Program-made: the position numbers and the translations under genes | The notes under the pieces: generated by a model | Told to the model about the DNA's origin: nothing | Databases searched by the model: none | The model's input: only the letters and a program-made list of their open reading frames with translations | NCBI GenBank assembly: GCA_040882575.1 | Contig: JBBEBA010000053.1 | Span: forward strand, 25,534 to 89,533 | Reading direction: 5' to 3' | DNA: 64,000 nt | Origin: Gemmatimonadota bacterium | Lineage (GTDB): Bacteria > Gemmatimonadota > Gemmatimonadetes > Longimicrobiales > RSA9 | Shown here: positions 1 to 64,000 of the stretch, piece by piece | Numbering within the stretch: position 1 is the first letter of the stretch | Layout: the number at the start of each line of letters is the position of its first letter

Positions 1-1639
1 GGCGACCCGCGGCGACGACGAAATCACGCAGAGCACTGAGCCAGTCTCCGCCGGAGAGCGCGACCTGATCGGCGAAATAGTCGAAGATGTACGACGAGTG
101 CTGGTAGCCGCCGCCGATGGGTGTGCCGGCATTCATGTAGGTCGGCACGTCGTCGCGGAAGTAGCTGCCGTTGAATGCGGGGTTCAGCGGAAGCTGCACG
201 TTCGCTGTCCGCGACGGTGTCCCGGTGCCGAGCAGCCGCGCGGCGATCGGCAGTCGCTCACTGAAGCGCGCGAAGCCTTCGACGAGCCAGCGGTTGCCGC
301 GTACGGGCTGACCGTTGCGCTGCAGCATGCCCCAGTGCCGCATGTGCGCGATCTCGTGCGTGAACAGGTTGTCGGCCAGCCGCTGGGGGTGCTGATTCAG
401 GCCGCGCGTCGAGCCGTTCGTGCCGACCCAGTAATCGAACGCGAAGAAGTCCGTGGACGAGTACGTGTAGCCCCAGATGTTGTCCGCGTACATCAGCGTG
501 TGCACGGCGAGCACGCGTGCGGGCACGCTGGCCTCGACTGCCGAGTTGTGACGCCCGTCGAACAGGCGGTCGCCCTGGAGACTGGCGTGCGCTGCATACT
601 CCAGCGCGATCGAATCCAGGACCACATCGGGAAGCGGCGTGTTGTGCCCGCCTCCCTCGCGCGTGAGCGTGGTGCCGAGTCGCACATCCTCCGCGATGAT
701 CAGTTCGTCCGAGATGTGGCGAATGACGGCCCGGTTGTCGTTCGTCGTCGTGATCCCGAGGCGCGCGATACCTTCAAGCCGCAGGCCGAAAACGGTGTCA
801 CCGATCTGCGGGTCCGCGGCGGCGCTGTTGAGGTCCACGAGCGCGCCGGAAGCTCCGTGGATGCGCGCGGCGCCCGAGCCGGCTTGCGGCGCTGGCGGCT
901 CGTACTCGTAGATCCGCCCGGCGCCGAAATCCCAGGAATGCGCTGCCGGCGGCGGTGGCGCCGCGACGAGCCGCTGGACGGTAGCGGCGGAGACGCTTCC
1001 TGACGGGCTCGGCGCAGCGACGACACTGTGCAGCTCGAATGAGAATCCGGTGTCGCTGGCCGCTCCTGTGGATGCCGGGAAAAGGGCGGTGTCGGAGGGG
1101 CCGAAGCGCGGCATGTTCTCCAGCAGTATCAGATACTGCTCGTCCGCGGCATCGCGCGGATCGAAACGCAGGCAGGGGAATTCGGCGGCGCCTGTGCTCT
1201 CGAAGCGCTGGAAAGCGCCCAGCGCGAAATCGAGCTGGACGAGCGCCGGGCAGTCCACGGGAACGCCGACGGCCTCGAAGAGGACCTCTGCATCCGGCAG
1301 GCCGGCCACCGTCGCGGCGAGGACGTTGAATGCGGGCTCGACGCCGAGCGTCCAGCCGGCGGCACGCGCGATACCGTCGGAGCCCGTGCGGACGGAGCCG
1401 CCCGCCACGCTGCCGCCGCCGGCCCGGACCACGAACGTGACGCGCGCGCCGCCGACCGGCCGGCCGGCCGCATCCGCAACGCGCACGGCCGGCGCGACGG
1501 GCACCAGGCTGCCCGCGGTTGCATCCAGATCGGCAGTGACTGCCGCCGCGATGTCTGCGGGCTGCACCGGCTCCGTCGGGCTGTCGCACGCGGAGACGAG
1601 CAGCACGGCCGACAGCAGTGCAGCGGGTGCAGAGCGCAT
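1..1639 (-). CDS. Lipoprotein-type secreted zinc-metalloprotease-like protein (HEXXH); its C-terminal end lies beyond the left window edge
   Basis: Absent from the ORF track because the frame stays open to position 1. Hand translation from ATG at 1639 (GAAGGA 6 nt upstream) gives MRSAPAALLSAVLLVSACDSPTEP... with lipobox LVSAC. An Ig-like segment follows (VRVADAAGRPVGGARVTFVV...), then ...NLFTHEIAHMRHWG... (HEXXH). The other two minus frames here hold only short Arg-rich shadow ORFs. Confidence 0.6.
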   Translation of the reverse strand, partial: MRSAPAALLSAVLLVSACDSPTEPVQPADIAAAVTADLDATAGSLVPVAPAVRVADAAGRPVGGARVTFVVRAGGGSVAGGSVRTGSDGIARAAGWTLGVEPAFNVLAATVAGLPDAEVLFEAVGVPVDCPALVQLDFALGAFQRFESTGAAEFPCLRFDPRDAADEQYLILLENMPRFGPSDTALFPASTGAASDTGFSFELHSVVAAPSPSGSVSAATVQRLVAAPPPPAAHSWDFGAGRIYEYEPPAPQAGSGAARIHGASGALVDLNSAAADPQIGDTVFGLRLEGIARLGITTTNDNRAVIRHISDELIIAEDVRLGTTLTREGGGHNTPLPDVVLDSIALEYAAHASLQGDRLFDGRHNSAVEASVPARVLAVHTLMYADNIWGYTYSSTDFFAFDYWVGTNGSTRGLNQHPQRLADNLFTHEIAHMRHWGMLQRNGQPVRGNRWLVEGFARFSERLPIAARLLGTGTPSRTANVQLPLNPAFNGSYFRDDVPTYMNAGTPIGGGYQHSSYIFDYFADQVALSGGDWLSALRDFVVAAGR

Positions 1640-1740
1640 TGGGTGTCCTTCGCGAACGGTGCATAATGGAGGTTAAGTGTATTACAATCAAAGTCTTGGG
1701 AAGTTCCGGTTGCCTCGCCCGCGAGCGCGCCTACCTTTAG

Positions 1741-1783
1741 GCGCAAGGTCAGGACACCGCGGCGCAAGGTTAGGACACCCGCG
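1741..1783. repeat. Tandem direct repeat, 21/22-nt unit x2 (GCGCAAGGTYAGGACACC(C)GCG)
   Basis: Read directly: gcgcaaggtcaggacaccgcg followed by gcgcaaggttaggacacccgcg. It lies in the non-coding stretch upstream (minus sense) of the metalloprotease gene, at the left edge of the lower-GC segment. Confidence 0.9.
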
Positions 1784-2187
1784 ATCGGGACGCTGATCGG
1801 GCTGGTCGGGGCAGATCTGGTCATCGCGCTGAAGGAGCCGATGTCGAACGTCGCGGCGCGGGCGTTCATGTTGGAGCGCGAGAAACGTGAGCTCCGCTTC
1901 GAGCCACTGGCACTTATCGAACGTCAGGCCCAGACGCCCTCTTCATCCCGCTCAGCCTTGGCGCAACCGCCTGCGAGCGTCTCGGCCGAGCGGGCCATCT
2001 TCTGCGGGGTGGACTGGATAGCTGCCCCACTGCGATTTCTCGTCACTCTGTCTCGTGCTCACGCAACGAGGCGGACTGCCCGCTCACGCTCCTCTGCTGA
2101 ATACTGTCATGCTCTTGATATGGCTCCAATCTCTCACGAGTTGGAACCTCCAAAACCGGGGGCGTTCAGACGCTTTCTTCACAAATC

Positions 2188-2217
2188 CCTGACAAACTCC
2201 TGACAAGGCTCTGACAT
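2188..2217 (+). repeat. Three CTGACAW motifs phased at 11-nt intervals upstream of the sigma-like gene
   Basis: Read directly: CTGACAA at 2189-2195 and 2200-2206, CTGACAT at 2211-2217. The spacing is one helical turn, ~160 nt upstream of the ATG at 2377. Confidence 0.6.
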
Positions 2218-2376
2218 TAGCATATTGCGAGAGGCTGACTTCGGCTCCAAGGTTCGAATGAGCCCCAGAGTCGTCCTGCGTTTGCCAGTCGTCGATTCTG
2301 CAATGAGGACACTCGAAAAAGAGGGGCGGTTCGTTGACATTGTCGAGGTGAACCTGTCGAACCACGGAGTCTTGAC

Positions 2377-3006
2377 ATGACGACTTGCGAAAACGGCGGG
2401 GCTTGGACGCCTGCCCGAACTTTGGAAACCGTCGCCGTCAACCGATCGGTTGGAAACCGGAAGGCTTTCCTCGCGCAGGCCGTGGGCATGGTGTCGATAC
2501 TGGCCCGCAAGTTTCCCGGCCTTGACCATGCCGATGTATGTAATGCTGTAGCCGATGCCGTTGACGAGTGGCAGTGCAAGGTCGGATCTACAGGCGCACA
2601 GCCGGACCCTCGGCATCTCCTTCATGCGGCATGGTGTAACTGCGCCAACTGTGCGCGAAGCAGTGATAGGCGGGGGCAGCGTGAACGGCGTTGGTTCGAA
2701 TCCAGTATCAGTAGTCGGGAGCGTGAATGGATGGACGCCCGCGAAATGCAGTTCGGCGTGTTTCGCCGACGCGTCGCGGAACTTATGCCGGACGACGAGA
2801 TGCGGTCAATATTTTCGTGCTGGCTAATCGGAGAGCGGGACACGCAAGTTTATGTGGAAGCGCTAGGTCTGGCCGATGCCTCTGACGACGTCCAGCATCA
2901 GTCGGTCAAGCGAGCAAAAGACCGACTAGTCAAGTTCCTCAGTCGGAGCCGGGCGGTTCGAGTTTGTAGTGATGACTACATCCGCTGGAGTTCGGTGCTG
3001 CATTGA
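2377..3006 (+). CDS. Sigma-70/ECF-like putative transcription factor with an internal Cys cluster
   Basis: 209-aa ORF with GGAG 7 nt upstream of the ATG. The N-terminal part (KAFLAQAVGMVSILARKFPGLDHADVCNAVADAVDEW) resembles sigma region 2. The C-terminal part (MRSIFSCWLIGERDTQVYVEALGLADASDDVQHQSVKRAKDRLVKFL) resembles a region-4 helix-turn-helix. HAAWCNCANC lies between them. Assignment is by eye only. Confidence 0.5.
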   Translation: MTTCENGGAWTPARTLETVAVNRSVGNRKAFLAQAVGMVSILARKFPGLDHADVCNAVADAVDEWQCKVGSTGAQPDPRHLLHAAWCNCANCARSSDRRGQRERRWFESSISSREREWMDAREMQFGVFRRRVAELMPDDEMRSIFSCWLIGERDTQVYVEALGLADASDDVQHQSVKRAKDRLVKFLSRSRAVRVCSDDYIRWSSVLH

Positions 3007-3102
3007 TGTCGAACCCAGCCCCATTGGCGGGGATTGTTGATATAGGGAGTACCAGGTGCCGCGCTCGGTGGCCCTGGAGGGCACTTGGCTCGGGAGGAAA
3101 GT

Positions 3103-3375
3103 ATGCTCGTGAATGGAATAGCTAGGCGAGCCGCTGTCGTTGCCGTCATGGCGATAGTGGCGCTCTCTACGCCGGCTCAGACGGAAGACAGTGGGGAAGC
3201 CCAGGCTGCTGGTGACTGGTGCGGGCAGTGGAAATGCGTCCACATGAAGTTGTACTGTGACGGCGAAGCAATAACGCTGTTCTGCAACGCAGTTTGCGAG
3301 GGTTGGGTGGATGCCAATTGTACTACGCATAAGTCGTGTGGGGCCGGCGAGGTGTACGTCAGGTGCAATGGATGA
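3103..3375 (+). CDS. Small secreted cysteine-rich protein (90 aa precursor, 8 Cys in the predicted mature part)
   Basis: GGAGG lies 5 nt upstream of the ATG at 3103 (the ORF-track start at 3085 is a TTG). The signal-like N-terminus is MLVNGIARRAAVVAVMAIVALSTPAQT...EAQA. The mature part is AGDWCGQWKCVHMKLYCDGEAITLFCNAVCEGWVDANCTTHKSCGAGEVYVRCNG. I recognise no family. Confidence 0.6.
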   Translation: MLVNGIARRAAVVAVMAIVALSTPAQTEDSGEAQAAGDWCGQWKCVHMKLYCDGEAITLFCNAVCEGWVDANCTTHKSCGAGEVYVRCNG

Positions 3376-3450
3376 GTTCTCCCAAATACTAGGGCTGCAA
3401 AGCGGCTGCTGCGGGGAACGATATCGGCTGAAGGGCTCTAACAGCAGAGG

Positions 3451-4140
3451 ATGCCATCCATGAAGAGCAGAGCTGAGACGCTCATGTCGGCAGTACTAAC
3501 CGTGGCCGCCGTAGTGCTAACAGGTGCGGTGCTAACGCGTGAATATGGATTCCGCTCAAATGCTGTGGGAAGTACGCCTCCTTCTGGAGAGCCAGAGCTG
3601 TACGAAGATTGGAGAGAATGGATCGCTCACGGCGAAATATCAGGAGATGACTCGGCATCGGCGATTGTCATCGAATTTGCCGATTTCGAGTGCCCTGCAT
3701 GCCGCAGATTCCATCACGCTGTCCTCACGCCTGTCAAGGATACCTTTGGCGCTTCTGTCGCAGTCGTCTTTATGCATCTCCCTCTAAGCATGCACCGCTT
3801 CGCGGAGCCCGCTGCCCGAGCGAGCGAATGTGCGTCAAATCAGGCCAGGTTCTTCCAGTTTGCTGACGTTGTGTTCGAGAAACAGGATTCCCTGGGACTA
3901 AAAACATGGTCATCCTATGCCGCCGAGGCAGGAGTTACGGACGCAGAGAGGTACTCCAACTGCGTATCGCTACAAACGTCCTTCCCCCGAATAGCCATGG
4001 GCAAGTCAATCGCCACAGAGTTGGGGATAACTGGGACTCCGACGGTTTTCATAAACGGCTGGAGATTCCCCACGCCCCCAAGTGAAGCTGAAATGGAACG
4101 CGTGATTGGGGAGATCCTGGCGGGAAGAGCGCCATTTTGA
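3451..4140 (+). CDS. Membrane-anchored DsbA-family thiol:disulfide oxidoreductase
   Basis: 229-aa ORF with an N-terminal TM helix (LMSAVLTVAAVVLTGAVL). The CxxC motif sits in a DsbA-type context: VIEFADFECPACRRFHH. An alternative ATG at 3460 has better spacing to AGAGGA. Confidence 0.75.
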   Translation: MPSMKSRAETLMSAVLTVAAVVLTGAVLTREYGFRSNAVGSTPPSGEPELYEDWREWIAHGEISGDDSASAIVIEFADFECPACRRFHHAVLTPVKDTFGASVAVVFMHLPLSMHRFAEPAARASECASNQARFFQFADVVFEKQDSLGLKTWSSYAAEAGVTDAERYSNCVSLQTSFPRIAMGKSIATELGITGTPTVFINGWRFPTPPSEAEMERVIGEILAGRAPF

Positions 4141-5369
4141 TGAACGAGATACGGAATGGCTGTCTAGCCGTGAATTACGGGTTCATTTTCCCGGGTGCTC
4201 GAGCTTGGTGGAAGGCTGGGCGCATTCTTCGGATCAGCGTCTGCCTTGCCGCTGCGGTATCAAGTATCGCTCCTCCCGCCCAAGCCCAGAGGGTGACGTC
4301 CCGCGGATCGGGCCCCCAGGCGTCTTTCGTTGAAGGCTTTACCACGATTGTAGCTGTGCGCGAGCTGACCGACGGCCGCGTCGTGATCGTCGATTCCCAC
4401 GAACGGAGGATCGCCATCCTGGATTCATCGCTAACACAACTGCGACCAGTTGGCCGACATGGTGCAGGCCCCGGAGAGTTCGAGATACCGATGGGTCTTT
4501 TCGCGCTGGTGGGTGACAGCTCCGCGGTCTACGATCCGCCGAACTCGCGCATGCTAGTCATCACCCCGGCAGGCGAGACCGGCGGCGTGCTCGGCACCCT
4601 GGGACTACCGATCGGAGAGCCCGCGCGTCTGAGCGGCGTGCATCAGCCGGCAGCGACCGACGGCTCCGGGAACTTCTACGCACAGTCAGCGGCGGGCGTG
4701 GAGGACGGTGGTACCACGCGCCACGGGCCTCTCCTGCGGTGGAACACCTCCGATCCTGACCCCGACACGGTCGCTTTGCTGCCCTTGCCGGAGCAGGGCC
4801 GAGTCATTTCGGCGCCGGGCGCGATGGTTGCAAGGCTGCCGATGCCGCTGTTTCAGCCGCGAGCCGTCTGGGCCGTCGCCCGAGACGGCCGGGTCGCGAT
4901 CGTGTTTCCGGAGCCGTATCACGTCGAGATCGTACACCCGGACGGAACCCGTCGCCGCGGAACTGCCATTCCCGTCGAGCCCCTGAAGCTCACGGACGAG
5001 CATAAGACCGAGTGGCGCAGGGAAGTTGCGAGGACGCAGCTTCGAGTCGTCGTCGCGCGCGGTGGAGGATCAGCCTACCGGACCATTTCTGAGGACGAGG
5101 TCGCGGAACCTCCGGGATGGGAGCCTTTCCTCCCGCCGTTTCTCAGCGACGCGGCCGGCTTTGCAGGCGATGGCCGATTGTGGGTCAGACGAACCACTCC
5201 GCCCGATCGCGCTGCGACGTACGACGTATTCGACGCTAACGCACGCCTCGTCGAGGTCGTGGTCCTACCGCCGAACCGCCGCCTCGCCGGCTTTGGTGCC
5301 GACGCGGTTTACCTCGTCAGGCGCGACGATTTCGACCTGGAGTACCTCGAGCGGTGGATCCTTCGCTGA
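4140..5369 (+). CDS. Secreted beta-propeller protein (NHL/6-bladed-propeller-like)
   Basis: The ATG overlaps the DsbA stop (TGATG). A hydrophobic segment ends in AAAVSSIAPPAQAQ. Repeated strand motifs follow (DGRVVIVDSHERRIAILD; GEFEIPMGLFALVGDSSAVYDPPNSRMLVITPAG; DGRVAIVFPEPYHVEIVHPDG; DGRLWVRR). The fold call is by eye only. Confidence 0.55.
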   Translation: MNEIRNGCLAVNYGFIFPGARAWWKAGRILRISVCLAAAVSSIAPPAQAQRVTSRGSGPQASFVEGFTTIVAVRELTDGRVVIVDSHERRIAILDSSLTQLRPVGRHGAGPGEFEIPMGLFALVGDSSAVYDPPNSRMLVITPAGETGGVLGTLGLPIGEPARLSGVHQPAATDGSGNFYAQSAAGVEDGGTTRHGPLLRWNTSDPDPDTVALLPLPEQGRVISAPGAMVARLPMPLFQPRAVWAVARDGRVAIVFPEPYHVEIVHPDGTRRRGTAIPVEPLKLTDEHKTEWRREVARTQLRVVVARGGGSAYRTISEDEVAEPPGWEPFLPPFLSDAAGFAGDGRLWVRRTTPPDRAATYDVFDANARLVEVVVLPPNRRLAGFGADAVYLVRRDDFDLEYLERWILR

Positions 5370-5390
5370 TCCCGAGGAATGCTCTATACC

Positions 5391-5430
5391 TGCGCCTCCG
5401 AGCCTCCGCGTGCGCCTCCGAGCCTCCGCG
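5391..5430. repeat. Perfect tandem duplication of a 20-nt unit (TGCGCCTCCGAGCCTCCGCG x2) followed by TGTTTTTG
   Basis: Read directly, 22 nt after the stop of the beta-propeller gene. An AT-richer non-coding stretch follows, up to ~5650. Confidence 0.9.
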
Positions 5431-5653
5431 TGTTTTTGATCTGGCTGTACCGTCTTTGGTTTACATCTCCTCCAAGCATTTACGATTCGTCAGAATCGCC
5501 CACCTATTCTATATAGCAGCCCCCACTCAATTGGGTCGGTAGTATAGAGTGCGGTCACTCTCTTGAACCATTTGTCCCCTGAAGCGTACTCGATCGGCAG
5601 CTTATCAACGGGGGCACCTTTCCCGGTTAATTTCAGTCCACCACGGAGTCATC

Positions 5654-7063
5654 GTGCCCCCACAGCTGGCGCTCCTCTTAATGGTGAGCGACTCGAAGAA
5701 CCTGCCGGCGGCCGTCCGGTCGGCCGAGCGGCAGGTGCGCCACTGGGGAGACAGCTTCGGTGGCGACCCGGCTGACCCCGCGACGTGGGAATGGACGCGC
5801 GGCGCGAGTGCCGTGACGGCCGTCATCGACCTGCATCCGCCCGACCGGGCACGAGCCGCGCTCGCGGCGATCCGGCGCGTCCGTCCGGATGCCGCGGTGC
5901 TGCTGCTGTCGCAGGACGTCGCGGACGTGGACGGACCCGGCGACGGCACCCTGGCGCGGTCGGGCGGCCTGCGCGATGTCGTGCGACTCGATCTCGAGGA
6001 GGAGCTCGCGCGGCTGGAGGCGGAGCGGAGGGGCTACTGCCTGCGCGAGTTCGCCGCAGGCGACGATGTGGTGCCGATCCTGATCCACGATGATCCGGAT
6101 CCGGACGCCATGTCGAGCGCGCTCGCGGTGCGCGCTCTGATCGGCGGAACGCCGGAGCGGATGCCGATCGTGACGCTGGAGGAAGTGACCCGTCCGGAAA
6201 ACCGTCGCATGGCGGATCTGCTGCACATCAGGGTGACGCGCGTCACGTGCGACGAGCTGCGCCAGTTCGACCGGGTGATCACCGTCGATACGCAGCCGCG
6301 CGGACTGCAGCAGGACGGGAGGCCCCGGCTCGCCGTGATCGATCATCATCCGGCCGAGAACAGCTACGCGGCAGAGTTCCGCGACATACGCCCGCACTAC
6401 GGCGCCACGGCGACAATGCTGACGGAGTACCTGCGTGCGGCGTCGGGCATTCGCGTGCGTGGCAACCTCGCGACGGCGCTGCTCTACGGCATCAGGACGG
6501 ACACCGACTCGCTCGCGCGCGGCGTCACGCCCGCCGACGTCGCGGCGTACGCGTACCTGCAGGAGCACGCCGATGTCGATCTGATCAAGCGCTTCGAGCG
6601 GCCCAGCTACACGCTTGCGACGGCCCGTTCTTTCGCCGACGCGCTGCGCTCAGCCGAGTGCGACGAGGATCTGTGCGTCGCGTACGTCGGCGAGCTGCAG
6701 CCGCATGAGGCGCACGTCCTGGCCGACCTGGCCGACTTCTGTCTGGGCATCGAAAACATCACGTGGGTGGCGGTGGCCGCCGAGCTCGAAGGCGAGCTGG
6801 TGCTCACACTGCGGCACACGGGCAGCGACCCTGGCGCGGGCGGTGTCGCGCGCGCGCTCGCTTCGTTGCACGGCGGATCCGGCGGTGGACACGCGACCAT
6901 GGCCAGAGTTGCGATACCGGCAGATCGGGCGCGCACGATCCTGGATGGCGAGGAGATGGCGACTGCGGTACGGCGGCTGATTCGCGAGGCGATACGTCAT
7001 GCGGCCGGCGAATCCGCAGAGCGGTCTACTCGTCGAGATTCACCCCAAGCTCGTCCGGCGTGA
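5654..7063 (+). CDS. DHH-family phosphoesterase (NrnA/RecJ-like core) with a ~150-aa N-terminal extension
   Basis: 469-aa ORF with a GTG start. DHH motifs are ILIHDDPDPDAMSSALA, VIDHHP and TDTDS. The DHHA1 GGGH motif is present (LHGGSGGGHATMA). The N-terminal ~150 aa are unassigned. Confidence 0.8.
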   Translation: MPPQLALLLMVSDSKNLPAAVRSAERQVRHWGDSFGGDPADPATWEWTRGASAVTAVIDLHPPDRARAALAAIRRVRPDAAVLLLSQDVADVDGPGDGTLARSGGLRDVVRLDLEEELARLEAERRGYCLREFAAGDDVVPILIHDDPDPDAMSSALAVRALIGGTPERMPIVTLEEVTRPENRRMADLLHIRVTRVTCDELRQFDRVITVDTQPRGLQQDGRPRLAVIDHHPAENSYAAEFRDIRPHYGATATMLTEYLRAASGIRVRGNLATALLYGIRTDTDSLARGVTPADVAAYAYLQEHADVDLIKRFERPSYTLATARSFADALRSAECDEDLCVAYVGELQPHEAHVLADLADFCLGIENITWVAVAAELEGELVLTLRHTGSDPGAGGVARALASLHGGSGGGHATMARVAIPADRARTILDGEEMATAVRRLIREAIRHAAGESAERSTRRDSPQARPA

Positions 7064-7628
7064 GCCCGTTCAGAATCGACTCGAGTACCTCGGCAGCATA
7101 TTTCTCCGCCGCCTGGTCCGGGTAGAGGCCGCGAATGTGCGAGAGCACCAGGCGCTCGCCATTGGCGCACTCCAGTCCGACATAGGCCGAAGCATAGCGC
7201 TCCCTGGTCCCCGCGTTCGACTCTTCCTCGTGCGGCACGCCCGCGACCTCGAGACGGGCATCGCCGCTCTCGAGTGCGCTGCGGATGCGGCTCCACGTCT
7301 CATCGTACGCGAACGCAGTAGAGGCGAGGATCGTCGGCAGACCGGCGATCAGCAGTGCAACATCGAGCTGCACTTCCTGATCGATCTCCTCGATCTCCGA
7401 CGAGTACACGATTGGGAACGGGCCGGCCTGGAAGACCGGAATTGCCGACGAGTCCATCTCCACTCCAGGAAGGCTCGGCAGTACGGGAGCAACGGCCAGC
7501 CGGCCGTCAGAAAAGAGTACCGCGCTGCGCCGGATAAGATCCTGCAGCCGGCCCGGCAGGCGTGCGAAGCGCGCATCCGCTCTGCGTGCCGCTGGAGTGC
7601 TGCCTCCACGGCCAGAGCACGGGATCAA
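7026..7628 (-). CDS. Hypothetical acidic protein
   Basis: 200-aa ORF directly downstream of the E1 gene on the same strand. Composition is non-shadow-like (IVYSSEIEEIDQEVQLDVALLIAGLPTIL...AEKYAAEVLESILNGLTPDELGVNLDE). The start is uncertain (internal Met MDSSAIPV). The 3' end overlaps the convergent DHH gene by 38 nt. Confidence 0.55.
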   Translation of the reverse strand: MIPCSGRGGSTPAARRADARFARLPGRLQDLIRRSAVLFSDGRLAVAPVLPSLPGVEMDSSAIPVFQAGPFPIVYSSEIEEIDQEVQLDVALLIAGLPTILASTAFAYDETWSRIRSALESGDARLEVAGVPHEEESNAGTRERYASAYVGLECANGERLVLSHIRGLYPDQAAEKYAAEVLESILNGLTPDELGVNLDE

Positions 7629-7673
7629 CGCGCGGAAACGGCGTGAGGCGGGTGGCGCCGTCGCGCGCGCGAG

Positions 7674-9818
7674 TCAGTATGCGGCGAGCTCGTCGATGGC
7701 CGCGACGATGTCGTGGGTCTGCGGCAGGATCACGTCTTCGAGCTGCGGTGCATATGCCACCCAGGTGTCCATGGATGCGACGCGACGGACGGGCCCGTCG
7801 AGGTGCTCGAAGAGGTCGCTCGCGATGCGTGCCACGATCTCGGAGCCGATGCCCCACGACAGTGAGTCTTCGTGCGCGACGATGACCTTGCCCGTCTTGC
7901 GCACGGATGCGGCGATGGTGTCCATGTCGAGCGGGTTGAGCGAGCGGAGGTCGATCACCTCGACACTGATGCCGCGTTCCCCCGCGATGCGTGCTGCATC
8001 GAGCGAGCGCTTCACGACGGCGCCGCAGGTGATCACCGACAGGTCCGTGCCCTCCCGCACCACGGTCGCGCTGCCGAACGGGATCATGAAGTCGGGGCCC
8101 GGGTTCCGCCCCTTGTTGTAGACCTGCCGGTATAGATGCTTGTGCTCGAGGAAAATCACCGGATCCTCCGAGCGTATTGCGGTGCGGAGCAGGCCGTTCG
8201 CATCGAGCGCCGTGGCTGGCAGCACGACGCGCAGACCGGGCGTGTGGGTGAACAGCGTCTCGCCCGTCTGCGAGTGATAGATCGCGCCGCCCTTGAGGTA
8301 GCCGCCGTACGCGACGCGGATAACCACCGGGCACCACCAGTTGCCGCCGGAGCGGTAGCGCATGGTCGCGAGCTCGTCGCGGATCTGCATCATCGCCGGC
8401 CAGATGTAGTCGAAGAACTGGATCTCGACGACCGGCTTCAGGCCGCGTACGGCCATACCGATGGCGCGCCCGACTATGTTCGCCTCGGCGAGCGGCGTGT
8501 TGAACACGCGGTTCGAGCCAAATTTCCGCTGCAGGCCCCAGGTGCATTTGAAGACGCCGCCCTTGCCCTTCACTTCCTCGAGGGACGCTTCGCGGCTGCA
8601 GTCGGCGACGTCCTGGCCGAATACGACGATGCGCGGATCGCGCTGCATCTCGTCGCGAATGGCGACATTGATGAGATCGACCATGGTCGTCTCACCGCCC
8701 GCGAACTGCGGATCATCCTCCGTGTCGAAATCCGAAGACGTTGGATCGACGTTCGGCGAGAACAGGTGGTCGAGCGCAGTTTCGGGCGCCGGCTGCGGCA
8801 TTGCGATCGCGCGATCCGATGCGCCACGAACGTCCTCATCGACCTGCTTCTCGAGCGCGTCGAGCTCGGCCGCGGTCGCAATGCCCAGCTCGATGAGATC
8901 CCGTCGCGCGACGACGATCGGGTCCTGCTCCGCGTCCAGGCTGCGCTCCGACTCCGGGCGGTACAGCCGCTCGTCATCCGACATCGAGTGCGAGTACGGC
9001 CGCACCACGTGCGCGTGCAGCAGGGCAGGACCTTTCCGCTCGCGCGCGTACGCGACAGCGCGGCCGCAGGCTTCCCAGCTCTCGGTCAGACGCGTACCGT
9101 CGAACTCCTCGATGTACAGGTCCGGGAAGCCGGTGAGCAGTGCGCTGATGTTCCCGCCAGCCGTGCCCACCTCGACCGGCACCGAGATCGCATAGCCGTT
9201 GTCCTGGATCAGGAACACGACAGGCAGCTTCAGGTTCGTCGCCGTATTGAGCGCTTCCCAGAACTCGCCCTCCGATGTCTGGCCCTCGCCCGACGTGCAC
9301 AGCACGACCTCGTCCCTGGCGAATCCGGCGATGGCCGCGCTCATCGCTTCATCGCGCCCCGCACGCATGCCGGACTCCGCGCAGCCGACCGCCTGCAGGT
9401 ACTGCGTGCCGGTCGGCGATGACGTCGATGCGATGCGCAGCTCGCGGCTGCTCCAGTGTGACGGCATCTGACGCCCGCCACTCGCCGGATCCGCTGCGGC
9501 GCCGACCGCCTGCAGCAGCTGGTCGTACGGCGTTACGCCCAGCGCCTGGCTGAGTGCACGATCACGGTAGTAGAGGTAGAACCAGTCGGAGCCCGGACGC
9601 AGGTGTGCCGCCACTGCGACCTGCACTGCCTCATGGCCGGCGCCCGAGATCTGGAAGAAGATCCGGTTCTGTCGCTTGAGCAGGATCTCCTGATCGTCCG
9701 TCCGACGCGCCGCGACCATGGTGCGGTACATCGCGATGAGGCGGTCGCCGCTCAACACGCCGCGCCCCATCGTTCCGACGCTCTTCCGAGCGGCCTCCTT
9801 CTTCGTCTTTGCAGGCAT
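7674..9818 (-). CDS. 2-oxoacid dehydrogenase E1 component, fused alpha/beta subunits (TPP-dependent)
   Basis: 714-aa ORF. The N-terminal half is E1-alpha-like ([26 protein letters not shown]...[17 protein letters not shown]). The C-terminal half is E1-beta/transketolase-like ([36 protein letters not shown]...). Confidence 0.9.
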
Positions 9819-9880
9819 GGCTGCAATTTACCCATGGGCCGGAAGGCCGGCCACCCCTGCGCACGGGCGTGGCCGTTTAC

Positions 9881-10183
9881 ATGCGTCCCGGGCAGGCACT
9901 ATCTTGCCGCGTGCGCAGCGCCCATCTCATTCGCCGTTTTGCCGGACTCGCATTGCGAAACCCGCGCCTGCTGTTACCGCTGCTGGGGGCGGCCTGGCGG
10001 TTCCGTGGACGCGGCTGGTACAGGCGCGCGCCATTTCTGCCGCTGCCGCCGCCTGACTACATCGCCTGGCGGTTGCATACAGCCTACGGTGATGAGCATG
10101 CCGTGCCGCCGCCGTCGCATCTGGCGCGGTACCTCGAATGGACGAAGTCGCAGGAGAAAGGCCGGGGAGGGCAGCAGGGATGA
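9881..10183 (+). CDS. Small conserved-looking hypothetical protein
   Basis: Its frame is shared with ORF 9809..10183. The plausible part is RSAHLIRRFAGLALRNPRLLLPLLGAAWRFRGRGWYRRAPFLPLPPPDYIAWRLHTAYGDEH. The start is uncertain (ATG 9881 or GTG 9911). The stop overlaps the next start (ATGA). Confidence 0.45.
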   Translation: MRPGQALSCRVRSAHLIRRFAGLALRNPRLLLPLLGAAWRFRGRGWYRRAPFLPLPPPDYIAWRLHTAYGDEHAVPPPSHLARYLEWTKSQEKGRGGQQG

Positions 10184-10581
10184 ACAGGATCGTCGCCATC
10201 ATTCTGGTCGTCGCGATCATCTTCGCGGTGCCACCGCTGCGGGCTCGAGGGGCCGTCCTGATGGAGCCGGTGATCGAGCGGCTCGGGCCTGTCGGCGACG
10301 CGATCGCCAATCCCATCAGGCGATACTCTGCGAACAACAAGGTCAAGCACGTGCTGAACGTGATCGACAACGACCGGGAGCTCGGCCGCAGACCGCCGCC
10401 GAAGGACCCGGAAGCGTTCAATCCATGGATGCGGCGCCGGGTACCGGAAGACACCGGTCTCGATCCCTGGGGCAACCAATACTGGATGCAGTATGGCGAT
10501 CGCACGGTCACCATCGGGTCGAACGGCCCGGACGGCGTGCGCGGCACGGAGGATGACGTAGCGGAAACCGCGCCGCACTGA
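10180..10581 (+). CDS. Membrane-anchored protein with a GspG-like (type II secretion pseudopilin) C-terminal domain
   Basis: GGAGGG lies upstream of the ATG at 10180. The N-terminal helix is MNRIVAIILVVAIIFAVPP. The C-terminal DPWGNQYWMQYGDRTVTIGSNGPDGVRGTEDDV resembles the GspG globular domain. No prepilin G/FTLIE cleavage motif is visible. Confidence 0.55.
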   Translation: MNRIVAIILVVAIIFAVPPLRARGAVLMEPVIERLGPVGDAIANPIRRYSANNKVKHVLNVIDNDRELGRRPPPKDPEAFNPWMRRRVPEDTGLDPWGNQYWMQYGDRTVTIGSNGPDGVRGTEDDVAETAPH

Positions 10582-10583
10582 AC

Positions 10584-11795
10584 GTGGAATCTCTCCTCCA
10601 GGACATCATCGAGCTCCTGATCCGTTTGGGGCCGTGGGTAGTCCTGCTCGTCACGGCGACCGAAACGGCCTTCTTCATCGGCCTGCTGATCCCGGCTGAA
10701 GCGACAGTGCTCGTCGCGGCCTTCATGGCGCAGGCCGGCTACTTCAGCGTGGTGCACGTGCTGCTGGCGACGATTCTCGGTGGCCTGCTGGGCGACCAGA
10801 TCGGGTATGTCCTGGGGCGGACGGGGGGGCGGCGCGCCGCAGCGAGCGCGGGTCGGCTGGGTCGGCTGTGGCGGCAGCACGAGGCGCGCGCCCTCGTGCT
10901 GTTCCGCCAGCGCTCCATCCTCGCCGTGTCGGCCGCCCGATTCATCTCCTTCGTCCGCACGCTCATGCCGTGGTTCGCCGGCATGAGCCGCATGTCCTAC
11001 GGCCGCTTCCTGCTCTACGACGCCATCGGCGTGATCGGCTGGGGCACGGCCTCCGTTGGAGCCGGTTATCTCGCCGGCCGCAGCTGGCACGTCATGGCGA
11101 GTGCACTCGGCACGGCGAGCACCCTCATCATCCTCGCGCTGCTCGGCACCATCGGTCTCATGACGATCCGCAGTCGGCGCCGCATGCGGTCGCTGCTGCG
11201 CGTCGCACTGACCGGCAACATCGCGAGCGGCAAGTCGGCCGTGGCGGAAGTGTGGCAGTCGCTCGGCGCTGACATCATCGATGCCGACGATCTCGCGCGC
11301 CGCGTCGTGGAGCCCGGCACGGATGCCCTGCGCGCCGTCGTCGCGCACTTCGGGGACGGCGTGCTGCACGCGGACGGCTCGCTGGATCGTGCAGCGCTGC
11401 GCGCGATCGTGTTCGGCGATGACGACCGGAGGCTCGCGCTCGAGGCCATGCTGCATCCCGAGATCGAGCGGCTGCGCCTGCGGGAGGAGCGTGGAGCCGC
11501 GGCTCGCGGCGAGCACATCGTGGTGCATTCCATCCCGCTGCTGTTCGAGACGGGGCTCGATGACGGCTTCGACGTCATCGTCCTGGTCGATGCGCCGGAT
11601 GCGGTGCGCCGTGATCGGCTCGTGATGTTGCGAGGCATCGATCCGGACGAGGCCGACCGCATGATGGCAGCCCAGCTGCCGGCGTCAACCAAGCGCTTGC
11701 GGGCGCACTACGTGATCGAGAACGACGCGGGGCTGGACGAGCTCACGGCGCGCGCCGGCGAAGTATGGATGGAGATCCGTGCCCGCAATGAATGA
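10584..11795 (+). CDS. coaE: Fusion protein: DedA-family membrane domain plus dephospho-CoA kinase
   Basis: 403-aa ORF with a GTG start. The first ~200 aa are DedA-like multi-TM (VLLVTATETAFFIGLLIPAEATVLVAAF...). The C-terminal half is CoaE-like, with P-loop VALTGNIASGKSAV and ...HPEIERLRL...VHSIPLLFE.... Confidence 0.8.
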   Translation: MESLLQDIIELLIRLGPWVVLLVTATETAFFIGLLIPAEATVLVAAFMAQAGYFSVVHVLLATILGGLLGDQIGYVLGRTGGRRAAASAGRLGRLWRQHEARALVLFRQRSILAVSAARFISFVRTLMPWFAGMSRMSYGRFLLYDAIGVIGWGTASVGAGYLAGRSWHVMASALGTASTLIILALLGTIGLMTIRSRRRMRSLLRVALTGNIASGKSAVAEVWQSLGADIIDADDLARRVVEPGTDALRAVVAHFGDGVLHADGSLDRAALRAIVFGDDDRRLALEAMLHPEIERLRLREERGAAARGEHIVVHSIPLLFETGLDDGFDVIVLVDAPDAVRRDRLVMLRGIDPDEADRMMAAQLPASTKRLRAHYVIENDAGLDELTARAGEVWMEIRARNE

Positions 11796-12465
11796 CGCCG
11801 GCACCCTGCACGTGGACATGCACGTGCACACGCGCGGCTCGTTCGACTGTCTGAGCGACCCGCACGCGGTGATCGCGCGTGCAGTGGCCTGTGGCCTCGA
11901 CCGCGTGTGCATCACGGACCACAATGCCATAGATACGGCTGTCGCCCTGAAGGATGCGTACCCGGGCCGCGTGATCGTCGGTGAAGAAGTCAAGACCGCC
12001 GAGCGCATCGACATCATCGGGCTTTTCCTGAGCGACCTGATCCCCGGCGGCACGCCCGCGCGCGAGACCTGTCTCCGCATCCGCGAGCAGGGCGGCCTCG
12101 TCTATGTGCCGCATCCGTTCGCCGCGGGCAAGGGCGGCGCGGGGGTGCTCGACGCCATCGAGGACCTCGTGGACGCGTTCGAGGGTTTCAACGCACGCAT
12201 CCATGACAGTGCCCTGAACGATCGCGCTGTCGCGTGGGCGAACGCGCGCAGCGTGCCGATCGGCGCAGGTTCCGACGCACATACGCTGCGCGAGATCGGC
12301 CGCGGTCGTGTCGTCGTGCCACATTTCGGGGCCGGTCCGGCGGCGTTCCTGGCCGCCCTCGCCGCAGGACACATAGAAGGACGCATGTCGCCGCACGCGG
12401 TGCACCTCGCGTCCACCTGGGCCAAAGTACGGAAGCAGCTGCCCGGCGGCCGCTTCGAAAGGTGA
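11788..12465 (+). CDS. PHP-domain metal-dependent phosphoesterase
   Basis: LHVDMHVHTRGSFDC...ITDHNAID...VYVPHPF...GSDAH motifs are present. The start is ATG 11788 (or GTG 11779) and overlaps the coaE end. Confidence 0.8.
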   Translation: MNDAGTLHVDMHVHTRGSFDCLSDPHAVIARAVACGLDRVCITDHNAIDTAVALKDAYPGRVIVGEEVKTAERIDIIGLFLSDLIPGGTPARETCLRIREQGGLVYVPHPFAAGKGGAGVLDAIEDLVDAFEGFNARIHDSALNDRAVAWANARSVPIGAGSDAHTLREIGRGRVVVPHFGAGPAAFLAALAAGHIEGRMSPHAVHLASTWAKVRKQLPGGRFER

Positions 12466-13520
12466 TGGATATGAGTGCAGACATAGAAGTGCCCCCGAAG
12501 CGGCAGGCAGCACTGCACAGCGTCGTTCGGACGCTGCTCGCCGCAGACAGAATCGTTCTCACGACGCATGTGAATGCCGACGGCGACGGCGCGGGCTCGG
12601 AGGCCGCCATCGCCCACTGGCTGCGCGGCCTCGGCCGCACCGTGCACATCGTGAATCCGACGGCGTTCCCGGACCTGTTCCGCTACCTGATCGATGACGA
12701 TTCGATTGTGCTCGACGCGGGAACCGTCGCGGCCGACCGCGCCCTCGCCGACGCGGATCTGCTGGTCGTCGTCGATACGGCGGAGGCCAAGCGCATCGGC
12801 CGCGTCGCGCGCGCTGCCGAAACCATGCAGCTCGCGATCATCGATCATCATGTCGAGGGCGACGTATCGCTCCGGGGCGTCACCGTTCAGGACGTCACCG
12901 CGTGCGCGACCGCCGAGCTCGTCTACGATCTGCTCGTCTCCGCAGGGCTGCCGCGGCCGTGGCCGCAGCCCGTGCTCGAAGCGATCTATACGGGCATCAC
13001 CACCGACACCGGCTCGTTCAGGTTCGCGAACACGACGCGCCGCACGCACGAGCTCGCCGGCGATCTCATCGAGCAGGGCGTCAATCCCGAGCTCATGTAC
13101 CGCCGCATCTACGCGACCGTCCCGCTCCACCGCGTTCAGCTGCTGCGTCACGCGCTGGAGCACCTCGAGGTCGACCCCGACTACCCGATCACGAGCATCA
13201 CCATCGAACGCGGCATCATGGAAGCGCTCGGCGCAGGATCCGACGACCTCGAGGGCGTCGTCGAACACGCGCGCGCCGTCGAGGGCACCGAAGTCGCCAT
13301 CCTCTTCCGCGAGACCGCCGACGGCTCCACCAAGATCTCGCTCCGCTCCGCCGGCGACATCGATGTCAACACCATCGCCCGCCAGTTCGGCGGCGGCGGT
13401 CACGTCAAGGCGTCCGGTGCGCTCATTGCCGGTCCGTTCCGCGAGGCGCGCGAGCGCGTCCTCACAGCCACCCGCAGCGCGCTCGGCACGGACTTCCGCC
13501 GCACGCGCGGCGCGTCGTAA
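12465..13520 (+). CDS. nrnA: Bifunctional oligoribonuclease/pAp phosphatase NrnA (DHH/DHHA1)
   Basis: The in-frame ATG at 12465 overlaps the upstream stop (TGATG). Motifs are THVNADGDGAGS, IIDHH, TDTGSFRF and FGGGGHVKASG. Confidence 0.85.
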   Translation: MDMSADIEVPPKRQAALHSVVRTLLAADRIVLTTHVNADGDGAGSEAAIAHWLRGLGRTVHIVNPTAFPDLFRYLIDDDSIVLDAGTVAADRALADADLLVVVDTAEAKRIGRVARAAETMQLAIIDHHVEGDVSLRGVTVQDVTACATAELVYDLLVSAGLPRPWPQPVLEAIYTGITTDTGSFRFANTTRRTHELAGDLIEQGVNPELMYRRIYATVPLHRVQLLRHALEHLEVDPDYPITSITIERGIMEALGAGSDDLEGVVEHARAVEGTEVAILFRETADGSTKISLRSAGDIDVNTIARQFGGGGHVKASGALIAGPFREARERVLTATRSALGTDFRRTRGAS

Positions 13521-13561
13521 CTTCTGTTCCCCGTTTCGCCATTGCAGATCGGATTCACGCC

Positions 13562-14044
13562 ATGAGCTCCACACAATGGGCAAACATCGGCGACGACGCT
13601 GGCGCCCTGCATGCGCTCGTCGCACGCGTGCTCGAACAGGTGCCGCTCGACCTCATCGACTACCTCTGGATCTTTCCTTCGCGCAAAATCGCCATCGGCG
13701 AGAGCATCGTCGTCGTCATTGGCGCATTTGACGACGATGAGCTCCGTCGCCGCGTGCTCACCGCCCACTTCACGGTCGCTCGCAACAGAAAGGGCGCCGC
13801 ACAGGTCAACGTCCGCTTCGACGAGCACGGCTCGGCTCCCGCCGCCGCTGTGCCCCGCATCGTGAGCGGTGTGCTGCGCAGGATGGGCGAAGACGCCGAC
13901 GCGGAGCCCCGCGAGGAGTCCATCGGAGGAGATCGCGAGCGATGGAACGCGGTGATCCTGGCGCTGGGCGGCCCGGCGGGCGCCGCAGCGGGCGATGGAG
14001 CGGCCGATGGAGCGGCCGATGGGGCGGGCGGTGGGCACGTGTGA
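13562..14044 (+). CDS. Hypothetical protein
   Basis: 160 aa from the ATG at 13562, within ORF 12902..14044: MSSTQWANIGDDAGALHALVARVLEQVPLDLIDYLWIFPSRKIAIGESIVVVIGAFDDDELRRR.... The C-terminal GDGAADGAADGAGGG comes from a 12-nt tandem repeat. I recognise no family. Confidence 0.5.
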   Translation: MSSTQWANIGDDAGALHALVARVLEQVPLDLIDYLWIFPSRKIAIGESIVVVIGAFDDDELRRRVLTAHFTVARNRKGAAQVNVRFDEHGSAPAAAVPRIVSGVLRRMGEDADAEPREESIGGDRERWNAVILALGGPAGAAAGDGAADGAADGAGGGHV

Positions 14045-14075
14045 GGGTGGGCTTGTTCAGGCGGTGCTCGCGGGC

Positions 14076-14097
14076 TATCAATAATCATTGTTGATTG
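14076..14097 (+). promoter_or_regulatory. Fur-box-like imperfect palindrome upstream of fur
   Basis: TATCAATAATCATTGTTGATTG. The core ATCAATAAT-C-ATTGTTGAT is a 19-bp imperfect palindrome containing AATAATCATT, as in the classical GATAATGATAATCATTATC Fur box. It ends ~22 nt before the fur ATG. Confidence 0.55.
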
Positions 14098-14118
14098 TGA
14101 CCCACTGGAGGCAGGCAC

Positions 14119-14598
14119 ATGAGCTTTGTACATCTGTTCCGCCGTTACCTGAGGGAGCAGGGGCTGTCGGTGACGCAGCAGCGGGAGGCGGTCGCCGAGG
14201 TGGTGTTCACGTCATCGCAGCACCTGTCGGTGGAGGAAATCGAGCAGCAGCTGCGGCAGGGAGGGGAGCGCATCGGGAAGGCGACGGTGTACCGGACGCT
14301 GGAGATGCTGGTAAAGAGCGGGCTGGTGCAGGAGCACGACTTCGGCGAGGGGTTCAAGCGGTACGAGCACCTGTTCGGTCAGAAGCCGATGCGGGAGCAT
14401 CTGATCTGCACGGAATGCGGCAAGGTAGCGGACATTCACAGTGCAGACCTGGTGCGGGTGCAGGAGGACGCTGCGCGGAAGCAGGGGTTCCTGCCGTCGC
14501 GGTACCGTCTGCAGATATACGGGCTCTGCGCCGGCTGCCAGGCCGCTGGTGCGGAGCTGAGGTGGGAAGGGCTATCGTGTCCGATCGAGAGCATCTAG
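14119..14598 (+). CDS. fur: Fur-family transcriptional regulator
   Basis: 159 aa: QQREAVAEVVFTSSQHLSVEEI...KATVYRTLEMLVKSGLV...HLICTECGKV...GLCAGC. This is a winged helix plus two CxxC pairs. Confidence 0.9.
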   Translation: MSFVHLFRRYLREQGLSVTQQREAVAEVVFTSSQHLSVEEIEQQLRQGGERIGKATVYRTLEMLVKSGLVQEHDFGEGFKRYEHLFGQKPMREHLICTECGKVADIHSADLVRVQEDAARKQGFLPSRYRLQIYGLCAGCQAAGAELRWEGLSCPIESI

Positions 14599-14602
14599 AC
14601 GG

Positions 14603-14693
14603 GGGGCGAAATACTGGGGCGAAATACTGGGGCGAGATACTGAGCCGAAATACCGGGGCGAAATACCGGGGCGAAATACCGGGGCGACACACC
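14603..14693. repeat. Tandem array, 13-nt unit GGGGCGAAATACY x7
   Basis: Read directly: ggggcgaaatact x2, ggggcgagatact, gagccgaaatacc, ggggcgaaatacc x2, ggggcgacacacc. It starts 5 nt after the fur stop. Confidence 0.9.
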
Positions 14694-14719
14694 GGGGAGG
14701 GGAAAGGGAGCCGTTTTGG

Positions 14720-14864
14720 CCGTTCACCCGCTTCACTCGCCTGCTTCAATCGCCCGGTTCATTCGCCTGCTTCACCAGCCCGGTTCACTCGCCTGCATCA
14801 TTCGCCCCCTTGTTTCGCCCCTTTATTCGCTCCTTTATTCGCCCCTTTATTCGCCCCTTCACTG
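14720..14864. repeat. Tandem array of ~11 units of 12-13 nt (YTTCAYTCGCCYG ... TTTATTCGCCCC), inverted relative to 14603-14693
   Basis: Read directly. The last units, tttattcgcccc, are the reverse complement of ggggcgaataaa, close to the left-arm unit ggggcgaaata. The array ends 14 nt before the agmatinase ATG. Confidence 0.85.
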
Positions 14865-14877
14865 TCGTACGGAGACC

Positions 14878-15804
14878 ATGTCAATACCGATGTCGCTGAA
14901 GGCGGCGGCCTGGGAGCTGCCGCACAATTTCCTCGGACTGGATGAAGCCGGCGGCGCGTTCGACCGTGCGGGAGCGGTGATCCTGCCGGTGCCGTACGAA
15001 GCGACGACGAGCTTCGGCGGCGGCACGGGCGGCGGGCCGCGGGCGATCATCGAGGCGTCGCGCTACATCGAGCTGTACGATCAGGAGCTGGATTCGGAGC
15101 CGTCCGGGATCGGCATTGCGACGCTGCCGTCGCTGGCGCTGACGGGCGCGGGTCCGCAGCAGGCGCTGACCGAGCTGCGGACGGCGTATGACGCATTGCT
15201 CGAGGCGGCGCCGGACAAGTTCATCGTGCTGCTTGGAGGAGAGCACTCGGTGTCGAGCGCGCCGATTCTCGCGTGGGCGGACCGGCTCGATCGAGAAGGG
15301 CGGCGGCTGAGTGTGCTGCAGGTGGACGCGCACACGGATCTGCGGCCCGAGTACGAGGGCTCTCCGTACTCGCACGCATCGGTGATGGCACGCGTGCAGG
15401 ATCGCGTCGAGATCGCTGCGGTCGGGATCCGCGCGCTGACGAGCGAAGAGATGCGGCTGGTGCGGCGGTCGGAGAACATCCACCTGTTCCTGGCGGATGA
15501 CATTCACGCGGGTGACGCATGGATCGACGACGTGCTGTCGCGGCTGGGCGAGGATGTGTACATCACGTTCGATGTCGATGGATTCGATCCTTCGCTGGTG
15601 CCGTCCACGGGCACGCCCGAGCCGGGCGGGCTGCAGTGGTATCCGGTGCTGAAACTGCTGCGGCGCGTGTTCACGGAGCGAAAGGTCCATGCAGTCGACG
15701 TCGTCGAGCTCGCGCCGATCCCGGGCCTGTCGGCGCCTGACTTCCTGGTGGCGAAGCTCATCTACAAGATGATCGGCTACCGCTTCCTGCAGCCGCGGGG
15801 CTGA
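14878..15804 (+). CDS. speB: Agmatinase / arginase-family ureohydrolase
   Basis: Starts at the ATG at 14878 within ORF 14716..15804. Mn-binding motifs are LGGEHSVS, QVDAHTDLR, TFDVDGFDP and VDVVEL. Confidence 0.8.
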   Translation: MSIPMSLKAAAWELPHNFLGLDEAGGAFDRAGAVILPVPYEATTSFGGGTGGGPRAIIEASRYIELYDQELDSEPSGIGIATLPSLALTGAGPQQALTELRTAYDALLEAAPDKFIVLLGGEHSVSSAPILAWADRLDREGRRLSVLQVDAHTDLRPEYEGSPYSHASVMARVQDRVEIAAVGIRALTSEEMRLVRRSENIHLFLADDIHAGDAWIDDVLSRLGEDVYITFDVDGFDPSLVPSTGTPEPGGLQWYPVLKLLRRVFTERKVHAVDVVELAPIPGLSAPDFLVAKLIYKMIGYRFLQPRG

Positions 15805-15816
15805 GCCGCGCGCACG

Positions 15817-15834
15817 CCGGGCGGCGCCGCCCGG
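15817..15834. terminator. GC-rich perfect palindrome between convergent genes (possible bidirectional terminator)
   Basis: CCGGGCGGCGCCGCCCGG lies between the speB stop (15804) and the stop of the minus-strand gene (15838). There is no clear U-tract. Confidence 0.35.
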
Positions 15835-15837
15835 TCG

Positions 15838-17619
15838 TCAGAAGGCGGAGCGGCGTTCGCGCGCGTGACGCTGCAGGATGGGCAGCTCGGGCGGCTCGGA
15901 GTACCTGCGGAAAATGGCGTGCAGGTCCAGCGGGTCGTCAATGGGATAGTCTTCGGGCACGAGGCCGCGCGGCGTGAGCAGAAATGGCCAGCCCTGACGC
16001 CCGCCGAGCGCGCCGTGCGCGCCGATCTGGTCGTCGAAGCAGATGCAGATGTCGTTCTCGGCGTCATAGGAGCCGAACAGGACCATGTCGCCGGCGTTCT
16101 TCATGTTGGCGAGTTGCGCGATCGCTCGCCGCTCGACGGCGGACTCCGCATAATCGCGGAGCGGATCTTCGCCTGACAGCATCTCCATCTCACCGGCCGG
16201 CGTAATGAGAGCGCGACCACGCAGCGTCTCGACGTGTGCGCCATCGAGCATGCGCGTGATGACGCAGCCAATGCCGCCGTGCGCGACGAGGAAGTAGTAC
16301 AGCGCGCGACGGTCCGGGTCTTCTCGGATCTCGTCGAACGACAGCGGCCGCTCCGGCTGTGTCCAGTACACGTGTGCAAGCGACGACGAGTAGGTGACGA
16401 TGATTTTCTCCTCGTCCACCTCCTTCACGGTCTCGGGCAGGAGCGGGAACAGGTTGTAGTGCTGCCTGATCCAGCGGCCGAGGCCGAGGCCTGCCTTGCG
16501 CGCGGGCAGGATCGACTCCTCCGAAACGTGCTCGAGCTCCTGGACGAGGAAGTCCATGGCATCCTGGTGCTCGATGGAGTAGTCGCCCGTACCGGCCATG
16601 ACGAGGACGCCGTGTTTGGTGGCATTCACGATGGTGTCGCCGAGCGTCTCGTCGTAGCGGATACGGTACGGCACGGATGGCGTCTGGCCGTGGTCGCTCA
16701 GGATATACAGGTCGTAGGGACGGCCGGGGGCACGTCGCAGCATGGCCATGATCTCGCCGATACGGCGGTCGAGCGCGCGCACGCTGCCGAACGCCATGCG
16801 GGTACCGGGCCCGAAATGGTGCGCGAACTCGTCGTACACGTTGTACGTGGTGTAGATCGCCGGCACGCCCGTGTAGATGTCGAGCAGCACGGCGAGCGTC
16901 TGCAACTCGCGCAGCACGACGTTCGTGCCCATGTGCAGGAACGGCAGGTACCACCAGTAGTAGGTGTACTGGCCGCGCATCTGTCCCCAGACGCGCACGA
17001 CTTCCTCGCGCAGGTACTCGAGGATGCTGTCGATCACCATCCGCACCATGCGGATCGGATGCAGCAGTGCGAGCAGCGCAACGCGGCCGCCGCCCATCTT
17101 GCCCAGCAGTCGCTGCGGCTTCTTCGCGGCGAGCGTGAAGATGGCGCGGTCGGCACCGCCATCGTAGATGTTGACGTAACCCGAGCCGCCGTCGAGGATG
17201 CCGGATTCCGGCAGCCGGTCGCGGATGTGCTGTACGTCGGCGGGCTTGGACCCTATGATCAGGCGCCGCTCGGACTTCTCGTAGAAGCGGAACGCCGGAA
17301 TGTCCTCCTTGGTGCCGTAGAAGATTGCGGCCTGCGCGGCGGGTGTCGCGCTCGGCAGGCCGGCCGGGAAGCGGCGCAGCTCCCAGCCGTCGCGTTCGAT
17401 GAGGCGGCGCAGGCGCGGCGCGTAGCCGCGCTCGATGGCGGTGATCAGGTCGTCGTGCGCGAGCGCATCGATCTGGATGACGATGAAGCCGCGTTCGTCA
17501 CGCTCGAGCCGTCGCTTCCGCTCGCCCGTGAACGGAAAGTACTTGAGGCGGTAATAGAAACGGTAGATGGAGCGACGCAATCGCTTCAACCTGTTCGGAG
17601 AAGAGATGGAAGGCTCCAT
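15838..17619 (-). CDS. Alkaline-phosphatase-superfamily protein (nucleotide pyrophosphatase/phosphodiesterase-like)
   Basis: IVIQIDALAHDDL, GLPSATPAAQAAIFYG (nucleophile-Thr context) and YILSDHGQTP are present. The first ATG is at 17619. In-frame TTG alternatives are at 17589 and 17580. Confidence 0.7.
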   Translation of the reverse strand: MEPSISSPNRLKRLRRSIYRFYYRLKYFPFTGERKRRLERDERGFIVIQIDALAHDDLITAIERGYAPRLRRLIERDGWELRRFPAGLPSATPAAQAAIFYGTKEDIPAFRFYEKSERRLIIGSKPADVQHIRDRLPESGILDGGSGYVNIYDGGADRAIFTLAAKKPQRLLGKMGGGRVALLALLHPIRMVRMVIDSILEYLREEVVRVWGQMRGQYTYYWWYLPFLHMGTNVVLRELQTLAVLLDIYTGVPAIYTTYNVYDEFAHHFGPGTRMAFGSVRALDRRIGEIMAMLRRAPGRPYDLYILSDHGQTPSVPYRIRYDETLGDTIVNATKHGVLVMAGTGDYSIEHQDAMDFLVQELEHVSEESILPARKAGLGLGRWIRQHYNLFPLLPETVKEVDEEKIIVTYSSSLAHVYWTQPERPLSFDEIREDPDRRALYYFLVAHGGIGCVITRMLDGAHVETLRGRALITPAGEMEMLSGEDPLRDYAESAVERRAIAQLANMKNAGDMVLFGSYDAENDICICFDDQIGAHGALGGRQGWPFLLTPRGLVPEDYPIDDPLDLHAIFRRYSEPPELPILQRHARERRSAF

Positions 17620-18334
17620 ATCGCTCGCAGCCGCATTTGCGGCTGGCGTACTCTCGTTCCTGTCGCCGTGCGTACTTCCCATCGTACCCGGTTACCTCGG
17701 CTTCATCACCGGCATGTCGCTGGATGAGCTGCGCAGTGTGCCCTCCCGCCGGGCAGTAATGGTGCCAGCGTCGTTCTTCGTTGCCGGATTCACGATCATC
17801 TTCCTGCTGCTCGGCGCGTCAGCCACCCTGCTCGGGCAGGTCCTGAACGTATACGACGACTGGATCGCGCGCATTGGCGGGGTGGTCATCATTCTGTTCG
17901 GTCTGCATCTGCTCGGCGTGCTGCGCATAGGAGCCCTGCTGCGGGAGCGGCGCGTCCACCTGAACCAGTCGCCCGCCGGCCATGCGGGAGCGCTGCTGGC
18001 CGGGCTGGCGTTCGGCGCCGGCTGGACGCCCTGCATCGGCCCGATCCTCGGTGCGCTGCTGACGTACGCCGGCGCCCGCGAGACGCTGGGCGGCGGGATG
18101 GTTCTGCTGGCCACGTACTCGCTCGGTCTCGCCGTGCCCTTCCTGCTGGCCGCGCTCGCGACCGGGTGGTTCCTCGACGTGTCGCAGCGGCTGCGCGGCG
18201 CGCTGCCGATCATCGAGAAGACGTCCGGTGTCGTGCTGGTCGCCGTGGGACTGTTGCTCGTGAGCGGTTCGTTCACCTTGCTGTCGGCGTGGCTGACGCG
18301 TTACACGCCCGCTTTCCTGCTGGACAGGCTGTAG
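17606..18334 (+). CDS. ccdA: Cytochrome c biogenesis / thiol-disulfide electron transporter CcdA (DsbD family)
   Basis: Starts at the ATG at 17606: MEGSISLAAAFAAGVLSFLSPCVLPIVPGYLGF...WTPCIGPILGALL. The two conserved Cys lie in TM helices. Confidence 0.85.
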   Translation: MEGSISLAAAFAAGVLSFLSPCVLPIVPGYLGFITGMSLDELRSVPSRRAVMVPASFFVAGFTIIFLLLGASATLLGQVLNVYDDWIARIGGVVIILFGLHLLGVLRIGALLRERRVHLNQSPAGHAGALLAGLAFGAGWTPCIGPILGALLTYAGARETLGGGMVLLATYSLGLAVPFLLAALATGWFLDVSQRLRGALPIIEKTSGVVLVAVGLLLVSGSFTLLSAWLTRYTPAFLLDRL

Positions 18335-18356
18335 CGGCTCAGCCGGTGTGCAGTGA

Positions 18357-18737
18357 TCACGCACTGCCGAGCAGCTCGGGCAGCCTGCGGAGCAGCTCCC
18401 GCGGTTCGAGCGGCTTGGTGAAGAAGTGAGTGCACCCCGCAGCCAGGCAGGCGTCGCGCTCATGCGCACCGGCGCGGCCGGTCAGCGCAACAATGCGGAT
18501 ACTGGCGGTCTCCGGCCGGGACATGAGATCCTGTGCGACCTCCAGGCCGGAGCGGTCTGGCAGCCCGAGGTCCAGGAGCACGAGCGCAGGCTGCCGCTCC
18601 GTCGCGACGCTCAGCGCTTCGGCGGCGGTACCGGCCTCATCGACGAGGTAGCCGGCATCCTCCAGCAGCAGTCTGAACGCGTGGCGGAGCAGGGGGTCGT
18701 CTTCGACGAGGAGGATGGTTGGCGTTGGGTCCGTCAT
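18357..18737 (-). CDS. Stand-alone response-regulator receiver domain (CheY-like)
   Basis: 126 aa: ILLVEDDPLLRHAFRLLLEDAGY...LVLLDLGLPDRSGLEV...ALTG...FFTKP. Confidence 0.85.
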   Translation of the reverse strand: MTDPTPTILLVEDDPLLRHAFRLLLEDAGYLVDEAGTAAEALSVATERQPALVLLDLGLPDRSGLEVAQDLMSRPETASIRIVALTGRAGAHERDACLAAGCTHFFTKPLEPRELLRRLPELLGSA

Positions 18738-18754
18738 GTGCCGCTAAGCTAAAG

Positions 18755-20527
18755 TCACGCAGTGTGTTCGGCAAGCGGCTCCCGTTCCAGACCCTCCTCC
18801 AGCAGCTGCCTCCTGAGCAGCGTCGCGTAGACGCCGTTTCGCGCCAGCAGCGCCTCGTGCGTGCCGCGCTCGGCGATCGCACCCTGATCGAGGACGAGGA
18901 TGCGGTCGGCCGTCATGACTGCGCTCACGCGGTGACTCACGACGACGGCCGTGCGCTCCCGCATCACGTCGCGCAGTGCGGCGAGGATCTCCTGCTCCGT
19001 GTGCGTGTCGACGGCGCTCAGCGCGTCGTCCAGTACCAGGATGACCGGATCGCGGGCGAGCGCGCGCGCCAGCGTCGTCCGTTGTCGCTGTCCGCCCGAC
19101 AGGTTCACGCCGCGCTCGCCGAGCCGCGTCGCGTAGCCGCGCGGAAAGCTCTCGATCGTCTCTCGGATCCGTGCCACGTCGCTCGCCCACCGGATCTTCT
19201 CCACGCGTCCATCACCTGCGGGGACGCCGAGCCCGATATTGCTCTCGAGCGTGTCGGAGAAGACGAAAGCGTCCTGCGGCACGGCGCCGATGGCGCCGCG
19301 CAGCTGGTCGAGCGGCACGCGCTCGATCGGTACGCCGTCGAGCAGCACCACGCCCTCCGTCGCGTCGTACTGGCGCGTGAGCAGCGCAATGATCGTGGAC
19401 TTGCCGGCGCCCGTCGGGCCGACGAGCGCCGCCGTATCGCCTGCCGGGATGTGAAACGAGACGTCGCGCAGCACCCATCGTTCCGAGCCGGGGTAGCGGA
19501 ACGAGACGTTGCGGAACTCGATGTCGCCGCTCAATCTCTCGATACGCTGCGGCCGGGTCGGCTCGGCCACTGCGGGCTGCGTGTTCATGATGCGATCGAT
19601 CCTGCTCATGCTCGCGGCGCCGCGCTGGAACAGGTTGATGACCCAGCCGAGCGCGATCATCGGCCACGTCAGCATGGCAAGGTAGAAGATGAACGCGACG
19701 AAATCGCCGTTCGTGATCTCCCCGCTCATCGCCTGTACGCCGCCGAACCAGAGCACGGCCAGCAGCCCGAAGCCGGTGAGCAGCGTCAGTGTCGGGTGGA
19801 AGATGGCCGATGTCCGCGCGAGCGCCATGTTGCGCTCCATGTACTCGCGGTTCAGGCGCTCGAACTCTTCCTGCTGCGCAGTCTCCTGACCGTATGCGCG
19901 TACTATGCGGACGCCGCTCAGGTTCTCCTGCACCATGCTCGACAGCACGCCGAGGTGCTCCTGGATCCGGTCCGCCTTGAAGTGGATGATGCGGCCGAAG
20001 TACTTCATGACGAACGGCAGCAGCACGAGAGGCACCAGGGCAATGAGCGTGAGGACCACACTGTAGCGCATCATGAACCAGAGCGCGGCGACCGTGCTCA
20101 CCACGGTGTTGACCAGGTACATGATGCCCGGGCCGACCGCCTGCCGTACCGCCTGCAGGTCGTTCGTGCCTCGGCTCATCAGGTCGCCCGTCCGCGTGCC
20201 GCCGAAGAATGTCGCATCCAGCCGGATCAGATGACCGAAGAACGCATCGCGCAGGTCTGACTCGATACGCCGGCTGATCGCGTTCAGCAGCTGGCGCATG
20301 CCGAAGCGGCCGGCGCCCGCGAACACGGCTACGATGATGATCAGGCCGGCGTAGCGGAACAGATCGGCACGCGTCGTCGCCGGATCGGCGAGCGCGTCGA
20401 TGGCGAGCCCGATCAGCCAGGGTACGAGGATGCCGAAGCCGTTGGACACCACGATGAACGCGAGCCCGGCGAGGATGCCGGCCCGGTAGGGTCGTACATA
20501 GGGGAGGACACTGCGCAGTGCTGACAC
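18755..20527 (-). CDS. ABC exporter, fused permease/ATPase (MsbA/multidrug type)
   Basis: 590 aa. The N-terminus is a 6-TM domain. Walker A is GPTGAGKST, the signature is LSGGQRQR, and Walker B is ILVLDDALSAVD. Confidence 0.9.
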   Translation of the reverse strand: MSALRSVLPYVRPYRAGILAGLAFIVVSNGFGILVPWLIGLAIDALADPATTRADLFRYAGLIIIVAVFAGAGRFGMRQLLNAISRRIESDLRDAFFGHLIRLDATFFGGTRTGDLMSRGTNDLQAVRQAVGPGIMYLVNTVVSTVAALWFMMRYSVVLTLIALVPLVLLPFVMKYFGRIIHFKADRIQEHLGVLSSMVQENLSGVRIVRAYGQETAQQEEFERLNREYMERNMALARTSAIFHPTLTLLTGFGLLAVLWFGGVQAMSGEITNGDFVAFIFYLAMLTWPMIALGWVINLFQRGAASMSRIDRIMNTQPAVAEPTRPQRIERLSGDIEFRNVSFRYPGSERWVLRDVSFHIPAGDTAALVGPTGAGKSTIIALLTRQYDATEGVVLLDGVPIERVPLDQLRGAIGAVPQDAFVFSDTLESNIGLGVPAGDGRVEKIRWASDVARIRETIESFPRGYATRLGERGVNLSGGQRQRTTLARALARDPVILVLDDALSAVDTHTEQEILAALRDVMRERTAVVVSHRVSAVMTADRILVLDQGAIAERGTHEALLARNGVYATLLRRQLLEEGLEREPLAEHTA

Positions 20528-20717
20528 GACCGCTATTCAGGACACCCGGCGCACCGGGCGCCGTGCAAAGGTGCGAAAAAACCTGCTGCCGCGCGGAAAA
20601 ATAACGAATCGCAACGCGGGCATGTGCGTTGCACCTACAGCATGACCACGCGGCGGCTGGAGCAGGAAGGTACGGCTGCCGTCCGCCGCGTTCAAGATGC
20701 GACACCGGAGAGCTCGA

Positions 20718-21599
20718 ATGACAAAACGCAGAATGGGAGCAGCGTGGCTGCTCATGTTGCCGCTGGCGATGGTGCCTGCGGCGTGTGCCGGCGATGGTGC
20801 CGCTGATCGGTCCGCGCTGCGGCAGGACGAGCTCGACCGTGAGCTGGACCTGGCGCTGCGGAGCGATACGACGCCGGTCGCGTTCATGGACACGGTCGTG
20901 AACGCGGACGAGAAGACTCCGACGCCGGAGCCCGGCCCGAGCCCGCGCGTCGAGCAGCCGCGGGCGCCGCGGCCCGATCCGGCACCGGCGCCGCAGCCGG
21001 TGCGGCCGCGCACACCGCGGACGGAGATGCCGGCACCCGCACCGGCTCCGCGTCCGCGCCTGGCTTCCGTGTCGCGCGGCACGAGCATGGCCCTGACGAT
21101 GAACCAGACGCTGTCCACCGAGACGAACCGGGTCGGCGACTCGTTTACCGCGACGCTGCAGAGCTCGATCACCGACGCCAGCGGTACGGTGCTGATTCCG
21201 GCCGGAGCGACGGTGCGCGGACGGATGACGCAGGTGGACAAGAGCGGCCACGTCGGCGAGACCGGAATCATCAAGCTCGCATTCGAGTCCGTGTCATTCG
21301 GCGGCAGCAGCTACCCCCTCGATGCGACGGTAATGCGCGCCCACCCCGAGCGCTCGAACCGGACGTCGACGCGTGAGCAGGTGACGAAAGTGGCAGCCGG
21401 CGCGGCCGCGGGTGCGGTGCTTGGCCGCGTGCTCGGCAAGAACACGCGTTCGACCGTGAAGGGCGCGGTCATCGGCGCGGCGGCAGGCACGGCCATCGCC
21501 ATGGGCACCGCGGACGTCGATGTCGTGCTGCCGGCGGGCAGCGAGCTCGTGATCCGTCTCGACTCACCGATCCAGGTACGCCGCCAGGCGGCTCAGTAG
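20718..21599 (+). CDS. Lipoprotein with a Pro-rich linker and C-terminal glycine-zipper region
   Basis: The ATG at 20718 has GGAG upstream. The N-terminus is MTKRRMGAAWLLMLPLAMVPAACAG (lipobox). A PAPAPQP-rich spacer follows. The C-terminus is AAGAAAGAVLGRVLG...GAVIGAAAGTAIAMG. Confidence 0.6.
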   Translation: MTKRRMGAAWLLMLPLAMVPAACAGDGAADRSALRQDELDRELDLALRSDTTPVAFMDTVVNADEKTPTPEPGPSPRVEQPRAPRPDPAPAPQPVRPRTPRTEMPAPAPAPRPRLASVSRGTSMALTMNQTLSTETNRVGDSFTATLQSSITDASGTVLIPAGATVRGRMTQVDKSGHVGETGIIKLAFESVSFGGSSYPLDATVMRAHPERSNRTSTREQVTKVAAGAAAGAVLGRVLGKNTRSTVKGAVIGAAAGTAIAMGTADVDVVLPAGSELVIRLDSPIQVRRQAAQ

Positions 21600-23329
21600 C
21601 CCGCGGCGCGACCGCCGCTGCGCGGGTCGCTCATGGCGCTCCAGGCTCCGCTCCGCCGCACGATCGTCGGGGCGGAGCCGACGCTGGACCGGGCCATGAC
21701 CGTGTGCCCCATTTCTCGCAGCTCGCTGATCATCGCCTCCGTGACCCCATCGCTCTCGTAGTAGAGCACGTCCGGCAGATGCTGGTGGTGAATGCGCGGC
21801 GCGTGCACGGCCGCCGCCGCTTCGAGCTCGTAGTCGACCACGTTCGAGATCACCTGGAAGACCGCGCTGATGATGCGCGGGCCGCCTCTCGCCCCGGTCA
21901 CCAGCAGCACGTCATCCTCCGGATCCAGCACGATCGTCGGCGTCATTGCCGACAGCATGCGCTTGCCCGGCTCGATCGCGTTGGCGTAACCCTGCACCAG
22001 TCCGTACATGTTCGGCGTGCCCGGCTTCGCAGCGAAGTCGTCCATCTCGTCGTTGAGCACGAAGCCAGCGCCGGCCACGGTTACGCCCGAACCGTACAGA
22101 TCGTTGATCGTCGTCGTGAGTGCGACAGCGTTGCCGCGCCGATCCACGACCGAGATGTGTGTCGTGTGCTCGGGCTCGCTGCGCAGCTCGATACCCGGCC
22201 TCACCGCGGTGGAGGGTGTGGCCTGCAGCCGGTCGATGCCCGCGCGCAGCCGGTCTGCGTACTCCTGCGAGACGAGCGTGTCGATCGGCATGACGACGAA
22301 CTCGGGATCGCCCAGAAAGTAGTTGCGGTCGGCGAACGCGCGCCGCATCGCCTCGCCCGTCAGGTGCAGCGCGGCCTGCGAATGCCAGCCCAGCCGGTCC
22401 AGCGGGTAGCCGTCCATGATGTTCGCCATCAGCGCGAGCGTGATGCCGCCCGACGACGACGGCGGCATCGAGATCACGCGGTGACCGCGGTAGTCGAACG
22501 TGATCGGCGTTCGCCACTCCGCGCTGTAACGCTGCAGGTCCTCGAGCGTGATGATGCCGCCGCCGCGCTCCATCTCGGCGATGATCAGTGCCGCGGTCCG
22601 ACCCGCGTAGAAGCCGGGCGGCCCCTCGTCGGAGATGCGCTGCAGCACCGCCGCCAGGTCGGGATTGCGCCAGCGCGTGCCGGCGCGGAGCGGAGTGCCG
22701 CCCGGCAGGAACAGAGCGGCAGAGCCGCCGAACTCGCGCAGACCGGATGCCGCGCCGGCGACGGAGGCCGCGAGGTGCATGTCCACCGTGAAGCCGTCGC
22801 GGGCGAGGTCGATGGCCGGCTGCAGCAGATCGGCCCACGCACGCGTGCCCAACCGGCGATGCGCTTCCCACAGCCCCATGACGCTGCCCGGCACACCCGA
22901 GGCGAGATGACCGGTGACGGAACGGTCGGTGACGTTGCCCTCGCCGTCCAGGTACATGTCGCCGGTGGCCGCGAGCGGTGCCTTCTCGCGGAAATCGAGC
23001 GCCGCCTCCGTGCGGTCAGCCATGCGCGCGACCATGAAGCCGCCGCCGCCGATGTTGCCGGCCTCGGGGTACACAACGGCGAGCGCGAACGCCGTGGCGA
23101 CGACCGCATCGATCGCGTTGCCGCCGGTCCGGAGCACGTCGAGCCCGACCTCGGTCGCGATCGGCGCGTCGCTCACGACCATCGCGGACGTGGCGTGTAC
23201 CGCCGCGGCGTCCGTGTCGTACGGCCATTCGGAAGGGATCGCTGTGGAGAGGTCGGTGCCGACGTGCATTACGGCGGCGCTCGTGCAGCCGGCCAGCAGA
23301 CACAGGATGGTGACGACGACGCTTCTCAT
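21593..23329 (-). CDS. ggt: Gamma-glutamyltranspeptidase
   Basis: 578 aa with lipoprotein signal MRSVVVTILCLLAGC. GNIGGGGFMV is present, and the autoprocessing-site context is EHTTHISVVDRRGNAVALTTTINDLYGSG. Confidence 0.9.
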   Translation of the reverse strand: MRSVVVTILCLLAGCTSAAVMHVGTDLSTAIPSEWPYDTDAAAVHATSAMVVSDAPIATEVGLDVLRTGGNAIDAVVATAFALAVVYPEAGNIGGGGFMVARMADRTEAALDFREKAPLAATGDMYLDGEGNVTDRSVTGHLASGVPGSVMGLWEAHRRLGTRAWADLLQPAIDLARDGFTVDMHLAASVAGAASGLREFGGSAALFLPGGTPLRAGTRWRNPDLAAVLQRISDEGPPGFYAGRTAALIIAEMERGGGIITLEDLQRYSAEWRTPITFDYRGHRVISMPPSSSGGITLALMANIMDGYPLDRLGWHSQAALHLTGEAMRRAFADRNYFLGDPEFVVMPIDTLVSQEYADRLRAGIDRLQATPSTAVRPGIELRSEPEHTTHISVVDRRGNAVALTTTINDLYGSGVTVAGAGFVLNDEMDDFAAKPGTPNMYGLVQGYANAIEPGKRMLSAMTPTIVLDPEDDVLLVTGARGGPRIISAVFQVISNVVDYELEAAAAVHAPRIHHQHLPDVLYYESDGVTEAMISELREMGHTVMARSSVGSAPTIVRRSGAWSAMSDPRSGGRAAGY

Positions 23330-23463
23330 GGGCGGCCTCGAATGGGAACAGAAAACGCCTCGAAAAGTACGATGCAGAACGGCCCTGCCGCCACCGCGTT
23401 GTTGACGGAGCGCGCGGCCGCACGTTAACGTCGCCGGGTTGGTTCTCTGGACGGAGCTCGCTC

Positions 23464-23970
23464 ATGACAGTTTCGCGCGCACAGGCGATCGCCACATTCG
23501 CCGCTCTCATCGCCGTGACGCTGGCGACGAGCGCCATGGTGCCTGCGCCCGTGGTGCCCGTGCCGGTCGCAGCAACCGGTTCGGCGCCCGGCGTGGCGGC
23601 GGAGCCGGTCACGCTCGACTGGAAGACGATGGCCGCGCTGAACTACCGCACGGGCGAGATGCCGGAATCGCTGCGGAAGCTGAACGGCGTTCTCGTGCGT
23701 GTGCCCGGCTTCATGGTGCCGCTCGAGGACACGGAGACGCGGGTCACCGAGTTTCTGCTCGTGCCGTACTTCGGCGCCTGCATCCATGTGCCGCCGCCGC
23801 CGCCCAACCAGATGGCGCACGTGCTCATGCTGAAGGGGCAGCAGGTCGACGTGAACCTGTGGGACCCGATCTGGATCGTCGGTACGCTGAAGATCGAGAA
23901 CGTGGAGAGCCCCTACGGCATGGTCGGCTACCAGGTGACTGGCCAGCGGATCGAGCCATACGAAGGCTGA
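23464..23970 (+). CDS. DUF3299-like exported protein (partner of MacB-type ABC systems)
   Basis: 168 aa with a signal-like N-terminus: ...LNGVLVRVPGFMVPLEDTETRVTEFLLVPYFGACIHVPPPPPNQ.... Confidence 0.7.
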   Translation: MTVSRAQAIATFAALIAVTLATSAMVPAPVVPVPVAATGSAPGVAAEPVTLDWKTMAALNYRTGEMPESLRKLNGVLVRVPGFMVPLEDTETRVTEFLLVPYFGACIHVPPPPPNQMAHVLMLKGQQVDVNLWDPIWIVGTLKIENVESPYGMVGYQVTGQRIEPYEG

Positions 23971-23975
23971 GCACC

Positions 23976-24710
23976 GTGGCAACAGCGGCGGCGGGCAGCG
24001 GCCGGGCCGCGCGGGGGACGCCGCGCAGTCCGGCCGTTCTGCTGGAGGACGTGAAGTTCGCCTACGCGCGGTCGGCGACGGTGCTGAACGTGCCCCTGTT
24101 CCGCATCGAACGGGGCGAGCGCGTGTTCGTCTTCGGCCCCAGCGGCAGCGGCAAGACCACGCTGCTCGGCCTGCTGACCGGCGTGCTCCGCGCGGACGCC
24201 GGCGCGGTCCGCGTGCTCGATGCCGACCTGACGACGCTCTCGAACCGCGGGCGCGACGCGCTGCGCGCGGCGCACATGGGCTACATCTTCCAGTTGTTCA
24301 ATCTCATCCCGTACCTCTCGGTCGAGGAGAACATCGTGCTGCCCTGCCGGCTGAGCCGCGCGCGCGCAGCGCGGCTGAATGGCGTGTCGCCGGCCGCGGC
24401 GGCGGCCGCGCTCGCGAACGCACTCGGCATCGACATGCTGCTGAACGAGAAGGTGACGCGCCTCAGCGTCGGGCAGGCGCAGCGCGTCGCCGCGGCGCGC
24501 GCGCTGATCGGTGCGCCGGACCTGGTCGTGGCCGATGAGCCGACATCCGCGCTCGACTCGGACCGGCGCGAGCAGTTTCTCGAGCTGCTCTTCGAGCGCT
24601 GTGCTGACGCAGCAGCCACGCTCGTCTTCGTCAGCCACGACCGCCAGCTCGAGCACATGTTCGACCGCGCGCTCTCCCTCGACGATCTCAACCTGGCGTC
24701 GGCGCGCTGA
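23976..24710 (+). CDS. ABC transporter ATP-binding protein (MacB/LolD-like)
   Basis: Starts at the GTG at 23976 within ORF 23439..24710. Motifs are GPSGSGKTTLL, LSVGQAQRVAAARAL and LVVADEPTSALD. Confidence 0.9.
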   Translation: MATAAAGSGRAARGTPRSPAVLLEDVKFAYARSATVLNVPLFRIERGERVFVFGPSGSGKTTLLGLLTGVLRADAGAVRVLDADLTTLSNRGRDALRAAHMGYIFQLFNLIPYLSVEENIVLPCRLSRARAARLNGVSPAAAAAALANALGIDMLLNEKVTRLSVGQAQRVAAARALIGAPDLVVADEPTSALDSDRREQFLELLFERCADAAATLVFVSHDRQLEHMFDRALSLDDLNLASAR

Positions 24711-26026
24711 TGTTCCTGCTTTCGCTCGTGCGCAAGTCGCTCGCGAACCGGTTGCTCGCGACGTCGCTCACAATCGGCTCCATCGCGCTCAGCGTCGCAC
24801 TGCTGCTCGGCATCGAGAACGTGCGCGCCGGCATGCGCGAGAGCTTCTCGAGCACCATCAGCCGCACCGACCTGATCGTCGGCGCGCGTGGCGGCTCGCT
24901 GCAGCTGCTGCTGTACTCCGTGTTCGGCATTGGCTCGCCGACGAACAACCTCGACTGGGAGACGTACCAGCATTTTGTCGCGCATCCGGCCGTCGCGTGG
25001 ACGATCCCGATCTCGCTCGGCGACAGCTACCGCGGCTTTCGCGTGATCGGGACCGACAGCTCCTTCTACGAGCATTACCGCTACGGTGGCGACCGCGCCG
25101 TGGCAGTGGACCGCGGGCGCACGCCGCGCGGCGCGCGCGATGTCGTGCTCGGGCACCAGGTCGCCGACGAGCTCGGTTACGACGTCGGCAGCGATGTCGT
25201 CATCACGCACGGCCTTTATGGTTCCGGCATCATGGACCATGACGAGCAGCCGTTCCGCGTCGTCGGCGTGCTCGCGCGCACATTCACACCGGTGGACCGC
25301 GCGCTCTACGTCACGCTCGACGGCATCGATGCCGTGCACGAAGGCTTCATGACCGACCCGTTCGCGGGACCGGCGGGCGGCGTCCTGCCGGGCTTCGCGC
25401 CGCCGCCGGACTTTGCCGAGCGGCCGGCGGTTGCAGCCGACGCGGACAGTGCGCCGGCGCACGCTGGTGAGCCCGTGCAGGTCACGGCCTTCCTGCTCGG
25501 TGCGCGCAGCCGCATCGCAACGCTGCAGCTGCAGCGCGAGATCAACACGTACGAGCACGAGGCCATCATGGCCATCCTGCCGGGCGTCGCGCTGGCCGAG
25601 ATGTGGCGGGGTGTCGGCTACGCGGAGAGTGCGCTGCTGGTTGTAACGTTCTTCGTGGTGCTCGTCGGTCTGATCGGCATGCTGCTCAGCCTGTACTCGT
25701 CGCTCGAGGCGAGACGTCGTGAGATGGCGATCCTGCGAGCGGTCGGGGCCGGTGCGCCGAAGATCTTCGCGCTGCTGGTACTGGAGTCCGGCCTGCTTGG
25801 TGTCGCCGGTTCGATCGCCGGCGTCGCCCTGATCTACGCCCTGCTCGCGCTGCTGAAGGGGTGGGTGGCAGGCACATTCGGGCTGTACCTGCCGATCCTG
25901 CCGCCGACTCCGGCGGCGCTCAGCTACCTCGCCGCCGTCGTTGCTGCGTCGTTCCTGCTCGGCCTGGTGCCCGCCATGCGGGCGTATCGCAACAGCCTGG
26001 CCGACGGACTCACGGTGAGAGTCTGA
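24710..26026 (+). CDS. ABC transporter permease (FtsX/MacB-type)
   Basis: 438 aa. The start overlaps the ATPase stop (TGATG). It has an N-terminal TM helix, a periplasmic domain and a C-terminal FtsX-like 3-TM bundle. Confidence 0.85.
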   Translation: MFLLSLVRKSLANRLLATSLTIGSIALSVALLLGIENVRAGMRESFSSTISRTDLIVGARGGSLQLLLYSVFGIGSPTNNLDWETYQHFVAHPAVAWTIPISLGDSYRGFRVIGTDSSFYEHYRYGGDRAVAVDRGRTPRGARDVVLGHQVADELGYDVGSDVVITHGLYGSGIMDHDEQPFRVVGVLARTFTPVDRALYVTLDGIDAVHEGFMTDPFAGPAGGVLPGFAPPPDFAERPAVAADADSAPAHAGEPVQVTAFLLGARSRIATLQLQREINTYEHEAIMAILPGVALAEMWRGVGYAESALLVVTFFVVLVGLIGMLLSLYSSLEARRREMAILRAVGAGAPKIFALLVLESGLLGVAGSIAGVALIYALLALLKGWVAGTFGLYLPILPPTPAALSYLAAVVAASFLLGLVPAMRAYRNSLADGLTVRV

Positions 26027-26033
26027 CGCAGCA

Positions 26034-26089
26034 TTTCACGCTTCACGCTTCACGCTTCACGCTTCACGCTTCACGCTTCACGTTTCACG
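26034..26089. repeat. Heptamer tandem array (YTTCACG x8)
   Basis: Read directly: tttcacg, cttcacg x6, tttcacg, then ctgtt. It lies between the convergent permease stop (26026) and OMP stop (26101). Confidence 0.95.
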
Positions 26090-26100
26090 CTGTTGCCTTT

Positions 26101-26703
26101 TCAGAGGGCCAGCCGGCCGAGGAGCTTCAGCACCGAATGGTTCTGCCTGCCACCGCCGAGGTCCTCCTTCTCGTGGTAGCCCCAGATGCGGTTCCATTCC
26201 AGCGCGATGCCCTTGCCGACGGCGAACTGGTACTCGATGCCGGTGCCGGCGCGCAGCGCGAAATCGGGGTTCCAGCCGTCGAGCGAGTCGAGCTTGTATG
26301 CGATCGTGCCTGCGCCGCCCGTGAGGTAGATGCCGACCGTGCCGCCGCCGCCGTAGGCGAAGCGGCCGGTCAGCATGCCGGTCGCGATCGCGGCGTCGCC
26401 GCTCTCGAACACCACGTCGGTATCGAGGTAGGAGCGCTCCTGTCGCGTTGTCGCGTAGGTCCCCTCCACGCCGATCAGCAGGCCCTGTCCGAACTCGCGC
26501 TGCACGCCGGCACCGAAGCCGAAGCCTGTGTCGTCGAAGGTCCAGCGTGAATCGCTGTCGGGGTCGACGATCGACGAGATCGTCGTGTACATGACCGGGC
26601 CCGCGGAAATCGACGTGCGCGAAGGCGCATCCCGGACCTGACCGGATGCGGCGGGCGCAGTGGCGAGGAGGAGTGCGGCTGCGGCGATGATGCTCTTTGT
26701 CAT
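26101..26703 (-). CDS. Small outer-membrane beta-barrel protein
   Basis: 200 aa. The signal peptide is MTKSIIAAAALLLATAPAASGQ, followed by alternating Gly/aromatic strand pattern (FGFGAGVQREF, GVEGTYA, YLTGGAGTIAYKL, GTGIEYQF). Confidence 0.7.
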   Translation of the reverse strand: MTKSIIAAAALLLATAPAASGQVRDAPSRTSISAGPVMYTTISSIVDPDSDSRWTFDDTGFGFGAGVQREFGQGLLIGVEGTYATTRQERSYLDTDVVFESGDAAIATGMLTGRFAYGGGGTVGIYLTGGAGTIAYKLDSLDGWNPDFALRAGTGIEYQFAVGKGIALEWNRIWGYHEKEDLGGGRQNHSVLKLLGRLAL

Positions 26704-26709
26704 GATGCC

Positions 26710-27900
26710 TCAGGTCTCGTGTCGTTGCAGCGCGGCCGGTGCGGCCAGTGCGCACGCGGCCAGTGCGGCCGCGCCCGCGGGCAGCGTACGCTCATCGATA
26801 TCGAAAGCAGGGTGATGATGTTCCCGCGCTGGCTGCAGCGCCGCGCCGAGCCACATGAAGCAGCCGGGCGCTTCGCGCGCCAGCAGGGCGAAGTCCTCGG
26901 CATACATCATCGGCTCGAACGGAACGACGGCGTCGGCACCGAGCGCGACGCCGACCGCATCCGCCGCGAGGCGCGACATGGCCAGGTCGTTGACGACGGG
27001 CGGGTAACCCTCGTGCAGATCGATGTCGAACCGGCCGCCGAGCGTCTCCGCTACGCCGAAGCCGCGCTGCAGTGCGTCGCGCAGTGCCTGCCGTGCAGTT
27101 TCGCGGAAGTAGCGGATGGTGCCGCGCACGGCCACGCTCTCGGCCAGCACGTTCTCCGCGAAGCCGCCGTGGATCGTGCCGATCGACAGCACACCGGCAT
27201 CGTCGGGTGCGACGCGACGGGCGACGCCCAGCTGACAGGCGAGGATGGCGTGCGCGGCGAGGACAATGGCGTCCACGCCCTCCTGGGGCCGGCCGGCGTG
27301 CGCGCTCCGGCCGCGGACCGTCGCCGTGAACAGGTCCGAGCCGGCCATGATCGGACCGGCGGAGACGTACACACGGCCGGCCGGAAGATGAGCCCCGATA
27401 TGCGTGCCGAACACCGCCGCGACGCCCTCCATGGCGCCGTCCTCGATCATGCGCGTGGCGCCACTCTTGCCCTCTTCGTCGGATGCCTCTTCCGACGGCT
27501 GGAAGAGGAGCCGCACGGTGCCGGTCAGGCGGCCGGCCGCGCGCGCTTCAGCGAGCAGGCGCGCGGCGCCGATCAGCATGGCGACGTGAGCGTCGTGGCC
27601 GCACGCGTGCATGACGCCGTCGACCGTCGAGCGGTAGGCGACGTCGCTCGACTCCTGGATCGGGAGCGCGTCCATGTCCGCACGCAGTGCAACGACCGGC
27701 AGCCCCTCGCCGATCTCGGCGACGACGCCCGTGCGACCGACGTCGCGGCGGACGCGGAAGCCGAGCGCTGCGACCGCATCGGCAGCGATACGGGCGGTGC
27801 GCTGTTCCCGGAACGCGAGCTCCGGATGGCGATGCAGATCCTGACGGATTGCGACGAGGTCACGCTCGAAGCCGACGGCCTGTCGAAGAAGGCTGGTCAT
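26710..27900 (-). CDS. M20-family amidohydrolase (hippurate hydrolase/aminoacylase-like)
   Basis: Starts at the ATG at 27900 within ORF 26710..28488. Motifs are IRQDLHRHPELAFRE, LRADMDALP, MHACGHDAH and RLLFQPSEE. Confidence 0.85.
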   Translation of the reverse strand: MTSLLRQAVGFERDLVAIRQDLHRHPELAFREQRTARIAADAVAALGFRVRRDVGRTGVVAEIGEGLPVVALRADMDALPIQESSDVAYRSTVDGVMHACGHDAHVAMLIGAARLLAEARAAGRLTGTVRLLFQPSEEASDEEGKSGATRMIEDGAMEGVAAVFGTHIGAHLPAGRVYVSAGPIMAGSDLFTATVRGRSAHAGRPQEGVDAIVLAAHAILACQLGVARRVAPDDAGVLSIGTIHGGFAENVLAESVAVRGTIRYFRETARQALRDALQRGFGVAETLGGRFDIDLHEGYPPVVNDLAMSRLAADAVGVALGADAVVPFEPMMYAEDFALLAREAPGCFMWLGAALQPAREHHHPAFDIDERTLPAGAAALAACALAAPAALQRHET

Positions 27901-27945
27901 GGCGTTCCGTTCGGGGTAACTTAGGCCGCCCAATCTACTACAAGC

Positions 27946-28866
27946 ATGGAAAATAGACGATCCCTGGATAGTCGCCTCACGGAGCAGCGCAATCCGCGCA
28001 GCATGCGCATCGACCAGCTCTCGACGCTCGAGATAGTCGATGTCATCAATGCTGAGGACCGGATGGTCGCCGAGGCCGTGCAGGAGGAGCGCGAGGAGAT
28101 TGCCCGCGCGATCGACATCGTGGTGGACTGCTTCCGCCGCGGCGGCCGCCTGTTCTACGTCGGCGCCGGCACATCCGGCCGGCTTGGCGTGCTCGACGCG
28201 TCCGAGATGCCGCCGACGTACGGTACGGACCCGTCGATGGTGCAGGGCGTCATCGCCGGCGGCTATGAAGCGCTCGTCCGCGCCAGGGAAGGCGCCGAGG
28301 ATGTAGCGGCGGACGGCGCACGCGACATCGACGGGCGCGGCATCACCGCCGACGACTTCGTGCTGGGCATCGCCACATCCGGTACGACGCCATACGTCCA
28401 CGGCGCGCTCGCACGGGCGCGCGAGTGCGGCGCGCGCACCGGTTTCCTCCTCTGCACATACCCCTCGCCCGAGCTGCTCGATGCGCACGATGTCGTCATT
28501 GCGCCGCTCGTCGGGCCCGAGGTCATCACCGGCTCCACCCGCATGAAGGCGGGCACCGCGACGAAGATGGTGCTGAACACGATCACGACGTCCTCGATGG
28601 TCAGGCTAGGCAAGGTCTACGGCAACCTGATGGTGGATTTGCAGGTCACGTGCGAGAAGCTGCGCGACCGCGGCGAGCGCATCCTCGTCGAGACGCTCCA
28701 GCTCGAGCGGAAGGACGCGGCTTCGCTGCTGGAGCGCGCGGGCGGCCATGTGAAGACTGCAATCGTGATGGGCAGTCTCGGGCTCGACGCGGATGCGGCG
28801 CGCGAACGGCTGCACGCCGAAGGCGGCCTGATCGGCAGGCTCGTGCCCGACCTCGGGGCGACGTAG
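27946..28866 (+). CDS. murQ: N-acetylmuramic acid 6-phosphate etherase
   Basis: 306 aa: TEQRNPRSMRIDQLSTLEIV..., SIS domain GAGTSGRLGVLDASE, GSTRMKAGTATKMVLN. Confidence 0.9.
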   Translation: MENRRSLDSRLTEQRNPRSMRIDQLSTLEIVDVINAEDRMVAEAVQEEREEIARAIDIVVDCFRRGGRLFYVGAGTSGRLGVLDASEMPPTYGTDPSMVQGVIAGGYEALVRAREGAEDVAADGARDIDGRGITADDFVLGIATSGTTPYVHGALARARECGARTGFLLCTYPSPELLDAHDVVIAPLVGPEVITGSTRMKAGTATKMVLNTITTSSMVRLGKVYGNLMVDLQVTCEKLRDRGERILVETLQLERKDAASLLERAGGHVKTAIVMGSLGLDADAARERLHAEGGLIGRLVPDLGAT

Positions 28867-30017
28867 TGCTCGTCGTGGGTCTGATGTCGGGGACTTCGCT
28901 GGACGGCATCGACGCGGCTGTCGTCGAGTTCACAGGCGCGCCGCTCAGCCCCGCCTGGCGTTTGCTCGCGTTCGTCGATCTGCCGTACACTGCCGAGCAG
29001 CGGCGCATGATCCACGACGGCATCCTGGAGGGCACTGCCGCGTCCCTGTGCAGGCTGAACGTGGATCTCGGCGAGTGGTTCGCCGATGCGGCGCTGCGCG
29101 CGTGTCGGGAAGCGGGCGTGGACAGCGCGGACGTTGCCGTCATTGGCTCGCATGGTCAGACGGTATGGCACGAGCCGCCGCGGGACGGGCGCCGCGGCGC
29201 CACACTTCAGATCGGCTGCGCTGCGACGATCGCGGAGCGCACCGGCATTGCTGTCGTGAGCGATTTCCGCGCGCGCGACGTAGCGGCCGGCGGGCACGGC
29301 GCACCGCTCGTGCCGTGGGTGGATCGGCTGCTGTTTTCGCACCCCGCGAAGCGGCGCGTGCTCCAGAACGTCGGCGGCATGGCGAACCTCTCGTGGCTGC
29401 CGCCCCAGGGGTCGGACGAGCCGGTGCTCGCGTTCGACACCGGGCCGGGCAACGCGCTCATCGACGCGGCCGTGGAGCTCGCGACCGGCGGAGACAGCAC
29501 GTACGACCGCGACGGCGCGTGGGCCGCTGCGGGCGAAGTGAACGAGGTGCTGCTGAACGAGCTGCTTGCGCACCCCTTTCTGAACCAGCCGCCGCCCAGG
29601 TCCACGGGTCGGGAATTGTTCGGTCGTCCGTTCGTACAGGATATCGCCGATCGCGTGCGACCGGGAGACAGGTCGGCCTGGGCATCGTTCATCAGCACCA
29701 TGACATCGTTCACCGCTCGCTCGATTGCTGACGCGATCACACGCTGGGCCGTGCCGCTCGGGGTGGACGAGATCATCATCACTGGCGGCGGGGCGCTCAA
29801 CCCGACGCTGGTCGAGCGCATACGCGAGCGCCTCGCACCGATTCCCGTCGCGGCGGGCAGCGGTGTGCTCGGCATCGACCCTGCCGCCAAGGAGGCGCTC
29901 GCCTTCGCCGCGCTCGCACGCGCACACCTGTCCGGCGTGCCCGGCAACGTACCGGAAGCGACGGGCGCTGCCGGGCCCCGCGTGCTCGGCTGCCTCACGC
30001 CCGGCCGCGAGCGCTGA
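28866..30017 (+). CDS. anmK: Anhydro-N-acetylmuramic acid kinase
   Basis: The GTG at 28866 overlaps the murQ stop. Motifs are GLMSGTSLDGIDAA, IGSHGQTVWH, DFRARDVAAGGHGAPL and NVGGMANL. Confidence 0.9.
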   Translation: MLVVGLMSGTSLDGIDAAVVEFTGAPLSPAWRLLAFVDLPYTAEQRRMIHDGILEGTAASLCRLNVDLGEWFADAALRACREAGVDSADVAVIGSHGQTVWHEPPRDGRRGATLQIGCAATIAERTGIAVVSDFRARDVAAGGHGAPLVPWVDRLLFSHPAKRRVLQNVGGMANLSWLPPQGSDEPVLAFDTGPGNALIDAAVELATGGDSTYDRDGAWAAAGEVNEVLLNELLAHPFLNQPPPRSTGRELFGRPFVQDIADRVRPGDRSAWASFISTMTSFTARSIADAITRWAVPLGVDEIIITGGGALNPTLVERIRERLAPIPVAAGSGVLGIDPAAKEALAFAALARAHLSGVPGNVPEATGAAGPRVLGCLTPGRER

Positions 30018-30020
30018 GCG

Positions 30021-31787
30021 ATGGCGCGCAGAGGCCGGACTCGCGCCGCTGCCGGCCGCGGCAGCCCGGCCGTCCGACCCGCGCCGGCAGGCGGCGCCAC
30101 ACCGGACGCGTCGCACCCGCACGCACTGGAGCGCGCGCGCCGCCCGCTCAAGGACCTGACGGTCCGCCATCCAGTGATTGTCGCACTGGCGCTCGCAGCG
30201 CTGCACGTGGTGCTCGCACTGCTGACGTTCGAGCCGCAGCCGCATACCGGCGGTGACAATGCGGCGTACATCTCGCTCGCCAGGTCGCTGCTGGAGCGCG
30301 GCGCGTACGTGGAGCTGTGGGATCCCGCGCAGCGGCCGCACACCAAATACCCGCCCGTGTTTCCTGGCATCCTCGCGATCGCGCTGGCGGCGGGGCTGAA
30401 GCCGTTCGTGCAGCTGAAGCTCGTCGTCCTCGCGTTCTCGGCGACGGCGGTCGCGTTCAGCTTCCTCTGGATCCGTGCGCGCGCGCGGCCGATGCTCGCA
30501 CTCGGCATCGGCCTGCTGCTCGCCGTGGCGCCCGGCGTCCTCCGCGAGGGGCGCTGGATCCTTTCCGACGTGCCGTTCTGGTGCTTCACCATGATCGCGC
30601 TCTGGGCATTCCAGAACACGCGACCTGATGAATGGAAGCATTTCGCGATCGCAGCAGTCGCCGTGCTGCTCGCGTACTTCACCCGCTCGGCCGGACTGCC
30701 TCTCGCGCTCGCCGGCCTGGGCTGGCTGGCGTGGCGGAGACACTGGCGGCAGTTCGCCGTGCTCGCCGTGCTGATCCTCGTTCCTGCAGCGCTGTGGTGG
30801 CTGCGCGGGCGCGCGTTCGGGCCGGCGGGTTACGTCTCCGAGTTCTGGCTGATCGATCCATACCGGCCGGACGCGGGCACCATCGGCATCGGCGACCTGT
30901 TCGCGCGCGTCTTCGAGAACCAGCGCAAGTACGTCGCGCTACACCTGCCCATCCTGATCGGCGGTATGCAGTCCGCCTGGCTGCATCTGCTCGGCATCCT
31001 CGCGTTCGGGCTCGCGTTCTTCGGCTGGGCACTGCGCGTCTGGCGGCGACGCGGCACCGCCTCCGATGGCATGGAACGCATCGGCGTGGCCGAGCTGTTC
31101 ATGCCGCTGTACCTCGGGCTGATCTTCGTCTGGCCGGCGGTATGGTCCGGCGAGCGTTTCCTGCTGCCCGTCCTGCCGTTGCTGCTGTTCTATGCGGGCG
31201 ACCTGATGAGCCGCCTCTTCAGGCGGTTCGCGACGCGCCACGCGTTTGTCGCCGGGGCTGCAACAGTGCTCCTGATCCTGATGCTCGCGACGCCGGGGCT
31301 CGCGCGCGGTCTCGAGGTCGGCCGCGCGTGCACTGCGCTCTACCGGGCCGGCGATCGCTACCCGTGCCTCGGCGGCGCGCACTGGGACGACTTCTTCGCG
31401 CTCGCGGAATGGACGCGCACGGCACTCCCGCCCGATGCCGTCGTGCTGTCGCGCAAGCCGCGCCTCTATTACGTGCTCAGCGGGCGGCGCGGCGTCATCT
31501 ACCCCTCGTCGAGCGATCCTGGCCGGTTCTTCGAAACCGTGCGCCAGACTGGCGCCCGCTACGTCGTCTACGACGCCTTGGGCGGGCTCTCCGAGACGTA
31601 CCTGCGGCCGGTGGTCGCCGGGCGGCCCGAGTCGTTCTGCCTCATTCGCGTGGTCGAACCCTCCGGCACTGCGCTGCTCGGCATCCTGCCGGACGGATCT
31701 ACTCGGGCGCAGGCATCCGATGGCGCCACGTTCAGCGTCTGCGATGACAGCTTCGTCCCCGGTGCAGCGGCCGCCTCCGCGCCTTGA
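30021..31787 (+). CDS. Polytopic membrane glycosyltransferase, ArnT/PMT-like
   Basis: 588 aa with many TM helices after an Arg-rich N-terminus. GGDNAAYISLARSLLERG lies in the first loop. A soluble C-terminal domain follows. The start may be further downstream. Confidence 0.55.
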   Translation: MARRGRTRAAAGRGSPAVRPAPAGGATPDASHPHALERARRPLKDLTVRHPVIVALALAALHVVLALLTFEPQPHTGGDNAAYISLARSLLERGAYVELWDPAQRPHTKYPPVFPGILAIALAAGLKPFVQLKLVVLAFSATAVAFSFLWIRARARPMLALGIGLLLAVAPGVLREGRWILSDVPFWCFTMIALWAFQNTRPDEWKHFAIAAVAVLLAYFTRSAGLPLALAGLGWLAWRRHWRQFAVLAVLILVPAALWWLRGRAFGPAGYVSEFWLIDPYRPDAGTIGIGDLFARVFENQRKYVALHLPILIGGMQSAWLHLLGILAFGLAFFGWALRVWRRRGTASDGMERIGVAELFMPLYLGLIFVWPAVWSGERFLLPVLPLLLFYAGDLMSRLFRRFATRHAFVAGAATVLLILMLATPGLARGLEVGRACTALYRAGDRYPCLGGAHWDDFFALAEWTRTALPPDAVVLSRKPRLYYVLSGRRGVIYPSSSDPGRFFETVRQTGARYVVYDALGGLSETYLRPVVAGRPESFCLIRVVEPSGTALLGILPDGSTRAQASDGATFSVCDDSFVPGAAAASAP

Positions 31788-31858
31788 GCACACTGCGGCG
31801 GCACGGGCCTTGACGTCTCAACGCCGACGTTGCGCGACACCAGCCCCGGGGGCCTGAG

Positions 31859-33805
31859 ATGAAGTGGCGGTTTGTCCTGCTGATGCTGACCTGCGCCGGC
31901 TGCGCGTCCTATGGCCGGCAGCCGCAGCCCGTCGAGACTGTGCCTGTCCCCGACTCGCCGGAAGCACAGCGCATTGCGGAGCTGCCACCCATCCCGGCGG
32001 TGGACGGGCCGCTGGCACTCGATGTCGGCTACCCACCAGAGGGTGGTACCATCGCCGTGCGCGATTCCAACTTCATCTTCGGCTCCACCGGGTCCGGCCG
32101 CACGCAGCTCGCTATCAACGGCCAGCCGGTCCAGGTCGCACCCAATGGCGGATTCCTCGCCTTCATTCCGGTCCCGCCCAACGGCGTATACCTCCTGCAG
32201 GCCACGCTGGACGGCCTTGCGGCGACGCTCGAGCGCCGGGTCAATGTCCCCGCACCACCTCGCACGGCGGACGTCGCGGACACGGGCCCGCGCATCGCCG
32301 CGGCATACCCGACCGGTGCGTGGTCCGTGCGCGAAGGCGAGGTGATCGAGGTCGGCTTCAGTGCAGCGGCGGGCGGCGCTGCGGCCGTTCTCCTGCCCGA
32401 CGGCCGGCGCGTGCCGCTCGTCGCGCAGGGCACCGTTGCCGAGGCGCGCAGCGGAGAGCAGTTCCGCACCGACGCGGCCGCGCCCATTGGTACGGCCTCG
32501 GTGATACGGTATTCCACCATCGTGCGCATGGACGTGCCGGTGCAGGCGAGTGACACGTCGGTCGCGCGGCCGACGATCGCAGACGTTCCGCTGGACGCCG
32601 GCGAAGCCACGTTCGAGTACGTCGCCGGCGCCGACACCGTGCGCACGCCGCTCGCACTCAACCTGGCGCTGCTGCCGCCCGACCTGCCTCGCGTCGCCGT
32701 CGTCGCGGCGCCCGCCGATGCGGCTTCCGACTGGACGGTGCGCGGACGCAACGACGTCGCTGGTCCGTTTCACTACTTCTGGCCGGCCGGTACGCGACTG
32801 GGCATCACGGGCGAACGCAACGGTATGTACCGCGCGAGCCTCGCAGGCGGCCGCACCGTGTGGGTGCCTGCAGGAGACACGCGGCTGCTGCCCGGCGGTG
32901 CGCCGCCCGCTGGCGGTGCCGTCGGGTCCGTACGGCTGTCGCCTGGCCCGCACTGGATCGACGTCCGCATACCGCTGCCGGAGCGCATGCCGTTCCAGGT
33001 AGTGACCGAAGAGCGTTCACTCCATATCGACGTGTTCGGTGCGACCTCGCGCGTCAACTTCTTCCAGTACGGCCGGCTCGACCCGTTCGTGACCTTTGCC
33101 GAGTGGAGCCAGCCCACGGACAGCGTGTTCCGCGTCAGCCTGGAGCTGGCCGAGCCGGTCTGGGGCTACGACACGTTCTTCGACGCATCCGGCGCGCTCG
33201 TGCTGCGCATCCGCCGGCCGCCTGCCGTTGATCCCGCTGCTCCGTTGCGCGGCCTCTTCGTCGCGGTGGATCCCGGCCACGGCGGCGAGGACCGCTCCAC
33301 GCGGGGGCCAACCGGACTGACGGAGGCGGACGCGAACCTGGCGATCTCGCTGCGACTCCGACAGCTGCTCGAAGAGGCGGGGGCGCGCGTGATGATGACG
33401 CGCGTGACGGACGCGACGATTCAGCTCGGGGACCGACCGCTCATGGCGACGGACTCCGGCGCCCATGTCCTGCTATCGATCCACAATAACGCGTTTCCGG
33501 ACGGCGTGAATCCGTGGGCGAACAGCGGCACCAGCGTGTATTACTTCCATCGTCAGTCCGCTCCGCTGGCACGTGCGCTGCAGCGGGAGCTGCTGCAGGA
33601 GCTCGGCCTGCGCGACATCGGACCCGGCCGCGCCGACCTCGCGCTCGCGCGCCCGACGTGGCTGCCCGCCGTGCTGACGGAGACCATGTTCATGATGATC
33701 CCTGAACAGGAAGCAGCGCTGCGCGACCCGGTCGTGCAGGACCGGATCGCGCGTGCTCACCTGCGCGCGCTCGAATCCTTCATGCGCGGCCGACTGCAGC
33801 AATGA
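31859..33805 (+). CDS. N-acetylmuramoyl-L-alanine amidase (Amidase_3 C-terminal domain), lipoprotein
   Basis: 648 aa with lipobox LLMLTCAGC. The C-terminus has VAVDPGHGGED...LLSIHNNAF...LTETMFMMIPEQE. Confidence 0.85.
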   Translation: MKWRFVLLMLTCAGCASYGRQPQPVETVPVPDSPEAQRIAELPPIPAVDGPLALDVGYPPEGGTIAVRDSNFIFGSTGSGRTQLAINGQPVQVAPNGGFLAFIPVPPNGVYLLQATLDGLAATLERRVNVPAPPRTADVADTGPRIAAAYPTGAWSVREGEVIEVGFSAAAGGAAAVLLPDGRRVPLVAQGTVAEARSGEQFRTDAAAPIGTASVIRYSTIVRMDVPVQASDTSVARPTIADVPLDAGEATFEYVAGADTVRTPLALNLALLPPDLPRVAVVAAPADAASDWTVRGRNDVAGPFHYFWPAGTRLGITGERNGMYRASLAGGRTVWVPAGDTRLLPGGAPPAGGAVGSVRLSPGPHWIDVRIPLPERMPFQVVTEERSLHIDVFGATSRVNFFQYGRLDPFVTFAEWSQPTDSVFRVSLELAEPVWGYDTFFDASGALVLRIRRPPAVDPAAPLRGLFVAVDPGHGGEDRSTRGPTGLTEADANLAISLRLRQLLEEAGARVMMTRVTDATIQLGDRPLMATDSGAHVLLSIHNNAFPDGVNPWANSGTSVYYFHRQSAPLARALQRELLQELGLRDIGPGRADLALARPTWLPAVLTETMFMMIPEQEAALRDPVVQDRIARAHLRALESFMRGRLQQ

Positions 33806-36800
33806 CCGCGCGCCGCGCGCTGCCGCTGCTGGCTTGCGCCGTGCTGCTCTGCGGTGCGCGCGGCGCGGCCCGCGCGCAGCTGCCGGCCGACGCAGACTGG
33901 CGCACGCTCGAAGCCGCGAACTTCCGCGTCACCTATGTCGCCGGCCTGGATGACCTCGCCCGTCATGCCCTCGCGAGCGCGCAGCGCGCGCACGCAGCAC
34001 TCGTCGTGCTCGTCGCGGAGGCGCCCACTGGCACGATCGACATCGTGCTGGCCGACAATGTGGATTTCACGAACGGCTATGCCTCGCCGTTCCCGTCCAA
34101 CCGCATCGTCATCTACGCGAAGCCGCCTTCCGATGTGCTGGAGCTGCAGTACATCCGGGACTGGGTGGAGCTCGTGGTGACTCACGAGCTCGCTCACATC
34201 TTCCACCTCGACGTCAGCGGCCCGTTCGGCCGCTTCGCGCGCGGCATCTTCGGTCGTGCACCACTGCCCTGGCCCGTCTTCACCGCGATCGGCTCGCCCT
34301 CCTGGAGCATCGAAGGGCTGGCCGTCGTGATGGAATCCACGATCGCCGGATACGGCCGCGCGCTCGGCAGCTACAACGAGATGATCGTCCGCACCGCGCT
34401 GCTCGAGGATGAGATCGACAGCATCGACGAGCTGTCCTCAGCGTCGCCGGTCTGGCCCGGCGCGGCGCGCGCCTATATCTACGGCTCGCTGTTTCTCGAC
34501 TACCTCGCCAGACGCTATGGACCCGACGTCGCCGCGCGCATTGTCGGCCGCACCGCGGTTTCGCTGATCCCCGCGCCACTCTGGTTCGGCAATGTCGGCC
34601 GATCCGCGTTCGGCCTCACGTTCCGCGACGCGTACGACGACTGGCGGGCAGAGCTCGCCGGACGGTATGACCGTCTGTCGCGCGAGCTCACTGCGCAGAG
34701 GTTGACGATTGCGCAGCCGCTCAAGCACCATGGCGGCGATGCGCTCTATCCGCGCTTCTCGCCCGATGGCCGCTTCATCGTCTATGCCGCGAACGATCGT
34801 CGCACAGCGCCGCGCACGCAGGTCATCGATGCGGCAACCGGCGTGCACGCGTGGTCGGAGCGTCGCAACGACGTCGCCGCCTCGGACTGGTTGCCGGACG
34901 GCCGCGTGCTCACTTCGACGATCGACTACATCGATCCGTTCCGCGTCTACGGCGATCTCTACATCGTGTCCGACGGCAGTGAACAGCGCGTCACACGCGC
35001 GGCCCGGCTGCACGACGTGGACGTGGCGCGATCGGGTCGCGCGGTCGCCGTCGAGACGCACGGCGGCACCAACCGCCTGGTCCTTCTCGAGCCATCGACC
35101 GGGGACCGCCGGCCCCTCACCGGTTTCGAGCCCGGCACACTCTGGTCTCTCCCGCGCTTCTCGCCGGACGGCGACCGCATTGCCGCAGGTCGTTGGCGTT
35201 CGGGCGGGCACTACGACACCGTGGTGCTCGACACGATCGGCGGCGCCCCCGCGGTGCTCGACGCCGGCGGCGGCATCAGCGCCGCGCCCGTCTGGTCACC
35301 CGACGGCCGGTGGCTGCTGTTCTGGTCGGACCGCACGGGCATTGCGAACCTCTTCGCCATCGATACCGCACGCACCACGCTGCGCCAGGTGACGAACGTC
35401 CTCACCGGCGCGTTCTTCCCGGATATCTCACCCGACGGCCGCTTCATCGCGTTCTCCACGTATCACCACAACGGATTCCGCATCGAGCGCATCCCGTTCG
35501 ACCCGACTCAATGGCGCGAGCCAATGCCGGACGCGCTGCTCACCATGCCAGACGATCGCGGAGTCTACGATCAGCCGGACACCGCGGCGCGTCTGACGGC
35601 GCGCGCGGTCACAGCCGCGGCCGGGACCGACACGCTGCCGCAGGCCGCCGGCGCCTACCGCCCGCTGCGGCATCTGCGACCCTACTACTGGCTGCCCCTC
35701 CTCAGCATCGACGATGCCGGCGACGACTACGCCGGGCTCACAACAGGCGGCCGCGATCTCGTCGGCCGACACGGGTGGTACGCATCCGCGCTGATCGCAC
35801 CTTCGTCCGGCCGCACGCAGGGCAGCATCGGCTACTCCTATCGCGGCCTGCCGCCGCTCGGTGCTGCCGGACTGCACCCATCGCTGTCGCTGTCCGCAGC
35901 TCGCGACTGGGATCCGCTCATTCGCCCGGCAGAGCCCGGCGGGCTCTACGTGGACGAGCGCGAAGACGCGGCTGCCGCAGCCGTCGACCTCACCATCGTG
36001 CGCTGGCGCACCCGCACCGGCCTCGTGCTGGCCGGCGAGCTCGTTCGCCGCTCGCGCTACCTCGGCAACACCGATTCGCTCATCCTGAACGACGCGGCCG
36101 ATGACCTCTTCGGCGCGCGCGCCATGGCATACTTCGCGAACACAGTGCTGCCGCCGCTCGCCGTCAGCCGCCAGAGCGGCGTCACCGCACAACTCGCCGG
36201 GAGGCAGCGATGGGATCGAGATCCGGCGGCCGATCTCCCGGCTTCGTACTCGGAGCTGATTACCCACAACACCGCGTACCTGGACCTGCCGCTTCCCGGC
36301 TTTGCGCGACACGTGCTCGCGACCCGCATCAGTGCGCTGCTCCGCCAGGGCGGCGGCGCTGATCCCGCCAGCATCGGCGGCGCCAGTGCTCCCGGTCTCG
36401 ACGCGGATGTCGATCTCGACTTCGTCACCTCCCTCGGCGGCGCCTCCCGGCTGCTCCCGGTTCGCGGCTTTGCCGAGGGCGTGCGGTTCGGCACCCGCGC
36501 TTGGTCCGCTTCCGCCGAGTACAGGTTTCCCATCGCGCTCGTCAGCCGCTCCTTCCGGCCCCTGCCCATCTTCCTCGATCGCGTCGCGGGAGACCTCTTC
36601 CTCGACGCCGGCGACGCCTGGTGCGACGCCGCCACCGCTTCCCGGTTCCCTGCCGGCTCCTGTCCGCGGCAGCCCGCTTCCGCTCCGCTCCTGTCCGCCG
36701 GCGCCGAGCTGACCACTTTCCTCGCCGCCTGGGGCGTCCCGCTCCCGCTCCGCTTCGGCGCCGCCGTGCCACTCCACGGCCGCCCCGCCGACCACCGCCG

Positions 36801-36837
36801 TCTCCGGTTCCACGTCCTCATAGGCCCTTCCTTCTGA
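33802..36837 (+). CDS. Large envelope protein: HEXXH metalloprotease-like N-terminus, TolB-like beta-propeller repeats, barrel-like C-terminus ending in Phe
   Basis: 1011 aa with a signal peptide (LLACAVLLCGARGAARAQ). VVTHELAHIFH is present. WD40-like/TolB repeats are PRFSPDGRFIVYAAND, PRFSPDGDRIAAG, WSPDGRWLLFWSDRTG and ISPDGRFIAFSTY. The C-terminus is ...LRFHVLIGPSF. Confidence 0.7.
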   Translation: MTARRALPLLACAVLLCGARGAARAQLPADADWRTLEAANFRVTYVAGLDDLARHALASAQRAHAALVVLVAEAPTGTIDIVLADNVDFTNGYASPFPSNRIVIYAKPPSDVLELQYIRDWVELVVTHELAHIFHLDVSGPFGRFARGIFGRAPLPWPVFTAIGSPSWSIEGLAVVMESTIAGYGRALGSYNEMIVRTALLEDEIDSIDELSSASPVWPGAARAYIYGSLFLDYLARRYGPDVAARIVGRTAVSLIPAPLWFGNVGRSAFGLTFRDAYDDWRAELAGRYDRLSRELTAQRLTIAQPLKHHGGDALYPRFSPDGRFIVYAANDRRTAPRTQVIDAATGVHAWSERRNDVAASDWLPDGRVLTSTIDYIDPFRVYGDLYIVSDGSEQRVTRAARLHDVDVARSGRAVAVETHGGTNRLVLLEPSTGDRRPLTGFEPGTLWSLPRFSPDGDRIAAGRWRSGGHYDTVVLDTIGGAPAVLDAGGGISAAPVWSPDGRWLLFWSDRTGIANLFAIDTARTTLRQVTNVLTGAFFPDISPDGRFIAFSTYHHNGFRIERIPFDPTQWREPMPDALLTMPDDRGVYDQPDTAARLTARAVTAAAGTDTLPQAAGAYRPLRHLRPYYWLPLLSIDDAGDDYAGLTTGGRDLVGRHGWYASALIAPSSGRTQGSIGYSYRGLPPLGAAGLHPSLSLSAARDWDPLIRPAEPGGLYVDEREDAAAAAVDLTIVRWRTRTGLVLAGELVRRSRYLGNTDSLILNDAADDLFGARAMAYFANTVLPPLAVSRQSGVTAQLAGRQRWDRDPAADLPASYSELITHNTAYLDLPLPGFARHVLATRISALLRQGGGADPASIGGASAPGLDADVDLDFVTSLGGASRLLPVRGFAEGVRFGTRAWSASAEYRFPIALVSRSFRPLPIFLDRVAGDLFLDAGDAWCDAATASRFPAGSCPRQPASAPLLSAGAELTTFLAAWGVPLPLRFGAAVPLHGRPADHRRLRFHVLIGPSF

Positions 36838-36856
36838 CCCGTCCTTGCGCCTCGCG

Positions 36857-36958
36857 CTATCCACAGAAACGGTGGATAGTACGTGGACAACCGGGTGGAA
36901 AACGGCGCCGTTCCATGGAGAAAAGCGGCACATCCGGGGTATCCACAGTGGTGGATAA
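36857..36958. promoter_or_regulatory. Cluster of five DnaA-box-like 9-mers arranged as two inverted pairs plus one single
   Basis: CTATCCACA (36857-36865) faces GGTGGATAG (36871-36879). CGTGGACAA is at 36882-36890. GTATCCACA (36939-36947) faces GGTGGATAA (36950-36958). Each matches the TTATCCACA consensus at 7-8 of 9 positions. Confidence 0.5.
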
Positions 36959-36971
36959 CTCTGACTCTTGA

Positions 36972-37021
36972 CCACCACATGTAGGGGTTGTATCCTGAAG
37001 GCCCCACGATATATTGCGTGG
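36972..37021 (+). promoter_or_regulatory. NrdR-box-like palindrome(s) upstream of nrdJ
   Basis: CCACGATATATTGCGTGG (37004-37021) is palindromic at 14 of 18 positions, with CCACG/CGTGG arms and an AT core, like the acaCwAtATaTwGtgt NrdR box. A weaker element, CCACCACATGTAGGGGTTG (36972-36990), is centred ~31 nt upstream. Confidence 0.45.
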
Positions 37022-37115
37022 CGCGCCGGATTCTCCGCCGGTGCTGGCGAGACGCTGACTTCTGTGCTGCACGTTAAGGCCCATCTTCATATCCGGTACT
37101 GCCTCTAGGAGAAGC

Positions 37116-39674
37116 ATGAGCGCTCACATCCCGCCACACCAGGCCCCGTATCACGTCCTTCCCGATGATCTGCCGGCCGCGGACCTCTCGGACAATGCGC
37201 GGATCGTGCTCGCGCGGCGGTACCTGAAGAAGGACGAGAAAGGGCGTCCGGTCGAAGAGCCGGAGCAGATGTTCTGGCGGGTCGCGCGGGTGATCGCGGA
37301 GGAAGACGCGAAGCACGGCGCGAGCGACGGCGCGGTTGAGGCGCTGGCGCGGGAGTTCTACCGTCTGATGACGCAGCGGCTGTTCGAGCCTAACTCGCCG
37401 ACGCTGATGAACGCGGGGCGTCCGCTCGGCCAGCTGAGTGCGTGCTTCGTGCTGCCGGTCAAGGATGCGCTGTCGAACGGGAAGGACGGCATCTACGACA
37501 CGCTGCGGTCGATGGCACTGGTACATCAGAGCGGCGGTGGCACAGGCTTCGGCTTCAGCCGGCTGCGGCCGACGAACGACGTGGTGAACTCGACGATGGG
37601 CGTGGCGAGCGGGCCGGTCAGCTTCATGAAGCTGTACGACGCATCGACGGAGGTCGTGAAGCAGGGTGGCACGCGGCGCGGTGCGAACATGGGCATCCTG
37701 CGGGTGGATCATCCCGACATCCGCGAGTTCGTGACGTGCAAGCGGGATGTGACGCAGATCACGAACTTCAATATCTCGGTCGCGATGACGGACGCGTTCA
37801 TGGAGGCAGTGAAGGCGGGCACGACGTACGACCTGATGAGTCCGCGTGATGGCACGGTGGTCGGTCAGGAGGACGCGCGCGATGTGTTCGATCTGGTGGT
37901 GCACGGTGCGTGGGCGACGGGCGAGCCGGGCGTCTTCTTCATCGATCGTGCGAACGCGTACAACCCCGTGCCCCACCTCGGCAGCTACGAGGCGACGAAC
38001 CCGTGCGGCGAACAGCCGCTGCTGCCGTACGACGTGTGCAATCTCGGCTCGGTGAATCTCGGCCTGTTCGTCCGACGCGAGGTGCCGGAGACGGCGCCGT
38101 GGCAGGACCGCATCGACTGGGACGCACTGCGGCAGGTCGTGCATCTGTCGGTGCATTTCCTGGACAACGTGATCGACGCCAACAACTACCCGCTGCCGGA
38201 GATCCACGACCTGGCGCAGCGCATCCGTCGCATCGGTCTCGGCGTGATGGGCTACGCTGACCTGCTCGTGCGGATCGGCGTGCAGTACAACAGCGAGGAC
38301 GGCATCCAGGTGGCGCGCGAGATGATGCGCTTCATCGACGAGGAAGGGAAGCGCGCGAGCGAGCGGCTCGCCGAGGCGCGCGGCGTGTTCCCCGAGTGGG
38401 AGCGCAGCATCTGGGGGCCAGACGAGACCTGCGCGCGCCGCCCGGACGGCGAGCGGATCCGTCCGCTCCGCCGCCTGCGCAACTGCAACGTGAACACGGT
38501 CGCGCCGACCGGCACGATCTCGATCTTCGCCGACTGCTCCGGCGGCATCGAGCCGCTGTTCGCCGTCGCGTTCATGCGCAACCAGGCGGGCGCGCTGATG
38601 CCTGACGTGAACCGCGATTTCGTCGCGATCGCGAAGAGGCAGGGCTGGTACTCCGACGAGCTGATGACGCGGATCGCGGAGGAGGGCAACATCCATTTTG
38701 ACGACGTACCCGCCGAGACGCAGCGCGTGTTCGTCACCGCGCACGATATCACGCCCGAGTGGCACATCCGGACGCAGGCTGCGTTTCAGGAGTACGTCGA
38801 TTCGGCCATCTCGAAGACGTGCAACTTTGCGCGTGAAGCAACGGAAGAGCAGGTGCGCGAGATCTACCTGATGGCGCACGACCTGAACTGCAAGGGCGTG
38901 ACGGTCTATCGCGACGCGTCACGGCCGCAGCAGGTGCTGTCCACCGGCAAGACGACCAGGGAGCCGGCCGCTGCGGCTGCAGCCACGACCGCCGTGTCCG
39001 ATCTCGAGGCGCAGCTCGCCGATGCGCGTGAGCGGCTGCACCGCTACGAGCATCGCATCGAGGAGCTGAGGACGCAGCTCGAGGATTCCGCGGCGCGGCT
39101 CCAGACCCGTCGTCACAAGCGCACGCGGCCGGCCGCACTGAAGGGTTCGACGCGGCGCATGCCGAGCCCGCTCGGCGATCTGTACGTCACGGTGAACGAG
39201 GACGACAGCGGCCATCCGTTCGAGGTGTTCGCCACCCTCGGCAAGGCCGGCGGTGCAGCGATGGCCGACGTGGAAGGCATCGGCCGCCTCATCTCGCTGT
39301 CCCTGCGCAGCGGCGTGCCGATCAACGATGTGATTCAGCAGCTGCGCGGTATCGCGTGCGATCGAGCTGTGGGCCTCGGCCCCAACAAGGTGCTGTCCGT
39401 GCCCGACGGCATCGCGCAGGCACTTTCGCAGCACATGCAGGAGAAGCTCGGCGTGCAGCAGGAGCTGCTGCCGCTCGGCGAGCTGTCGTCACCTGCTCCC
39501 GCGCCCGTCGTGGGACCTTCCGTGGCGGGGCCGGCGCAGCAGCAGGCAGCGATGGATTTCGGCTACGATCCGGGTGAGACGTTCATCGGCACATGTCCCG
39601 AGTGCTCTTCGGGTCTGCAGTTCATGGAGGGCTGCGTGAAGTGTCTGGCCTGTGGTTACAGCGAGTGCGGCTGA
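37116..39674 (+). CDS. nrdJ: Class II (adenosylcobalamin-dependent) ribonucleotide reductase
   Basis: 852 aa: [15 protein letters not shown]..., [50 protein letters not shown] coiled-coil-like linker precedes a TSCPD-like segment. The C-terminus is [26 protein letters not shown]. Confidence 0.92.
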
Positions 39675-39787
39675 AGGGGTGACCGGGCCGTCGAAGACGT
39701 GCCGGCGACGACGCCGGCCCCGGCCGCGGCGCGGCGGCAACGAGATGTGAAGTCACATCCGGTGCGCCGCGGCGCACCGGCCAGTTC

Positions 39788-39823
39788 GAAAAAGGCGGTC
39801 GCGACGATGCGACCGCCTTTTTC
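39788..39823 (+). terminator. Rho-independent terminator (symmetric, A-tract/U-tract on both sides)
   Basis: GAAAAAGGCGGTCGC-GACGAT-GCGACCGCCTTTTTC: a 14-bp stem including the A/T tracts. It lies 114 nt after the nrdJ stop. Confidence 0.8.
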
Positions 39824-39945
39824 GCGCGCACGCCGTGCACCCGCCGGACCCGGATGGTATCTTCCGGCCGCGCCTCGGCCCGTCGCGGAGGCGGAGCCGT
39901 CGAAGCAACACGGGTGAAGGAGGCCGGTATGCGTTCGAGATACAC

Positions 39946-41226
39946 ATGGCGCCGCGAGTACCTGCGCCGGCCGGACGCGCGTTGAAGCCGGAGTCTCTGC
40001 CGATCGTCGTGCTCGGTGCGGGTGCGGCCGGCCTGATGGCGGCCTCCTTCGCCGCGACCGGCGAGCGCCCTGTCATCCTGCTCGAGAAGACGAAGGATGG
40101 CGGCCGCAAGATCCTGATCAGCGGTGGCGGGCGCTGCAACGTGCTGCCGTCCAGCCTCACCCCTTCGCAGTACGTGACCGAGTCATCGCCGAACGCGCTC
40201 CGCAACATGCTGCTGTCCTGGCCGCTCGCCGAACAGCGCCGTTTCTTCGAGCAGGATCTCGGCATCCCTCTCGCGCTCGAACGCGAGTCGGGAAAGCTGT
40301 TCCCCGTATCCAACCGCGCGCGCGATGTACGCGATGCATTGGTGAAGCGCGCCGTGGATCACGGCGTGGACATCCGCTTCGGCGTCGCTGCCGACGGAAT
40401 CCGCGCTGCAGCACCTCATGTGTGGACCGTACGTACCGCGGACGGCTCCGAGATCTCTGCCGCGGCCGTGATCGTCGCGACGGGCGGCCTGTCAGTGCCG
40501 CAGACGGGCAGCGACGGCCTGGGACTGCGCGTGCTCGCCGACCTCGGCCATTCGATTCACACCACCTACCCCGCGCTCACACCCCTTACTGCCGCCGGCG
40601 CCCCGCACGAACAACTGGCCGGCGTTTCGCTGCGCGTGAAGCTCATGGCGCCGATGGCGCGCGGCCCCTTCGTCACCGAAGGCGGCTTCCTGTTCACGCA
40701 CCGCGGCTACAGTGGTCCGGCCGTGCTCGACATCTCCCACATCGCCGTGCGAGCGCGCCTTGCCGCCCGCCCGCTCCACATGCTCGTGCAGTGGACGGAG
40801 CTCGACACGCCCGCGTGGGACCGCGAGCTGCGCCAGCAGGGCGCCGGGCAGGTCGCGCCGCTGCTCCGCCGCAGGCTGCCCACACGCCTCGCCGACGCTC
40901 TGATCGCCGAGGCCGCCGTCGATCCGCAGCAGACGCTCGCTGCCCTGAAGCGCGAAGATCGCTCTCGCCTCGTCACGATGCTCACGCGCTACCCGCTCCC
41001 CTGCACGGGCGACGAAGGGTACCGGAAAGCGGAGGTCACCGGCGGTGGCGTCGTGCTCGGCGAGGTCGATCCGCGCACCATGCAGAGCCGTCTGCATCCC
41101 GGCCTCTACCTGTGCGGCGAGGTGCTCGACGCGTTCGGCCCGATCGGCGGCTACAACTTCGCCTGGGCGTGGGCGACAGGCCGCCTCGCAGGGCTCGCGG
41201 CGGCACAGTCATACCTGCGCAGTTGA
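39946..41226 (+). CDS. HI0933/BaiN-family FAD-dependent oxidoreductase
   Basis: Starts at the ATG at 39946 within ORF 39835..41226. Motifs are VVLGAGAAGLMAA, ISGGGRCNV and GGYNFAWAWATG. Confidence 0.8.
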   Translation: MAPRVPAPAGRALKPESLPIVVLGAGAAGLMAASFAATGERPVILLEKTKDGGRKILISGGGRCNVLPSSLTPSQYVTESSPNALRNMLLSWPLAEQRRFFEQDLGIPLALERESGKLFPVSNRARDVRDALVKRAVDHGVDIRFGVAADGIRAAAPHVWTVRTADGSEISAAAVIVATGGLSVPQTGSDGLGLRVLADLGHSIHTTYPALTPLTAAGAPHEQLAGVSLRVKLMAPMARGPFVTEGGFLFTHRGYSGPAVLDISHIAVRARLAARPLHMLVQWTELDTPAWDRELRQQGAGQVAPLLRRRLPTRLADALIAEAAVDPQQTLAALKREDRSRLVTMLTRYPLPCTGDEGYRKAEVTGGGVVLGEVDPRTMQSRLHPGLYLCGEVLDAFGPIGGYNFAWAWATGRLAGLAAAQSYLRS

Positions 41227-41236
41227 GGTCACCGTG

Positions 41237-41869
41237 ATGTACGAGCTGATCGGCTACGCCGCGTCGGTGCTGGTCGCCATATCGCTGATGATGGGCTCGA
41301 TTCTCCGGCTCAGGCTCATCAACCTCGCCGGCGCGGCGCTGTTCGCCGTCTACGGCATCCTCATCGGCGCGGCACCCGTCGCCGCAGTGAACCTGTTCAT
41401 CGTCGGCGTCAACATCTACCACCTGGTCAGCACTCGTGCGACGCGCGAATTCCTCCGCATCCTCGAGGTGCGCAGCGATTCCGAGTACCTCCTCCATTTC
41501 GCGACGGTGCATGGCGACGAGCTGCGCACGCACGATCCGGAGTTCACGCTGCCGCTCCGGCCGGGCCAGCTCGCGTTCTTCGTGCTGAGCGATGTCGTGC
41601 CTGCCGGCCTGTTCGTCGGCGACGTGCGAAGCGACGGCGAGATGCTGGTCCGACTCGACTACGTCCTGCCCGTCTACCGTGACTTCAGGGTCGGACGCTT
41701 CCTCTTCGAGGAGAATGCGCAGTGGTTCAACGCACACGGCATTCGCCGATTGACCGCTGTCGCGCGTACCCGCGACCGCGCGCGCTACCTCAGGCGCATG
41801 GGCTTCGCCGCAGCGTCCGCGTCGGACAAGGCCGATGCTCGCATTTTCACCCGCTCCGTCACCGCCTGA
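41237..41869 (+). CDS. Hypothetical protein: N-terminal 2-3 TM segment plus C-terminal GNAT-like region
   Basis: Starts at the ATG at 41237: MYELIGYAASVLVAISLMMGSILRLRLINLAGAALFAVYGILIG.... The C-terminus is YRDFRVGRFLFEENAQWFNAHGIRRLTAVARTRDRARYLRRMGF. The domain call is tentative. Confidence 0.5.
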   Translation: MYELIGYAASVLVAISLMMGSILRLRLINLAGAALFAVYGILIGAAPVAAVNLFIVGVNIYHLVSTRATREFLRILEVRSDSEYLLHFATVHGDELRTHDPEFTLPLRPGQLAFFVLSDVVPAGLFVGDVRSDGEMLVRLDYVLPVYRDFRVGRFLFEENAQWFNAHGIRRLTAVARTRDRARYLRRMGFAAASASDKADARIFTRSVTA

Positions 41870-41874
41870 CCTCG

Positions 41875-42261
41875 ATGGCAGACGCGCGCGCGGGTTACAT
41901 GACGCTCGACATCGAGGGGCACGAGGTGCTCGTCGGGCGGAGTGCGCGCGACAACGACGAGCTCACGTTCCGCGTCGCACGCCCGACCGACGTGTGGCTG
42001 CATGCCGCCGGACACGCCGGCAGTCACGTCATCATTCGCGCGCCCGACGATGGCAGCGACGTCCCGCGCAGCGTGCTCGAGCGCGCAGCTGCCTGCGCCG
42101 CATTTCATTCCAAGGCCAGGAACGCGCGCGGCAAGGTGGAGGTGCACGTCTGCCGTGCAGGCGACGTGCGCAAACCCCGCGGTGTGCCCGCCGGCACCGT
42201 CGAGCTGCGACGCTACGATACCGTGCGCGTATATCCGCGGACGGGCGGAGCCGACGGATGA
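41875..42261 (+). CDS. NFACT-R/DUF814 domain protein
   Basis: Starts at the ATG at 41875: LVGRSARDNDELTF...DVWLHAAGHAGSHVIIR...AAFHSKARN...VEVHVC. Confidence 0.7.
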   Translation: MADARAGYMTLDIEGHEVLVGRSARDNDELTFRVARPTDVWLHAAGHAGSHVIIRAPDDGSDVPRSVLERAAACAAFHSKARNARGKVEVHVCRAGDVRKPRGVPAGTVELRRYDTVRVYPRTGGADG

Positions 42262-42728
42262 GCCACGTCGATCCCGACACGTTCAAGGACGCGCTCGCGC
42301 ACTGGGCAGCCGGTGTCGCCGTGGTCGCGTGCCGCACCGATGACCGCGTCGTCGCGACGACGATCTCCGCCTTCATGTCGCTCTCGGTCGAGCCGCCGCA
42401 GGTGCTGCTCGCGCTCGGTCCCAACGCCACCGTCAGACCGTTCCTCACGGCCGGTGCACGCTTCGGCGTCAGTATCCTGGCCGGGGCCCAGCGGCGCCTC
42501 GCCAGCGTGTTCGCCGACCCGTTTCCCGTAGGCCCCGACCCCTTCGCTTCCTCCGGCGACCCGGTCATTGCCGACGCCCTCGTCCGGCTCGCCTGCGTCG
42601 TCACTCACGTGAGCGACGGCGGCTCTCACGCAGTCGTCACCGCGACCGTCGAATCCGCGCACGTCGGCCCCGGCGCCGATCCGCTGGTCAGGTTCGGTCG
42701 CGCCTACCACCGCCTCCACCGCCCCTGA
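42258..42728 (+). CDS. Flavin reductase-like domain protein
   Basis: The ATG at 42258 overlaps the upstream stop (ATGA). FKDALAHWAAGVAVVACRTDDRVVATTISAFMSLSVEPPQVLLAL is present. Confidence 0.75.
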   Translation: MSHVDPDTFKDALAHWAAGVAVVACRTDDRVVATTISAFMSLSVEPPQVLLALGPNATVRPFLTAGARFGVSILAGAQRRLASVFADPFPVGPDPFASSGDPVIADALVRLACVVTHVSDGGSHAVVTATVESAHVGPGADPLVRFGRAYHRLHRP

Positions 42729-42851
42729 CGCGACAGTGTCCCGATCGAAAACCCGGACCGGCCTGCTCCGCCGTTTCCCCGACCCGCTGCTGTTGCCGGC
42801 AGCACCGCCACAGCCCATCTTGGACCAGGCACTCATCAAGGAGCAGACGAC

Positions 42852-43436
42852 ATGCATGTGCGGACCATCGCGCTCGCCGCAGCGCTCACCGCCGGACTCG
42901 CGGCGCCCGCCGCCGCGCAGGATGCGCTGACGAGCTCACCCCTCGAGGTCGGCGCAGTTGCGCCCGATTTCGCCATCACCGGTGCCACGCGCTACGGCGT
43001 CCTGCGGGAGCAGGTGCGATTGAGCGATTACGCGGGCCAGACCGTCGTCCTTGCCTTCTTCTTCAGGGCACGGACGCGCGGCTGAACGATTCAAATGCAC
43101 GCGTACCGTGATCAGTACGCGCAGGTATTCAACAACGGGCAGAACGTCGTGCTCATCGCGATCAGTGCGGATTCCATCGAGGACCTGCACTCGTGGGCGC
43201 ACGATGACCATTTCCAGTTCCTGATGGGCAGCGACACGGACCTCACCGTTGCCCGGCTGTACGGCGCCATGTCGCCACGCGGTCCGACGACGAACCGCAA
43301 CCTGTTTGTCATTGGTCCCGACGGCAGGATCGCACATCGCGCGGTGCCGTTCCGCGAGATCGATCCGACGGCGTACGAGGAGCTTGGCGAGGTGATCGAC
43401 CGGCTGGCGCCGGCCGCAGACTTGGAGGACGGCTGA
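42852..43436 (+). CDS. Exported peroxiredoxin (BCP/AhpC-TSA family) with an in-frame TGA at the peroxidatic position; probable selenocysteine protein
   Basis: ORFs 42852..43085 and 43095..43436 share one frame and are separated by TGA ACG ATT CAA. AAGGAG lies 8 nt upstream of the ATG. The signal peptide is MHVRTIALAAALTAGLAAPAAAQD. The joined sequence ...GQTVVLAFFFRARTRG[TGA]TIQMHAYRDQYAQVFNNGQNVVLIAISAD... fits the Prx T-x-x-C active-site layout. Confidence 0.7.
43100..43121 (+). promoter_or_regulatory. Candidate bacterial SECIS hairpin
   Basis: CGCGTAC-CGTGATCA-GTACGCG: a perfect 7-bp stem with an 8-nt loop containing GU. The stem starts 14 nt after the TGA at 43083-43085. Confidence 0.5.
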
Positions 43437-43442
43437 ACAACC

Positions 43443-43497
43443 CGTGAAGCGTGAATCGTGAAACGTATCCGTTACTCACGTCTCACGTTTCACGATG
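43443..43497. repeat. Inverted heptamer arrays (CGTGAAR x3 / loop / ACGTYTC x2-3) forming an imperfect ~17-bp hairpin
   Basis: Read directly: cgtgaagcgtgaatcgtgaaacgt-atccgttactc-acgtctcacgtttcacgatg. It lies between the convergent Prx stop (43436) and tlpA-like stop (43506). Confidence 0.9.
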
Positions 43498-43505
43498 TTT
43501 GATGT

Positions 43506-44018
43506 TTACTGTCCGAGCGCCTTCGCGGCAGCCGCCGCGAGGTCCTGCTCCGCCCCCACGCCCGTGTACACGACACGGCCGGCCACGTCCAGCGCCACGA
43601 TGTAGGAAGTAGACGGCGCGCGGTACGCCCGCGTTGCACGGCCGCGGCCGTCGAACAGCACCCGCCCCGGCAGTGAATGGTCCGTCAGATGCCGGCGGAT
43701 CGTGCGCGGTGTCTGATTGACGCCGACCGCGACGACGATCACCTCCAGTGCGTCGCCGTGCTTCCGCTTCACCGCCTCGAGCTGCGGCTCCAGCTCCTCG
43801 CACAGCGGACACCACGTCGCCCAGAACTCGACGATGACCGGCTTGCGTCCGACCCAGGTGCTCAGGTCCACGGTCGCTCCGTCGAGGTCCTCCAGCTGCA
43901 CTGCGTCCGGCACCGCGCCCAGCGGCAGACCGACATCCTGAGTCGCCGCGGGTGCCGCCGCCGCGAGTGGCGCCAGCAGCGCGAACAGCCCCGCGGCAAT
44001 GATAGGACGACGTCGCAT
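43506..44018 (-). CDS. TlpA-like periplasmic thiol:disulfide oxidoreductase (thioredoxin fold)
   Basis: Starts at the ATG at 44018 within ORF 43506..44792. The signal is MRRRPIIAAGLFALLAPLAAAAPAA. The active site is PVIVEFWATWCPLCEEL. Confidence 0.85.
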   Translation of the reverse strand: MRRRPIIAAGLFALLAPLAAAAPAATQDVGLPLGAVPDAVQLEDLDGATVDLSTWVGRKPVIVEFWATWCPLCEELEPQLEAVKRKHGDALEVIVVAVGVNQTPRTIRRHLTDHSLPGRVLFDGRGRATRAYRAPSTSYIVALDVAGRVVYTGVGAEQDLAAAAAKALGQ

Positions 44019-44029
44019 TCGATTCTCCC

Positions 44030-44704
44030 TCACATGACCATGCCCATCTGGATCAGGTAGTACTCCGCCATTGCGAGAAGGATCACGGCGGCGATCCGCT
44101 TCATCCAGATCAGCCACGGCCCGGAGCGGGGAAGACGAGCCAGCGTGCCGGAGAACAGGCCGACCACTACGAGCAGCGCGGTCATGCCCAGCGAGAAGAC
44201 GAAGAGGTAGAGGAACCCGAGGGCGCCGCTGCCGGTCGTGGAGACCCAGGTCAGCACTGCCGCGAACGCGGGCGCGCCGCACGGCGCCGCCACGATACCC
44301 GACGTCGCGCCCAGCAGGAACACGCCCGGGTAGGAGCCGCCGCCCAGCCCTGTCGCCCATGCCGTCAGCCGCCGTGGCGCCGTGACCGGGAAGACGTCGA
44401 GCATGGCGAGTCCGAAGATCAGCAGCAGGTTGGCGATCGCGAAACGCGCCCACGGATTGGCCGAGATCGTACCGAATAGCGTGCCCGTCAGGCCCGCGAT
44501 TAGTCCGAGCGTGGCGTACAGCAGTGCGAGACCCAGCACATACGTCAGCGTCAGCCCCAGCGTCCGCCACCGCGACGACGCTTCTCCCGCCGTGCCCGCG
44601 ATCACGCCCGCCGTAATGGGGATCATCGGGTAGATGCACGGTGTCAGGCTCGTCAGAACACCGGCGCCGAACAGCGTGGCTGCCGCCCACACCGGCCGCT
44701 CCAT
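44030..44704 (-). CDS. ccdA: CcdA/DsbD-family transmembrane electron transporter (second copy)
   Basis: Starts at the ATG at 44704 within ORF 44030..44785. GVLTSLTPCIYPMIPITAG and GIVAAPCGAPAFAAVL are present. The upstream part of the ORF is only a translation of the repeat array. Confidence 0.85.
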   Translation of the reverse strand: MERPVWAAATLFGAGVLTSLTPCIYPMIPITAGVIAGTAGEASSRWRTLGLTLTYVLGLALLYATLGLIAGLTGTLFGTISANPWARFAIANLLLIFGLAMLDVFPVTAPRRLTAWATGLGGGSYPGVFLLGATSGIVAAPCGAPAFAAVLTWVSTTGSGALGFLYLFVFSLGMTALLVVVGLFSGTLARLPRSGPWLIWMKRIAAVILLAMAEYYLIQMGMVM

Positions 44705-44730
44705 CAGTAGCTCCAAGGAGCCCCCCCTCA

Positions 44731-44817
44731 ACGTCGACGTGAACGACGTGAAACGTGAAGCGTAAAACGTAAACGTACGTTTCACGTCTCACGTTTCACG
44801 TTTCACGTTTCACGCTG
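44731..44817. repeat. Inverted heptamer arrays (ACGTGAAR-type units / ACGTTTC-type units), ~87 bp imperfect palindrome
   Basis: Read directly: acgtcgacgtgaacgacgtgaaacgtgaagcgtaaaacgtaaacgt followed by acgtttcacgtctcacgtttcacgtttcacgtttcacgctg. It lies between the lipoprotein stop (44819) and the ccdA start (44704). Confidence 0.9.
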
Positions 44818-44818
44818 T

Positions 44819-45178
44819 TCATTGCAGTCGAAGATACGGCCGCCACTCACCCGCGCCGACCTGCGCGTAGAGCCTGTCGTACGGCTCGGCCTCGCCGCGC
44901 ACCGCGTACAGCGGTGTGTCGCCGCCGTTGCCGACCGGTACGAGCACCGCGTCGGGAATCTTTTCCACCGGCAGTGACGGCATCCAGTTGCGTCCGGCTG
45001 CGGCGACGGGCCGGTCGCCGGGCGTCGCCTCGTAGACGGGGTAGCTGTAGGTGCGGTGCCGCGCCTCTTCCAGCGGCAGGTTCCGGTCGGGCAGACCATT
45101 GTCCCTGCACGCCGTCAGTCCCACGACAGTCATGACGCCGACCACGCACAGCCGGACCGTTCTGCGACCTGGCTTCAT
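44819..45178 (-). CDS. Small lipoprotein, unknown function
   Basis: GGAGG lies 5 nt upstream of the ATG at 45178. The N-terminus is MKPGRRTVRLCVVGVMTVVGLTACRDNG (lipobox). Confidence 0.6.
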   Translation of the reverse strand: MKPGRRTVRLCVVGVMTVVGLTACRDNGLPDRNLPLEEARHRTYSYPVYEATPGDRPVAAAGRNWMPSLPVEKIPDAVLVPVGNGGDTPLYAVRGEAEPYDRLYAQVGAGEWRPYLRLQ

Positions 45179-45269
45179 TCGTTCCTCCGATTGACTCACC
45201 GTTTGCATCCCTCCATTCTTCTGCCGCCGCGCCGCGGCGTCCACGCTCATTCGCCGGAGGCCCCATTTG

Positions 45270-45749
45270 ATGCGGATCGTGCTCGACCCCGTGCCCCTCG
45301 TCCTGGGCATCTACGCGTACGTTGGCGAGCTACTGTCGCGCACAGCCGAAAAGCGCGAGGATGACTCGGCCGAGGCGCTCGGTCGCCGCCTCTCCCGCCA
45401 GCGCGCCGCCGCCGGCGATCGCGATGCTCAGCGAATGGTCCGCGCGCTGCACGCGGACGTCAAGACGGCTGACAAGCTGCTCAAGAAGACGTCGGACGTG
45501 TGGAAGATATCGCAGGAAACCGACCTCGTCGACCTCGTCATCGTGCCGCGCGGCGAAGAGCAGACGCCCAGGGCATACGTGCTGCTGAAGCCCAGGGAGA
45601 TCCGGCCGCTGCTCGAGTCCATCCGCGCTGCCGCGGCCGGCGCCGGCGAGAGCGCAGCGACCCTGGCCGAGCTCGATCTGGCGATCGAGGGCGTTGACGG
45701 CAAGCCGAGCGATTACCTCACGTTCGGCTTCGATCCCTGGCAGGGTTGA
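45270..45749 (+). CDS. Hypothetical protein
   Basis: 159 aa with non-shadow composition (DVKTADKLLKKTSDVWKISQETDLVDLVIVPRGEEQTPRAYVLLKPREIRPLLESI). I recognise no family. Confidence 0.5.
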   Translation: MRIVLDPVPLVLGIYAYVGELLSRTAEKREDDSAEALGRRLSRQRAAAGDRDAQRMVRALHADVKTADKLLKKTSDVWKISQETDLVDLVIVPRGEEQTPRAYVLLKPREIRPLLESIRAAAAGAGESAATLAELDLAIEGVDGKPSDYLTFGFDPWQG

Positions 45750-45751
45750 GC

Positions 45752-46879
45752 TCAGCGCTTCAACGCCTTCAGCAGCGCTTCGCCGACCGCTTCGATCTGC
45801 CACCTGCGCAGGTCAGGCACCTCCGCCAGCTCGGCCAGGTCATTCGGCCGCCGCCGCGCGACTGCCTCCAGCTGATGGCGCGGCATCAGAAAGCCGCGGT
45901 CCAGCCCGAGAACTTGCGCCGCCGCATCCCGCGCCCGTTTGAGCCGCTCGACGTTCTCGTCCAGCTCCGCATCCGGTGGCGGCCGCCGTGCTCCGCGTAC
46001 CCGCTGCGGCAGCTCGTCCTCCGGCAGTGCGAGCGCCCGCTGCACGCCTGCGAGCAGGTCCGTGCCGTGCCGGTCAGCGATCGACGGCGGGAGGCCGGGC
46101 AGTCCCGCGAGCTCGTCCGCGTGCTCCGGCAGCCTGCGCGCGACCGCGATGAGAACATCGTTGCCGATGATGCGGAACGCTGCTGTGTCGCGCCGCTCCG
46201 CCACCTGCTCCCGCCAGTGGTACAGCTCGCGTAGCGCGGCCAGCTGGAGCGGCGTCAGGTCGCGCGTGTTCTTTACCCGTGTGTAACCCTCGATCGGCGC
46301 CTCGCCGTTGGTCTCCCAGCGCGCATGCTCGCGCAGCTCGAACTCCTCCTCCGCCCAGTGCAGCCGGTTCAGCTTCACCAGCTCCGCCTTCAGACGATCC
46401 CGCAGTGGCGGCAGGTGTCGCGTGTCTTCGGCCGCGTATGCCAGCATGTCCGCGGGCAGCGGCCGCTGCGCCCAGTCCGCGCGCTGATGCTTCTTGTCGA
46501 GCTTCAGGCCGAGAAACTTCTCCACGAGCGCACCCAGCCCGAACGCCGGTTCGCCCAGCAGCTGCGCGGCCAGCTTCGTGTCGAACAGGCCGCGGACGCG
46601 GATCTGGTAATCCCTGTGAAGCAGGCGCAGGTCGTAGTCGGCATCGTGCAGGATCACCTCGCGCTCGTCGCCCGCGAACAACGGCGCAAGCGCCGTCAGA
46701 TCCCTGATCGTGAGCGTGTCCACCAGGAAAGTGCGGTCGCGCGTGGAGAGCTGCAGCAGACAGATCCGGTCGTGGTAGCGGTGATAGCCGGCGGCTTCCG
46801 TGTCCGCCGCGAACAGATCTGTTTCCGAGAGCGCGGCCGCCACCGCCGCCACATCCTCTTCGTTCCGGATATACTCCAT
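45752..46879 (-). CDS. rnd: Ribonuclease D
   Basis: Starts at the ATG at 46879. The DEDDy exonuclease motifs are FAADTEAAGYHRY, ILHDADYDL and YAAEDTRHL. An HRDC-like C-terminus follows. Confidence 0.85.
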   Translation of the reverse strand: MEYIRNEEDVAAVAAALSETDLFAADTEAAGYHRYHDRICLLQLSTRDRTFLVDTLTIRDLTALAPLFAGDEREVILHDADYDLRLLHRDYQIRVRGLFDTKLAAQLLGEPAFGLGALVEKFLGLKLDKKHQRADWAQRPLPADMLAYAAEDTRHLPPLRDRLKAELVKLNRLHWAEEEFELREHARWETNGEAPIEGYTRVKNTRDLTPLQLAALRELYHWREQVAERRDTAAFRIIGNDVLIAVARRLPEHADELAGLPGLPPSIADRHGTDLLAGVQRALALPEDELPQRVRGARRPPPDAELDENVERLKRARDAAAQVLGLDRGFLMPRHQLEAVARRRPNDLAELAEVPDLRRWQIEAVGEALLKALKR

Positions 46880-47024
46880 GCCACGTCCCGGCCGCAGGCG
46901 CGAATTTCGCAACATCCGGTCGTTTGCGCCGAACGTCGCTCACCCCTAGGATGACCCGACACAATCGCCGACTCTGTCGCCCGCGTCAACAGAATGCGAC
47001 CGGGGGAGCTACCGAGGGAATGAA

Positions 47025-48437
47025 GTGCGAACCAAGATCGTAGCCACCATAGGTCCTGCCACTGCCGCGCTCGACCGCATTCACGCCCTCGCTGAGCTCG
47101 GCGTGGACGTGATCCGGCTGAATTTTGCTCACGGCACGCACGAGTCTCACCGCGAGGTCATCGAATGGGTCCGCGATGCCAGCCGCGAGATCGGCAAGCC
47201 GATGGCCATCCTCGCCGACCTCGCCGGTCCCAAGATCCGCATCGGCGATCTGCCCGAGCCCATCAACCTGCACGACCGCAACACGGTCGTGCTCACGCCC
47301 GAGGAGATCGCGACCGGTGACGAGATCCCCACCACGTACGCCGGCCTCTCCCGCGACGTCTCCGTCGGCAACCGCGTCCTGCTCGATGACGGCCTGATGG
47401 AGCTGCGCGTCGTCGCCGTCGATGCGCCGCGCGTCAAGTGCCTCGTCATACGGGGCGGCCTGCTGCGCGAGCACAAGGGCATGAACCTGCCCGGCATCCG
47501 CGTCAGTGCGCCCGCGCTTACGGAGAAGGACATTGCCGACCTCGCGTTCGCTCTGTCTCAGGATGTCGACTACATCGGCCTGTCCTTCGTGCAGACGCCT
47601 GACGACCTGCGCGACCTGCGGGGCCGCCTCACCGGCGGCGCCCTGATTGTCGCGAAGATCGAGAAGGATACGGCGATGGAGAACATCGAGCCGATCCTGG
47701 CCGCGACCGACGCCGTCATGGTCGCGCGCGGCGACCTCGGCGTCGAGATGCCGTTCGAGCAGGTGCCGATCGCGCAGAAGCGCATCATCCAGCTCGCCAA
47801 CCTGTATGGCCGGCCCGTCATCACCGCGACCCAGATGCTCGAGTCGATGATCGAGTATCCGCGACCCACGCGCGCCGAAGCGAGCGACGTCGCCAACGCG
47901 CTTTTCGACGGCACGGACGCCGTCATGCTGTCCGGCGAGACCGCGGCGGGCAAGTATCCGTTTCTCGCCGTCGAGGCGATGGTCCGCATCGCCGGCGAGA
48001 TCGAGCGGACCAGCGCTTTCGACGAGGGGCCGAAGTACGACGTGCCGATGCTGCACCGTCTGCGCATCGGCGCCACGCCGACCGAGCATGCGATCGCCGC
48101 GGCGACCGTCGAGGCCGTCCGCCTGCTCGGTGCGCCCGCCGTGGTCACCTTCACGACGACCGGCGGCACGACGCGTCTCGTCTCCAGCTACCGTCCGCCC
48201 GTCCCGATCATCAGTGTCACGGACCAGCTCAAGACATGGCGCCAGCTCGCGCTCGTCTGGGGCGTGCAGCCCGTGCTGTGCACGCGCGAGGTCAATTACG
48301 AGAACATGCTCGATACCGCTCGCCAGTACCTGATCGCCAACCGCATCGCGCAGCCTGGCCAGCGGTTCGTCGTTACAGCGGGCATCCCGTTCCATGTGCG
48401 CGGAACCACCAACATGTTGAGGATCGAGGAGCTTTGA
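47025..48437 (+). CDS. pyk: Pyruvate kinase
   Basis: 470 aa with a GTG start: RTKIVATIGPA, IRLNFAHG, LADLAGPKIR, MVARGDLGVE, ATQMLESM. Confidence 0.93.
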   Translation: MRTKIVATIGPATAALDRIHALAELGVDVIRLNFAHGTHESHREVIEWVRDASREIGKPMAILADLAGPKIRIGDLPEPINLHDRNTVVLTPEEIATGDEIPTTYAGLSRDVSVGNRVLLDDGLMELRVVAVDAPRVKCLVIRGGLLREHKGMNLPGIRVSAPALTEKDIADLAFALSQDVDYIGLSFVQTPDDLRDLRGRLTGGALIVAKIEKDTAMENIEPILAATDAVMVARGDLGVEMPFEQVPIAQKRIIQLANLYGRPVITATQMLESMIEYPRPTRAEASDVANALFDGTDAVMLSGETAAGKYPFLAVEAMVRIAGEIERTSAFDEGPKYDVPMLHRLRIGATPTEHAIAAATVEAVRLLGAPAVVTFTTTGGTTRLVSSYRPPVPIISVTDQLKTWRQLALVWGVQPVLCTREVNYENMLDTARQYLIANRIAQPGQRFVVTAGIPFHVRGTTNMLRIEEL

Positions 48438-49234
48438 GGCTGCGGTTCCTGGGAACCGGCACTTCGTTCGGCGTCCCCGTCATCGGCTGCGGCTGCGACG
48501 TCTGCACCTCGACTGACCCGCGCGACCGCCGCACCCGCCACGCTGCGTGCATCGAAAGCGACGACGGCCGGAACCGCATCCTGATCGACACTCCGCCCGA
48601 GCTGCGGCTGCAGCTCCTCGCCGCCGACATCGACCACATCGACGCGGTCTGGTTCACGCACGATCACGCAGACCACACTCACGGCATCGATGATCTGCGT
48701 GTCTTCTCCGCGCGCCTGCGCCAGCACGTCGCCGCGTTCGCCGATCCGGTCACGGCCGCGTCATTGCGCCGCAAGTTTACCTACATCTTCGATCCCGACT
48801 ACCACCCGCCCGACGGCACGACCCGCCCCGAGATCCGCATGACCGAGTTCGACCCTGTGGCCGCCATCACCGTTGCGGGGGTCCGCATGCAGCCGCTCGA
48901 GCTGCCGCACGGCGATGTCCACGTCTACGGATTCCGCACCGGCGACCTCGGCTACGTCACCGATGCCAAGATCATCCCCGCTGCGGCACGGATCGCGCTG
49001 AGCAATGTCCGCGTGCTGGTGATCAATGCGCTCTGGTTCGGCCACCCGCACCCGACCCATTTCAATGTGGAGGAGGCAGTGGAGACCGCGCGCGAGATCG
49101 GCGCAGAACGCACCTACCTGACGCACCTGACTCACCGCGTGCTTCATGCCGCGCTCGCGGCTGCACTGCCACCCGGCATCGAGCCGGCCTGGGACGGACT
49201 CGTCGTGGACATTCCATCTGAAGGGCTGCCATGA
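48434..49234 (+). CDS. MBL-fold metallo-hydrolase (PhnP/GPMBL-like)
   Basis: The probable TTG start at 48434 overlaps the pyk stop. LRFLGTGTSFGVPVIGCGCDVC and WFTHDHADHTHGIDDL are present. Confidence 0.75.
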   Translation: MRLRFLGTGTSFGVPVIGCGCDVCTSTDPRDRRTRHAACIESDDGRNRILIDTPPELRLQLLAADIDHIDAVWFTHDHADHTHGIDDLRVFSARLRQHVAAFADPVTAASLRRKFTYIFDPDYHPPDGTTRPEIRMTEFDPVAAITVAGVRMQPLELPHGDVHVYGFRTGDLGYVTDAKIIPAAARIALSNVRVLVINALWFGHPHPTHFNVEEAVETAREIGAERTYLTHLTHRVLHAALAAALPPGIEPAWDGLVVDIPSEGLP

Positions 49235-50625
49235 GTGATCGTCTCGTACTCGACTACACGCGCATGATGCAGACGGGCGGCGGACCGCACGGGGTTCCCG
49301 CAGCAGCCATCGACCGCCTCGCCGCCGGGTTTGCCGAGCTTCACGCCGGCATCGAGCAGCGCCGGTCCGCCGGACGCCTCGGCTTTTTCGATCTGCCGTA
49401 CGAGAGTGACATCGTCGAACGCATCCGCGGCTTTGCCGACGGGCTCGGCCAGGCGTTCGACACGGTGGTCGTGCTCGGCATCGGCGGCTCGGCGCTCGGC
49501 ACGATCGCGCTGCAGAACGCGCTGCTGCGACCCCACTGGAACGAGCTCGACGATGAAGCGCGCGACTACTTCCCGCGCCTCTACGTCCTCGACAATGTCG
49601 ATCCATCCACGATCGGGCCGCTGCTCGAGCGTCTCGATCCGCGGCGCACGCTCTTCAACGTCATCAGCAAGTCCGGCACGACCGCCGAGACGATGGCGCA
49701 GTTCATGATCGTCCGCGAACGCCTGCGTCAGACCCTCGACGACGACGGCTACCGCGGTCACCTCATCTTCACGACCGACCCAGAGCGCGGCGTGCTCCGC
49801 CGCCTCGCCGACGCCGAAGGCATTGCCACGCTGCCAGTGCCGACCGCCGTCGGCGGCCGCTTCAGCGTGCTCTCAGCCGTCGGCCTGCTGCCCGCCGCAC
49901 TCGCCGGCATCGACATCGAGGCGCTGCTCGCCGGCGCTGCTGTCATGGACGAGCGCTGCCGTACTCCGGATCTCTCGCAGAACCCCGCAGCCATGTTCGC
50001 CGCGCTGCAGTACCTCGCCCACACGGAGCAGGGCGCACCGATCCACGTGATGATGCCGTACACCGATCGCCTCTACAGTGTCGCCGACTGGTTCAGGCAG
50101 CTGTGGGCGGAGAGCCTCGGCAAACGCCTCGACCTCGACGGCGCCGAGGTGTACCGCGGACCCACGCCCGTCACGGCGCTCGGCGCGACCGATCAGCACT
50201 CCCAGGTGCAGCTGTACATGGAAGGGCCGTTCGACAAGACCGTCACGTTCCTGACGGCCGGCCAGCTGCCCGTCGATCTCGCCGTGCCGCCCGTCTACGG
50301 CGACGTGGACGAGCTCGCCTATCTCGGCGGCCGCACGCTCGGTGAGCTGCTGAACGCGGAGCGCAATGCAACATCCGCGGCGCTCACGGAACGCGGCCGC
50401 ATGAACATGACCATCGAGCTCCCACGTATCGATGCCCACTGCGTCGGTCAGCTGCTGATGATGCTCCAGATCGCGACCGTCTATGCCGGCGCCCTGTACG
50501 GCGTGGACCCGCTCGACCAGCCGGGTGTCGAGCTCGGCAAGCAGCTCACGTACGGTCTCATGGGCCGTACCGGCTTCGCTCCCGCCGCCGGTGCTGCATC
50601 GGACGCCGCACGCGTGCTGCGATGA
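49231..50625 (+). CDS. pgi: Glucose-6-phosphate isomerase
   Basis: 464 aa: VVLGIGGSALG, FNVISKSGTTAET, GGRFSVLSAVGL, DQHSQVQLYMEG. Confidence 0.9.
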   Translation: MSDRLVLDYTRMMQTGGGPHGVPAAAIDRLAAGFAELHAGIEQRRSAGRLGFFDLPYESDIVERIRGFADGLGQAFDTVVVLGIGGSALGTIALQNALLRPHWNELDDEARDYFPRLYVLDNVDPSTIGPLLERLDPRRTLFNVISKSGTTAETMAQFMIVRERLRQTLDDDGYRGHLIFTTDPERGVLRRLADAEGIATLPVPTAVGGRFSVLSAVGLLPAALAGIDIEALLAGAAVMDERCRTPDLSQNPAAMFAALQYLAHTEQGAPIHVMMPYTDRLYSVADWFRQLWAESLGKRLDLDGAEVYRGPTPVTALGATDQHSQVQLYMEGPFDKTVTFLTAGQLPVDLAVPPVYGDVDELAYLGGRTLGELLNAERNATSAALTERGRMNMTIELPRIDAHCVGQLLMMLQIATVYAGALYGVDPLDQPGVELGKQLTYGLMGRTGFAPAAGAASDAARVLR

Positions 50626-51452
50626 TCGTCTATTCGAACGGGCGCTACCTGCCCGCCGCCGACGCCGTGATTTCCATCGAGGACCGCGGATTCCTGTACG
50701 GCGAAGGCGTCTTCGAGACTGCGCTCCTGCATGACGGCGGGTTCTTCCGCCTGCGCGAGCACCTCCAGCGCTTGGCAGCGAGCGCGACGATGCTGCGCAT
50801 ACCCGCACCGCCCCTCGATGACATCGTGCAGATCGTACGCTCCGTCGCGCAGAAGAACCAGTTGGTCGACGCGTCTCTGCGCATCACGCTGAGCCGCGGC
50901 CCAGACGGACCCGCGCTACTCGTCACAGCGCGCCCGCTCGATTCCGACTGGTCCCGTCGCGCCGCCGCCGGCTGGCGCATCATCACCGCTCGGACCCGCC
51001 GCCCGTCCACCGCCGCCATGCCGGCGCAGCTCAAGGCGCTCGGCCGCACCTACGCCCTGCTCGCACGCTTCGAAGCCGCTGACGCAGGCGCCGACGACGC
51101 GCTGCTCCTCACTGACGCCGGCGACGTCTGCGAGGGCCCGACCTGGAACGTCTTCTGGCGCACGGCCGACACACTCTTCACTCCCGCGCTCGAGGCTGGT
51201 GTGCTCGCCGGCGTGACCCGCAGAGCCGTGCTCGAGCTGGCTGCCACCGCCGGACTGCAGGTGCGCGAAGGCCTCTTTCCCCGGGCAGCCCTCGATTCAG
51301 CCGATGAGATGTTCGCGACCATGACCTCCGTCGGCCTGGTCACCATCCGGGCGCTCGACGGCCGCGGCCTCCATGCCGACGACGCCGCGCAGGCGATCCA
51401 GCCACTGTACCGCCGCCTCGTAGCCGCCGATTCCGCGACCGACCCTGTCTGA
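50622..51452 (+). CDS. Class IV (fold type IV) aminotransferase (BCAT/DAAT/ADC-lyase family)
   Basis: 276 aa: ISIEDRGFLYGEGVFET...LREHLQRL...KALGRTYALLA...EGPTWNVF. Confidence 0.8.
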   Translation: MIVYSNGRYLPAADAVISIEDRGFLYGEGVFETALLHDGGFFRLREHLQRLAASATMLRIPAPPLDDIVQIVRSVAQKNQLVDASLRITLSRGPDGPALLVTARPLDSDWSRRAAAGWRIITARTRRPSTAAMPAQLKALGRTYALLARFEAADAGADDALLLTDAGDVCEGPTWNVFWRTADTLFTPALEAGVLAGVTRRAVLELAATAGLQVREGLFPRAALDSADEMFATMTSVGLVTIRALDGRGLHADDAAQAIQPLYRRLVAADSATDPV

Positions 51453-51514
51453 GCCGGAACGGTTCCTGCATCCACTGACTGGTTTCCCGCTCGCCGCTTC
51501 ACCGGGGATGAATC

Positions 51515-52189
51515 GTGGAATTGCAACAGATCGAGTTGAACGAAGAACAGTTCAAGGCGAATCGGTTCGAGCTGGTCAGCCGGCTTGCCGACGATCTCGC
51601 CCACGAGATCAAGAACCCGCTCAATGCCATCGTCATCAACCTCGAGGTCCTCAGAGTCCGCGTCACGCGCGGCGATGAGAAGGGCGCCCTCGAGCGCGCC
51701 GCCGTCATCGAGCTCGAGGCCCGCCGCCTCCACGTGCTCGTGGACCGGATGCTCCAGCTGCTGCGGCCCGCTCGCGAAGAGGCCTCCGGCCTGGCTCTGG
51801 ATCAGGTGCTGGAGGAGATCCTGCCTCTCGTCGAGGCCCAGGCACGCATCGCGCGCAACCACTTCAGCAGCAGCTGCGCTGCCCCCGTTTTCGTACCCGT
51901 ACGCCGCGACGTGTTCAAGTTTGCCGCCCTCAACCTCTTCACCGCCGTCCACGTCAGACTCGGCGAAGGCGGCGGCAGCCTCGACATCGACTGCGTCGCC
52001 GACGCCGATTTCGTCAGGGTGAACGTACGCGCACTGCCGTTCGACGATGCGCCCGCGCTGCCTGCCCCCGATGCCGCCTTCGACCAGGCCGTTCAGGTGG
52101 CAGCTGGACTGCTGGCGCCGTGCGGCGGCCGCGTCCTGGTCGAGCCTGACGGTGCCGCCATCCTGCTGCCCCGCGGCGCCTCCGTCTGA
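51515..52189 (+). CDS. Sensor-less histidine-kinase-like protein with a degenerate ATP-binding domain
   Basis: 224 aa with a GTG start. The HisKA H-box is RLADDLAHEIKNPLNAIV. The N-box remnant is ALNLFTAV. No DxGxG (G1) or GxGLG (G2) motif is visible. There is no TM or sensor domain. Confidence 0.65.
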   Translation: MELQQIELNEEQFKANRFELVSRLADDLAHEIKNPLNAIVINLEVLRVRVTRGDEKGALERAAVIELEARRLHVLVDRMLQLLRPAREEASGLALDQVLEEILPLVEAQARIARNHFSSSCAAPVFVPVRRDVFKFAALNLFTAVHVRLGEGGGSLDIDCVADADFVRVNVRALPFDDAPALPAPDAAFDQAVQVAAGLLAPCGGRVLVEPDGAAILLPRGASV

Positions 52190-52325
52190 GCCGGGCTGGC
52201 CGCGGTGCTCGACCCGCGGTCGCCGCCCTGCCGGCCCTGCGCTTGACCCGCGGTCCCGTCCCGGACTAGACTTGGATGTGCGTGCCTGGAGCGCGGCGCC
52301 TTAAACATAGAAAAGACAATATCAT

Positions 52326-53687
52326 ATGAGTTTGCCCAGGGTGCTCATCGCAGACGATGAGCGGCACATCGCCGAAGGCCTGCAGATGCTGCTCGCCGAG
52401 GAGGGCTACGACGTCGAGACGGCCACGGATGGCAGCAAGGCGTGGGAGAAGGTTTCCTCCGGCGAGTTCGGGCTCGTGCTGGCCGACCTGAAAATGCCGA
52501 AGCTCGACGGCCTCGAGCTGTTCGCGATGATGCGCGATGCCGGCATCGAGAGCGAGATCATCATCATCACCGGCAAGGGCACCGTCGCGACCGCCGTCGA
52601 AGCCATGCGCTACGGTGCCTACGACTACATGACGAAGCCGCTCGACCTGGAACGACTGAAGGCGCTGATCCCGAAGGCGCTCGACAAGTATCAGGTCAAG
52701 ACGGCCAATCGCATGCTGCAGAAGCGGCTCGAGAGCCTGAGCCGCTACGGCGACATGTTGGGCCAGTCGGAATCGATGGTGCGCATCTACAACATCATCG
52801 AGGCCGTCGCGCCGTCGTCGGCGAGCGTGCTCATCGCCGGCGAGAGCGGCACCGGCAAGGAACTCGTCGCGCGGGCGCTGCACAACAAATCGAGTCGCGG
52901 GAAGGGTCCGTTCGTCGCCCTGAACTGTGGTGCGTTCCCGCGCGAGATCCTGGAGAACGAGCTGTTCGGCCACGAGAAGGGTGCATTCACCGGTGCGATC
53001 AACGAGAAGCCGGGCGCATTCGAGCAGGCGGACGGCGGCACGCTGTTCCTGGACGAAGTCGCAGAGATGGAGCCGGACATACAGGTCAAGTTCCTGCGTG
53101 CGCTGGAGCAGCGCTCGTTCCGGCGGCTGGGCGGCAAGAAGGAAGTCAACGTGGACATCCGGGTGGTGGCCGCGACGAACAAGAACATCGAGGATGCGCT
53201 GAGGGAAGGGAAGCTGCGCGACGACCTGTATCACCGCCTGGCCGTGGTGCCGGTGTACCTGCCGCCGCTGCGGGAGCGCGAGGGCGACGTGCGGCTCCTG
53301 GCCGAGGAGTTCCTGCGCCGGTTCGCTGATGAGCAGGGCAAGCCGATCCGCGGCCTGGGCGAAGGCGCAATCGAGTACATCACGACTTACCGCTGGCCGG
53401 GCAACGTGCGCGAGCTGAAGAACTCCATCGAGCGCGCGGTCATCCTGGCCAAGGGCGACACCATCGAGGTCGCCGACATGCTGCCCCGTCACCTCGCATA
53501 TGACGAGAACGAGGTGCATATTACGGTAGGAACGTCGCTCGAGGAGTCGGAGCGGCAGGTCACGCTGAAGACGTTCGCGTTCACGGCCGGTGACCACCGG
53601 AAGACCGCGACCATCCTCGGCGTCTCGCAGAAGACGCTGAAGCTGAAGCTGCAGCAGTACGTCAACGACAAGGTCGCCGCCGGCTGA
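52326..53687 (+). CDS. Sigma-54-dependent response regulator (NtrC family)
   Basis: 453 aa. The receiver is VLIADDE...LVLADLKMPKLDG. The AAA+ domain has GESGTGKE and the GAFTGA loop. The C-terminal HTH is KTATILGVSQKTLKLKL. Confidence 0.92.
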   Translation: MSLPRVLIADDERHIAEGLQMLLAEEGYDVETATDGSKAWEKVSSGEFGLVLADLKMPKLDGLELFAMMRDAGIESEIIIITGKGTVATAVEAMRYGAYDYMTKPLDLERLKALIPKALDKYQVKTANRMLQKRLESLSRYGDMLGQSESMVRIYNIIEAVAPSSASVLIAGESGTGKELVARALHNKSSRGKGPFVALNCGAFPREILENELFGHEKGAFTGAINEKPGAFEQADGGTLFLDEVAEMEPDIQVKFLRALEQRSFRRLGGKKEVNVDIRVVAATNKNIEDALREGKLRDDLYHRLAVVPVYLPPLREREGDVRLLAEEFLRRFADEQGKPIRGLGEGAIEYITTYRWPGNVRELKNSIERAVILAKGDTIEVADMLPRHLAYDENEVHITVGTSLEESERQVTLKTFAFTAGDHRKTATILGVSQKTLKLKLQQYVNDKVAAG

Positions 53688-53718
53688 TCGGCGGCGCGAG
53701 TCCTCCGGGAGAGAAAAC

Positions 53719-54174
53719 ATGGCCGATCACGACGACATGCCCTACATCGTCATCGAACGTCGCTCCGGTGGCGCCGGCGCATTCCTCTGGGGCGCGCTGA
53801 TCGGTGCGGGCGCCGCACTGCTGCTCGCGCCCCGATCAGGCCGCCAGACGCGCGACGAGATCCGTGCGAGCGCGCTCCGCCTGCGCGATCGCGCGGAGGA
53901 TGCCGTGCGCGAAGTGACGGACTCGGTGAGTGAGACGATCGGCGGCGTGCGCGGCGAGGTGCAGGGGCGGCTCGACACCGCACGCGATGCGTTCGAGGCC
54001 GGCCGCCGCGCTGCGCGCGAGACGCGCCGCGAGATGGAAGGCCGCGTTCGTGAGGTACGCGCGGGCGTGCAGGGCGGCGTGGATGCCGCGCGTCGTCGCA
54101 CCATCGACGATGACGACAGCACTCCGCCCGCCCAGGCTCCGTCGCCGGACATCGACGCAGATCTCGGCATCTGA
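53719..54174 (+). CDS. YtxH-domain protein
   Basis: 151 aa: FLWGALIGAGAALLLAPRSGRQTRDEI, followed by a helical Arg/Glu-rich region. Confidence 0.7.
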   Translation: MADHDDMPYIVIERRSGGAGAFLWGALIGAGAALLLAPRSGRQTRDEIRASALRLRDRAEDAVREVTDSVSETIGGVRGEVQGRLDTARDAFEAGRRAARETRREMEGRVREVRAGVQGGVDAARRRTIDDDDSTPPAQAPSPDIDADLGI

Positions 54175-54206
54175 GCACTGTCGCACCGAACGCGCTGCGA
54201 CCGCTC

Positions 54207-55079
54207 GTGCGGTTCCGTCATGCGGCCGGCGACTTCCTGCGGCGCGTCTGGCATAAGGCCGACCAGGACCAGATCTTCTTCATGGCCGGCGCGATCGCGT
54301 TCAATGTGCTCGTCGCCATCGTGCCGCTCGCGATTGCCGCAGTCGGTGTCGCCGGCTTCTTCCTGCTGCAGACCGGTGACCCGGCCGGTCCGGTCGTCGA
54401 CTACCTGCTGAGTGTGCTGCCGCCCGTCAGCGCCGAGTTCAGGTTGGAGATGGAGGGTCACCTCAATGCCTTCATCGAGCAGGCGACGGGTCTATTCACC
54501 ATTGGTACTCTGATCTTCGCGTGGCTCGCCACCCGCCTCATAGGCACGCTCCGCAGTGCGCTCCGCGAAATCTTCGACATCCAGCAGGACCGCGGCATCA
54601 TCGCCGGCAAGCTGTTCGATCTGCAGATGGTGTTCATTGCCGGCACGCTGCTGTCCCTGAACATCGCGATCACCGTCTTGCTCGAGGTCGCCGCCCGGCA
54701 GGGACTCGCATTCGTGCAGTTCGGCGACCGGCAGGAGAGCTGGGCGCTGAACATGTTCGGCACCACGCTCGCGTTCCTCACGATCTGGTCGATGTTCATA
54801 CTCATCTACCGCTACCTGCCAGCCCGCCGCATCCAGTGGCGGACCGCACTCATCTCAGCCAGCTTCACGGCGGTGATGTTCGAGCTGATGAAGTACGGCT
54901 TCGCCTGGTATTTCGCGACGTATTCCGGCTACAGCTCGACCTACGAGAGCCTCGCGAGCATCGCGATCGTCGTCATCTACGTCTACTACATGGCGATTGC
55001 GTTCATCCTCGGCGGCGAAGTCGGCCAGGTCTACTCGCTGCATCGCATCCGCCGCCGCCAGAAGGAGCGGCTCGTGTGA
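54207..55079 (+). CDS. YihY/BrkB-family membrane protein
   Basis: 290 aa with a GTG start. FFMAGAIAFNVLVAIVPL is present, with about six TM helices and a conserved-looking C-terminus, YYMAIAFILGGEV. Confidence 0.8.
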   Translation: MRFRHAAGDFLRRVWHKADQDQIFFMAGAIAFNVLVAIVPLAIAAVGVAGFFLLQTGDPAGPVVDYLLSVLPPVSAEFRLEMEGHLNAFIEQATGLFTIGTLIFAWLATRLIGTLRSALREIFDIQQDRGIIAGKLFDLQMVFIAGTLLSLNIAITVLLEVAARQGLAFVQFGDRQESWALNMFGTTLAFLTIWSMFILIYRYLPARRIQWRTALISASFTAVMFELMKYGFAWYFATYSGYSSTYESLASIAIVVIYVYYMAIAFILGGEVGQVYSLHRIRRRQKERLV

Positions 55080-55179
55080 CCGGCTCGCCGCGAGACGTCC
55101 CCGGCTGCGCCCCGCGCCTGCGAGCGGTACCGCGCTCACTCCCTGTCCGGCTGCCGCCACCTTCATTAGCTTTCCGCAC

Positions 55180-55629
55180 ATGTCCACGAAGACCGTAGCA
55201 CGCAACAGAAAAGCGACGCACGAGTATCATATCATCGATACGTACGAGGCCGGCATCGTGCTCGCCGGCCCCGAGGTGAAGAGCATTCGCGGCGGCAGGG
55301 TCAGCCTCGCCGAGGCTTTCGCACGGATCGAGGGCATGGAAGCCATTCTCTACGGCATGCACGTCACACCGTACGATCCTGCGAGCCGGTGGAACGTCGA
55401 TCCGACGCGACCGCGCAAGCTGCTGCTGAATCGGCGCGAGATACGCCGTCTCATCGGTGCGACGCAGCAGGAGGGTTTCACGCTGGTGCCGCTCGAGCTG
55501 TATCTCAAGGATGGTTTTGTCAAGCTTGCGCTGGCTCTGGGTCAGGGCAAGAAGCGGTTCGACAAACGCGAGGACATGAAGCGCCGTGATGCAGATCGCG
55601 AGATCCAGCGGGCTCTGCGCCGCGACTGA
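55180..55629 (+). CDS. smpB: SsrA-binding protein
   Basis: Starts at the ATG at 55180: VARNRKATHEYHIIDTYEAGIVLAGPEVKSIR...RKLLLNRREI...KKRFDKRED. Confidence 0.93.
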   Translation: MSTKTVARNRKATHEYHIIDTYEAGIVLAGPEVKSIRGGRVSLAEAFARIEGMEAILYGMHVTPYDPASRWNVDPTRPRKLLLNRREIRRLIGATQQEGFTLVPLELYLKDGFVKLALALGQGKKRFDKREDMKRRDADREIQRALRRD

Positions 55630-56845
55630 CGCAGCTCGGCCGCGACGCCGTGGTCGTGTGCTGCTCGTCGTGCTCGCCGTCGTCTGCCTGCGCGCGACCA
55701 GCCTGCACGCGCAGGACCCGCTGCTGCGCATCGATGGCGCGGTGTCCGCGGCCATCGACGGTGCACGTGTCGGTGAAGCGGCCGCGTTCCCCGCACAGAG
55801 TCTCGAGCTGCTCGGCTTCGACGTGACTTCCGATGCCACGGGCCTGACAGCCGTGCTCGGTGCCGACACGATCCGCTTCTGGACGACGTCTCCGTTCTTC
55901 GTCGCCGGCAGCACTCTGCATCAGCTGGCTCTCGCCGTCGGACGCGCAGACGGCGATGCGCAGATTCCCGAGCAGTTCTTCATCCGCTGGCTGCCCTCTG
56001 CGTACCCGGAATTGTTCGCCTACCGCGGCGGCAGCCTCCTCGTTAGTCGCGCGCCGGCGATTGTCGCCGCTCGCGCACCGGCGTCCGTCACCGATCCTGC
56101 CGTCGCGGCGCGGACCGCCGCGCGGCGCGAGGCGGCGCGGACACGCACGGTCGTGATCGACGCCGGCCACGGCGGCCGTGACCCCGGCAAGATTGCGCCC
56201 GGCGGGCTGCGGGAAAAGGATGTCACGCTCACCATCTCGAAGCGGCTGGCGAGTGCGCTTCGTGCGCGCGGCTACGAGGTCTTCCTGACGCGCACGACCG
56301 ACACGCTGATCGCGCTCGGCGACCGGCCCCGCATGGCCAACGAATGGCGTGGCGAGCGCCCTGTCGCCGTGTTCCTCTCGATCCATGCGAACGCGTTCAG
56401 GCTGTCGTCCGCGACGGGCTTCGAGACATTCATCCTCTCCGAGGCACGCACCGAGGATGAGCGTCGCGTCGCGGAGATGGAAAACGAGTCGGTTCGCTTC
56501 GAGGATACGCCCGTCGCGCCTGCCGCTGGCGGGCTCGATCAGATCCTGACCAGCCTGCGCAGCGATTTCCTGATCCGCGCGTCGCACGATCTCGCCACGG
56601 CCGTCCAGGACAACATCGCCAGCTTCCACCCGGGTCCGAACCGCGGCGTCAAGCGAGGCGGCCTGATCGTGCTCATCGGCGCCATCATGCCGGCAGTGCT
56701 GATCGAGGTCGGCTTCCTGTCGAACCCGGCCGAGGCGCGCCTGCTCGGCACGCCGACGTTCCACCAGCAGGTTACGGACGGGATCGCCGATGCCGTCGAT
56801 CAGTTCTTCGCACGCAATGAACATCTCTGGGTTCAGGATCCGTGA
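55586..56845 (+). CDS. N-acetylmuramoyl-L-alanine amidase (Amidase_3), second copy
   Basis: VVIDAGHGGRDPG, FLSIHANAF and LIEVGFLSNPAEA are present. The start is uncertain: ATG 55586 overlaps smpB by 44 nt, and an alternative GTG lies at 55658. Confidence 0.8.
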   Translation: MMQIARSSGLCAATDAARPRRRGRVLLVVLAVVCLRATSLHAQDPLLRIDGAVSAAIDGARVGEAAAFPAQSLELLGFDVTSDATGLTAVLGADTIRFWTTSPFFVAGSTLHQLALAVGRADGDAQIPEQFFIRWLPSAYPELFAYRGGSLLVSRAPAIVAARAPASVTDPAVAARTAARREAARTRTVVIDAGHGGRDPGKIAPGGLREKDVTLTISKRLASALRARGYEVFLTRTTDTLIALGDRPRMANEWRGERPVAVFLSIHANAFRLSSATGFETFILSEARTEDERRVAEMENESVRFEDTPVAPAAGGLDQILTSLRSDFLIRASHDLATAVQDNIASFHPGPNRGVKRGGLIVLIGAIMPAVLIEVGFLSNPAEARLLGTPTFHQQVTDGIADAVDQFFARNEHLWVQDP

Positions 56846-57759
56846 ACCTCTCCCAGACTCTGCTCGGCGTCGAGTTCCAGAACCCGGTATTGCTGGCCAG
56901 CGGAACCTGCGGCTACGGCTCGGAGCTCGACAGTTTCTTCGACATCGATCAGCTCGGCGGTCTCGTGATCAAGGCGGTCACCGCGGACGCGCGCGCCGGC
57001 AACCCGGCGCCGCGCGTCGCCGAGTTCGCGGCCGGCATGATGAACTCCGTCGGCCTCGCCAACCCCGGTCCCGATGTGGTGCTCGCCGAAAAACTTCCCT
57101 GGCTCGCGGCGCGCATGCGGCGCGGCCGCGTGCTCGTCAACGTCGCCGGTCGTTCCGCCGCGGAGTATGGCGAAATCATCAGCCGGCTCGATGCCGCCGA
57201 CGGCTTCCACGCCTACGAGCTGAACGTATCCTGCCCCAACGTGAAGGAGGGCGGCGCCATCATTGCCACTCGCGAGGATCTGCTGGCCGATGCCGTCCGC
57301 GCCGCGCGCGCCGCCACCCGGCGGCCGCTCGTCGTCAAGCTCGCGCCGAACGTGCCCGACATCGGCCGCATGGCCGAGCTGTGCGTCGCCGAGGGCGCTG
57401 ACGGCCTTACCCTCGTCAACACCATGCCCGGTCTGCTGTTCGATACCGGAACACGGCGGCCGGTGCTCGGCGCGGGTACCGGCGGCGTCAGCGGCACGGC
57501 GCTGCTGCCCATCGGGGTGCATGCCGTCTGGCAGGCTCGCCGTCGCGTCTCTGTCCCGATCATCGGCGTCGGCGGCATACGGGCGGCGGAGGATGCGGTA
57601 CAGTATCTTCTCGCCGGTGCGAGCCTGATCCAGGTCGGCACCGCCAGTTTCTCGGACCCTCGCGCCGCACTGCGTGTACTCTCTGGACTGGAGCGCTGGG
57701 GCACCGCGCATCACATAACGAGCATCACGGAGATCGTGGGGAGCGGCCTCTTCGACTGA
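56842..57759 (+). CDS. pyrD: Dihydroorotate dehydrogenase, class 1 type
   Basis: 305 aa with a GTG start: NPVLLASGTCGYG, ELNVSCPNV, VKLAPNV, GGVSG, GVGGI. Confidence 0.9.
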   Translation: MNLSQTLLGVEFQNPVLLASGTCGYGSELDSFFDIDQLGGLVIKAVTADARAGNPAPRVAEFAAGMMNSVGLANPGPDVVLAEKLPWLAARMRRGRVLVNVAGRSAAEYGEIISRLDAADGFHAYELNVSCPNVKEGGAIIATREDLLADAVRAARAATRRPLVVKLAPNVPDIGRMAELCVAEGADGLTLVNTMPGLLFDTGTRRPVLGAGTGGVSGTALLPIGVHAVWQARRRVSVPIIGVGGIRAAEDAVQYLLAGASLIQVGTASFSDPRAALRVLSGLERWGTAHHITSITEIVGSGLFD

Positions 57760-57775
57760 GGCTGCGCATACCGGT

Positions 57776-58480
57776 ATGGCTGAAATCATCATTGCACTCG
57801 ACCTGTCCTCGAGCGAAGAGGCACTCGGCCTCGTCGACCGCCTCGGCGATGCCGCCGATTTCTACAAGGTCGGCTCTCCGCTCTTCACGCGCGCCGGGCC
57901 GCCCCTCGTGCGCGCGCTCCGCGATCGCGGCAGGCGGGTGTTCCTCGACCTGAAGTACCACGACATCCCCAGCACTGTCGCCAGTGCAGTGGCCGCCGCT
58001 GCTGAACTGCGGGTGGACCTGATCACGCTGCACGCGTCCGGCGGCGAAGCGATGATGCGCGCCGCGCGCGCGGAGGTCGGCGCCGATGGCCCGCGCCTGC
58101 TGGGCGTCACGATCCTCACTTCGTTCTCGGCAGTGGACGTCGAGCAGGTCTGGAACAAGGAGATTCTCTCCGTCCGCGATGAAGTCTCACGGCTCGCCGG
58201 CATCGCGCTCGCCGCTGGGCTGCACGGCGTCGTGACGTCGCCACTCGAGGTCGAGGCGCTCAAGCGCAGGCACGGCCCCGACATGATCGTCGTCACGCCT
58301 GGCATCCGGCCGGCCGGCGACGGCCTCGGCGACCAGGCGCGCACGGCCACACCGGCCGACGCCGCGCGCGCAGGCGCCGACTTCCTCGTCATCGGGCGCC
58401 CCATCCTGGCTGCGGCCGATCCCGTCGCGCTCGTTTCTTCCATCCGCCGCGAGATCACGGCCGTACGGGAGGTTGCGTGA
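57776..58480 (+). CDS. pyrF: Orotidine 5'-phosphate decarboxylase
   Basis: 234 aa: IIALDL, FYKVG, FLDLKYHDIP, ITLHASGG, VTPGIRP, VIGRPI. Confidence 0.9.
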   Translation: MAEIIIALDLSSSEEALGLVDRLGDAADFYKVGSPLFTRAGPPLVRALRDRGRRVFLDLKYHDIPSTVASAVAAAAELRVDLITLHASGGEAMMRAARAEVGADGPRLLGVTILTSFSAVDVEQVWNKEILSVRDEVSRLAGIALAAGLHGVVTSPLEVEALKRRHGPDMIVVTPGIRPAGDGLGDQARTATPADAARAGADFLVIGRPILAAADPVALVSSIRREITAVREVA

Positions 58481-58932
58481 GCCGCGGCTTCAGCCGCGTG
58501 CGCCGCGCGCTGCTCGCCGCCGCAATACTGATTATCGGCATGGCGTGCACGACCGGTGCCGTGCGCGCGCAGCAGCTCGAGCAGACCCTCGAGCGTGTCG
58601 CCAGGGGCCTGGAGCGCGGCGATGCGGATGCGATCAGCAGACTCGGCGCCCGCGCCGGCATCTCGCTCGACATCGACGGCAACTCTGTCGGTCCACTGGG
58701 GCCGCGCCAGGCGTCCGCCGTGCTGCGCCGGCTGTTCGGCGCTCGCGAGACCATTGCCGTACGAACCACACTCGTGCGCCGCGTCGGCGGCGAGCCGCAG
58801 CGCGCCTTCGCCGAGATCACCTGGAACGCTCGTGCACGTGGCACCACCGTGCCCGAGCAGGCCAAGTTCTTCGTCGCCTTCGTCGAAGAGGACGCGCGCT
58901 GGCAGGTGACCGAGATCCGTCTGCTGCGATGA
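58477..58932 (+). CDS. Exported hypothetical protein (SnoaL/DUF4783-like by eye)
   Basis: 151 aa with a GTG start overlapping the pyrF stop. It has a signal/lipobox-like N-terminus (LLAAAILIIGMAC). Confidence 0.5.
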   Translation: MSRGFSRVRRALLAAAILIIGMACTTGAVRAQQLEQTLERVARGLERGDADAISRLGARAGISLDIDGNSVGPLGPRQASAVLRRLFGARETIAVRTTLVRRVGGEPQRAFAEITWNARARGTTVPEQAKFFVAFVEEDARWQVTEIRLLR

Positions 58933-59867
58933 GCCTGCTCCTGCAGCAGGACACTGTCGACGCTGTCATTGGAGGGATCGGCTGGCGCGAGCTGCTCGTC
59001 TGGGAAAGCCTCCTGCAGAAGCTGGTCCGCATCGCCGTCGTCATTATCTTCGCGATCGTCGGCTACCGCCTCCTCCGCTCGCTCATCACCCGCCTCGTCG
59101 ACCGCGAGCTCGACGACGAGGATCCGCTCGTCCGACGCGTGCGCGAGCAGCGCGCCCGCACCCTCGCCAGCTTGCTCGGCAATGCGGCGCTCATCGCGAT
59201 CGTCGTCATCGTCGCGCTCACCATCCTCGACATCCTGCTCACCGACATCGGGCCGATCCTCGCCTCCTTCGGCATCCTCGGCCTCGCTTTCTCGTTCGGT
59301 GCACAGTCACTCGTCAAGGACGTCATCAGCGGCACCTTCATGCTGATGGAGGGACAGTTCGGCATCGGCGATGTGGTCCGCATTGCGGACGTCTCCGGAA
59401 TGGTCGAGAAAGTGACGCTGCGTACGACCGTGCTGCGCGACGTGGAGGGCATCGTTCACATCATCCCGAACGGCAGCATAACGCGCGTCAGCAACCTGAC
59501 GAAGGCCTGGTCACGCACCGTGCTGAACATCGGTGTTGCGTACAAGGAAGACATAGATCGCGTGATCGCAGTCCTGCGCGATGTATGCGCCGAGCTGCGC
59601 GTGGACCCGGAGTGGGGTGGACTGCTCCTCGAGGATCCGGAGGTCCCGGGGATCGAGGATCTCGCCGACTCCGCAGTCGTGATCCGCGTCGTCGCGAAGA
59701 CGCTGCCGCTCAGGCAGTGGGATGTTGCTCGCGAGCTGCGCCGCAGGATCAAGAACCGGTTCGATCTCGAGGGCATCGAGATCCCGTTCCCGCATACCAC
59801 GTTCTATTGGGGCGGGGCACAGGCGCTGGCGCCCGCCCAGGCGACGACTGCATCCACGAGTGACTGA
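58929..59867 (+). CDS. Small-conductance mechanosensitive channel (MscS family)
   Basis: The ATG at 58929 overlaps the upstream stop (ATGA). AFSFGAQSLVKDVISGTFMLMEGQFGIGDVV and VHIIPNGSIT are present. Confidence 0.85.
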   Translation: MSLLLQQDTVDAVIGGIGWRELLVWESLLQKLVRIAVVIIFAIVGYRLLRSLITRLVDRELDDEDPLVRRVREQRARTLASLLGNAALIAIVVIVALTILDILLTDIGPILASFGILGLAFSFGAQSLVKDVISGTFMLMEGQFGIGDVVRIADVSGMVEKVTLRTTVLRDVEGIVHIIPNGSITRVSNLTKAWSRTVLNIGVAYKEDIDRVIAVLRDVCAELRVDPEWGGLLLEDPEVPGIEDLADSAVVIRVVAKTLPLRQWDVARELRRRIKNRFDLEGIEIPFPHTTFYWGGAQALAPAQATTASTSD

Positions 59868-59874
59868 GCCGCCC

Positions 59875-61329
59875 ATGCCTCTCCGCCTGCACAACACGCT
59901 TACCCGACGCCTCGAGACCTTCGAGCCGATCGCGCCGCCGCGCGTCGGCATCTACGCCTGCGGACCCACGGTCTACCGACCGCCCCACATCGGCAACTTC
60001 CGCACGTTCGTCTTCAACGACCTGCTCCACCGGTTCCTCGAGTGGAAGGGGTTCGAGGTGACTCTCGTCACCAACCTCACGGATGTCGAAGACAAGATCA
60101 TCGCCGATGCCGCCAGCCGCGGCGTCCATATCGGCGAAGTGACGCGACCGATGATCGCCGCGTTCTTCCGCGACCTCGCTACACTCGCCGTTCAGCCGGC
60201 TGACGCGTACCCGCGCGCGACCCTCCACATCCGCGAGATGGTGGACCTCATCGGCCGCCTGATCGAACGCGGCCACGCCTACACCGCACCCGACGGCTCC
60301 GTCTACTTCGACATCTCTTCCTTCCCAGCGTACGGCCGTCTCGCCCGCATCGAGGCCGGCGCCATCCGCGACGGCGCCGGTCTCGCCACCCGTCAGGGAG
60401 GCATCGATGCCGACGAGTACGAGAAGGCCGACGCCCGCGACTTCGCCCTGTGGAAGGGCTCGAAGGACGCGGACCGTCGCGCCGGCGCCGCCTGGGATAC
60501 GCCCTGGGGCGAGGGCCGGCCAGGCTGGCACATCGAGTGCTCCGCCATGAGCATGGCTGCCCTGGGCACCACCTTCGACATCCATACCGGCGGCGAGGAC
60601 CTCGTATTCCCGCACCACGAGGATGAGATCGCCCAGTCGGAGGGCGCCACCGGACAGCCCTTCGTCAGGACCTGGTTGCATGTGAAGCACCTGCTCGTCA
60701 ACGGCGAGAAGATGTCGAAGTCGAAAGGGAACGACTACACGATCGAGCAGCTGCGCGAACGCGGCCACGCCGCTTCAGCCATCCGCTTCCTCCTCATCAG
60801 CGCGCAGTATCGCAACGAGCTGAACTTCGCGTTCGAGGGCCTCGACAATGCGCGCGGCGCCATCCAGCGGCTGCTCGACTTCGAACGCCGTCTCGGCGAC
60901 GCACCCACGCGCGCGGACGCGCCCCTGTCCCGCCTGCACCAGATCGCTGACCGTGCGCTCCGCGACTTCGAGTCCGCGCTCGACGACGACCTCAACACGC
61001 CCAATGCCCTTGCCGCGCTCTTCAACTTCGTTCGCGAGTCCAACGCCGAGCTCGATCGCGAGGTGGGCGTCGCTGCCGCTGCCGTTCAGGCCTCCCGCGA
61101 CGCCCTGAACCGCATGGATACCGTGCTCGGTATCCTCGAGCTCGCCCGCGTCGAAAGCGCCGCTGTGGACGCCGACCTCGTCGTCTGGGTCGAGGACAGG
61201 ATCCTCCAGCGTCAGCTCGCCCGCGGCCGCCGTGACTTCGATGCCGCCGACCGGATCCGCGACGAACTGACCACCGCCGGCATCATCGTCGAGGATACTC
61301 CGCTCGGCGCCCGGTGGAAAAGACAATAG
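59875..61329 (+). CDS. cysS: Cysteine--tRNA ligase
   Basis: Starts at the ATG at 59875 within ORF 59722..61329. CGPTVYRPPHIGN (HIGH), WHIECSAM and KMSKSKGN are present. Confidence 0.93.
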   Translation: MPLRLHNTLTRRLETFEPIAPPRVGIYACGPTVYRPPHIGNFRTFVFNDLLHRFLEWKGFEVTLVTNLTDVEDKIIADAASRGVHIGEVTRPMIAAFFRDLATLAVQPADAYPRATLHIREMVDLIGRLIERGHAYTAPDGSVYFDISSFPAYGRLARIEAGAIRDGAGLATRQGGIDADEYEKADARDFALWKGSKDADRRAGAAWDTPWGEGRPGWHIECSAMSMAALGTTFDIHTGGEDLVFPHHEDEIAQSEGATGQPFVRTWLHVKHLLVNGEKMSKSKGNDYTIEQLRERGHAASAIRFLLISAQYRNELNFAFEGLDNARGAIQRLLDFERRLGDAPTRADAPLSRLHQIADRALRDFESALDDDLNTPNALAALFNFVRESNAELDREVGVAAAAVQASRDALNRMDTVLGILELARVESAAVDADLVVWVEDRILQRQLARGRRDFDAADRIRDELTTAGIIVEDTPLGARWKRQ

Positions 61330-61621
61330 CTCCGCCGGTGTTCCGTCCCGTTCGACCCGGCCGTCGCGTCCATCTTGCGGGCGGCCGCCCGCCATTGCAT
61401 ACTTTATCCGACCTGTCAGGATCGATGTGTCTCACGCGTTCCTGCCTAGTACAGTCGTCCGACCTTCCGCCAGCGATACCTGAACCGACTGGAGGCCGCG
61501 CATGACCCGCGCGGTTGTCGCAGTGATCCTTCCGGACTCGAGCGCATGTCCCCGCGCTGTCGTGTACCGCCCTTCCGCGATCCGCGAAAGTGGTCCCCAC
61601 CCCAATCCTAGGAGGTCTGGG

Positions 61622-64000
61622 ATGTTGCCCTGGATCAATCGAATCGCAGCCGGCCTGGCTCTCGTGTTCGCGACGACGGGCGTCGCCTTTGCGCAGGGCG
61701 CCGGCACCATCACCGGGTCGGTTGTGGATGCCACGTCAGGGGAACCGGTCGCGGGAGTGCAGGTCCACATTCCTGCCCTTGGCCAGGGCATGCTGACGAA
61801 TCCGCAGGGTCGCTATCTCCTGCCCAACATTCCGGTCGGCACGCACACGATCCGCGTGCAGACGCTCGGCTACGCCTCATCCGAGCAGAGCGTGACGGTG
61901 ACGGCCGGCGGCACGGCCTCGGTCAACTTCCGCCTCCAGCAGGAGGCGATCAGCGTCGAGGGCATCACCGTCACGGCGCTCGGCATCGAGCGCTCGGAGC
62001 GCAGCCTCGGCTACGCGGTGCAGAACATCGACGCGGAGCGGATTGCACAGGCGCCGCAGACCAACATCACGAGTCTGCTGCAGGGCAAGGTCGCGGGCGT
62101 GCAGGTCACCTCGTCGAGCAGCCGTCCCGGCGCCTCGGCCCGGGTCGTGATCCGCGGCGAGTCCTCGTTCACCGGCAGCGGTCAGCCGCTGTACGTGATC
62201 GATGGTGTGCCGGTGAGCATGGATACAGAGTACCAGGGGGGCTTTGCCGATCAGAACCTCGGCAACAACCCGCTGGAGGTCGGCTCGGCGAGCAGCCGCT
62301 CGATGGACATCGACATGAACAATGTCGAGGACATCGCCGTCCTGCGCGGCGCGGCGGCGACTGCGCTCTACGGCTCGCGCGCCGCACACGGCGCCATCAT
62401 CATCACGACGAAGTCAGGCGCGCCCGGCATGCCGACGCGCTTCTCGTTGAACACGCGCTACGAGACGCAGCTGCCTCTGCTCGAGGGTATTCAGGAGACC
62501 TACACGGCCGGTCGCGATGGCTTCTACTGCAACGGTGCGCCGGACAGCCTCGGTGGCTGGTGCGAGCAGGGCTATTACGATGCAGGCTTTACGAGCCCGA
62601 CGACGAACAACGCGTGGGGCCCGCACATTGACAGCCTGTCGGCCGAGGTCCTGGCCCACGAGGGCGGCGTGCCGCGCATGATCGACCCGCGCAAGGACTT
62701 CTACAACAACGGCAAGCTGGCGACGACGTCGCTGACGGCGACGGGCGGCATCGGCACCGGCGGCTCGTTCAATCTCGGTGGCACCTTCCTGAGCAATTCG
62801 GGCATCACGCCGAATACCTCGCTGGACCGGCTCAACCTGAACGCGAACGTCACGCTCCAGCTCACGGACCGTCTGAACTCGAACACGACGGTCATGTACT
62901 CCAATGCAAAGGATGTCTGGCTCACGGAGGGCTGGCAGTCGATCGAGCGCAACCTCCAGTACCTGACGCCGAACCGCGACACGCGCCAGGCCTGGAACGA
63001 GGACGGCACGCCCGTAATGTGGGGGAGCAACTCGCCGCACCCGCTGTGGCAGGCGCAGAACGAGTCTCGCGAGGGTGTGACGGGTCGGTGGATCGGCTCG
63101 CAGTATTTCCGGTTCGACATCCTCGACAACCTGAACCTGTCCAACCGCATGGGTCTCGACACGTATCTGGAGACCCGCACGTCGAACCAGAACGAGCGGC
63201 CGTGGCGGACCGCGCAGGGCCAGACCTCCGGTACCACGAAGCAGGAGCGCTTCAGCCGTACCGGCATCACGGATGACCTGATTCTATCGCTCACCGGCAC
63301 GCCGGTGACGGAGGACTTCACGGTCAGCGGCCTCGCGGGCATGAATATCGTCCACCGCGAGAACGAGTACCTCGGCGGCACGGGCAGCACCATCGTCATC
63401 CCCGGCTACTACAACATAGAGAACTTCCAGAACCAGAACGTGAGCGGCGACCTGCGCGAGATGCGGCGCCTGATCGGTCTGTACTCGCAGGTGACCGTGG
63501 ACTACCGTGACTGGGCGTTCCTGAACCTGACGGCGCGCAACGACTGGAGCTCGACGCTGCCGCTGGACAACAACAACTACTTCTACCCGTCGGCCAGCCT
63601 CGGCATCGTGTTTACCGACGCGCTCGGCATCAATAACCGGTGGCTCGACTACGGCAAGCTGCGCCTGTCCGCGGCCAAGGTCGGCAGCGACGCGCCGCCT
63701 TACCGGCTGGCCACCAACTACTCCAGTGCAGGCTACGTCGAGTACCCGTTCAACGGCAGCCTGGCGTATCTGCAGGGCAACAGCCTGGGCAACCCGGAGC
63801 TGAAGCCGGAGAGCACGGTGGAGTACGAGATCGGCACCGAGCTCCGTCTGCTGGAGGGCCGTGCGCGCCTCGACGTCTCCTACTACGACAAGCGCAGCTA
63901 CGACCAGATCTTCCCGGTGCCGACGTCGGCGGGCACCGGCTATACCGAGATTACGCGCAACGCCGGCGACCTGCGCAACGAGGGCATCGAGCTCACGCTC
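61622..64000 (+). CDS. SusC/RagA-type TonB-dependent outer-membrane receptor; its C-terminal end lies beyond the right window edge
   Basis: Absent from the ORF track (open to the window edge). GGAGG lies upstream of the ATG at 61622. The signal is MLPWINRIAAGLALVFATTGVAFAQ. The CarboxypepD_reg-like segment is GTITGSVVDATSGEPVAGVQVHI...RVQTLGY. The plug has VAGVQV...RGESSF...PLYVIDGVP...IAVLRGAAATALYGSRAAHGAIIITTK. Confidence 0.85.
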   Translation, partial: MLPWINRIAAGLALVFATTGVAFAQGAGTITGSVVDATSGEPVAGVQVHIPALGQGMLTNPQGRYLLPNIPVGTHTIRVQTLGYASSEQSVTVTAGGTASVNFRLQQEAISVEGITVTALGIERSERSLGYAVQNIDAERIAQAPQTNITSLLQGKVAGVQVTSSSSRPGASARVVIRGESSFTGSGQPLYVIDGVPVSMDTEYQGGFADQNLGNNPLEVGSASSRSMDIDMNNVEDIAVLRGAAATALYGSRAAHGAIIITTKSGAPGMPTRFSLNTRYETQLPLLEGIQETYTAGRDGFYCNGAPDSLGGWCEQGYYDAGFTSPTTNNAWGPHIDSLSAEVLAHEGGVPRMIDPRKDFYNNGKLATTSLTATGGIGTGGSFNLGGTFLSNSGITPNTSLDRLNLNANVTLQLTDRLNSNTTVMYSNAKDVWLTEGWQSIERNLQYLTPNRDTRQAWNEDGTPVMWGSNSPHPLWQAQNESREGVTGRWIGSQYFRFDILDNLNLSNRMGLDTYLETRTSNQNERPWRTAQGQTSGTTKQERFSRTGITDDLILSLTGTPVTEDFTVSGLAGMNIVHRENEYLGGTGSTIVIPGYYNIENFQNQNVSGDLREMRRLIGLYSQVTVDYRDWAFLNLTARNDWSSTLPLDNNNYFYPSASLGIVFTDALGINNRWLDYGKLRLSAAKVGSDAPPYRLATNYSSAGYVEYPFNGSLAYLQGNSLGNPELKPESTVEYEIGTELRLLEGRARLDVSYYDKRSYDQIFPVPTSAGTGYTEITRNAGDLRNEGIELTL

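Follow-up and report, generated by a model that had tools for sequence, protein, structure and literature searches.

A low-GC accessory operon of a Gemmatimonadota bacterium that may pair a disulfide-rich mini-protein with its own DsbA-like oxidase

A four-gene cassette found in a 64-kb stretch of Gemmatimonadota DNA (hereafter the window, 64,000 nucleotides) is best explained, with a probability that we put at about 60%, as a laterally moving operon for an extracytoplasmic mini-protein rich in disulfides and an oxidase dedicated to it. Its core is a two-gene oxidative-folding pair, ORF2 and ORF3. The coordinates of the four genes, their parts and the borders of the island holding them are collected in Table 1.

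Table 1. Features of the cassette and its surroundings, in window coordinates.
Feature	Position	Strand	Basis or remark
Low-GC island holding the cassette	1700..5650		GC profile, 1-kb window statistics, GC3, flanking ORFs
Left border of the island, high-GC lipoprotein gene	window start (runs off) to ~1640	minus	
Right border of the island, DHH phosphoesterase gene	5654-7063		
ORF1, 209 aa, very divergent ECF-sigma-like putative regulator	2377-3006	+	relatives only
GTCGAACC motif, 8-mer	3008..3015	+	just past ORF1 stop, 95 nt upstream of ORF2 ATG
ORF2, 90 aa, predicted precursor of an acidic 8-Cys disulfide-rich mini-protein	3103-3375	+	sequence, homologues, AF2 model
ORF2 leader, basic/hydrophobic, predicted signal peptide	3103-3183	+	
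ORF2 mature part, ~63 aa, 8 Cys	3184-3372	+	
ORF3, 226 aa, DsbA-family thiol:disulfide oxidoreductase	3460-4140	+	Pfam, PDB matches
ORF3 N-terminal membrane anchor, hydrophobic	~3481-3537	+	
ORF3 CPAC active site	3691-3702	+	
ORF4, 409 aa, putative exported beta-propeller, close to PF17170/NHL	4140-5369	+	homologues

The preliminary description of this DNA had pointed to four co-directional genes in an AT-richer segment, the last two overlapping by TGATG, and both observations hold. In 1-kb windows, GC averages 67.5% (sd 2.7) over the 64 kb, against 56-58% for those starting at 2000-3500, and no other 1-kb window falls below 60%. GC3 is 0.56-0.63 in ORF1-3, 0.72 in ORF4 and 0.83-0.86 in the flanking genes. 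Across genomes, 14 of 16 loci have a module poorer in GC than the flanking DNA, the mean difference being 4.9 points; in the window it amounts to ~10 points. The cassette is therefore probably an accessory operon acquired laterally. Direct repeats and tRNA genes were searched for at the island flanks and none was found. All four genes lie on the same strand, and the ORF3 stop (TGA, 4138-4140) has one base in common with the ORF4 ATG. Together with this overlap, the close spacing of the genes on one strand and a strong Shine-Dalgarno sequence ahead of ORF2 are signs of an operon and suggest that the cassette genes are co-transcribed.

The ORF2 frame as listed opens with TTG at 3085; the ATG at 3103, located 6-7 nt after GGGAGG, is the likelier start, and the cleavage site between AQT and ED is a heuristic placement. 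Five homologues, at about 35% identity, preserve the leader together with all eight cysteines, which argues that ORF2 is a real gene and sustains the original view of a small exported 8-Cys protein. ORF2 is apparently absent from the GenBank annotation, in which tags 08970, 08975 and 08980 are available for the four genes, and its sole source is Logan. The mature part of ORF2 has a net charge of -5. Over the 24 mature peptides compared, the mean net charge is -5.9 and the pI about 4.1, all but one being acidic; they are rich in aromatic residues, and their Cys number is even (6 or 8) in 23 cases. A C-x3-C-x7-C core is common to the Gemmatimonadota members. Outside the cysteines the mini-proteins are ~9% identical; the median identity of their DsbA partners is 40%. 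Judged from these sequences, the surface of the mini-protein is hypervariable on a fixed Cys framework, and four disulfides are predicted in mature ORF2. An AF2 model of moderate confidence, built from a 6-sequence alignment (pLDDT ~80 for the mature part, 69 overall), has a predicted beta-alpha-beta-beta topology, with CxxxC (C61, C65) at a predicted helix, 54-64. The top Foldseek matches of this model are the defensins AtD90 (7jn6), OsAFP1 (6lcq) and eurocin (2lt8), and are non-significant (E = 0.89-4.4; TM 0.39-0.61 normalised to target). Searches of the mini-proteins against Pfam, NCBIfam, PHROGs, PADLOC and the PDB gave no match, in line with the earlier statement that no described family accommodates them.

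The association of ORF2 with ORF3 recurs in other genomes, so that the pair withstands the synteny test set in the preliminary description. Among the 19 loci of the closest ORF3 homologues, 17 have an adjoining same-strand small gene, upstream or downstream, encoding 77-113 aa with a signal peptide and 5-8 Cys (6 or 8 nearly always); L013 and L020 are the close DsbA loci devoid of it. The background rate of such small ORFs is 0.059 per slot, and no credible adjacent small Cys gene was seen in 25 core-DsbA control loci. Tandem or multiple small genes occur in L022, L015 and L026. The five ORF2-family homologues sit on short contigs, of which the three informative ones (L005, L006 and L008) carry an ORF3-like anchored DsbA downstream; that of L006 has a CTYC site and is 36% identical to ORF3 (E = 1e-21). 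From this adjacency alone, we infer that ORF2 is the client of ORF3.

For ORF3, listed from 3451, the ATG at 3460 is preferred because it gives the 226 aa of the Logan gene call and because homologues open with MK. The protein matches Thioredoxin_4 (PF13462; 82.4 bits, cutoff 23.2, 5.6e-23) and DSBA (PF01323; 30.4 bits, cutoff 25.6), and its PDB matches comprise the DsbA 4pwo (E = 1.8e-12, residues 68-208), Wolbachia DsbA 3f4r, BdbD 3eu3 and ScsC. With its N-terminal anchor, it thus answers to the membrane-anchored CPAC DsbA-like protein initially described. The CPAC site is aligned to CPFC of 4pwo and the cis-Pro loop GTPT to GTPA; across the clade the CxxC is maintained as CTYC, CPFC, CPVC or CSYC, and the L005 homologue has lost this region. 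Such a CxxC type and Thr-cisPro loop fit an oxidase, an isomerase or a reductase alike, and the redox direction of ORF3 is presumably oxidising. The core Gemmatimonadota DsbA genes lie in conserved synteny, and in 14 control loci the next gene downstream is VKOR. A VKOR gene was searched for in the module loci (10 kb each) and in the 64-kb window and none was found, nor does any polytopic membrane-protein family recur across the module loci. ORF3 is an accessory DsbA paralogue of a clade distinct from the core DsbA-VKOR one.

No Pfam family matches ORF4 above cutoff. Its assignment to ScyF, an NCBIfam NHL family, was rejected (22.7 bits, cutoff 350), the match being a weak NHL-type one at residues 66-147. 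ORF4 has 110 homologues, nearly all from Gemmatimonadota, and several of them contain PF17170 (6-bladed beta-propeller), including P0003, P0011 and P0019, which are 38-41% identical to ORF4. A propeller gene accompanies the pair in 7 of 14 module loci versus 0 of 25 controls (p = 2e-4), which confirms the linkage proposed at the outset; for CarboxypepD_reg genes the figures are 5/14 and 0/25 (p = 0.003). DsbA, propeller and CarboxypepD_reg are the only families recurring across module loci, and in this distribution ORF4 appears as a recurrent optional third gene. There is no Cys past the ORF4 leader, and ORF4 is therefore not a client of the oxidase.

The description of ORF1 as sigma-70-like fails when ORF1 is taken alone and is weakly favoured when its relatives are considered. 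A 209-codon ORF is improbable by chance in DNA of 58% GC; ORF1 is the sole member of its own cluster, a family-level orphan with no close relatives. By itself it has no match in Pfam, NCBIfam or the PDB, sigma-70 included, and hhalign gives a sigma probability of 0.2%. Its relatives are found in L026 (two copies), L020 and L090-L094. Two of these, the metagenomic L090 and L091, reach the Sigma70_r2 cutoff of 24 bits (29.0 and 24.0 bits), and a family profile of 8 sequences, compared with an alignment of ECF sigma factors, gives 79% probability (E = 1.5e-5, 173 columns) and extends over the sigma-2 and sigma-4 regions, as expected for ECF (group 4) sigma-70 factors; the best PDB match is SigK (4nqw, E = 0.042). 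Unlike ECF factors, ORF1 itself is below detection and has no anti-sigma neighbour: ORF2 and ORF3 contain no anti-sigma domain, and only about 8 residues precede the hydrophobic segment of ORF2, the N-terminus of ORF3 being equally short. A sigma-like identity of ORF1 is thus plausible, through relatives only. The HxxxCxCxxC cluster of ORF1, previously pointed out, is conserved in no relative, and a redox-sensing regulator is therefore not indicated. An ORF1-type gene is present in just 3 of about 20 module loci (the window, L020 and L026); in L020 and L026 it adjoins the DsbA or small gene, one L026 copy having the sigma-like gene followed by a small Cys gene, in the same order as the window. 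More canonical relatives share their operons with genes for an ImmA/IrrE peptidase and a HerA-like ATPase, contexts that look like mobile-element or defence ones. In L004 and L007 the 8-mer GTCGAACC likewise precedes the small gene, within a block conserved between the two loci, with 3 occurrences against about 0.05 expected. It may be a promoter element; the promoter search identified none.

Several known systems offer points of comparison. Bacteria with multiple DsbA proteins possess accessory paralogues such as DsbL/DsbI (uropathogenic E. coli, Salmonella) and the plasmid-borne SrgA (PMC6067686). ORF3 resembles these as a presumed second DsbA beside the housekeeping one, in an accessory locus adjoining its presumed substrate. 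Private substrates are arylsulfate sulfotransferase for DsbL/DsbI and PefA, of Pef fimbriae, for SrgA, whereas the presumed client here is a ~60-aa hypervariable mini-protein rather than an enzyme or a pilin. The assT-dsbL-dsbI operon also includes a beta-propeller protein, there the disulfide-bonded client, as does the cassette with ORF4, but the latter is Cys-free past its leader and hence no client; moreover, unlike DsbL/DsbI, the module comes without a VKOR-type re-oxidant gene. ORF3 is membrane-anchored like the actinobacterial MdbA, while the DsbL/SrgA type is soluble. MdbA and VKOR carry out oxidative folding in actinobacteria, MdbA being an essential general oxidase (PMC5478893, PMC9974433). 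The best solved relatives of ORF3 are actinobacterial (4pwo), the single N-terminal anchor is shared, and Gemmatimonadota likewise have VKOR beside the core DsbA; unlike MdbA, ORF3 belongs to an accessory clade lacking VKOR and has a dedicated neighbour.

Small exported disulfide peptides encoded beside a thioredoxin-fold protein are also a feature of bacteriocin biology: the sublancin locus sunA-sunT-bdbA-sunS-bdbB has its own thiol-disulfide oxidoreductases (PMC4336743), the pediocin locus encodes the oxidoreductase PedC (PMC4919988), and EntV of Enterococcus is DsbA-dependent (PMC6606811). These loci are Gram-positive and encode ABC/peptidase exporters and immunity genes, and their peptides, usually cationic, contain 1-2 disulfides, whereas the module combines a Sec leader, a predicted 3-4 disulfides, acidic peptides and a diderm host, with no exporter or immunity gene. 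In agreement with the preliminary description, neither a radical-SAM or lanthionine enzyme nor a peptidase-ABC exporter turned up in the four window proteins (Pfam, NCBIfam) or among the families recurring across module loci. Immunity genes were likewise missing from both sets; PADLOC and PHROGs were negative too. Five classes of bacterial cis-defensins, a group of cysteine-stabilised alpha-beta peptides, have been proposed (PMC11561630), which share with the mini-proteins a signal peptide, a mature peptide of ~50-60 aa and 6-8 Cys, as well as the predicted beta-alpha-beta-beta fold with its helix CxxxC; defensins are also the top structural neighbours of the model. The differences are that no CxC exists anywhere in the ORF2 family, including the last strand, where in defensins it pairs with the helix CxxxC, that the gamma-core GxC is not conserved, that the mini-proteins are strongly acidic and that the Foldseek matches are non-significant. 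Neither Gemmatimonadota sources nor a DsbA linkage are reported for these defensins (PMC11561630).

These comparisons bear on what the mini-protein might do otherwise. A secreted defensin-like antimicrobial or bacteriocin, with ORF3 as its maturation oxidase, would account for the hypervariable surface on a fixed disulfide scaffold, for the plant and fungal defensins heading the structural matches, for the CxxxC in the predicted helix and for an accessory, low-GC module, and there are precedents of bacteriocin loci equipped with an oxidoreductase (PedC, bdbA/bdbB, EntV). We nevertheless consider it unlikely, given that the peptides are acidic, unlike membrane-active ones, which disfavours a classical cationic antimicrobial peptide and fits poorly with the antimicrobial role entertained earlier. 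Furthermore, the mini-proteins lack the CxC and GxC typical of defensins, the fold match does not reach significance even at its best (E = 0.89), genes for immunity, export or passage across the outer membrane are missing, and the sole bacterial class II defensin assayed had no antimicrobial activity (PMC11561630). The same acidity, together with the aromatic-rich composition, would suit a periplasmic inhibitor or immunity protein directed against a basic lysozyme, hydrolase effector or protease, with ORF3 serving only to fold it. A Sec leader without further export machinery leads to the periplasm, hypervariability is as for arms-race binders, the module resides in accessory low-GC islands, and the multiple small genes of three loci recall such a system, as immunity-gene arrays likewise comprise tandem or multiple small genes. 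This is rather unlikely, however: a cognate toxin gene is absent nearby, no likeness to known inhibitor or immunity families emerged from Pfam, NCBIfam, PADLOC or the PDB, and the linked propeller, CarboxypepD_reg and sigma-like genes are left unexplained.

It is quite improbable that the two proteins form a redox or metal pair, in which a Cys-rich thiol buffer or copper/metal binder would be served by an ScsC-like reductase or isomerase. ORF3 does match ScsC-type copper/metal-resistance DsbA-like proteins (6nen at 1.7e-5, 6mhh, 4xvw) and has the Thr-cisPro loop, and the mini-protein is rich in cysteine. But actinobacterial DsbA oxidases match ORF3 better, no DsbD/ScsB-type reductant supplier is present in the loci, and the mini-proteins have no conserved CxxC, His or Met metal motif; their spaced, even-count Cys framework is typical of structural disulfides, and the confident core of the AF2 model has regular predicted secondary structure. 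Finally, the idea of no functional unit at all, with ORF2 spurious or its adjacency to a housekeeping DsbA coincidental, could draw on the annotation status of ORF2 and its Logan-only source, and on the frequency of spurious ORFs in high-GC genomes. It is strongly disfavoured by the conservation of leader and cysteines across homologues about 35% identical, by a pairing far above the background rate, by the Shine-Dalgarno sequence and by the separation of the ORF3 clade from the core one.

Based on the above data, we propose that the cassette operates as an oxidative-folding unit. The ORF2 precursor would be exported by Sec and its leader removed near residue 27. ORF3, anchored through its single N-terminal helix on the outer side of the cytoplasmic membrane, would oxidise the acidic chain to form its four disulfides and, having no quinone-linked partner of its own, would presumably be re-oxidised by the housekeeping VKOR beside the core DsbA. 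The product would be a compact beta-alpha-beta-beta mini-protein. The cassette encodes no outer-membrane route for it, and a Sec leader in a diderm reaches the periplasm only. Since only the Cys framework is conserved and the surface has almost wholly changed, the mini-protein would be a binding molecule (inhibitor, decoy, ligand or antagonistic effector) engaged with a presumed biological target in an arms race, rather than an enzyme or a metal site. ORF4, presumably coupled to ORF3 in translation, may act as an optional extracytoplasmic partner that a CarboxypepD_reg protein would replace in other genomes, and ORF1, a degenerate ECF-sigma-like protein, may turn the operon on. The cassette would represent a conserved pair, a fast-evolving mini-protein and its own oxidase, outside any described family.

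The four co-directional genes proposed from the bare sequence are present on the + strand, and the TGATG overlap noticed between the last two is found as a single base shared by the TGA of ORF3, which encodes a membrane-anchored DsbA-like protein, and the ATG of ORF4 (position 4140), which encodes a β-propeller. The start of ORF3 is most likely ATG 3460, giving a product of 226 aa, because MK.. stands at the start of its homologues and the Logan call has that length. That of ORF2, the mini-protein gene, is most likely ATG 3103, with GGGAGG 6-7 nt 5' of it and a 90-aa product as read from the DNA. The AT-richer character of the segment is equally clear. GC content averages 67.5% (sd 2.7) over 1-kb windows of the 64 kb and falls to 56-58% in those starting at 2000-3500, the cassette region being the sole markedly GC-poor part, and GC3 is 0.56-0.63 in ORF1-3, 0.72 in ORF4 and 0.83-0.86 in neighbouring genes.

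Features of the window and of homologue-bearing loci from other genomes and metagenomes (L-numbers)
Feature	Locus	Position	Strand	Remark
ORF1-ORF4	window	2377-5369	+	four genes
ORF2	window	3103-3375	+	mini-protein gene
Low-GC island	window	~1700-5650		from GC profile
Left flank: divergent high-GC lipoprotein gene	window	start ~1640	-	
Right flank: DHH/DHHA1 phosphoesterase gene	window	beyond ~5650		
GTCGAACC	window	3008-3015; 2356-2363		8-mer
GTCGAACC	L004	72-79		8-mer
GTCGAACC	L007	123-130		8-mer
TGCGCCTCCGAGCCTCCGCG	window	5391-5430		20-nt unit, perfect tandem duplication
GGCGCAAGGTCAGGACACC	window	1740-1779		19-nt unit, two tandem copies, spacing 21
714-aa ORF	window	7674-9818	-	putative fused E1 gene
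CarboxypepD_reg gene after accessory DsbA	L010	5941-8508		
CarboxypepD_reg gene after accessory DsbA	L012	5616-6488		
CarboxypepD_reg gene after accessory DsbA	L015	8299-9255		
CarboxypepD_reg gene after accessory DsbA	L021	5604-8048		
CarboxypepD_reg gene after accessory DsbA	L027	5567-6982		
Core DsbA-VKOR pair	L035, L036, L040, L044, L049, L054, L060, L066, L073, L075, L076, L080, L085, L088	~5450-6150 in most		
Tandem ORF4-family propellers	L003	3917-7107		
IS630-like transposase N-terminus	L004	602-1054		
Shortened DsbA homologue	L005	965-1327		
Two modules	L026	4252-6118; 8808-9815		
Sigma-like gene string	L091	3539-8145		one of L090-L094

Around the low-GC island, neither tRNA genes nor an integrase nor flanking direct repeats turned up. 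The tRNA-like strings GGTTCGA, seen near 2250 and in front of the small genes of L004 and L007, suggested an integration site; this idea was rejected, because ARAGORN reports no tRNA or tmRNA and direct repeats are absent from the flanks. A phage, plasmid or defence-system origin was likewise discarded after negative results from PHROGs, PADLOC and tblastn against phage and plasmid collections. An Rfam search of the window returned nothing, and promoter and terminator scans gave no promoter-like site and no excess of terminator-like sites over shuffled sequence. The TGCGCCTCCGAGCCTCCGCG duplication begins 22 nt past the ORF4 stop and is followed by an AT-rich, gene-free stretch, reaching to ~5650, that marks the right edge of the island. 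The GGCGCAAGGTCAGGACACC copies sit 5' of the lipoprotein gene, in the divergent intergenic region. Further downstream, the halves of the 714-aa translation resemble E1 alpha and E1 beta of 2-oxoacid dehydrogenase, which suggests a fused E1 gene.

Word-indexed homologue searches returned only the query for both ORF2 and ORF1, the sigma-like gene, and the ORF2 family was seen solely when all 1.84 billion representative proteins were scanned with HMMER, which yielded five further small proteins of 86-92 aa; a scan of the metagenome collection with the small-protein alignment A3 gave no relative. In ORF2, a basic/hydrophobic leader precedes a stretch of about 63 residues that holds eight cysteines, and all five homologues retain the leader and the pattern C-x4-C-x6-C-x8-C-x3-C-x7-C-x5-C-x8-C. 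Their contigs are short (0.7-1.3 kb), and in three of the four with downstream sequence (L005, L006, L008) the next gene encodes an ORF3-like anchored DsbA, with a CTYC site in L006 (E = 1e-21) and, in L008, an ORF3-like N-terminal anchor and a PEFYPGWQDW motif. The L005 homologue retains the anchor and the C-terminal half, the part that matches ORF3; an internal deletion removes its CxxC region, which decay of the copy or an assembly error could explain. In L004, a helix-turn-helix transposase N-terminus occupies the expected DsbA place directly 3' of the small gene, which suggests an insertion into the module.

The wider search for small genes was run from the DsbA side, with one genome per GTDB species, and gave 80 loci. 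An adjacent same-strand small gene, upstream or downstream, accompanies the DsbA gene in 17 of the 19 closest (L010-L027 and L031), against a background of 0.059 per comparable slot elsewhere with the same, crude, detector, so the co-occurrence across genomes by which the preliminary description proposed to judge the cassette is indeed observed for the small gene and DsbA. These genes encode 77-113 aa with a signal-peptide-like leader and 5-8 cysteines (6 or 8 in nearly all), and L022, L015 and L026 carry two or three each. The detector's three hits among the more distant loci, upstream small ORFs in L035, L037 and L055, were discarded on composition as alternative-frame artefacts. The module is carried by Gemmatimonadota and by a few Gammaproteobacteria, Steroidobacter-like and other, in which the cysteine spacing differs. 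In 14 of 16 loci it is lower in GC than the surrounding sequence, with a mean difference of 4.9 points.

The preliminary description recognised no known family here, and this view is upheld: ten diverse mini-proteins gave no match in Pfam or NCBIfam, and the family profile found nothing in the PDB. The cysteine count is even in 23 of 24 mature mini-proteins, a C-x3-C-x7-C core is common to those of Gemmatimonadota, and the mature chains are rich in aromatic residues and, all but one, acidic (mean net charge -5.9, pI about 4.1). In 16 module loci, median identity is about 40% between the DsbA partners (about 212 aligned residues) and 9%, with cysteines excluded, between the mature mini-proteins. 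The AF2 model of ORF2, built from a six-sequence alignment (pLDDT about 80 for residues 40-90), is ordered strand, helix, strand, strand, with C61-x3-C65 within the helix. Foldseek gave no significant match for this model, nor did the BFVD viral structure library; its top PDB matches include the plant and fungal defensins 7jn6 (E = 0.89), 6lcq, 2lt8 and 2kpy. The CxC and GxC signatures of defensins are missing, and we therefore regard the likeness as resemblance and not membership. The small gene is probably unannotated in the GenBank record, because WEF86_08970 (ORF1) and WEF86_08980 (ORF4) leave one slot for two genes; its sole source is a Logan assembly, and this points to a gap in the public annotation of this genome.

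By its sequence, ORF3 is a genuine DsbA-family protein, with a Thioredoxin_4 score of 82 bits (cutoff 23) and a DSBA match in Pfam. Its closest solved relatives are the actinobacterial DsbA 4pwo (1.8e-12), Wolbachia DsbA1 and B. subtilis BdbD, with ScsC weaker, and it combines the CPAC site with a GTPT cis-Pro loop, two further cysteines and a single N-terminal hydrophobic helix. The 25 more distant Gemmatimonadota DsbA loci, which serve as controls, show strongly conserved synteny, with a VKOR gene (97.8 bits) directly 3' of DsbA and acetyl-CoA synthetase and CDP-alcohol phosphatidyltransferase genes nearby. VKOR occurs in 14 of these core loci but in no module locus, and none lies within the 64-kb window. 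The DsbA proteins of Gemmatimonadota are thus of two types, a core DsbA-VKOR pair, which is the actinobacterial type of system (PMC5478893, PMC9974433), and an accessory DsbA accompanied by a small cysteine-rich gene.

ORF4 itself scores nothing above Pfam cutoffs and has no cysteine past its leader. Its 110 homologues are almost all from Gemmatimonadota, several with the six-bladed β-propeller family PF17170; a ScyF/scytonemin identity was rejected, since the score of 22.7 bits is far below the cutoff of 350. Of 14 Gemmatimonadota module loci, each 10 kb long, 7 contain an ORF4-like propeller, often directly 3' of DsbA, versus 0 of 25 controls (p = 2e-4). ORF4 homologues also occur in many loci lacking the pair, and the propeller is therefore better seen as an optional companion than as part of the core. 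In five of the 14 module loci versus 0 of 25 controls (p = 0.003), its position is taken by secreted CarboxypepD_reg (+Plug-like) proteins. The C-terminal Plug-like domain of these carries a conserved cysteine pair (...C..Y(L/I)DG... and ...CG.L..WT(R/K)), and the oxidase could have additional clients in them. In L003, a canonical ECF sigma gene and an 80-aa ORF precede a tandem propeller pair, with BlaI/BlaR-like genes (Penicillinase_R, Peptidase_M56) upstream.

The identity of ORF1 is less direct. It matches nothing in Pfam, NCBIfam, PHROGs, PADLOC or the PDB, an orphan by sequence; direct sigma tests (Pfam, NCBIfam, PDB phmmer, hhalign) failed, whether ORF1 was taken alone or with its three closest relatives it stayed below significance, and its single-sequence AF2 model reaches a pLDDT of 42.6. 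An iterative locus search found one relative in L020, after DsbA, and two in L026. There, the first module runs sigma-like gene, DsbA, 8-Cys small gene, and the second consists of a near-duplicate sigma-like gene directly 5' of a different, 6-Cys small gene, the order seen in the window; a gene for a 703-aa protein lies between them. A metagenome scan with the ORF1 family added five more distant relatives, two of which reach the Sigma70_r2 cutoff. With these, the eight-sequence family profile aligns over both domains (79% probability, E = 1.5e-5) with an ECF sigma alignment composed of two locus sequences and E. coli RpoE and B. subtilis SigW, and the best PDB match is the ECF sigma SigK (E = 0.042). 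The sigma-70-like assignment originally made is thus plausible only once metagenomic relatives are included; ORF1 alone matches nothing. The cysteine cluster noticed in it is not shared by relatives, which carry R, I/M/L and H/R/L at these positions. The distant relatives adjoin genes for an ImmA/IrrE-type peptidase and a HerA-like ATPase, which suggests a sigma family of mobile or defence-type elements. In L090-L094, these distant relatives, of Sigma70_r2 type, stand first in a conserved string (sigma-like, ~125-aa protein, ImmA/IrrE Peptidase_M78, ~440-aa protein, HerA/DUF87 ATPase) that looks like a mobile-element or defence cassette.

The 8-mer GTCGAACC lies upstream of the small cysteine-rich gene in three loci, with ~0.05 matches expected, and a conserved block of ~75 nt terminates with it in L004 and L007. 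It may serve as promoter element for the ORF1-type sigma or belong to a small RNA. That the block is an ORF1 remnant was tested with the family HMM and rejected.

Taken together, the reading proposed at first is partly supported, and its best-supported form is that ORF2 and ORF3 constitute a putative dedicated oxidative-folding pair. After Sec export of ORF2, the membrane-tethered ORF3, which would draw its oxidising power from the cell's VKOR, would introduce the four disulfides, producing a compact mini-protein with a fast-evolving surface. We infer co-transcription, the role of ORF2 as ORF3 client and the redox direction of ORF3. The fast-evolving surface suggests that the mini-protein serves in binding and is under diversifying pressure. 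The main options for its biological role are an antagonistic effector and a protective periplasmic inhibitor. The antimicrobial role first envisaged fares worse: a classical cationic peptide is unlikely, since the mini-proteins are acidic, the host is a diderm, and neither an exporter nor an immunity gene was detected among the cassette proteins or the gene families that recur across module loci. The mini-proteins have no conserved metal motifs, which speaks against a metal or redox-buffer role. Amidation by a PAL-like propeller at the C-terminal Gly of ORF2 was rejected, since this Gly is not conserved.

A private DsbA for a private client is a principle already known, with analogues in the accessory paralogues DsbL and SrgA (PMC6067686) and in bacteriocin loci with their own oxidoreductases (PMC4919988, PMC4336743, PMC6606811). 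New are the client family, the VKOR-less anchored DsbA paralogue, its spread in Gemmatimonadota and the companion genes; we did not find a pair of small cysteine-rich gene and private DsbA described in the literature, and a survey of bacterial defensins covers neither Gemmatimonadota nor DsbA linkage (PMC11561630). A far wider reading, which we consider improbable (0.25), would see a new and widespread class of anionic disulfide-rich mini-proteins of defensin-like topology, in which little but the cysteine framework is constant and every member has a membrane-bound oxidase of its own. They would be deployed by soil Gemmatimonadota and by Steroidobacter-like Gammaproteobacteria as diversifying extracellular or periplasmic effectors, with the propeller or CarboxypepD_reg protein as delivery, receptor or target-binding component and a mobile-element-type ECF-like sigma switching the unit on. 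If true, bacteria would have in this class their own equivalent of the toxin and defensin scaffolds of animals.

For Gemmatimonadota, the data point to a two-tier disulfide system, a core DsbA-VKOR pair plus accessory DsbA paralogues that move with their putative clients, so that the 'multi-DsbA' concept would apply to bacteria other than pathogens as well. Should the pairing prove functional, bacterial mini-proteins of about 50-65 aa with 3-4 disulfides, an evolvable surface on a fixed scaffold, each supplied with its own folding enzyme, would constitute a new family. Such a scaffold-plus-foldase pair would be directly usable in peptide engineering, and would also be a starting point for finding inhibitors or antagonistic compounds in a phylum that has hardly been studied.

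Follow-up and report, generated by a model that had tools for sequence, protein, structure and literature searches.

A short gene for a cysteine-rich mini-protein in a Gemmatimonadota genome forms a pair with a gene for a dedicated DsbA-like enzyme lying immediately downstream, and this pairing is the main point that our analysis adds to an earlier note on the same DNA. The stretch analyzed, hereafter the window, comprises 64,000 nucleotides of contig JBBEBA010000053.1 (assembly GCA_040882575.1). Comparison with homologs confirmed that the mini-protein gene is real and conserved, and its product is probably a small exported protein with four disulfide bonds. Such gene pairs are an undescribed class in soil bacteria; no description of a class of mini-protein and DsbA pairs was found in the literature. 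For the reading as a whole, in which a Sec-exported mini-protein would be folded by a dedicated oxidase and serve as an extracellular ligand, we estimate a probability of about one half. The features referred to below are as follows (positions in the window).

1950 to 5400, no strand: compositionally foreign islet with the cassette (GC 52–61% over about 1950–4400, against 65–70% in the flanks)
2377 to 3006, + strand: upstream ORF of 209 aa, called as a gene on Logan contig L001
3092 to 3097, + strand: Shine-Dalgarno sequence GGGAGG, read from the sequence
3103 to 3375, + strand: mini-protein gene (ORF and translation), 90 aa pre-protein, coordinates including the stop
3103 to 3207, + strand: leader, putative Sec-type signal peptide, residues 1–35 at most (n, h and c regions read from the sequence)
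3208 to 3372, + strand: predicted mature eight-Cys domain, AGDWC...RCNG (family alignments and an AlphaFold2 model of the mature part only)
3451 to 4140, + strand: partner, a putative membrane-anchored DsbA-like thiol:disulfide oxidoreductase (PF13462, 5.6e-23; PF01323, 4e-7)
3691 to 3702, + strand: CPAC active site of the partner, with the cis-Pro loop GTPTVFING further downstream
4140 to 5369, + strand: exported NHL-repeat beta-propeller of 409 aa with its own signal peptide (PDB sequence match 6d69, E 1.4e-14; weak NCBIfam NHL match)

The mini-protein gene and its conservation

The ORF of the mini-protein runs from an ATG at 3103–3105 to a TGA stop at 3373–3375 (90 codons). An eight-cysteine frame with the spacing 4-6-8-3-7-5-8 behind a strong GGAGG site had been reported for it, and the sequence agrees: the cysteines are C40, C45, C52, C61, C65, C73, C79, and C88, the spacing is exact, and GGGAGG ends 5 nt before the ATG. 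GGAGG-type sites are located 5–10 nt upstream of the ATG in all six mini-protein genes of the family (the window copy and five homologs), and GGAGG or GGAG sites also precede about 30 members of the wider class described below.

The leader consists of the n-region MLVNGIARR, the h-region AAVVAVMAIVAL and the c-region STPA. Judged by eye, it has the features of a Sec and signal peptidase I substrate, namely the basic pair R8R9, the hydrophobic stretch A10–L21 and then TPA/Q or AQA/A (slash, cut). Cleavage could occur at TPA/Q after A25, at AQT/E after T27 or at AQA/A after A35; as the position is uncertain, the mature part would span 55–65 aa, compared to the roughly 55–60 residues given in the earlier note. 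The six-member alignment gives the family leader pattern M-RLNGIA-KA-VV-AMA--AW-SPT-A, and leaders of the wider class have AxA-type sites immediately before the first Cys. The RR-containing hydrophobic leader that had been pointed out is present in the window copy, but the RR is absent from the homologs, which carry TK, KK, VK, GK or TM at this position. Without a conserved RR, and with no conserved S/T-R-R-x-F-L-K motif, the leader is unlikely to direct Tat export, and this reading was rejected, as was a lipoprotein, no lipobox Cys being present.

Running HMMER without filters over 1.84 billion representatives recovered five homologs of 86–92 aa (E 2e-10 to 7e-4), all of them metagenomic. The claim had been tied to the existence of homologs with the same cysteine framework, and all five keep the eight Cys, one of them shifted by a single alignment column in P0006. 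The family alignments also contain an invariant C-D-x-E motif, and the net charge is about -1 for the window mature peptide and -5 to -12 for the five homologs. Since the eight Cys are conserved and pN is below pS, at about half its value between the window gene and the homologs, the mini-protein ORF is a coding gene.

We also considered that the ORF might be non-functional, whether because it arose by chance in GC-rich DNA or because it is a remnant in decay. Members of the close family are extremely few: among 5.8 billion clusters, a word-indexed search with the single window protein matched only itself, and the six-member profile matched only those six singleton sequences. Its location in a foreign islet and a partner gene that has lost its CxxC region (in L004) also fit decay. 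Against this, length, leader, eight Cys, and ribosome-binding site are kept in 6/6 genes at only 26–41% identity, pN is half of pS, and synteny with the DsbA-like partner is kept, so that this reading is strongly disfavored and extremely improbable.

The earlier note's view of an eight-cysteine mini-protein belonging to no named family was borne out: the window protein had no match in Pfam, NCBIfam or a PDB sequence search (the PDB hits being noise), its Cys are conserved and its leader looks exported. The Pfam scan did not place it in the STb enterotoxin family and gave a sub-threshold resemblance to Ldl_recept_a (E 0.059).

The DsbA-like partner

The partner starts 76–85 nt downstream of the mini-protein gene, depending on whether 3451 or the alternative start of the gene caller, 3460, is used, and the 84-nt spacer between the two genes contains no terminator, stable hairpin or sigma-70 promoter. 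The protein has an N-terminal TM helix followed by a Thioredoxin_4/DSBA domain, scoring 82 bits for PF13462 and 30 bits for PF01323, both above the cut-offs. Its sequence fits that of a DsbA-like protein, with a predicted thioredoxin fold with a helical insert, a CxxC motif, and a cis-Pro loop. With CPAC, the cis-Pro loop, and the TM anchor, it looks like an active oxidase; a DsbA-like fold is no proof of oxidase activity and would also suit a reductase or an isomerase. Among the five homolog contigs, three (L004, L005, and L007) have a DsbA-like homolog directly downstream of the mini-protein. CPxC was found in 30 of the 31 partner proteins listed, with CSFC in L009, and this conservation is partly by construction because the motif belonged to the search pattern.

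Recurrence of the gene pair

The wider class was found by searching with the DsbA-like protein, and a two-sequence alignment was used for the metagenome scan. Of the 40 loci found for this DsbA subfamily, 32 had a leader-bearing mini-protein with eight (sometimes 10) Cys next to the DsbA-like gene, compared to 0/40 control Thioredoxin_4 loci (Fisher 7e-15); the HMM count across the class involves some circularity, as its HMM was derived from the sequences that it counted. Across the 32 loci, the distance between the two genes was 22–576 nt, except for 1105 nt in L047, and both genes were on the same strand in 31. The DsbA-like protein is the sole invariant partner of the mini-protein across loci. 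At L010 and L017, no recognizable mini-protein accompanied the DsbA-like gene, and a 93-aa ORF upstream of that gene in L010 was rejected as a candidate.

All but one of the 43 class members had an even number of Cys (37 with eight, four with 10, and one with six), and the net charge had a median of -2, reaching +2 or more in 2/43. Homology to the window family is weak, with E values of 3e-5 to 0.02 for the window-family profile at four loci and above 0.1 at the rest. The eight class members scanned had no Pfam or NCBIfam match, and the class sequences are absent from Pfam, NCBIfam, NCBI, and UniRef.

The DsbA partners are 65–77% identical, yet the mature mini-protein domains are 17–40% identical, with 88% for the L022/L035 pair. 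In the mini-proteins, dN of the mature part exceeds that of the leader, and among Acidobacteria-type members conservation is higher in the leader than in the core. Judged from these comparisons, the mini-protein evolves fast. Positive selection was rejected, as dN/dS was 0.12–0.57 and below 1 wherever it could be estimated.

Predicted fold

The AlphaFold2 model, in which we have moderate confidence, is a beta-alpha-beta-beta arrangement with C61xxxC65 in the helix and a pLDDT of about 78 for the mature domain. Modeled alone, the mature part gave a pLDDT of 77.8 and a pTM of 0.58, with strands at 8–12, 35–39, and 48–54 and a helix at 19–29. The earlier note had considered knottin- or defensin-like folds typical of such a peptide. 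The knottin suggestion, which would call for disulfides I-IV, II-V, and III-VI forming a knot on a small beta-sheet, is not supported: knottins do not typically have a helix like the 11-residue one predicted at the core, and none appeared among the Foldseek matches of the window model. The structure search that the note had proposed, Foldseek on an AlphaFold model, gave no match with E below 0.001 against PDB and BFVD. The best small-protein matches were plant and fungal defensins (AtD90, OsAFP1, and eurocin; E 0.9–3.2, TM about 0.5), none of them significant; against PDB, 7jn6 had E 0.9–3.2 and TM 0.48–0.50, and 2lt8 a TMt of 0.61.

A defensin-like fold is weakly supported. In its favor, the model has the beta-alpha-beta-beta topology with the CxxxC helix of CS-alpha/beta proteins, C61-NAV-C65 lying in or at the end of predicted helix 54–64 (model pLDDT about 80). 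Against it, beyond the non-significant matches and the anionic charge, CxC in the last strand is absent in 6/6 family members (in the window protein, C88 stands alone there, and C79 lies eight residues apart from it), and the six-member alignment has no conserved G-x-C, so that the GXC gamma-core is missing. The cis-defensins, which include the plant eight-Cys, the fungal and five bacterial classes (PMC11561630), resemble the window peptide in their length of about 50 aa, in the eight Cys of the plant and class V members, and in the topology predicted for it with CxxxC in the helix. They differ in being cationic and in having CxC and the GXC gamma-core, whereas the window peptide is anionic and has neither. 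The window sequence cannot match the CS-alpha/beta regular expression by which the published bacterial defensins were collected (PMC11561630).

Cassette composition and mobility

The ATG of the NHL gene overlaps the TGA of the DsbA-like gene by one base (TGATG), an arrangement of translational coupling. NHL homologs are located near the DsbA-like gene in L025–L029 and L037, and a search of the genome collection with the NHL protein found one Gemmatimonadota MAG locus (L002), where the cassette is absent. The membership of the 209-aa ORF in the system is uncertain; it had no match in Pfam, NCBIfam or PDB and is absent from the other loci. Its assignment by eye as a sigma factor was dropped, because it matched no family and did not match the ECF sigma factor of L015.

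The GC3 values of the 209-aa ORF, the mini-protein, the DsbA-like, and the NHL genes were 0.62, 0.64, 0.56, and 0.72, respectively, compared to 0.82–0.90 for the surrounding chromosomal genes. Among the cassette relatives, an IS630-like transposase adjoins in L003 and a T4SS in L089. From composition and context, the cassette looks mobile. Carriage on plasmids (PLSDB) or in viruses (IMG/VR) was not found, and scanning the window against Rfam and for tRNA genes gave no hits.

Gene neighborhoods of the relatives

In L088, the pair opens a tight operon in the order mini-protein, DsbA-like, MFP, MacB, and OEP, and the order is similar in L008 and L013. In L015, L020, L022, and L035, the pair accompanies an operon of ECF sigma factor, FecR, STN TonB receptor and S9 peptidase, and the order in L015 and L020 is ECF sigma, FecR, TonB receptor (STN), S9 peptidase, mini-protein, DsbA-like, and TonB-receptor-like. 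The S9 peptidase of L015 passes the AtxE2 lasso-isopeptidase model NF033523 (451.6 bits, cut-off 400) and is alone in doing so, those of five other loci falling below the cut-off. These contexts point to export and re-uptake, with the reservation that these phyla carry TonB receptors and ECF/FecR pairs in such abundance that part of the adjacency could be due to chance. Beside the cassette in the window, there is no pump, TonB receptor, FecIR or S9 peptidase.

Protease inhibitors are common among small disulfide-rich proteins. The mini-protein might accordingly be a periplasmic binder or inhibitor of a co-encoded enzyme: an S9 peptidase lies immediately upstream of it in about nine loci, the NHL propeller of the window is translationally coupled to the cassette, and the model predicts a compact scaffold rich in disulfides. 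We regard this as improbable, because the invariant partner is the DsbA-like protein and neither the peptidase nor the propeller, because MacAB-TolC pumps in the operon argue for export past the periplasm, and because cognate inhibitors usually co-evolve with one enzyme, whereas the mini-proteins here share 20–40% identity and their neighbors about 70%.

Modules of TonB receptor, ECF sigma, and FecR are also typical of metallophore systems. Together with the acidic peptides, the invariant C-D-x-E, and the weak local likeness, noted above, to the LDL-receptor class A module, which binds Ca, they would suit a metal-binding or redox thiol protein, a Cu, Zn or Fe metallophore or metallochaperone with reduced Cys and a TlpA/ResA-like reductase as partner. 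We consider this slightly less probable still: the partner fits the DsbA type (PF13462 and PF01323, with helical insert) and not the TlpA/ResA type, an even number of Cys with variable spacing is the behavior of a disulfide scaffold rather than of a metal site, and there is no conserved CxxC or His-rich metal motif.

The resemblance of the neighborhood to isopeptidase-containing lasso clusters, and the better conservation of leader than core in Acidobacteria-type members, led us to weigh a RiPP precursor whose leader would be recognized by a maturase for modification beyond disulfides. Such a precursor is very unlikely. No maturase (radical SAM, MNIO, LanM, lasso B/C or YcaO) was found in neighbor clusters recurring in at least four loci, and the same holds for radical SAM, MNIO, LanM, and YcaO among the window neighbors and in L088–L091. 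Likewise, lasso A/B/C genes were not found among the window ORFs scanned, in neighbor clusters recurring in at least four loci, or in the Pfam annotation of L088–L091. Moreover, the leaders have canonical signal-peptide n, h, and c regions with AxA sites, and a core of 50–60 residues is large for a RiPP.

Proposed function

In our proposal, the genes of the mini-protein, the oxidase, and the periplasmic NHL propeller, the last of them translationally coupled, make up a small operon gained by horizontal transfer. The pre-protein would be exported by Sec via its N-terminal signal peptide and trimmed by signal peptidase I to a domain of 55–65 aa. The co-transcribed, membrane-anchored DsbA-like enzyme would then oxidize the eight Cys to four disulfides, giving a compact beta-alpha-beta-beta mini-protein. 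We consider these three steps likely. The folded, anionic, protease-resistant product would next leave the periplasm, in relatives through the MacA-MacB-TolC pump of the operon and in the window through an unlinked pump; for this release, we see the chances as even. Finally, it may act as a diffusible extracellular ligand of outer-membrane receptors, a tentative step that we hold to be less likely than its alternatives taken together. Its role would most likely lie in a loop of secretion, sensing, and recapture, of the kind suggested for siderophores and isopeptidase-type lasso peptides, and not in acting as a cationic, membrane-active antimicrobial. Since the window lacks pump, TonB receptor, FecIR, and S9 peptidase, release and ligand action are extrapolated from distant class members. 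Sequence, conservation, gene pairing, and the neighborhoods in relatives come directly from the data, and each biochemical step is an inference.

The strongest competitor is a narrow-spectrum bacteriocin or toxin, perhaps entering via TonB-dependent receptors like siderophore-microcins, with the NHL or the 209-aa protein as immunity factor. Fast divergence of the mature domain with the leader and oxidase kept, a small mobile cassette, MacAB-TolC-type exporters in relatives, and defensins as top structural look-alikes (with non-significant matches) are all in line with it, and dedicated oxidoreductases are known from bacteriocin operons. In the sublancin operon sunA-sunT-bdbA-sunS-bdbB, bdbA and bdbB encode dedicated thiol-disulfide oxidoreductases (PMC4336743), and PedC is reportedly the dedicated thiol-disulfide oxidoreductase of the pediocin operon (PMC4919988). 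Like the window pair, these systems combine a Cys-containing secreted peptide with its own co-transcribed thioredoxin-fold oxidoreductase on a mobile element. They are Gram-positive, with double-glycine leaders that the peptidase of an ABC transporter removes, two disulfides and known immunity genes, whereas the mini-protein has a Sec-type leader, a diderm cell, eight Cys, and no recognizable immunity gene. That last absence speaks against a bacteriocin, as do the neutral to strongly anionic peptides (median -2, at least +2 in 2/43), dN/dS values that never exceed 1, and producer-side modules of TonB receptor, FecIR, and peptidase, which are atypical of bacteriocin loci. On balance, we judge a bacteriocin unlikely, at perhaps one chance in four.

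Comparison with known systems and significance

The route proposed for the mini-protein, as a Sec-exported substrate of a dedicated oxidase, has a parallel in the E. coli enterotoxin STII (STb), which passes through Sec, then DsbA, then MacAB-TolC (PMC5985334). STII is likewise a small Sec pre-protein that receives its disulfides in the periplasm from a DsbA-type oxidase, and the pump parallel extends to L088, L008, and L013, where the mini-protein operon also carries MacA-MacB(-TolC), the kind of pump required to drive a folded peptide through the outer membrane. The two have no sequence or family relation, and STII has two disulfides against the four predicted here. STII also relies on the housekeeping DsbA, whereas the partner of the mini-protein is dedicated, membrane-anchored, and co-encoded; STII belongs to an enteric pathogen and the pairs to soil bacteria, and the window has no linked pump.

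In isopeptidase-type lasso clusters (astexins, sphingopyxin), the peptide is encoded with an AtxE2-type S9 isopeptidase, a TonB-dependent transporter, and sigma/anti-sigma factors (PMC9266682). The module of L015, L020, L022, and L035 resembles them with its ECF sigma, FecR, STN TonB receptor, and S9 peptidase, and in L015 this peptidase passes the AtxE2 model. Lasso peptides and mini-proteins would also have in common that they are compact and protease-resistant, the resistance of the mini-protein being proposed. The compactness of a lasso comes from a threaded lactam, whereas the mini-protein would use disulfides, and lasso A/B/C were not found among the genes scanned; the module is absent from the window, and most S9 peptidases of the relatives score below the AtxE2 cut-off.

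Precursors of venom and host-defense peptides such as the conotoxin superfamilies conserve the leader and Cys framework while the sequence between the Cys diverges fast. Their likeness to the mini-protein is one of pattern only, as conotoxins are eukaryotic and without homology to it, and dN/dS of the mini-protein is below 1.

A broader and more speculative idea, which we think improbable as it stands, is that the window gene represents one branch of a widespread, so far unrecognized class of ribosomally made mini-proteins, stapled by disulfides, in soil bacteria of Acidobacteriota- and Gemmatimonadota-like type. They would be produced by a minimal cassette of peptide and dedicated DsbA, exported by MacAB-TolC, sensed and re-imported through cognate TonB receptors, and opened by AtxE2-like S9 peptidases, as a protein analog of siderophores and isopeptidase-type lasso peptides. 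If true, the mini-protein would be a cargo shuttle or a self-signal, and its hypervariable surfaces would provide strain-specific privacy.

Defensins, knottins, conotoxins, and other disulfide-rich mini-proteins are valued in drug design as hyper-stable scaffolds and are considered rare in bacteria. Our results indicate a whole class of bacterial ones, with at least dozens of divergent sequences, each with its own putative folding catalyst. The pair would offer a ready-made two-gene expression module for four-disulfide peptides, and it provides a handle for mining, in which the DsbA subfamily is found and the neighboring small ORF is then read. The role of isopeptidase-type lasso peptides is still open (PMC9266682), and the relatives with MacAB-TolC, TonB-receptor/FecIR modules, and lasso-isopeptidase-like peptidases may serve as an independent system for the role of secreted, recaptured, protease-resistant peptides.

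The mini-protein gene and its homologues

The small cysteine-rich reading frame described in the earlier note was confirmed exactly, in its extent and coordinates, its ribosome-binding site and its cysteine spacing:

3103 (ATG) to 3373-3375 (TGA), plus strand: mini-protein gene, 90 amino acids, read from the sequence
3092-3097, plus strand: ribosome-binding site GGGAGG, 5 nt ahead of the ATG

The leader has a hydrophobic core of 12 residues behind its basic n-region (R8R9), and the cysteines are located at residues 40, 45, 52, 61, 65, 73, 79, and 88, giving a spacing of 4-6-8-3-7-5-8. No family match was obtained in Pfam or NCBIfam and no sequence match in PDB, the sole Pfam line being a sub-threshold Ldl_recept_a (E 0.059). 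Residues 40-55 (3220-3267) bear a weak local likeness, x-C-D-G-E, to the Ca-binding LDL-receptor class A module.

A word-indexed search of 5.8 billion clusters returned the identical protein alone, on a 6.7-kb Logan contig, and an HMMER scan run without filters over 1.84 billion representatives recovered five small homologues (P0002, P0004, P0005, P0006, and P0008) of 86-92 aa with E-values from 2e-10 to 7e-4. Two further HMMER matches were set aside as repeat-protein artefacts. The earlier note would have abandoned its proposal if no homologue shared the cysteine framework; all eight cysteines are kept throughout the six-member alignment, with one shifted by a column in P0006, and D53, E55, and a large part of the leader (M-RLNGIA-KA-VV-AMA--AW-SPT-A) are likewise kept. 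The arginine pair that it had pointed out in the leader is present in the window copy but not kept in the homologues, and the leader is therefore of the Sec type rather than a Tat signal. All six genes are preceded by a GGAGG-type ribosome-binding site, and when the window gene is compared with its homologues, pN amounts to about half of pS. The family is extremely rare, since a profile search again gave these six members alone, each a metagenome singleton. The C-D-x-E motif is invariant across the six-member family, and the peptides are very acidic; a metal or redox protein, with which these features would agree, is an improbable reading.

The cassette and its surroundings

The mini-protein gene is followed by two genes on the same strand:

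3451 or 3460 to 4140, plus strand: DsbA-like partner, Thioredoxin_4/DSBA family, with an N-terminal membrane anchor
4140-5369, plus strand: NHL-repeat beta-propeller gene with a signal peptide (PDB 6d69, E 1.4e-14)

The DsbA-like protein carries C-P-A-C and a GTPT cis-Pro loop. The 84-nt spacer behind the mini-protein gene contains no terminator or stable hairpin, and the ATG of the NHL gene shares its A with the DsbA-like stop codon (TGATG). One homologue of the NHL protein, 37% identical, was found in a Gemmatimonadota MAG, the single hint from the analysis that the window may come from this phylum, and others lie near the DsbA-like gene in six relatives (L025-L029 and L037). A DsbA-like homologue is directly downstream of the mini-protein in three short homologue contigs (L004, L005, and L007), and a fourth, L006, stops too early to show this position. 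In the fifth, L003, the place of the DsbA-like gene is taken by an IS630-like transposase (602-1054) whose N-terminus carries a helix-turn-helix, consistent with a mobile or disrupted cassette. Relative to the window protein, the DsbA-like gene beside P0004 (L004:965-1327) misses about 80 residues, among them the CxxC active site; the partner may have decayed, or the gap may be an assembly artefact of the 1.3-kb contig.

The islet holding the cassette is compositionally foreign, with a GC content of 52-61% at about 1950-4400 versus 65-70% in the flanks, and a GC3 of 0.56-0.72 in its four genes versus 0.82-0.90 in their neighbours. The first of the four, a 209-aa upstream ORF, had no match in Pfam, NCBIfam, PDB or the other loci, and no cassette copies were found among the plasmids of PLSDB or the viruses of IMG/VR. 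The remaining window is an ordinary diderm chromosome (ribonucleotide reductase, AnmK, amidase, Omp85-domain protein, TonB receptor). Two DHH/DHHA1-family phosphoesterase paralogues lie less than 7 kb apart just downstream of the islet (5654-7063 and 12234-13520), and a 1011-aa ORF (33802-36837) joins PD40 (WD40-like) beta-propeller repeats to a C-terminal Omp85-superfamily domain, an unusual outer-membrane fusion. A segment at 1201-1650 (GC about 77%, AT skew +0.42) probably codes for low-complexity or repetitive sequence; it lies within a long minus-strand ORF (2-1639) whose sole match was a weak Big_1.

A wider class of mini-protein/DsbA pairs

Scanning metagenomes with the DsbA-like protein yielded at least 80 loci. 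Forty (L008-L047) are subfamily relatives of about 33-44% identity, most matching near full length including the anchor, and 40 controls (L048-L087) match chiefly the generic thioredoxin domain. Small ORFs were screened independently for at least six cysteines within the last 70 residues and with the six-member HMM, and the two screens agreed on ORFs directly adjoining the DsbA-like gene. These encode 78-105 aa, with a good ribosome-binding site, a signal-like leader that closes with an AxA site, and a mature part of 44-64 aa that mostly contains eight cysteines (37 of 43; ten in four, six in one). A class HMM, built from the very sequences that it then counts, detected a mini-protein ORF in 32/40 subfamily loci versus 0/40 control loci (Fisher 7e-15). 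In 27 of the 32 it lies upstream on the same strand at a distance of 36-576 nt; in the other five it is downstream, four times on the same strand and once on the opposite one. Of the eight loci without a hit, five are contigs short of flank (four break off just ahead of the DsbA-like gene, and L012 has about 300 nt on each side); the mini-protein is truly absent beside the DsbA-like gene in L010 and L017, and L042 has an atypical candidate only.

The common architecture and the common DsbA-like partner across the class are robust. Homology of the window family to Acidobacteria-type members is weakly supported by profile matches at four loci (E 3e-5 to 0.02). None of eight class members tested matched Pfam or NCBIfam, and the class profile retrieved solely 'hypothetical' proteins from JGI, ENA, and Logan in the 5.8-billion-cluster collection, with zero NCBI or UniRef entries. 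A literature search found no description of the class.

Sequence evolution, charge and predicted fold

The DsbA-like partners are 65-77% identical, compared to mostly 17-40% for the paired mature parts, except in L022/L035 (88%). For pairs with unsaturated dS, dN/dS was 0.12-0.57, indicating purifying selection and thus real genes; that the reading frame is not a gene is a remote alternative. The mature part has a higher dN than the leader (for example, 0.32 vs 0.07 in L009/L044, at similar dS), with no evidence of dN/dS above 1 in the pairs compared. Secreted interaction molecules combine a conserved leader and cysteine framework with a fast-changing surface, and the mini-proteins resemble them in this pattern. 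Mature net charges are neutral to strongly acidic (median -2; +2 or above in 2/43), being -1 for the window copy and -5 to -12 for its five close homologues, which speaks against a cationic antimicrobial peptide of the classical kind. A bacteriocin, with which the secreted-molecule pattern would agree, is a somewhat doubtful alternative.

AlphaFold2 models based on the six-sequence alignment were alike for the full-length protein (mature domain pLDDT 78-84) and the mature part only (pLDDT 77.8, pTM 0.58), predicting a strand, an 11-residue helix with C61xxxC65, and two further strands. Neither PDB nor BFVD yielded a significant Foldseek match; the top-ranking compact structures were two plant defensins, AtD90 and OsAFP1, and eurocin, a defensin from a fungus, at E 0.9-3.2 and TM about 0.5-0.6. 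Cis-defensins are defined by CxC and the gamma-core, whereas the mini-protein has neither, so it resembles a cysteine-stabilised alpha/beta mini-protein rather than a cis-defensin family member. Of the folds suggested in the earlier note, the knottin is not supported, and the defensin survives as a resemblance in the model, without the defining motifs or a significant match.

Accessory modules and the proposed route

Several relatives carry accessory genes beside the pair, in the following orders:

L088, tight operon: mini-protein, DsbA-like, membrane-fusion protein, MacB (ABC + MacB_PCD + FtsX), outer-membrane factor
L015 and L020: ECF sigma, FecR, STN-type TonB receptor, S9 peptidase, mini-protein, DsbA-like, divergent 733-aa TonB-receptor-like protein
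L014:10691-12886, L015:10691-12892, L020:10691-12889, L089:9447-11696: protein of about 733 aa that recurs immediately behind the DsbA-like gene
L009:2125-3246, L011:1541-1951, L021:2528-3553, L022:10681-11784, L035:9576-10622: a second gene recurring downstream of DsbA-like, encoding about 340-385 aa

An HlyD/MacB pair also immediately follows the DsbA-like gene in L008 and L013. Such pump operons supply the gene set needed by the documented STII route, in which Sec export is followed by periplasmic DsbA oxidation and MacAB-TolC expulsion (PMC5985334).

The S9 peptidase at L015:7118-9337 scored 451.6 bits on the NCBIfam AtxE2 lasso-isopeptidase model (cut-off 400), and five further upstream S9 peptidases matched it under the cut-off. 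With its putative isopeptidase, TonB transporter, and sigma/anti-sigma pair, the L015 module has the genes described for isopeptidase-type lasso clusters, whose biological role has been called enigmatic (PMC9266682). However, the eight-cysteine mini-protein and the DsbA-like gene sit where the lasso genes would be: no lasso precursor, B or C gene was recognised among the scanned ORFs of this 20-kb locus, and no lasso A/B/C genes or other maturases were seen in any scanned locus. A further-modified RiPP, suggested by the isopeptidase, would be very unlikely.

The protein of about 733 aa had no match in Pfam, NCBIfam or PDB. In BLAST it bears a distant resemblance (E 2e-6) to the adjacent TonB-dependent receptor, in plug and barrel, and it may represent a divergent transporter of the outer membrane that serves the mini-protein specifically. 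The L022 representative of the second recurrent gene matched neither Pfam nor NCBIfam. In L090, the ECF sigma, FecR, and STN-type TonB receptor genes follow the pair. In L089, two diverged mini-protein paralogues (9001-9264, plus strand; 12553-12822, minus strand) lie around the DsbA-like gene and a 749-aa TonB-receptor-like gene, and the group directly adjoins a full VirB/Trb cluster for type IV secretion (conjugation), an arrangement suggestive of an integrative conjugative element as carrier.

Judged from sequence, Sec would export the pre-protein, its leader would be cleaved off, and the dedicated putative oxidase would then form four disulfides; we put this joint reading at roughly 0.8. 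By analogy with the pump-bearing relatives, the chances that the folded mini-protein leaves the cell are about even, no pump being linked to the window cassette; nor is a FecIR pair or an S9 peptidase found beside it. A periplasmic inhibitor or binding partner, against which the relatives' pump operons speak, is unlikely. Once released, the mini-protein might serve as an extracellular ligand in a loop of secretion, sensing, and recapture, a possibility that we advance tentatively from the modules of the relatives.

Dedicated oxidoreductases and MacAB-type export are already known in concept for secreted disulfide peptides, and what is new is this cassette. As the marker of an undescribed cassette, in which a mini-protein is paired with its dedicated DsbA-like putative oxidase, the gene deserves more interest than an isolated orphan peptide would.

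What the first reader, a model, noticed from the sequence alone, without database searches (positions are those of the whole stretch)
14603..14864. ~260-bp intergenic structure built from inverted arrays of 12-13-nt repeats between fur and the agmatinase gene
Seven tandem GGGGCGAAATACY units (14603-14693) face about eleven units of the opposite sense (14720-14864). Those drift from CTTCACTCGCCTG-type to TTTATTCGCCCC, which is the reverse complement of GGGGCGAATAAA. The arrangement fills essentially the whole fur-speB spacer, from 5 nt after the fur stop to 14 nt before the next ATG. It could fold into a very long imperfect hairpin. The architecture parallels the heptamer family (direct arrays facing inverted arrays), and the middle units share GCTTCAC with it. 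The function is unknown. It could be a terminator or insulator, a structured RNA, a protein-binding array or a satellite-like selfish element. The ORF-track ORFs crossing it (14088..14945, 14716..15804 N-terminus) are translations of the repeats.
Basis: seen in the sequence. Interest (0 to 1): 0.6.

Follow-up and report, generated by a model that had tools for sequence, protein, structure and literature searches.

The report
Tandem-repeat hairpin between fur and agmatinase
The gap between the fur and agmatinase genes of this soil-type Gemmatimonadota bacterium is filled by two mirror-image arrays of 12-13-base repeats that can fold into one long hairpin. It is a large-unit example of a known but unexplained kind of bacterial repeat that sits just after stop codons, and it is young: related species lack it.

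Summary
Window 14603-14697 holds 7.3 copies of GGGGCGAAATACY. Window 14722-14864 holds about 11 units of opposite sense. Together they fill the 279-nt fur-speB spacer and fold into a bulged hairpin (RNA -123.6 kcal/mol, z -3.6).

The array is not unique in kind. The genome (a Longimicrobiales MAG, 67.7% GC) has 165 intergenic short-unit arrays. About 8 of them belong to the same GGGCGA-core 11-14-mer family, including a 390-bp paralogue with the same architecture.

Arrays start a median of 4.5 nt after stop codons. They are G-rich on the sense strand 58 times against 12 (p = 2e-8), and they are rare between divergent genes. This is the positional rule published for the Xanthomonas/Nostoc G-rich heptamer repeats.

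This copy is species-specific. Six same-genus species lack it, and most of them have instead a conserved N-terminal extension of the agmatinase. Four more distant relatives carry unrelated inverted arrays in the same spacer.

My reading: a periodic palindrome born by replication slippage which, once transcribed, acts as an intercistronic RNA hairpin. Verdict: a new variant of a known kind, of moderate interest.

The parts
14119..14598 (+). fur gene (159 aa, PF01475), stop TAG at 14596-14598
   Evidence: ORF list. Pfam FUR on the identical protein in L108. fur-speB adjacency in 72 of 80 relatives.
14598..14602 (+). 5' half of the base helix (GACGG). It pairs with 14862-14866 (CUGUC) and begins at the last base of the fur stop codon.
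   Evidence: Pair list of the minimum-free-energy structure.
14603..14697 (+). Left arm: 7.3 tandem 13-nt units GGGGCGAAATACY, G-rich on the sense strand
   Evidence: TRF score 134, sequence. Units 1, 2, 3, 5 and 6 form 7-11-bp helices with the outer right arm. Unit 4 (GAGCCGAAATACC) is looped out.
14698..14721 (+). Centre of the palindrome. Non-repetitive and G-tract-rich: GGGGAGGGGAAAGGG spans 14694-14708.
   Evidence: Sequence. It has no expected pairing with the left arm. Assembly L109 ends here.
14722..14799 (+). Inner right arm: six C-rich 13-nt units (TTCACTCGCCTGC / TTCAATCGCCCGG) arranged as a 26-nt higher-order repeat
   Evidence: TRF periods 13, 26 and 39. Only about 17 expected base pairs with the left arm.
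14800..14864 (+). Outer right arm: five 12-nt units (ATTCGCCCCCTTG, TTTCGCCCC, then TTTATTCGCYCC x3) plus a partial unit TTCAC. Each unit is UUCGCCCC followed by a U-rich linker.
   Evidence: TRF period 12, 4.9 copies. About 47 expected base pairs with the left arm.
14862..14866 (+). 3' half of the base helix (CTGTC). It ends 4 nt before the Shine-Dalgarno sequence.
14871..14875 (+). Shine-Dalgarno-like GGAGA of speB, left unpaired by the hairpin
   Evidence: Sequence, structure.
14878..15804 (+). speB (agmatinase / arginase family, 308 aa). It lacks the MPNRR...APGRG N-terminal extension seen in many relatives.
   Evidence: ORF. PF00491 on the identical gene in L108. 200 relatives found, 80 kept. 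Extension in 18 of 18 relatives that carry the motif.

Best explanation
The element is a 'periodic palindrome': two inverted tandem arrays that grew in place by replication slippage of 12-, 13- and 26-nt blocks in the spacer of an ancestrally tight fur-speB operon.

It is a large-unit (12-13 nt) member of the genome-wide population of short-unit arrays. Those arrays sit directly after stop codons with the G-rich strand in the sense direction. This is the same kind as the intergenic G-rich heptamer repeats of Xanthomonas and Nostoc and the long simple sequence repeats (LSSR) of other bacteria.

The element is young and species-specific.

Once transcribed from the fur promoter, the G-rich arm and the outer C-rich arm should fold co-transcriptionally into five 7-11-bp GGGGCGAA/UUCGCCCC helices on a base helix. 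That base helix runs from the fur stop codon to 4 nt before the speB ribosome-binding site.

The most likely effect is generic, not sequence-specific. The hairpin would pause or partly terminate RNA polymerase and block 3' exonucleases. That would stabilise the fur part of the message and lower, but not abolish, read-through into speB.

Shown: anatomy, predicted fold, class membership, positional rules, absence in relatives. Inferred: slippage origin, transcription through the element, and the hairpin's effect.
For: Anatomy and fold.

Signs of slippage:
- Three sub-arrays with their own periods (13, 26, 12).
- Identical neighbouring units.

Class membership in this genome:
- 272 arrays of period 5-20 (at least 3 copies), 165 of them intergenic.
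- A few unit families dominate: AGCGGGGG at 26 loci, AAACGTG at 23.
- 72 arrays start within -8 to +25 nt of a stop codon, at a median of 4.5 nt. Of these, 58 are G-rich and 12 C-rich in the sense direction, p = 2e-8.
- Arrays occur in 20 of 237 convergent spacers, 49 of 894 tandem spacers and only 8 of 242 divergent spacers, although divergent spacers are the longest.
- Rehm et al. [quoted passage not shown]

Same unit family elsewhere:
- C38:106330-106720 has 5 x GGGGGCGAATACT starting 7 nt after a stop, a 110-nt centre, then 14 x TCGCCCGAAGTAY(C).
- Further copies lie at C28, C55, C60, C61 and C1.

Youth of this copy:
- Absent from the same spacer in six same-genus species.
- No exact two-unit match in 185,579 species genomes or in JGI metagenome contigs.

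Recurrent births:
- Relatives L014, L035, L052 and L072 carry unrelated-unit inverted arrays in the same fur-speB spacer. They fold with z -3.0 to -6.8, and all have the G/purine-rich arm first.
- Spacers without arrays give z near 0.

Operon context:
- fur and speB are adjacent in 72 of 80 relatives, with gaps as short as 17-30 nt.
- No sigma-70 consensus promoter lies inside the element.
Against: - No expression data.
- There is no U-tract terminator by the consensus scan. A strong terminator here would silence speB, so the 'partial' effect is an assumption.
- Arm complementarity is modest. The z-score is -3.6, weaker than in relatives' arrays. The two arms have different periods (13 against 12) and different linkers.
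- The inner 78 nt of the right arm pair poorly.
- In the other genome that shares the unit family (G021), most arrays are single-armed. Hairpin formation is therefore not essential to the family.
- The same units, including the variant GCAGGCGAGT, recur at several loci, and one unit family is shared by two genera but not by intermediate species. Purely local slippage does not predict either pattern.
- My gene calls are home-made (GC3-based, 76% coverage). Stop positions are reliable; start positions are not.
Confidence: 0.55

Rival explanations
1. Sequence-specific recognition array. The conserved word GGGCGA-RR-TAC, repeated every 12-14 nt, is the binding site of a DNA- or RNA-binding factor. 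The arrays would then be functional multi-site platforms (insulator, nucleoid or RNA-chaperone binding) and not merely hairpin arms.
For: - The 6-8-nt core is conserved at about 8 loci in this genome while the linkers vary.
- The same 13-14-mer (GGGCGAGGTACTGC / ...TTC) forms arrays at 10 or more loci in G021, a different genus, mostly single-armed.
- The reversed-pattern control is near 0.
- The variant unit GCAGGCGAGT recurs in four arrays.
Against: - The genome's commoner array families (CGTGAAA, GGGGAGCG, ACACGC) have unrelated units yet obey the same positional and polarity rules. One factor per family would be needed.
- The unit family is absent from the same-genus species checked.
- No candidate protein was identified.
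Confidence: 0.1
2. G-quadruplex / i-motif element, as proposed for the Xanthomonas and Nostoc heptamers. The GGGG tracts of the left arm (sense strand) and of the right arm (antisense strand) would form G4 structures in DNA or RNA that modulate transcription or mRNA stability.
For: - Every unit carries a GGGG tract.
- GGGG-N9-GGGG-A-GGGG-AAA-GGG lies at the apex, 14681-14708.
- The positional rule is identical to that of the G4-forming repeats of Rehm et al. 2015.
Against: - The loops between G tracts in the arrays are 8-9 nt, beyond the canonical 1-7 nt, so three long loops predict weak G4s (inference from established G4 rules).
- The complementary arm competes by duplex formation.
- The most abundant heptamer families of this genome (CGTGAAA, GCGTGAA) have no G tracts yet follow the same rules.
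Confidence: 0.07
3. Masked Rho-loading pad. The C-rich right arm (about 140 nt, YC dimers every 12-13 nt) is a near-ideal rut site that the G-rich left arm hides by pairing. The weakly paired inner 78 nt (six 13-nt units, about one Rho hexamer footprint) would load Rho and attenuate transcription into speB, depending on translation or folding.
For: - The right-arm units are C > G (TTCACTCGCCTGC has 6 C and 2 G) and the inner arm pairs weakly.
- Rho binds regularly spaced YC dimers with 9-13-nt linkers in C>G regions (Nadiras et al. 2018, PMC6144790).
- The genome encodes Rho.
- A G-first polarity would be expected if exposed C-rich RNA after stop codons is selected against.
Against: - Any C-rich 80-nt stretch meets the YC-spacing criterion, so the period match is weak evidence.
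- Heptamer and octamer families do not have this period.
- Gemmatimonadota Rho specificity is unknown.
- No expression data.
Confidence: 0.07
4. Translational-coupling clamp. The hairpin exists to bring the fur stop codon next to the speB ribosome-binding site, so that coupling of an ancestrally tight operon survives a 279-nt spacer.
For: - The base helix runs from the last base of the fur TAG to 4 nt before the free GGAGA.
- In relatives the two cistrons are 6-30 nt apart.
- In L035 the two arrays sit at the extreme edges of the spacer, around an ordinary terminator.
Against: - The arrays themselves caused the long spacer, so this explains tolerance and not origin.
- Single-armed arrays of the same family exist.
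- Arrays between convergent genes have no downstream start to couple to.
Confidence: 0.06
5. Inserted copy of a dispersed mobile element (MITE/REP-like) and not an in-situ expansion.
For: - The unit family is dispersed.
- Four arms share the same outer-to-inner order of unit types: GGGGCGAA-type units, then GCAGGCGAG-type units.
- The ancestral spacer and the speB N-terminal extension have vanished.
Against: - BLAST of the element against the genome finds only array-to-array matches and no shared non-repeat ends or flanks.
- No Y1/RAYT transposase is present in the genome.
- The centres of the C53 and C38 elements are unrelated.
- No target-site duplication is evident.
Confidence: 0.06

Closest known systems
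Intergenic G-rich heptamer repeats of Xanthomonas (GGGAATC) and Nostoc (GGGGAYT), Rehm et al. 2015, PLoS One, PMC4692102
   Same: - Tandem G-tract-containing units in non-coding DNA.
- The G-rich strand is on the coding strand within 50 bp after stop codons, or on the non-coding strand just upstream of ORFs.
- Under-represented between divergent genes.
- Inverted pairs able to form stem-loops occur.
- Strong length and sequence turnover between close relatives.
- Function unknown.
   Different: - The unit here is 12-13 nt, not 7.
- The loops between G tracts are 8-9 nt, so G4 formation is doubtful.
- There are 7 + 11 units forming a 260-nt composite palindrome. The published repeats show a preference for four units.
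- The host phylum is Gemmatimonadota.
- The same genome holds G-tract-free families that follow the same rules.
Long simple sequence repeats (LSSR) of prokaryotes, Mrazek, Guo and Shah 2007, PNAS (as summarised in PMC4679880)
   Same: - Tandem short units longer than chance would give.
- Mostly intergenic when the unit length is not a multiple of three.
- Phylogenetically patchy.
- Polymerase slippage is the proposed origin.
   Different: - That survey covered units of 1-11 nt only, so 12-14-nt units fall outside it.
- It did not describe paired inverted arrays or the stop-codon anchoring.
Heptamer-array hairpins of Gemmatimonadota noted earlier in this scan (AI notes, unpublished), including three in this window (26035, 43443, 44731)
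   Same: - Same genome and phylum.
- Same architecture: direct array facing inverted array, starting a few nt after a stop codon.
- Same G/purine-first polarity and fast turnover.
   Different: - The unit is nearly twice as long.
- The two arms have different periods.
- The total length is about 3 times greater.
- The element lies inside a conserved operon, not at a convergent gene end.
REP/BIME extragenic palindromes of enterobacteria and pseudomonads (RAYT-associated)
   Same: - Extragenic hairpin-forming repeats after stop codons, often in inverted pairs.
- Known to stabilise upstream mRNA and to attenuate read-through. This is the effect proposed here (established knowledge).
   Different: - REPs are single 20-40-nt imperfect palindromes, not tandem arrays of short units.
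- They are spread by RAYT transposases, and none is encoded in this genome.
TAACTGA direct heptamer repeats of marine Beggiatoaceae, MacGregor 2015, PMC4679880
   Same: - Abundant intergenic tandem short units with a genome-specific unit.
- Patchy distribution across lineages.
- A suspected post-transcriptional role.
   Different: - Those repeats lie mainly upstream of start codons.
- They are direct repeats with almost no inverted partners.
- They are AT-rich heptamers.

Membership tests
Rehm-type intergenic G-rich SSR arrays / LSSR | Head-to-tail copies of a short unit, far more than chance | tested here: met
   TRF: 7.3 copies of a 13-mer (score 134) and 4.9 copies of a 12-mer. None of 100 shuffles reached the observed count.
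Rehm-type intergenic G-rich SSR arrays / LSSR | Unit length 6-9 nt (Rehm) or 1-11 nt (LSSR survey) | tested here: not met
   The units are 12, 13 and 26 nt. The published ranges are given.
Rehm-type intergenic G-rich SSR arrays / LSSR | G-rich strand on the coding strand within 50 bp after the stop, or on the non-coding strand just upstream of an ORF | tested here: met
   This locus: the G-rich arm starts 4 nt after the fur stop, and the C-rich arm ends 13 nt before the speB ATG. Genome-wide: 58 against 12, p = 2e-8.
Rehm-type intergenic G-rich SSR arrays / LSSR | Over-represented in non-coding DNA and under-represented between divergent ORFs | tested here: met
   165 of 272 arrays are intergenic. 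Arrays occur in 8 of 242 divergent spacers, 20 of 237 convergent spacers and 49 of 894 tandem spacers. Gene calls are my own approximation.
Rehm-type intergenic G-rich SSR arrays / LSSR | Unit number and sequence vary between close relatives | tested here: inconclusive
   The array is absent from six same-genus species. The only near-identical assemblies (L108, L109) show the same 7 units. No strain-level series is available and read data were closed.
Rehm-type intergenic G-rich SSR arrays / LSSR | G-quadruplex formation by four or more consecutive units | not testable with these tools
   This needs CD spectroscopy or melting. From the sequence the loops are 8-9 nt, which is unfavourable.
REP/BIME (RAYT-mobilised extragenic palindromes) | A cognate Y1 (RAYT) transposase in the genome | tested here: not met
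   PF01797 has 0 matches in the own genome. The control genomes do match. The assembly is a 104-contig MAG, so absence is not absolute.
REP/BIME (RAYT-mobilised extragenic palindromes) | A single 20-40-nt imperfect palindrome as the repeated module | tested here: not met
   The module here is a 12-13-nt non-palindromic unit in tandem.
Intrinsic (Rho-independent) terminator | Compact GC-rich stem-loop directly followed by a U tract | tested here: not met
   The consensus scan finds none in 13900-15100. The outer right units do carry UUUAUU after each UUCGCCCC stem half, so a weak, serial terminator-like configuration cannot be excluded.
CRISPR array | 24-48-nt repeats separated by unique spacers of similar length | tested here: not met
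   The units are contiguous, with no spacers.
Any curated RNA family (Rfam 15) | Match to a covariance model | tested here: not met
   No match at E <= 1 in 13900-15100.
Rho-dependent terminator (rut site) | C>G, weakly structured RNA of about 60-80 nt with YC dimers spaced 9-13 nt apart | tested here: inconclusive
   The inner right arm (14722-14799) is C-rich, has a 13-nt period and pairs weakly. The criterion comes from PMC6144790, and it is met by almost any C-rich stretch. No functional data.
MITE-like mobile element | Conserved termini or flanks and target-site duplication shared by copies | tested here: not met
   BLAST of the element finds only array-to-array hits. The centres of the two full copies are unrelated.

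The most novel reading that the evidence does not exclude
The arrays may not be passive slippage debris. They could be the footprint of an unrecognised active process that writes genome-specific unit arrays at gene boundaries. Candidates are a templated or enzyme-driven addition, or hairpin-templated strand switching that copies one arm onto the other.

Observations that plain slippage does not predict:
- A handful of unit families dominate each genome, one at 26 loci.
- Arrays begin a median of 4.5 nt after stop codons, with 58:12 strand polarity.
- One 13-14-mer family is shared by two genera but not by the species between them.
- The same variant units appear in the same outer-to-inner order in four arms.
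- One orthologous spacer acquired inverted arrays at least five separate times with unrelated units.
Probability: 0.08. Interest if true: 0.85.

Novelty: new variant of a known kind. Interest (0 to 1): 0.36.

Why it matters
Short-unit tandem arrays behind stop codons have been described in Xanthomonas, cyanobacteria and Beggiatoaceae. The papers read here (PMC4692102, PMC4679880) left their function open.

This locus extends the class in four ways:
- To 12-14-nt units, beyond the 1-11-nt range of the LSSR survey.
- To composite palindromes of about 260-390 bp.
- To the phylum Gemmatimonadota.
- It shows the published positional polarity rule holding for G-tract and G-tract-free units alike. 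That speaks against G-quadruplexes as the common cause.

Comparison across species suggests a recurrent process. A conserved fur-speB operon junction has been invaded independently in at least five lineages. In this genome the invasion coincides with loss of a conserved N-terminal extension of the agmatinase.

Practically, 29 of 208 contig ends of this MAG lie inside such arrays. They are a real cause of assembly breaks and spurious ORF calls in these genomes.

Tried and rejected
- Rfam scans of the locus and of ten relatives' loci: no family.
- Consensus promoter/terminator scan: nothing.
- RAYT transposase search: none, so REP/BIME membership is rejected.
- Exact two-unit pattern in 185,579 species genomes and in JGI metagenome contigs: no hit, so no strain series for unit-number variation.
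No RNA-seq, no read-level polymorphism.
- Exact-protein look-up of Fur gave only two identical assemblies, hence no variation.
- BLAST of the element against its own genome: no flank homology, so a mobile element with defined ends is rejected.
- A permissive regex for GSCGA-period arrays mostly returned chance hits in coding DNA and was not used for counts.
- A Fur-box reading of the AAATAC / AATAAA linkers was considered and dropped. The hexamers are separated by GC-rich cores, not contiguous as in Fur boxes.
- CRISPR, iteron and curvature (A-tract phasing) readings do not fit a contiguous 12-13-nt period.
- I considered that the units are amplified halves of the ancestral fur terminator. Same-genus L011 has GATAAAGGGGGGGCGG...CCCCTTCCCTTTATT after fur, and other relatives have GCCCCTTCGTTTCG. 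The resemblance is suggestive but too short to test.
- Three viral contigs carry a two-unit match. They were not examined.

Full report
**What is there**

The window is contig C53:25534-89533 of a 3.75-Mb, 104-contig, 67.7% GC genome. Its closest relatives are Longimicrobiales / Gemmatimonadota MAGs.

- fur (14119-14598) and an agmatinase-family gene, speB (14878-15804), lie on the + strand, 279 nt apart.
- The spacer consists of a left arm of 7.3 tandem 13-mers GGGGCGAAATACY (14603-14697), a 24-nt G-tract-rich centre, and a right arm of opposite sense (14722-14864).
- The right arm has six 13-mers arranged as a 26-nt higher-order repeat (TTCACTCGCCTGC / TTCAATCGCCCGG), then five 12-mers ending in TTTATTCGCCCC.
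- The unit count is far beyond chance.
- Two other assemblies carry the identical sequence. One of them breaks exactly at the palindrome centre.

**Structure**

As RNA the element folds at -123.6 kcal/mol (z -3.6). As DNA it folds at -58.2 kcal/mol (z -2.5). The pair list shows the following:
- A base helix runs from the last base of the fur TAG (14598-14602) to 14862-14866, 4 nt before the free GGAGA of speB.
- Five helices of 7-11 bp (GGGGCGAA / UUCGCCCC) join left units 1, 2, 3, 5 and 6 to the outer 12-mers.
- The mutated left unit 4 is looped out.
- The inner 78 nt of the right arm pair only weakly.

So the hairpin is real but much less perfect than 'inverted arrays' suggests. The two arms have different periods and linkers, which indicates separate recent expansions.

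No Rfam family, sigma-70 consensus promoter or canonical terminator is present.

**It is one of many**

TRF on the whole genome finds 272 arrays with periods of 5-20 nt and at least 3 copies. Of these, 165 lie outside my (approximate, GC3-based) gene calls. Periods 7 and 8 dominate, and 27 arrays have periods of 12-14.

A few unit families account for most loci: AGCGGGGG at 26, AAACGTG at 23, AAGCGTG at 14. Twenty-nine of 208 contig ends lie inside arrays.

The GGGCGA-core 11-14-mer family to which this element belongs occurs at about 8 loci. Among them:
- C38:106330-106720 has the same architecture: stop codon, 7 nt, 5 x GGGGGCGAATACT, a 110-nt centre, 14 x TCGCCCGAAGTAY(C).
- C28, C55 and C60 have single G-rich arms starting 0-10 nt after a stop codon.
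- Four arms share the same order of unit types from the gene-proximal end inward (GGGGCGAA-type, then GCAGGCGAG-type).
- There is no homology outside the repeats and no RAYT transposase.

**Positional rules**

Seventy-two arrays begin within -8 to +25 nt of a stop codon, at a median of 4.5 nt. Fifty-eight are G-rich on the sense strand and 12 are C-rich (p = 2e-8).

Arrays occur in 8.4% of convergent spacers, 5.5% of tandem spacers and 3.3% of divergent spacers, although divergent spacers are the longest. Ordinary hairpins in convergent spacers show a weaker G-first bias (35:16).

These are the rules that Rehm et al. 2015 reported for GGGAATC / GGGGAYT repeats. They also noted inverted pairs, rapid length change between close species, transcription of most repeats, and no identified function. 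The LSSR survey of Mrazek et al. 2007 covered only 1-11-nt units. I found no paper on such arrays in Gemmatimonadota.

**Comparative evidence**

- fur-speB adjacency holds in 72 of 80 relatives.
- In 18 relatives the spacer carries a conserved stretch that reads, always in frame with speB and without stops, as MPN(R/Q)R(D/N)..(A/T)(P/S)GRG. This is an N-terminal extension that leaves only 6-30 nt between the cistrons. The ancestral state is therefore a tight operon.
- Six same-genus species have no array here. Neither the exact unit pair nor, beyond a handful of genomes, the family pattern is found elsewhere.
- Four more distant relatives (L014, L035, L052, L072) have inverted arrays of unrelated 7-8-nt units in this same spacer. 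All have the G/purine-containing arm first. They fold with z -3.0 to -6.8, against about 0 for array-free spacers.
- In L035 the arrays sit at the two extreme edges of the spacer, around an ordinary U-tract terminator.
- GGGCGA-period arrays are patchy within the family (G000, G090, G012, G021, G036, G066, G111) and nearly absent from the two other families of the order.
- G021 (another genus) has the near-identical 14-mer GGGCGAGGTACTGC at 10 or more loci, mostly single-armed.

**Interpretation**

I read the element as a young, species-specific periodic palindrome that grew by slippage of one- and two-unit blocks. It is a member of a known but unexplained repeat class, with unusually long units.

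Because it lies inside what was a tight operon, and no promoter is evident downstream of it, it is probably transcribed with fur. If so, the hairpin must form. Its most likely consequence is the generic one known for REP/BIME-type hairpins: pausing or partial termination, plus a block to 3' exonucleases. That would uncouple fur from speB expression. Transcription through the element and this effect are inferences; nothing here tests expression.

Rival readings:
- **G-quadruplex:** disfavoured by the 8-9-nt loops and by the G-tract-free families that obey the same rules.
- **Masked Rho pad:** the period match (12-13 nt against (YC)N9-13) is intriguing but non-specific.
- **Sequence-specific binding array:** not excluded, given the conserved GGGCGARRTAC word across loci and genera.
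- **Mobile element with defined ends:** not supported.

**Verdict**

The element is a new variant of a known kind. The interesting residue is at the level of the class: dominant unit families, stop-codon anchoring, strand polarity, and repeated independent births at one spacer. Simple slippage does not fully explain these features.

Noticed in passing
L001, L005, L007, L011, L018, L026, L027, L031, L033, L039, L042, L060, L066, L067, L069, L074, L076, L078 (the 60-90 nt before the speB match at about 3001): A conserved N-terminal extension of the agmatinase, MPN(R/Q)R(D/N)..(A/T)(P/S)GRG(P/A)(L/D). It is in frame with speB and free of stops in 18 of 18 relatives that carry the motif, with synonymous third-position changes. 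It overlaps a GC hairpin (GGGGCTCC..GGRGCCCC) and is followed by a conserved internal SD + ATG. It could be a longer isoform or a leader. It is absent in this window, where the arrays fill the spacer. No Rfam match.
   Followed up: partly
G000 C38:106330-106720 (own genome, outside the window): A 390-bp paralogue of the element: stop codon, 7 nt, 5 x GGGGGCGAATACT, a 110-nt unrelated centre, 14 x TCGCCCGAAGTAY(C), then 75 nt to the next gene.
   Followed up: partly
L014, L035, L052, L072 (fur-speB spacers of relatives): Independent inverted arrays with unrelated units in the same orthologous spacer: TGAGAGTG/CACACTCC, TAGGCAC/GTGCCTA, AATTTTG/CAAAATT and GCAGAGA/TCTCTGC. In L035 the fur stop codon TAG is part of the first unit, and the arrays bracket a normal U-tract terminator.
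   Followed up: partly
L110-L121 (G021 = CAVSJO01, MFD01721.bin.1.274): A long-contig Gemmatimonadales MAG of another genus carries 14-mer arrays GGGCGAGGTACTGC at 10 or more loci. Most are single-armed. They are G-rich in the sense direction after stops or C-rich upstream of genes. In L110 the array fills the whole gap from the stop codon to the next gene's ribosome-binding site.
   Followed up: partly
window 14040-14100: Upstream of fur there is a promoter-like TTGTTC-17 nt-TATCAA, then an AT-rich near-palindrome AATAATCATTGTTGATTGT that resembles a Fur box. This suggests fur autoregulation. Seen by eye only; the consensus scan did not list it.
   Followed up: no
window 13976-14034: A 12-nt tandem repeat GCGGGCGATGGA x4.9 lies inside the 3' end of the upstream 160-aa gene (13562-14044, no Pfam). 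It encodes a (G/A)DGAA-type low-complexity C-terminus.
   Followed up: no
G000, all contigs; L109: 29 of 208 contig ends lie inside short-unit tandem arrays. An independent MAG assembly of this locus ends exactly at the palindrome centre. The arrays fragment assemblies, so their number is underestimated.
   Followed up: yes
G000 C53:18866-18920 (before the window, which begins at C53:25534) and C70:5764-5835: Convergent gene pairs whose whole spacer is an octamer-array palindrome (TGA-GCGGGGGAGCGGGGGAGCGGGG...CCGCTCCTCCGCTCCTCCCGC-TCA). The stop codons of both genes are part of the outermost units. TRF missed these at the thresholds used.
   Followed up: no
L011 / L102 (G090, same genus): Here a short ORF on the opposite strand is inserted between fur and speB. 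After the fur stop lies GATAAAGGGGGGGCGGCC-TGTG-GGCGGCCCCTTCCCTTTATT. Its AATAAAGGGG / CCCCTTTATT ends resemble the outer 12-mer unit of the window's right arm.
   Followed up: no
G000 C43:18260-18481 and C33:18244-18462: Two separate ORFs (446 and 414 aa) match the Rho RNA-binding domain above the Pfam cut-off, so the genome may encode two Rho paralogues.
   Followed up: no
L135, L136, L137 (IMG/VR contigs): Three viral contigs contain a two-unit match to GGGCGARRTAC-N2-4-GGGCGARRTAC. They were not examined, and the matches may be chance or coding.
   Followed up: no
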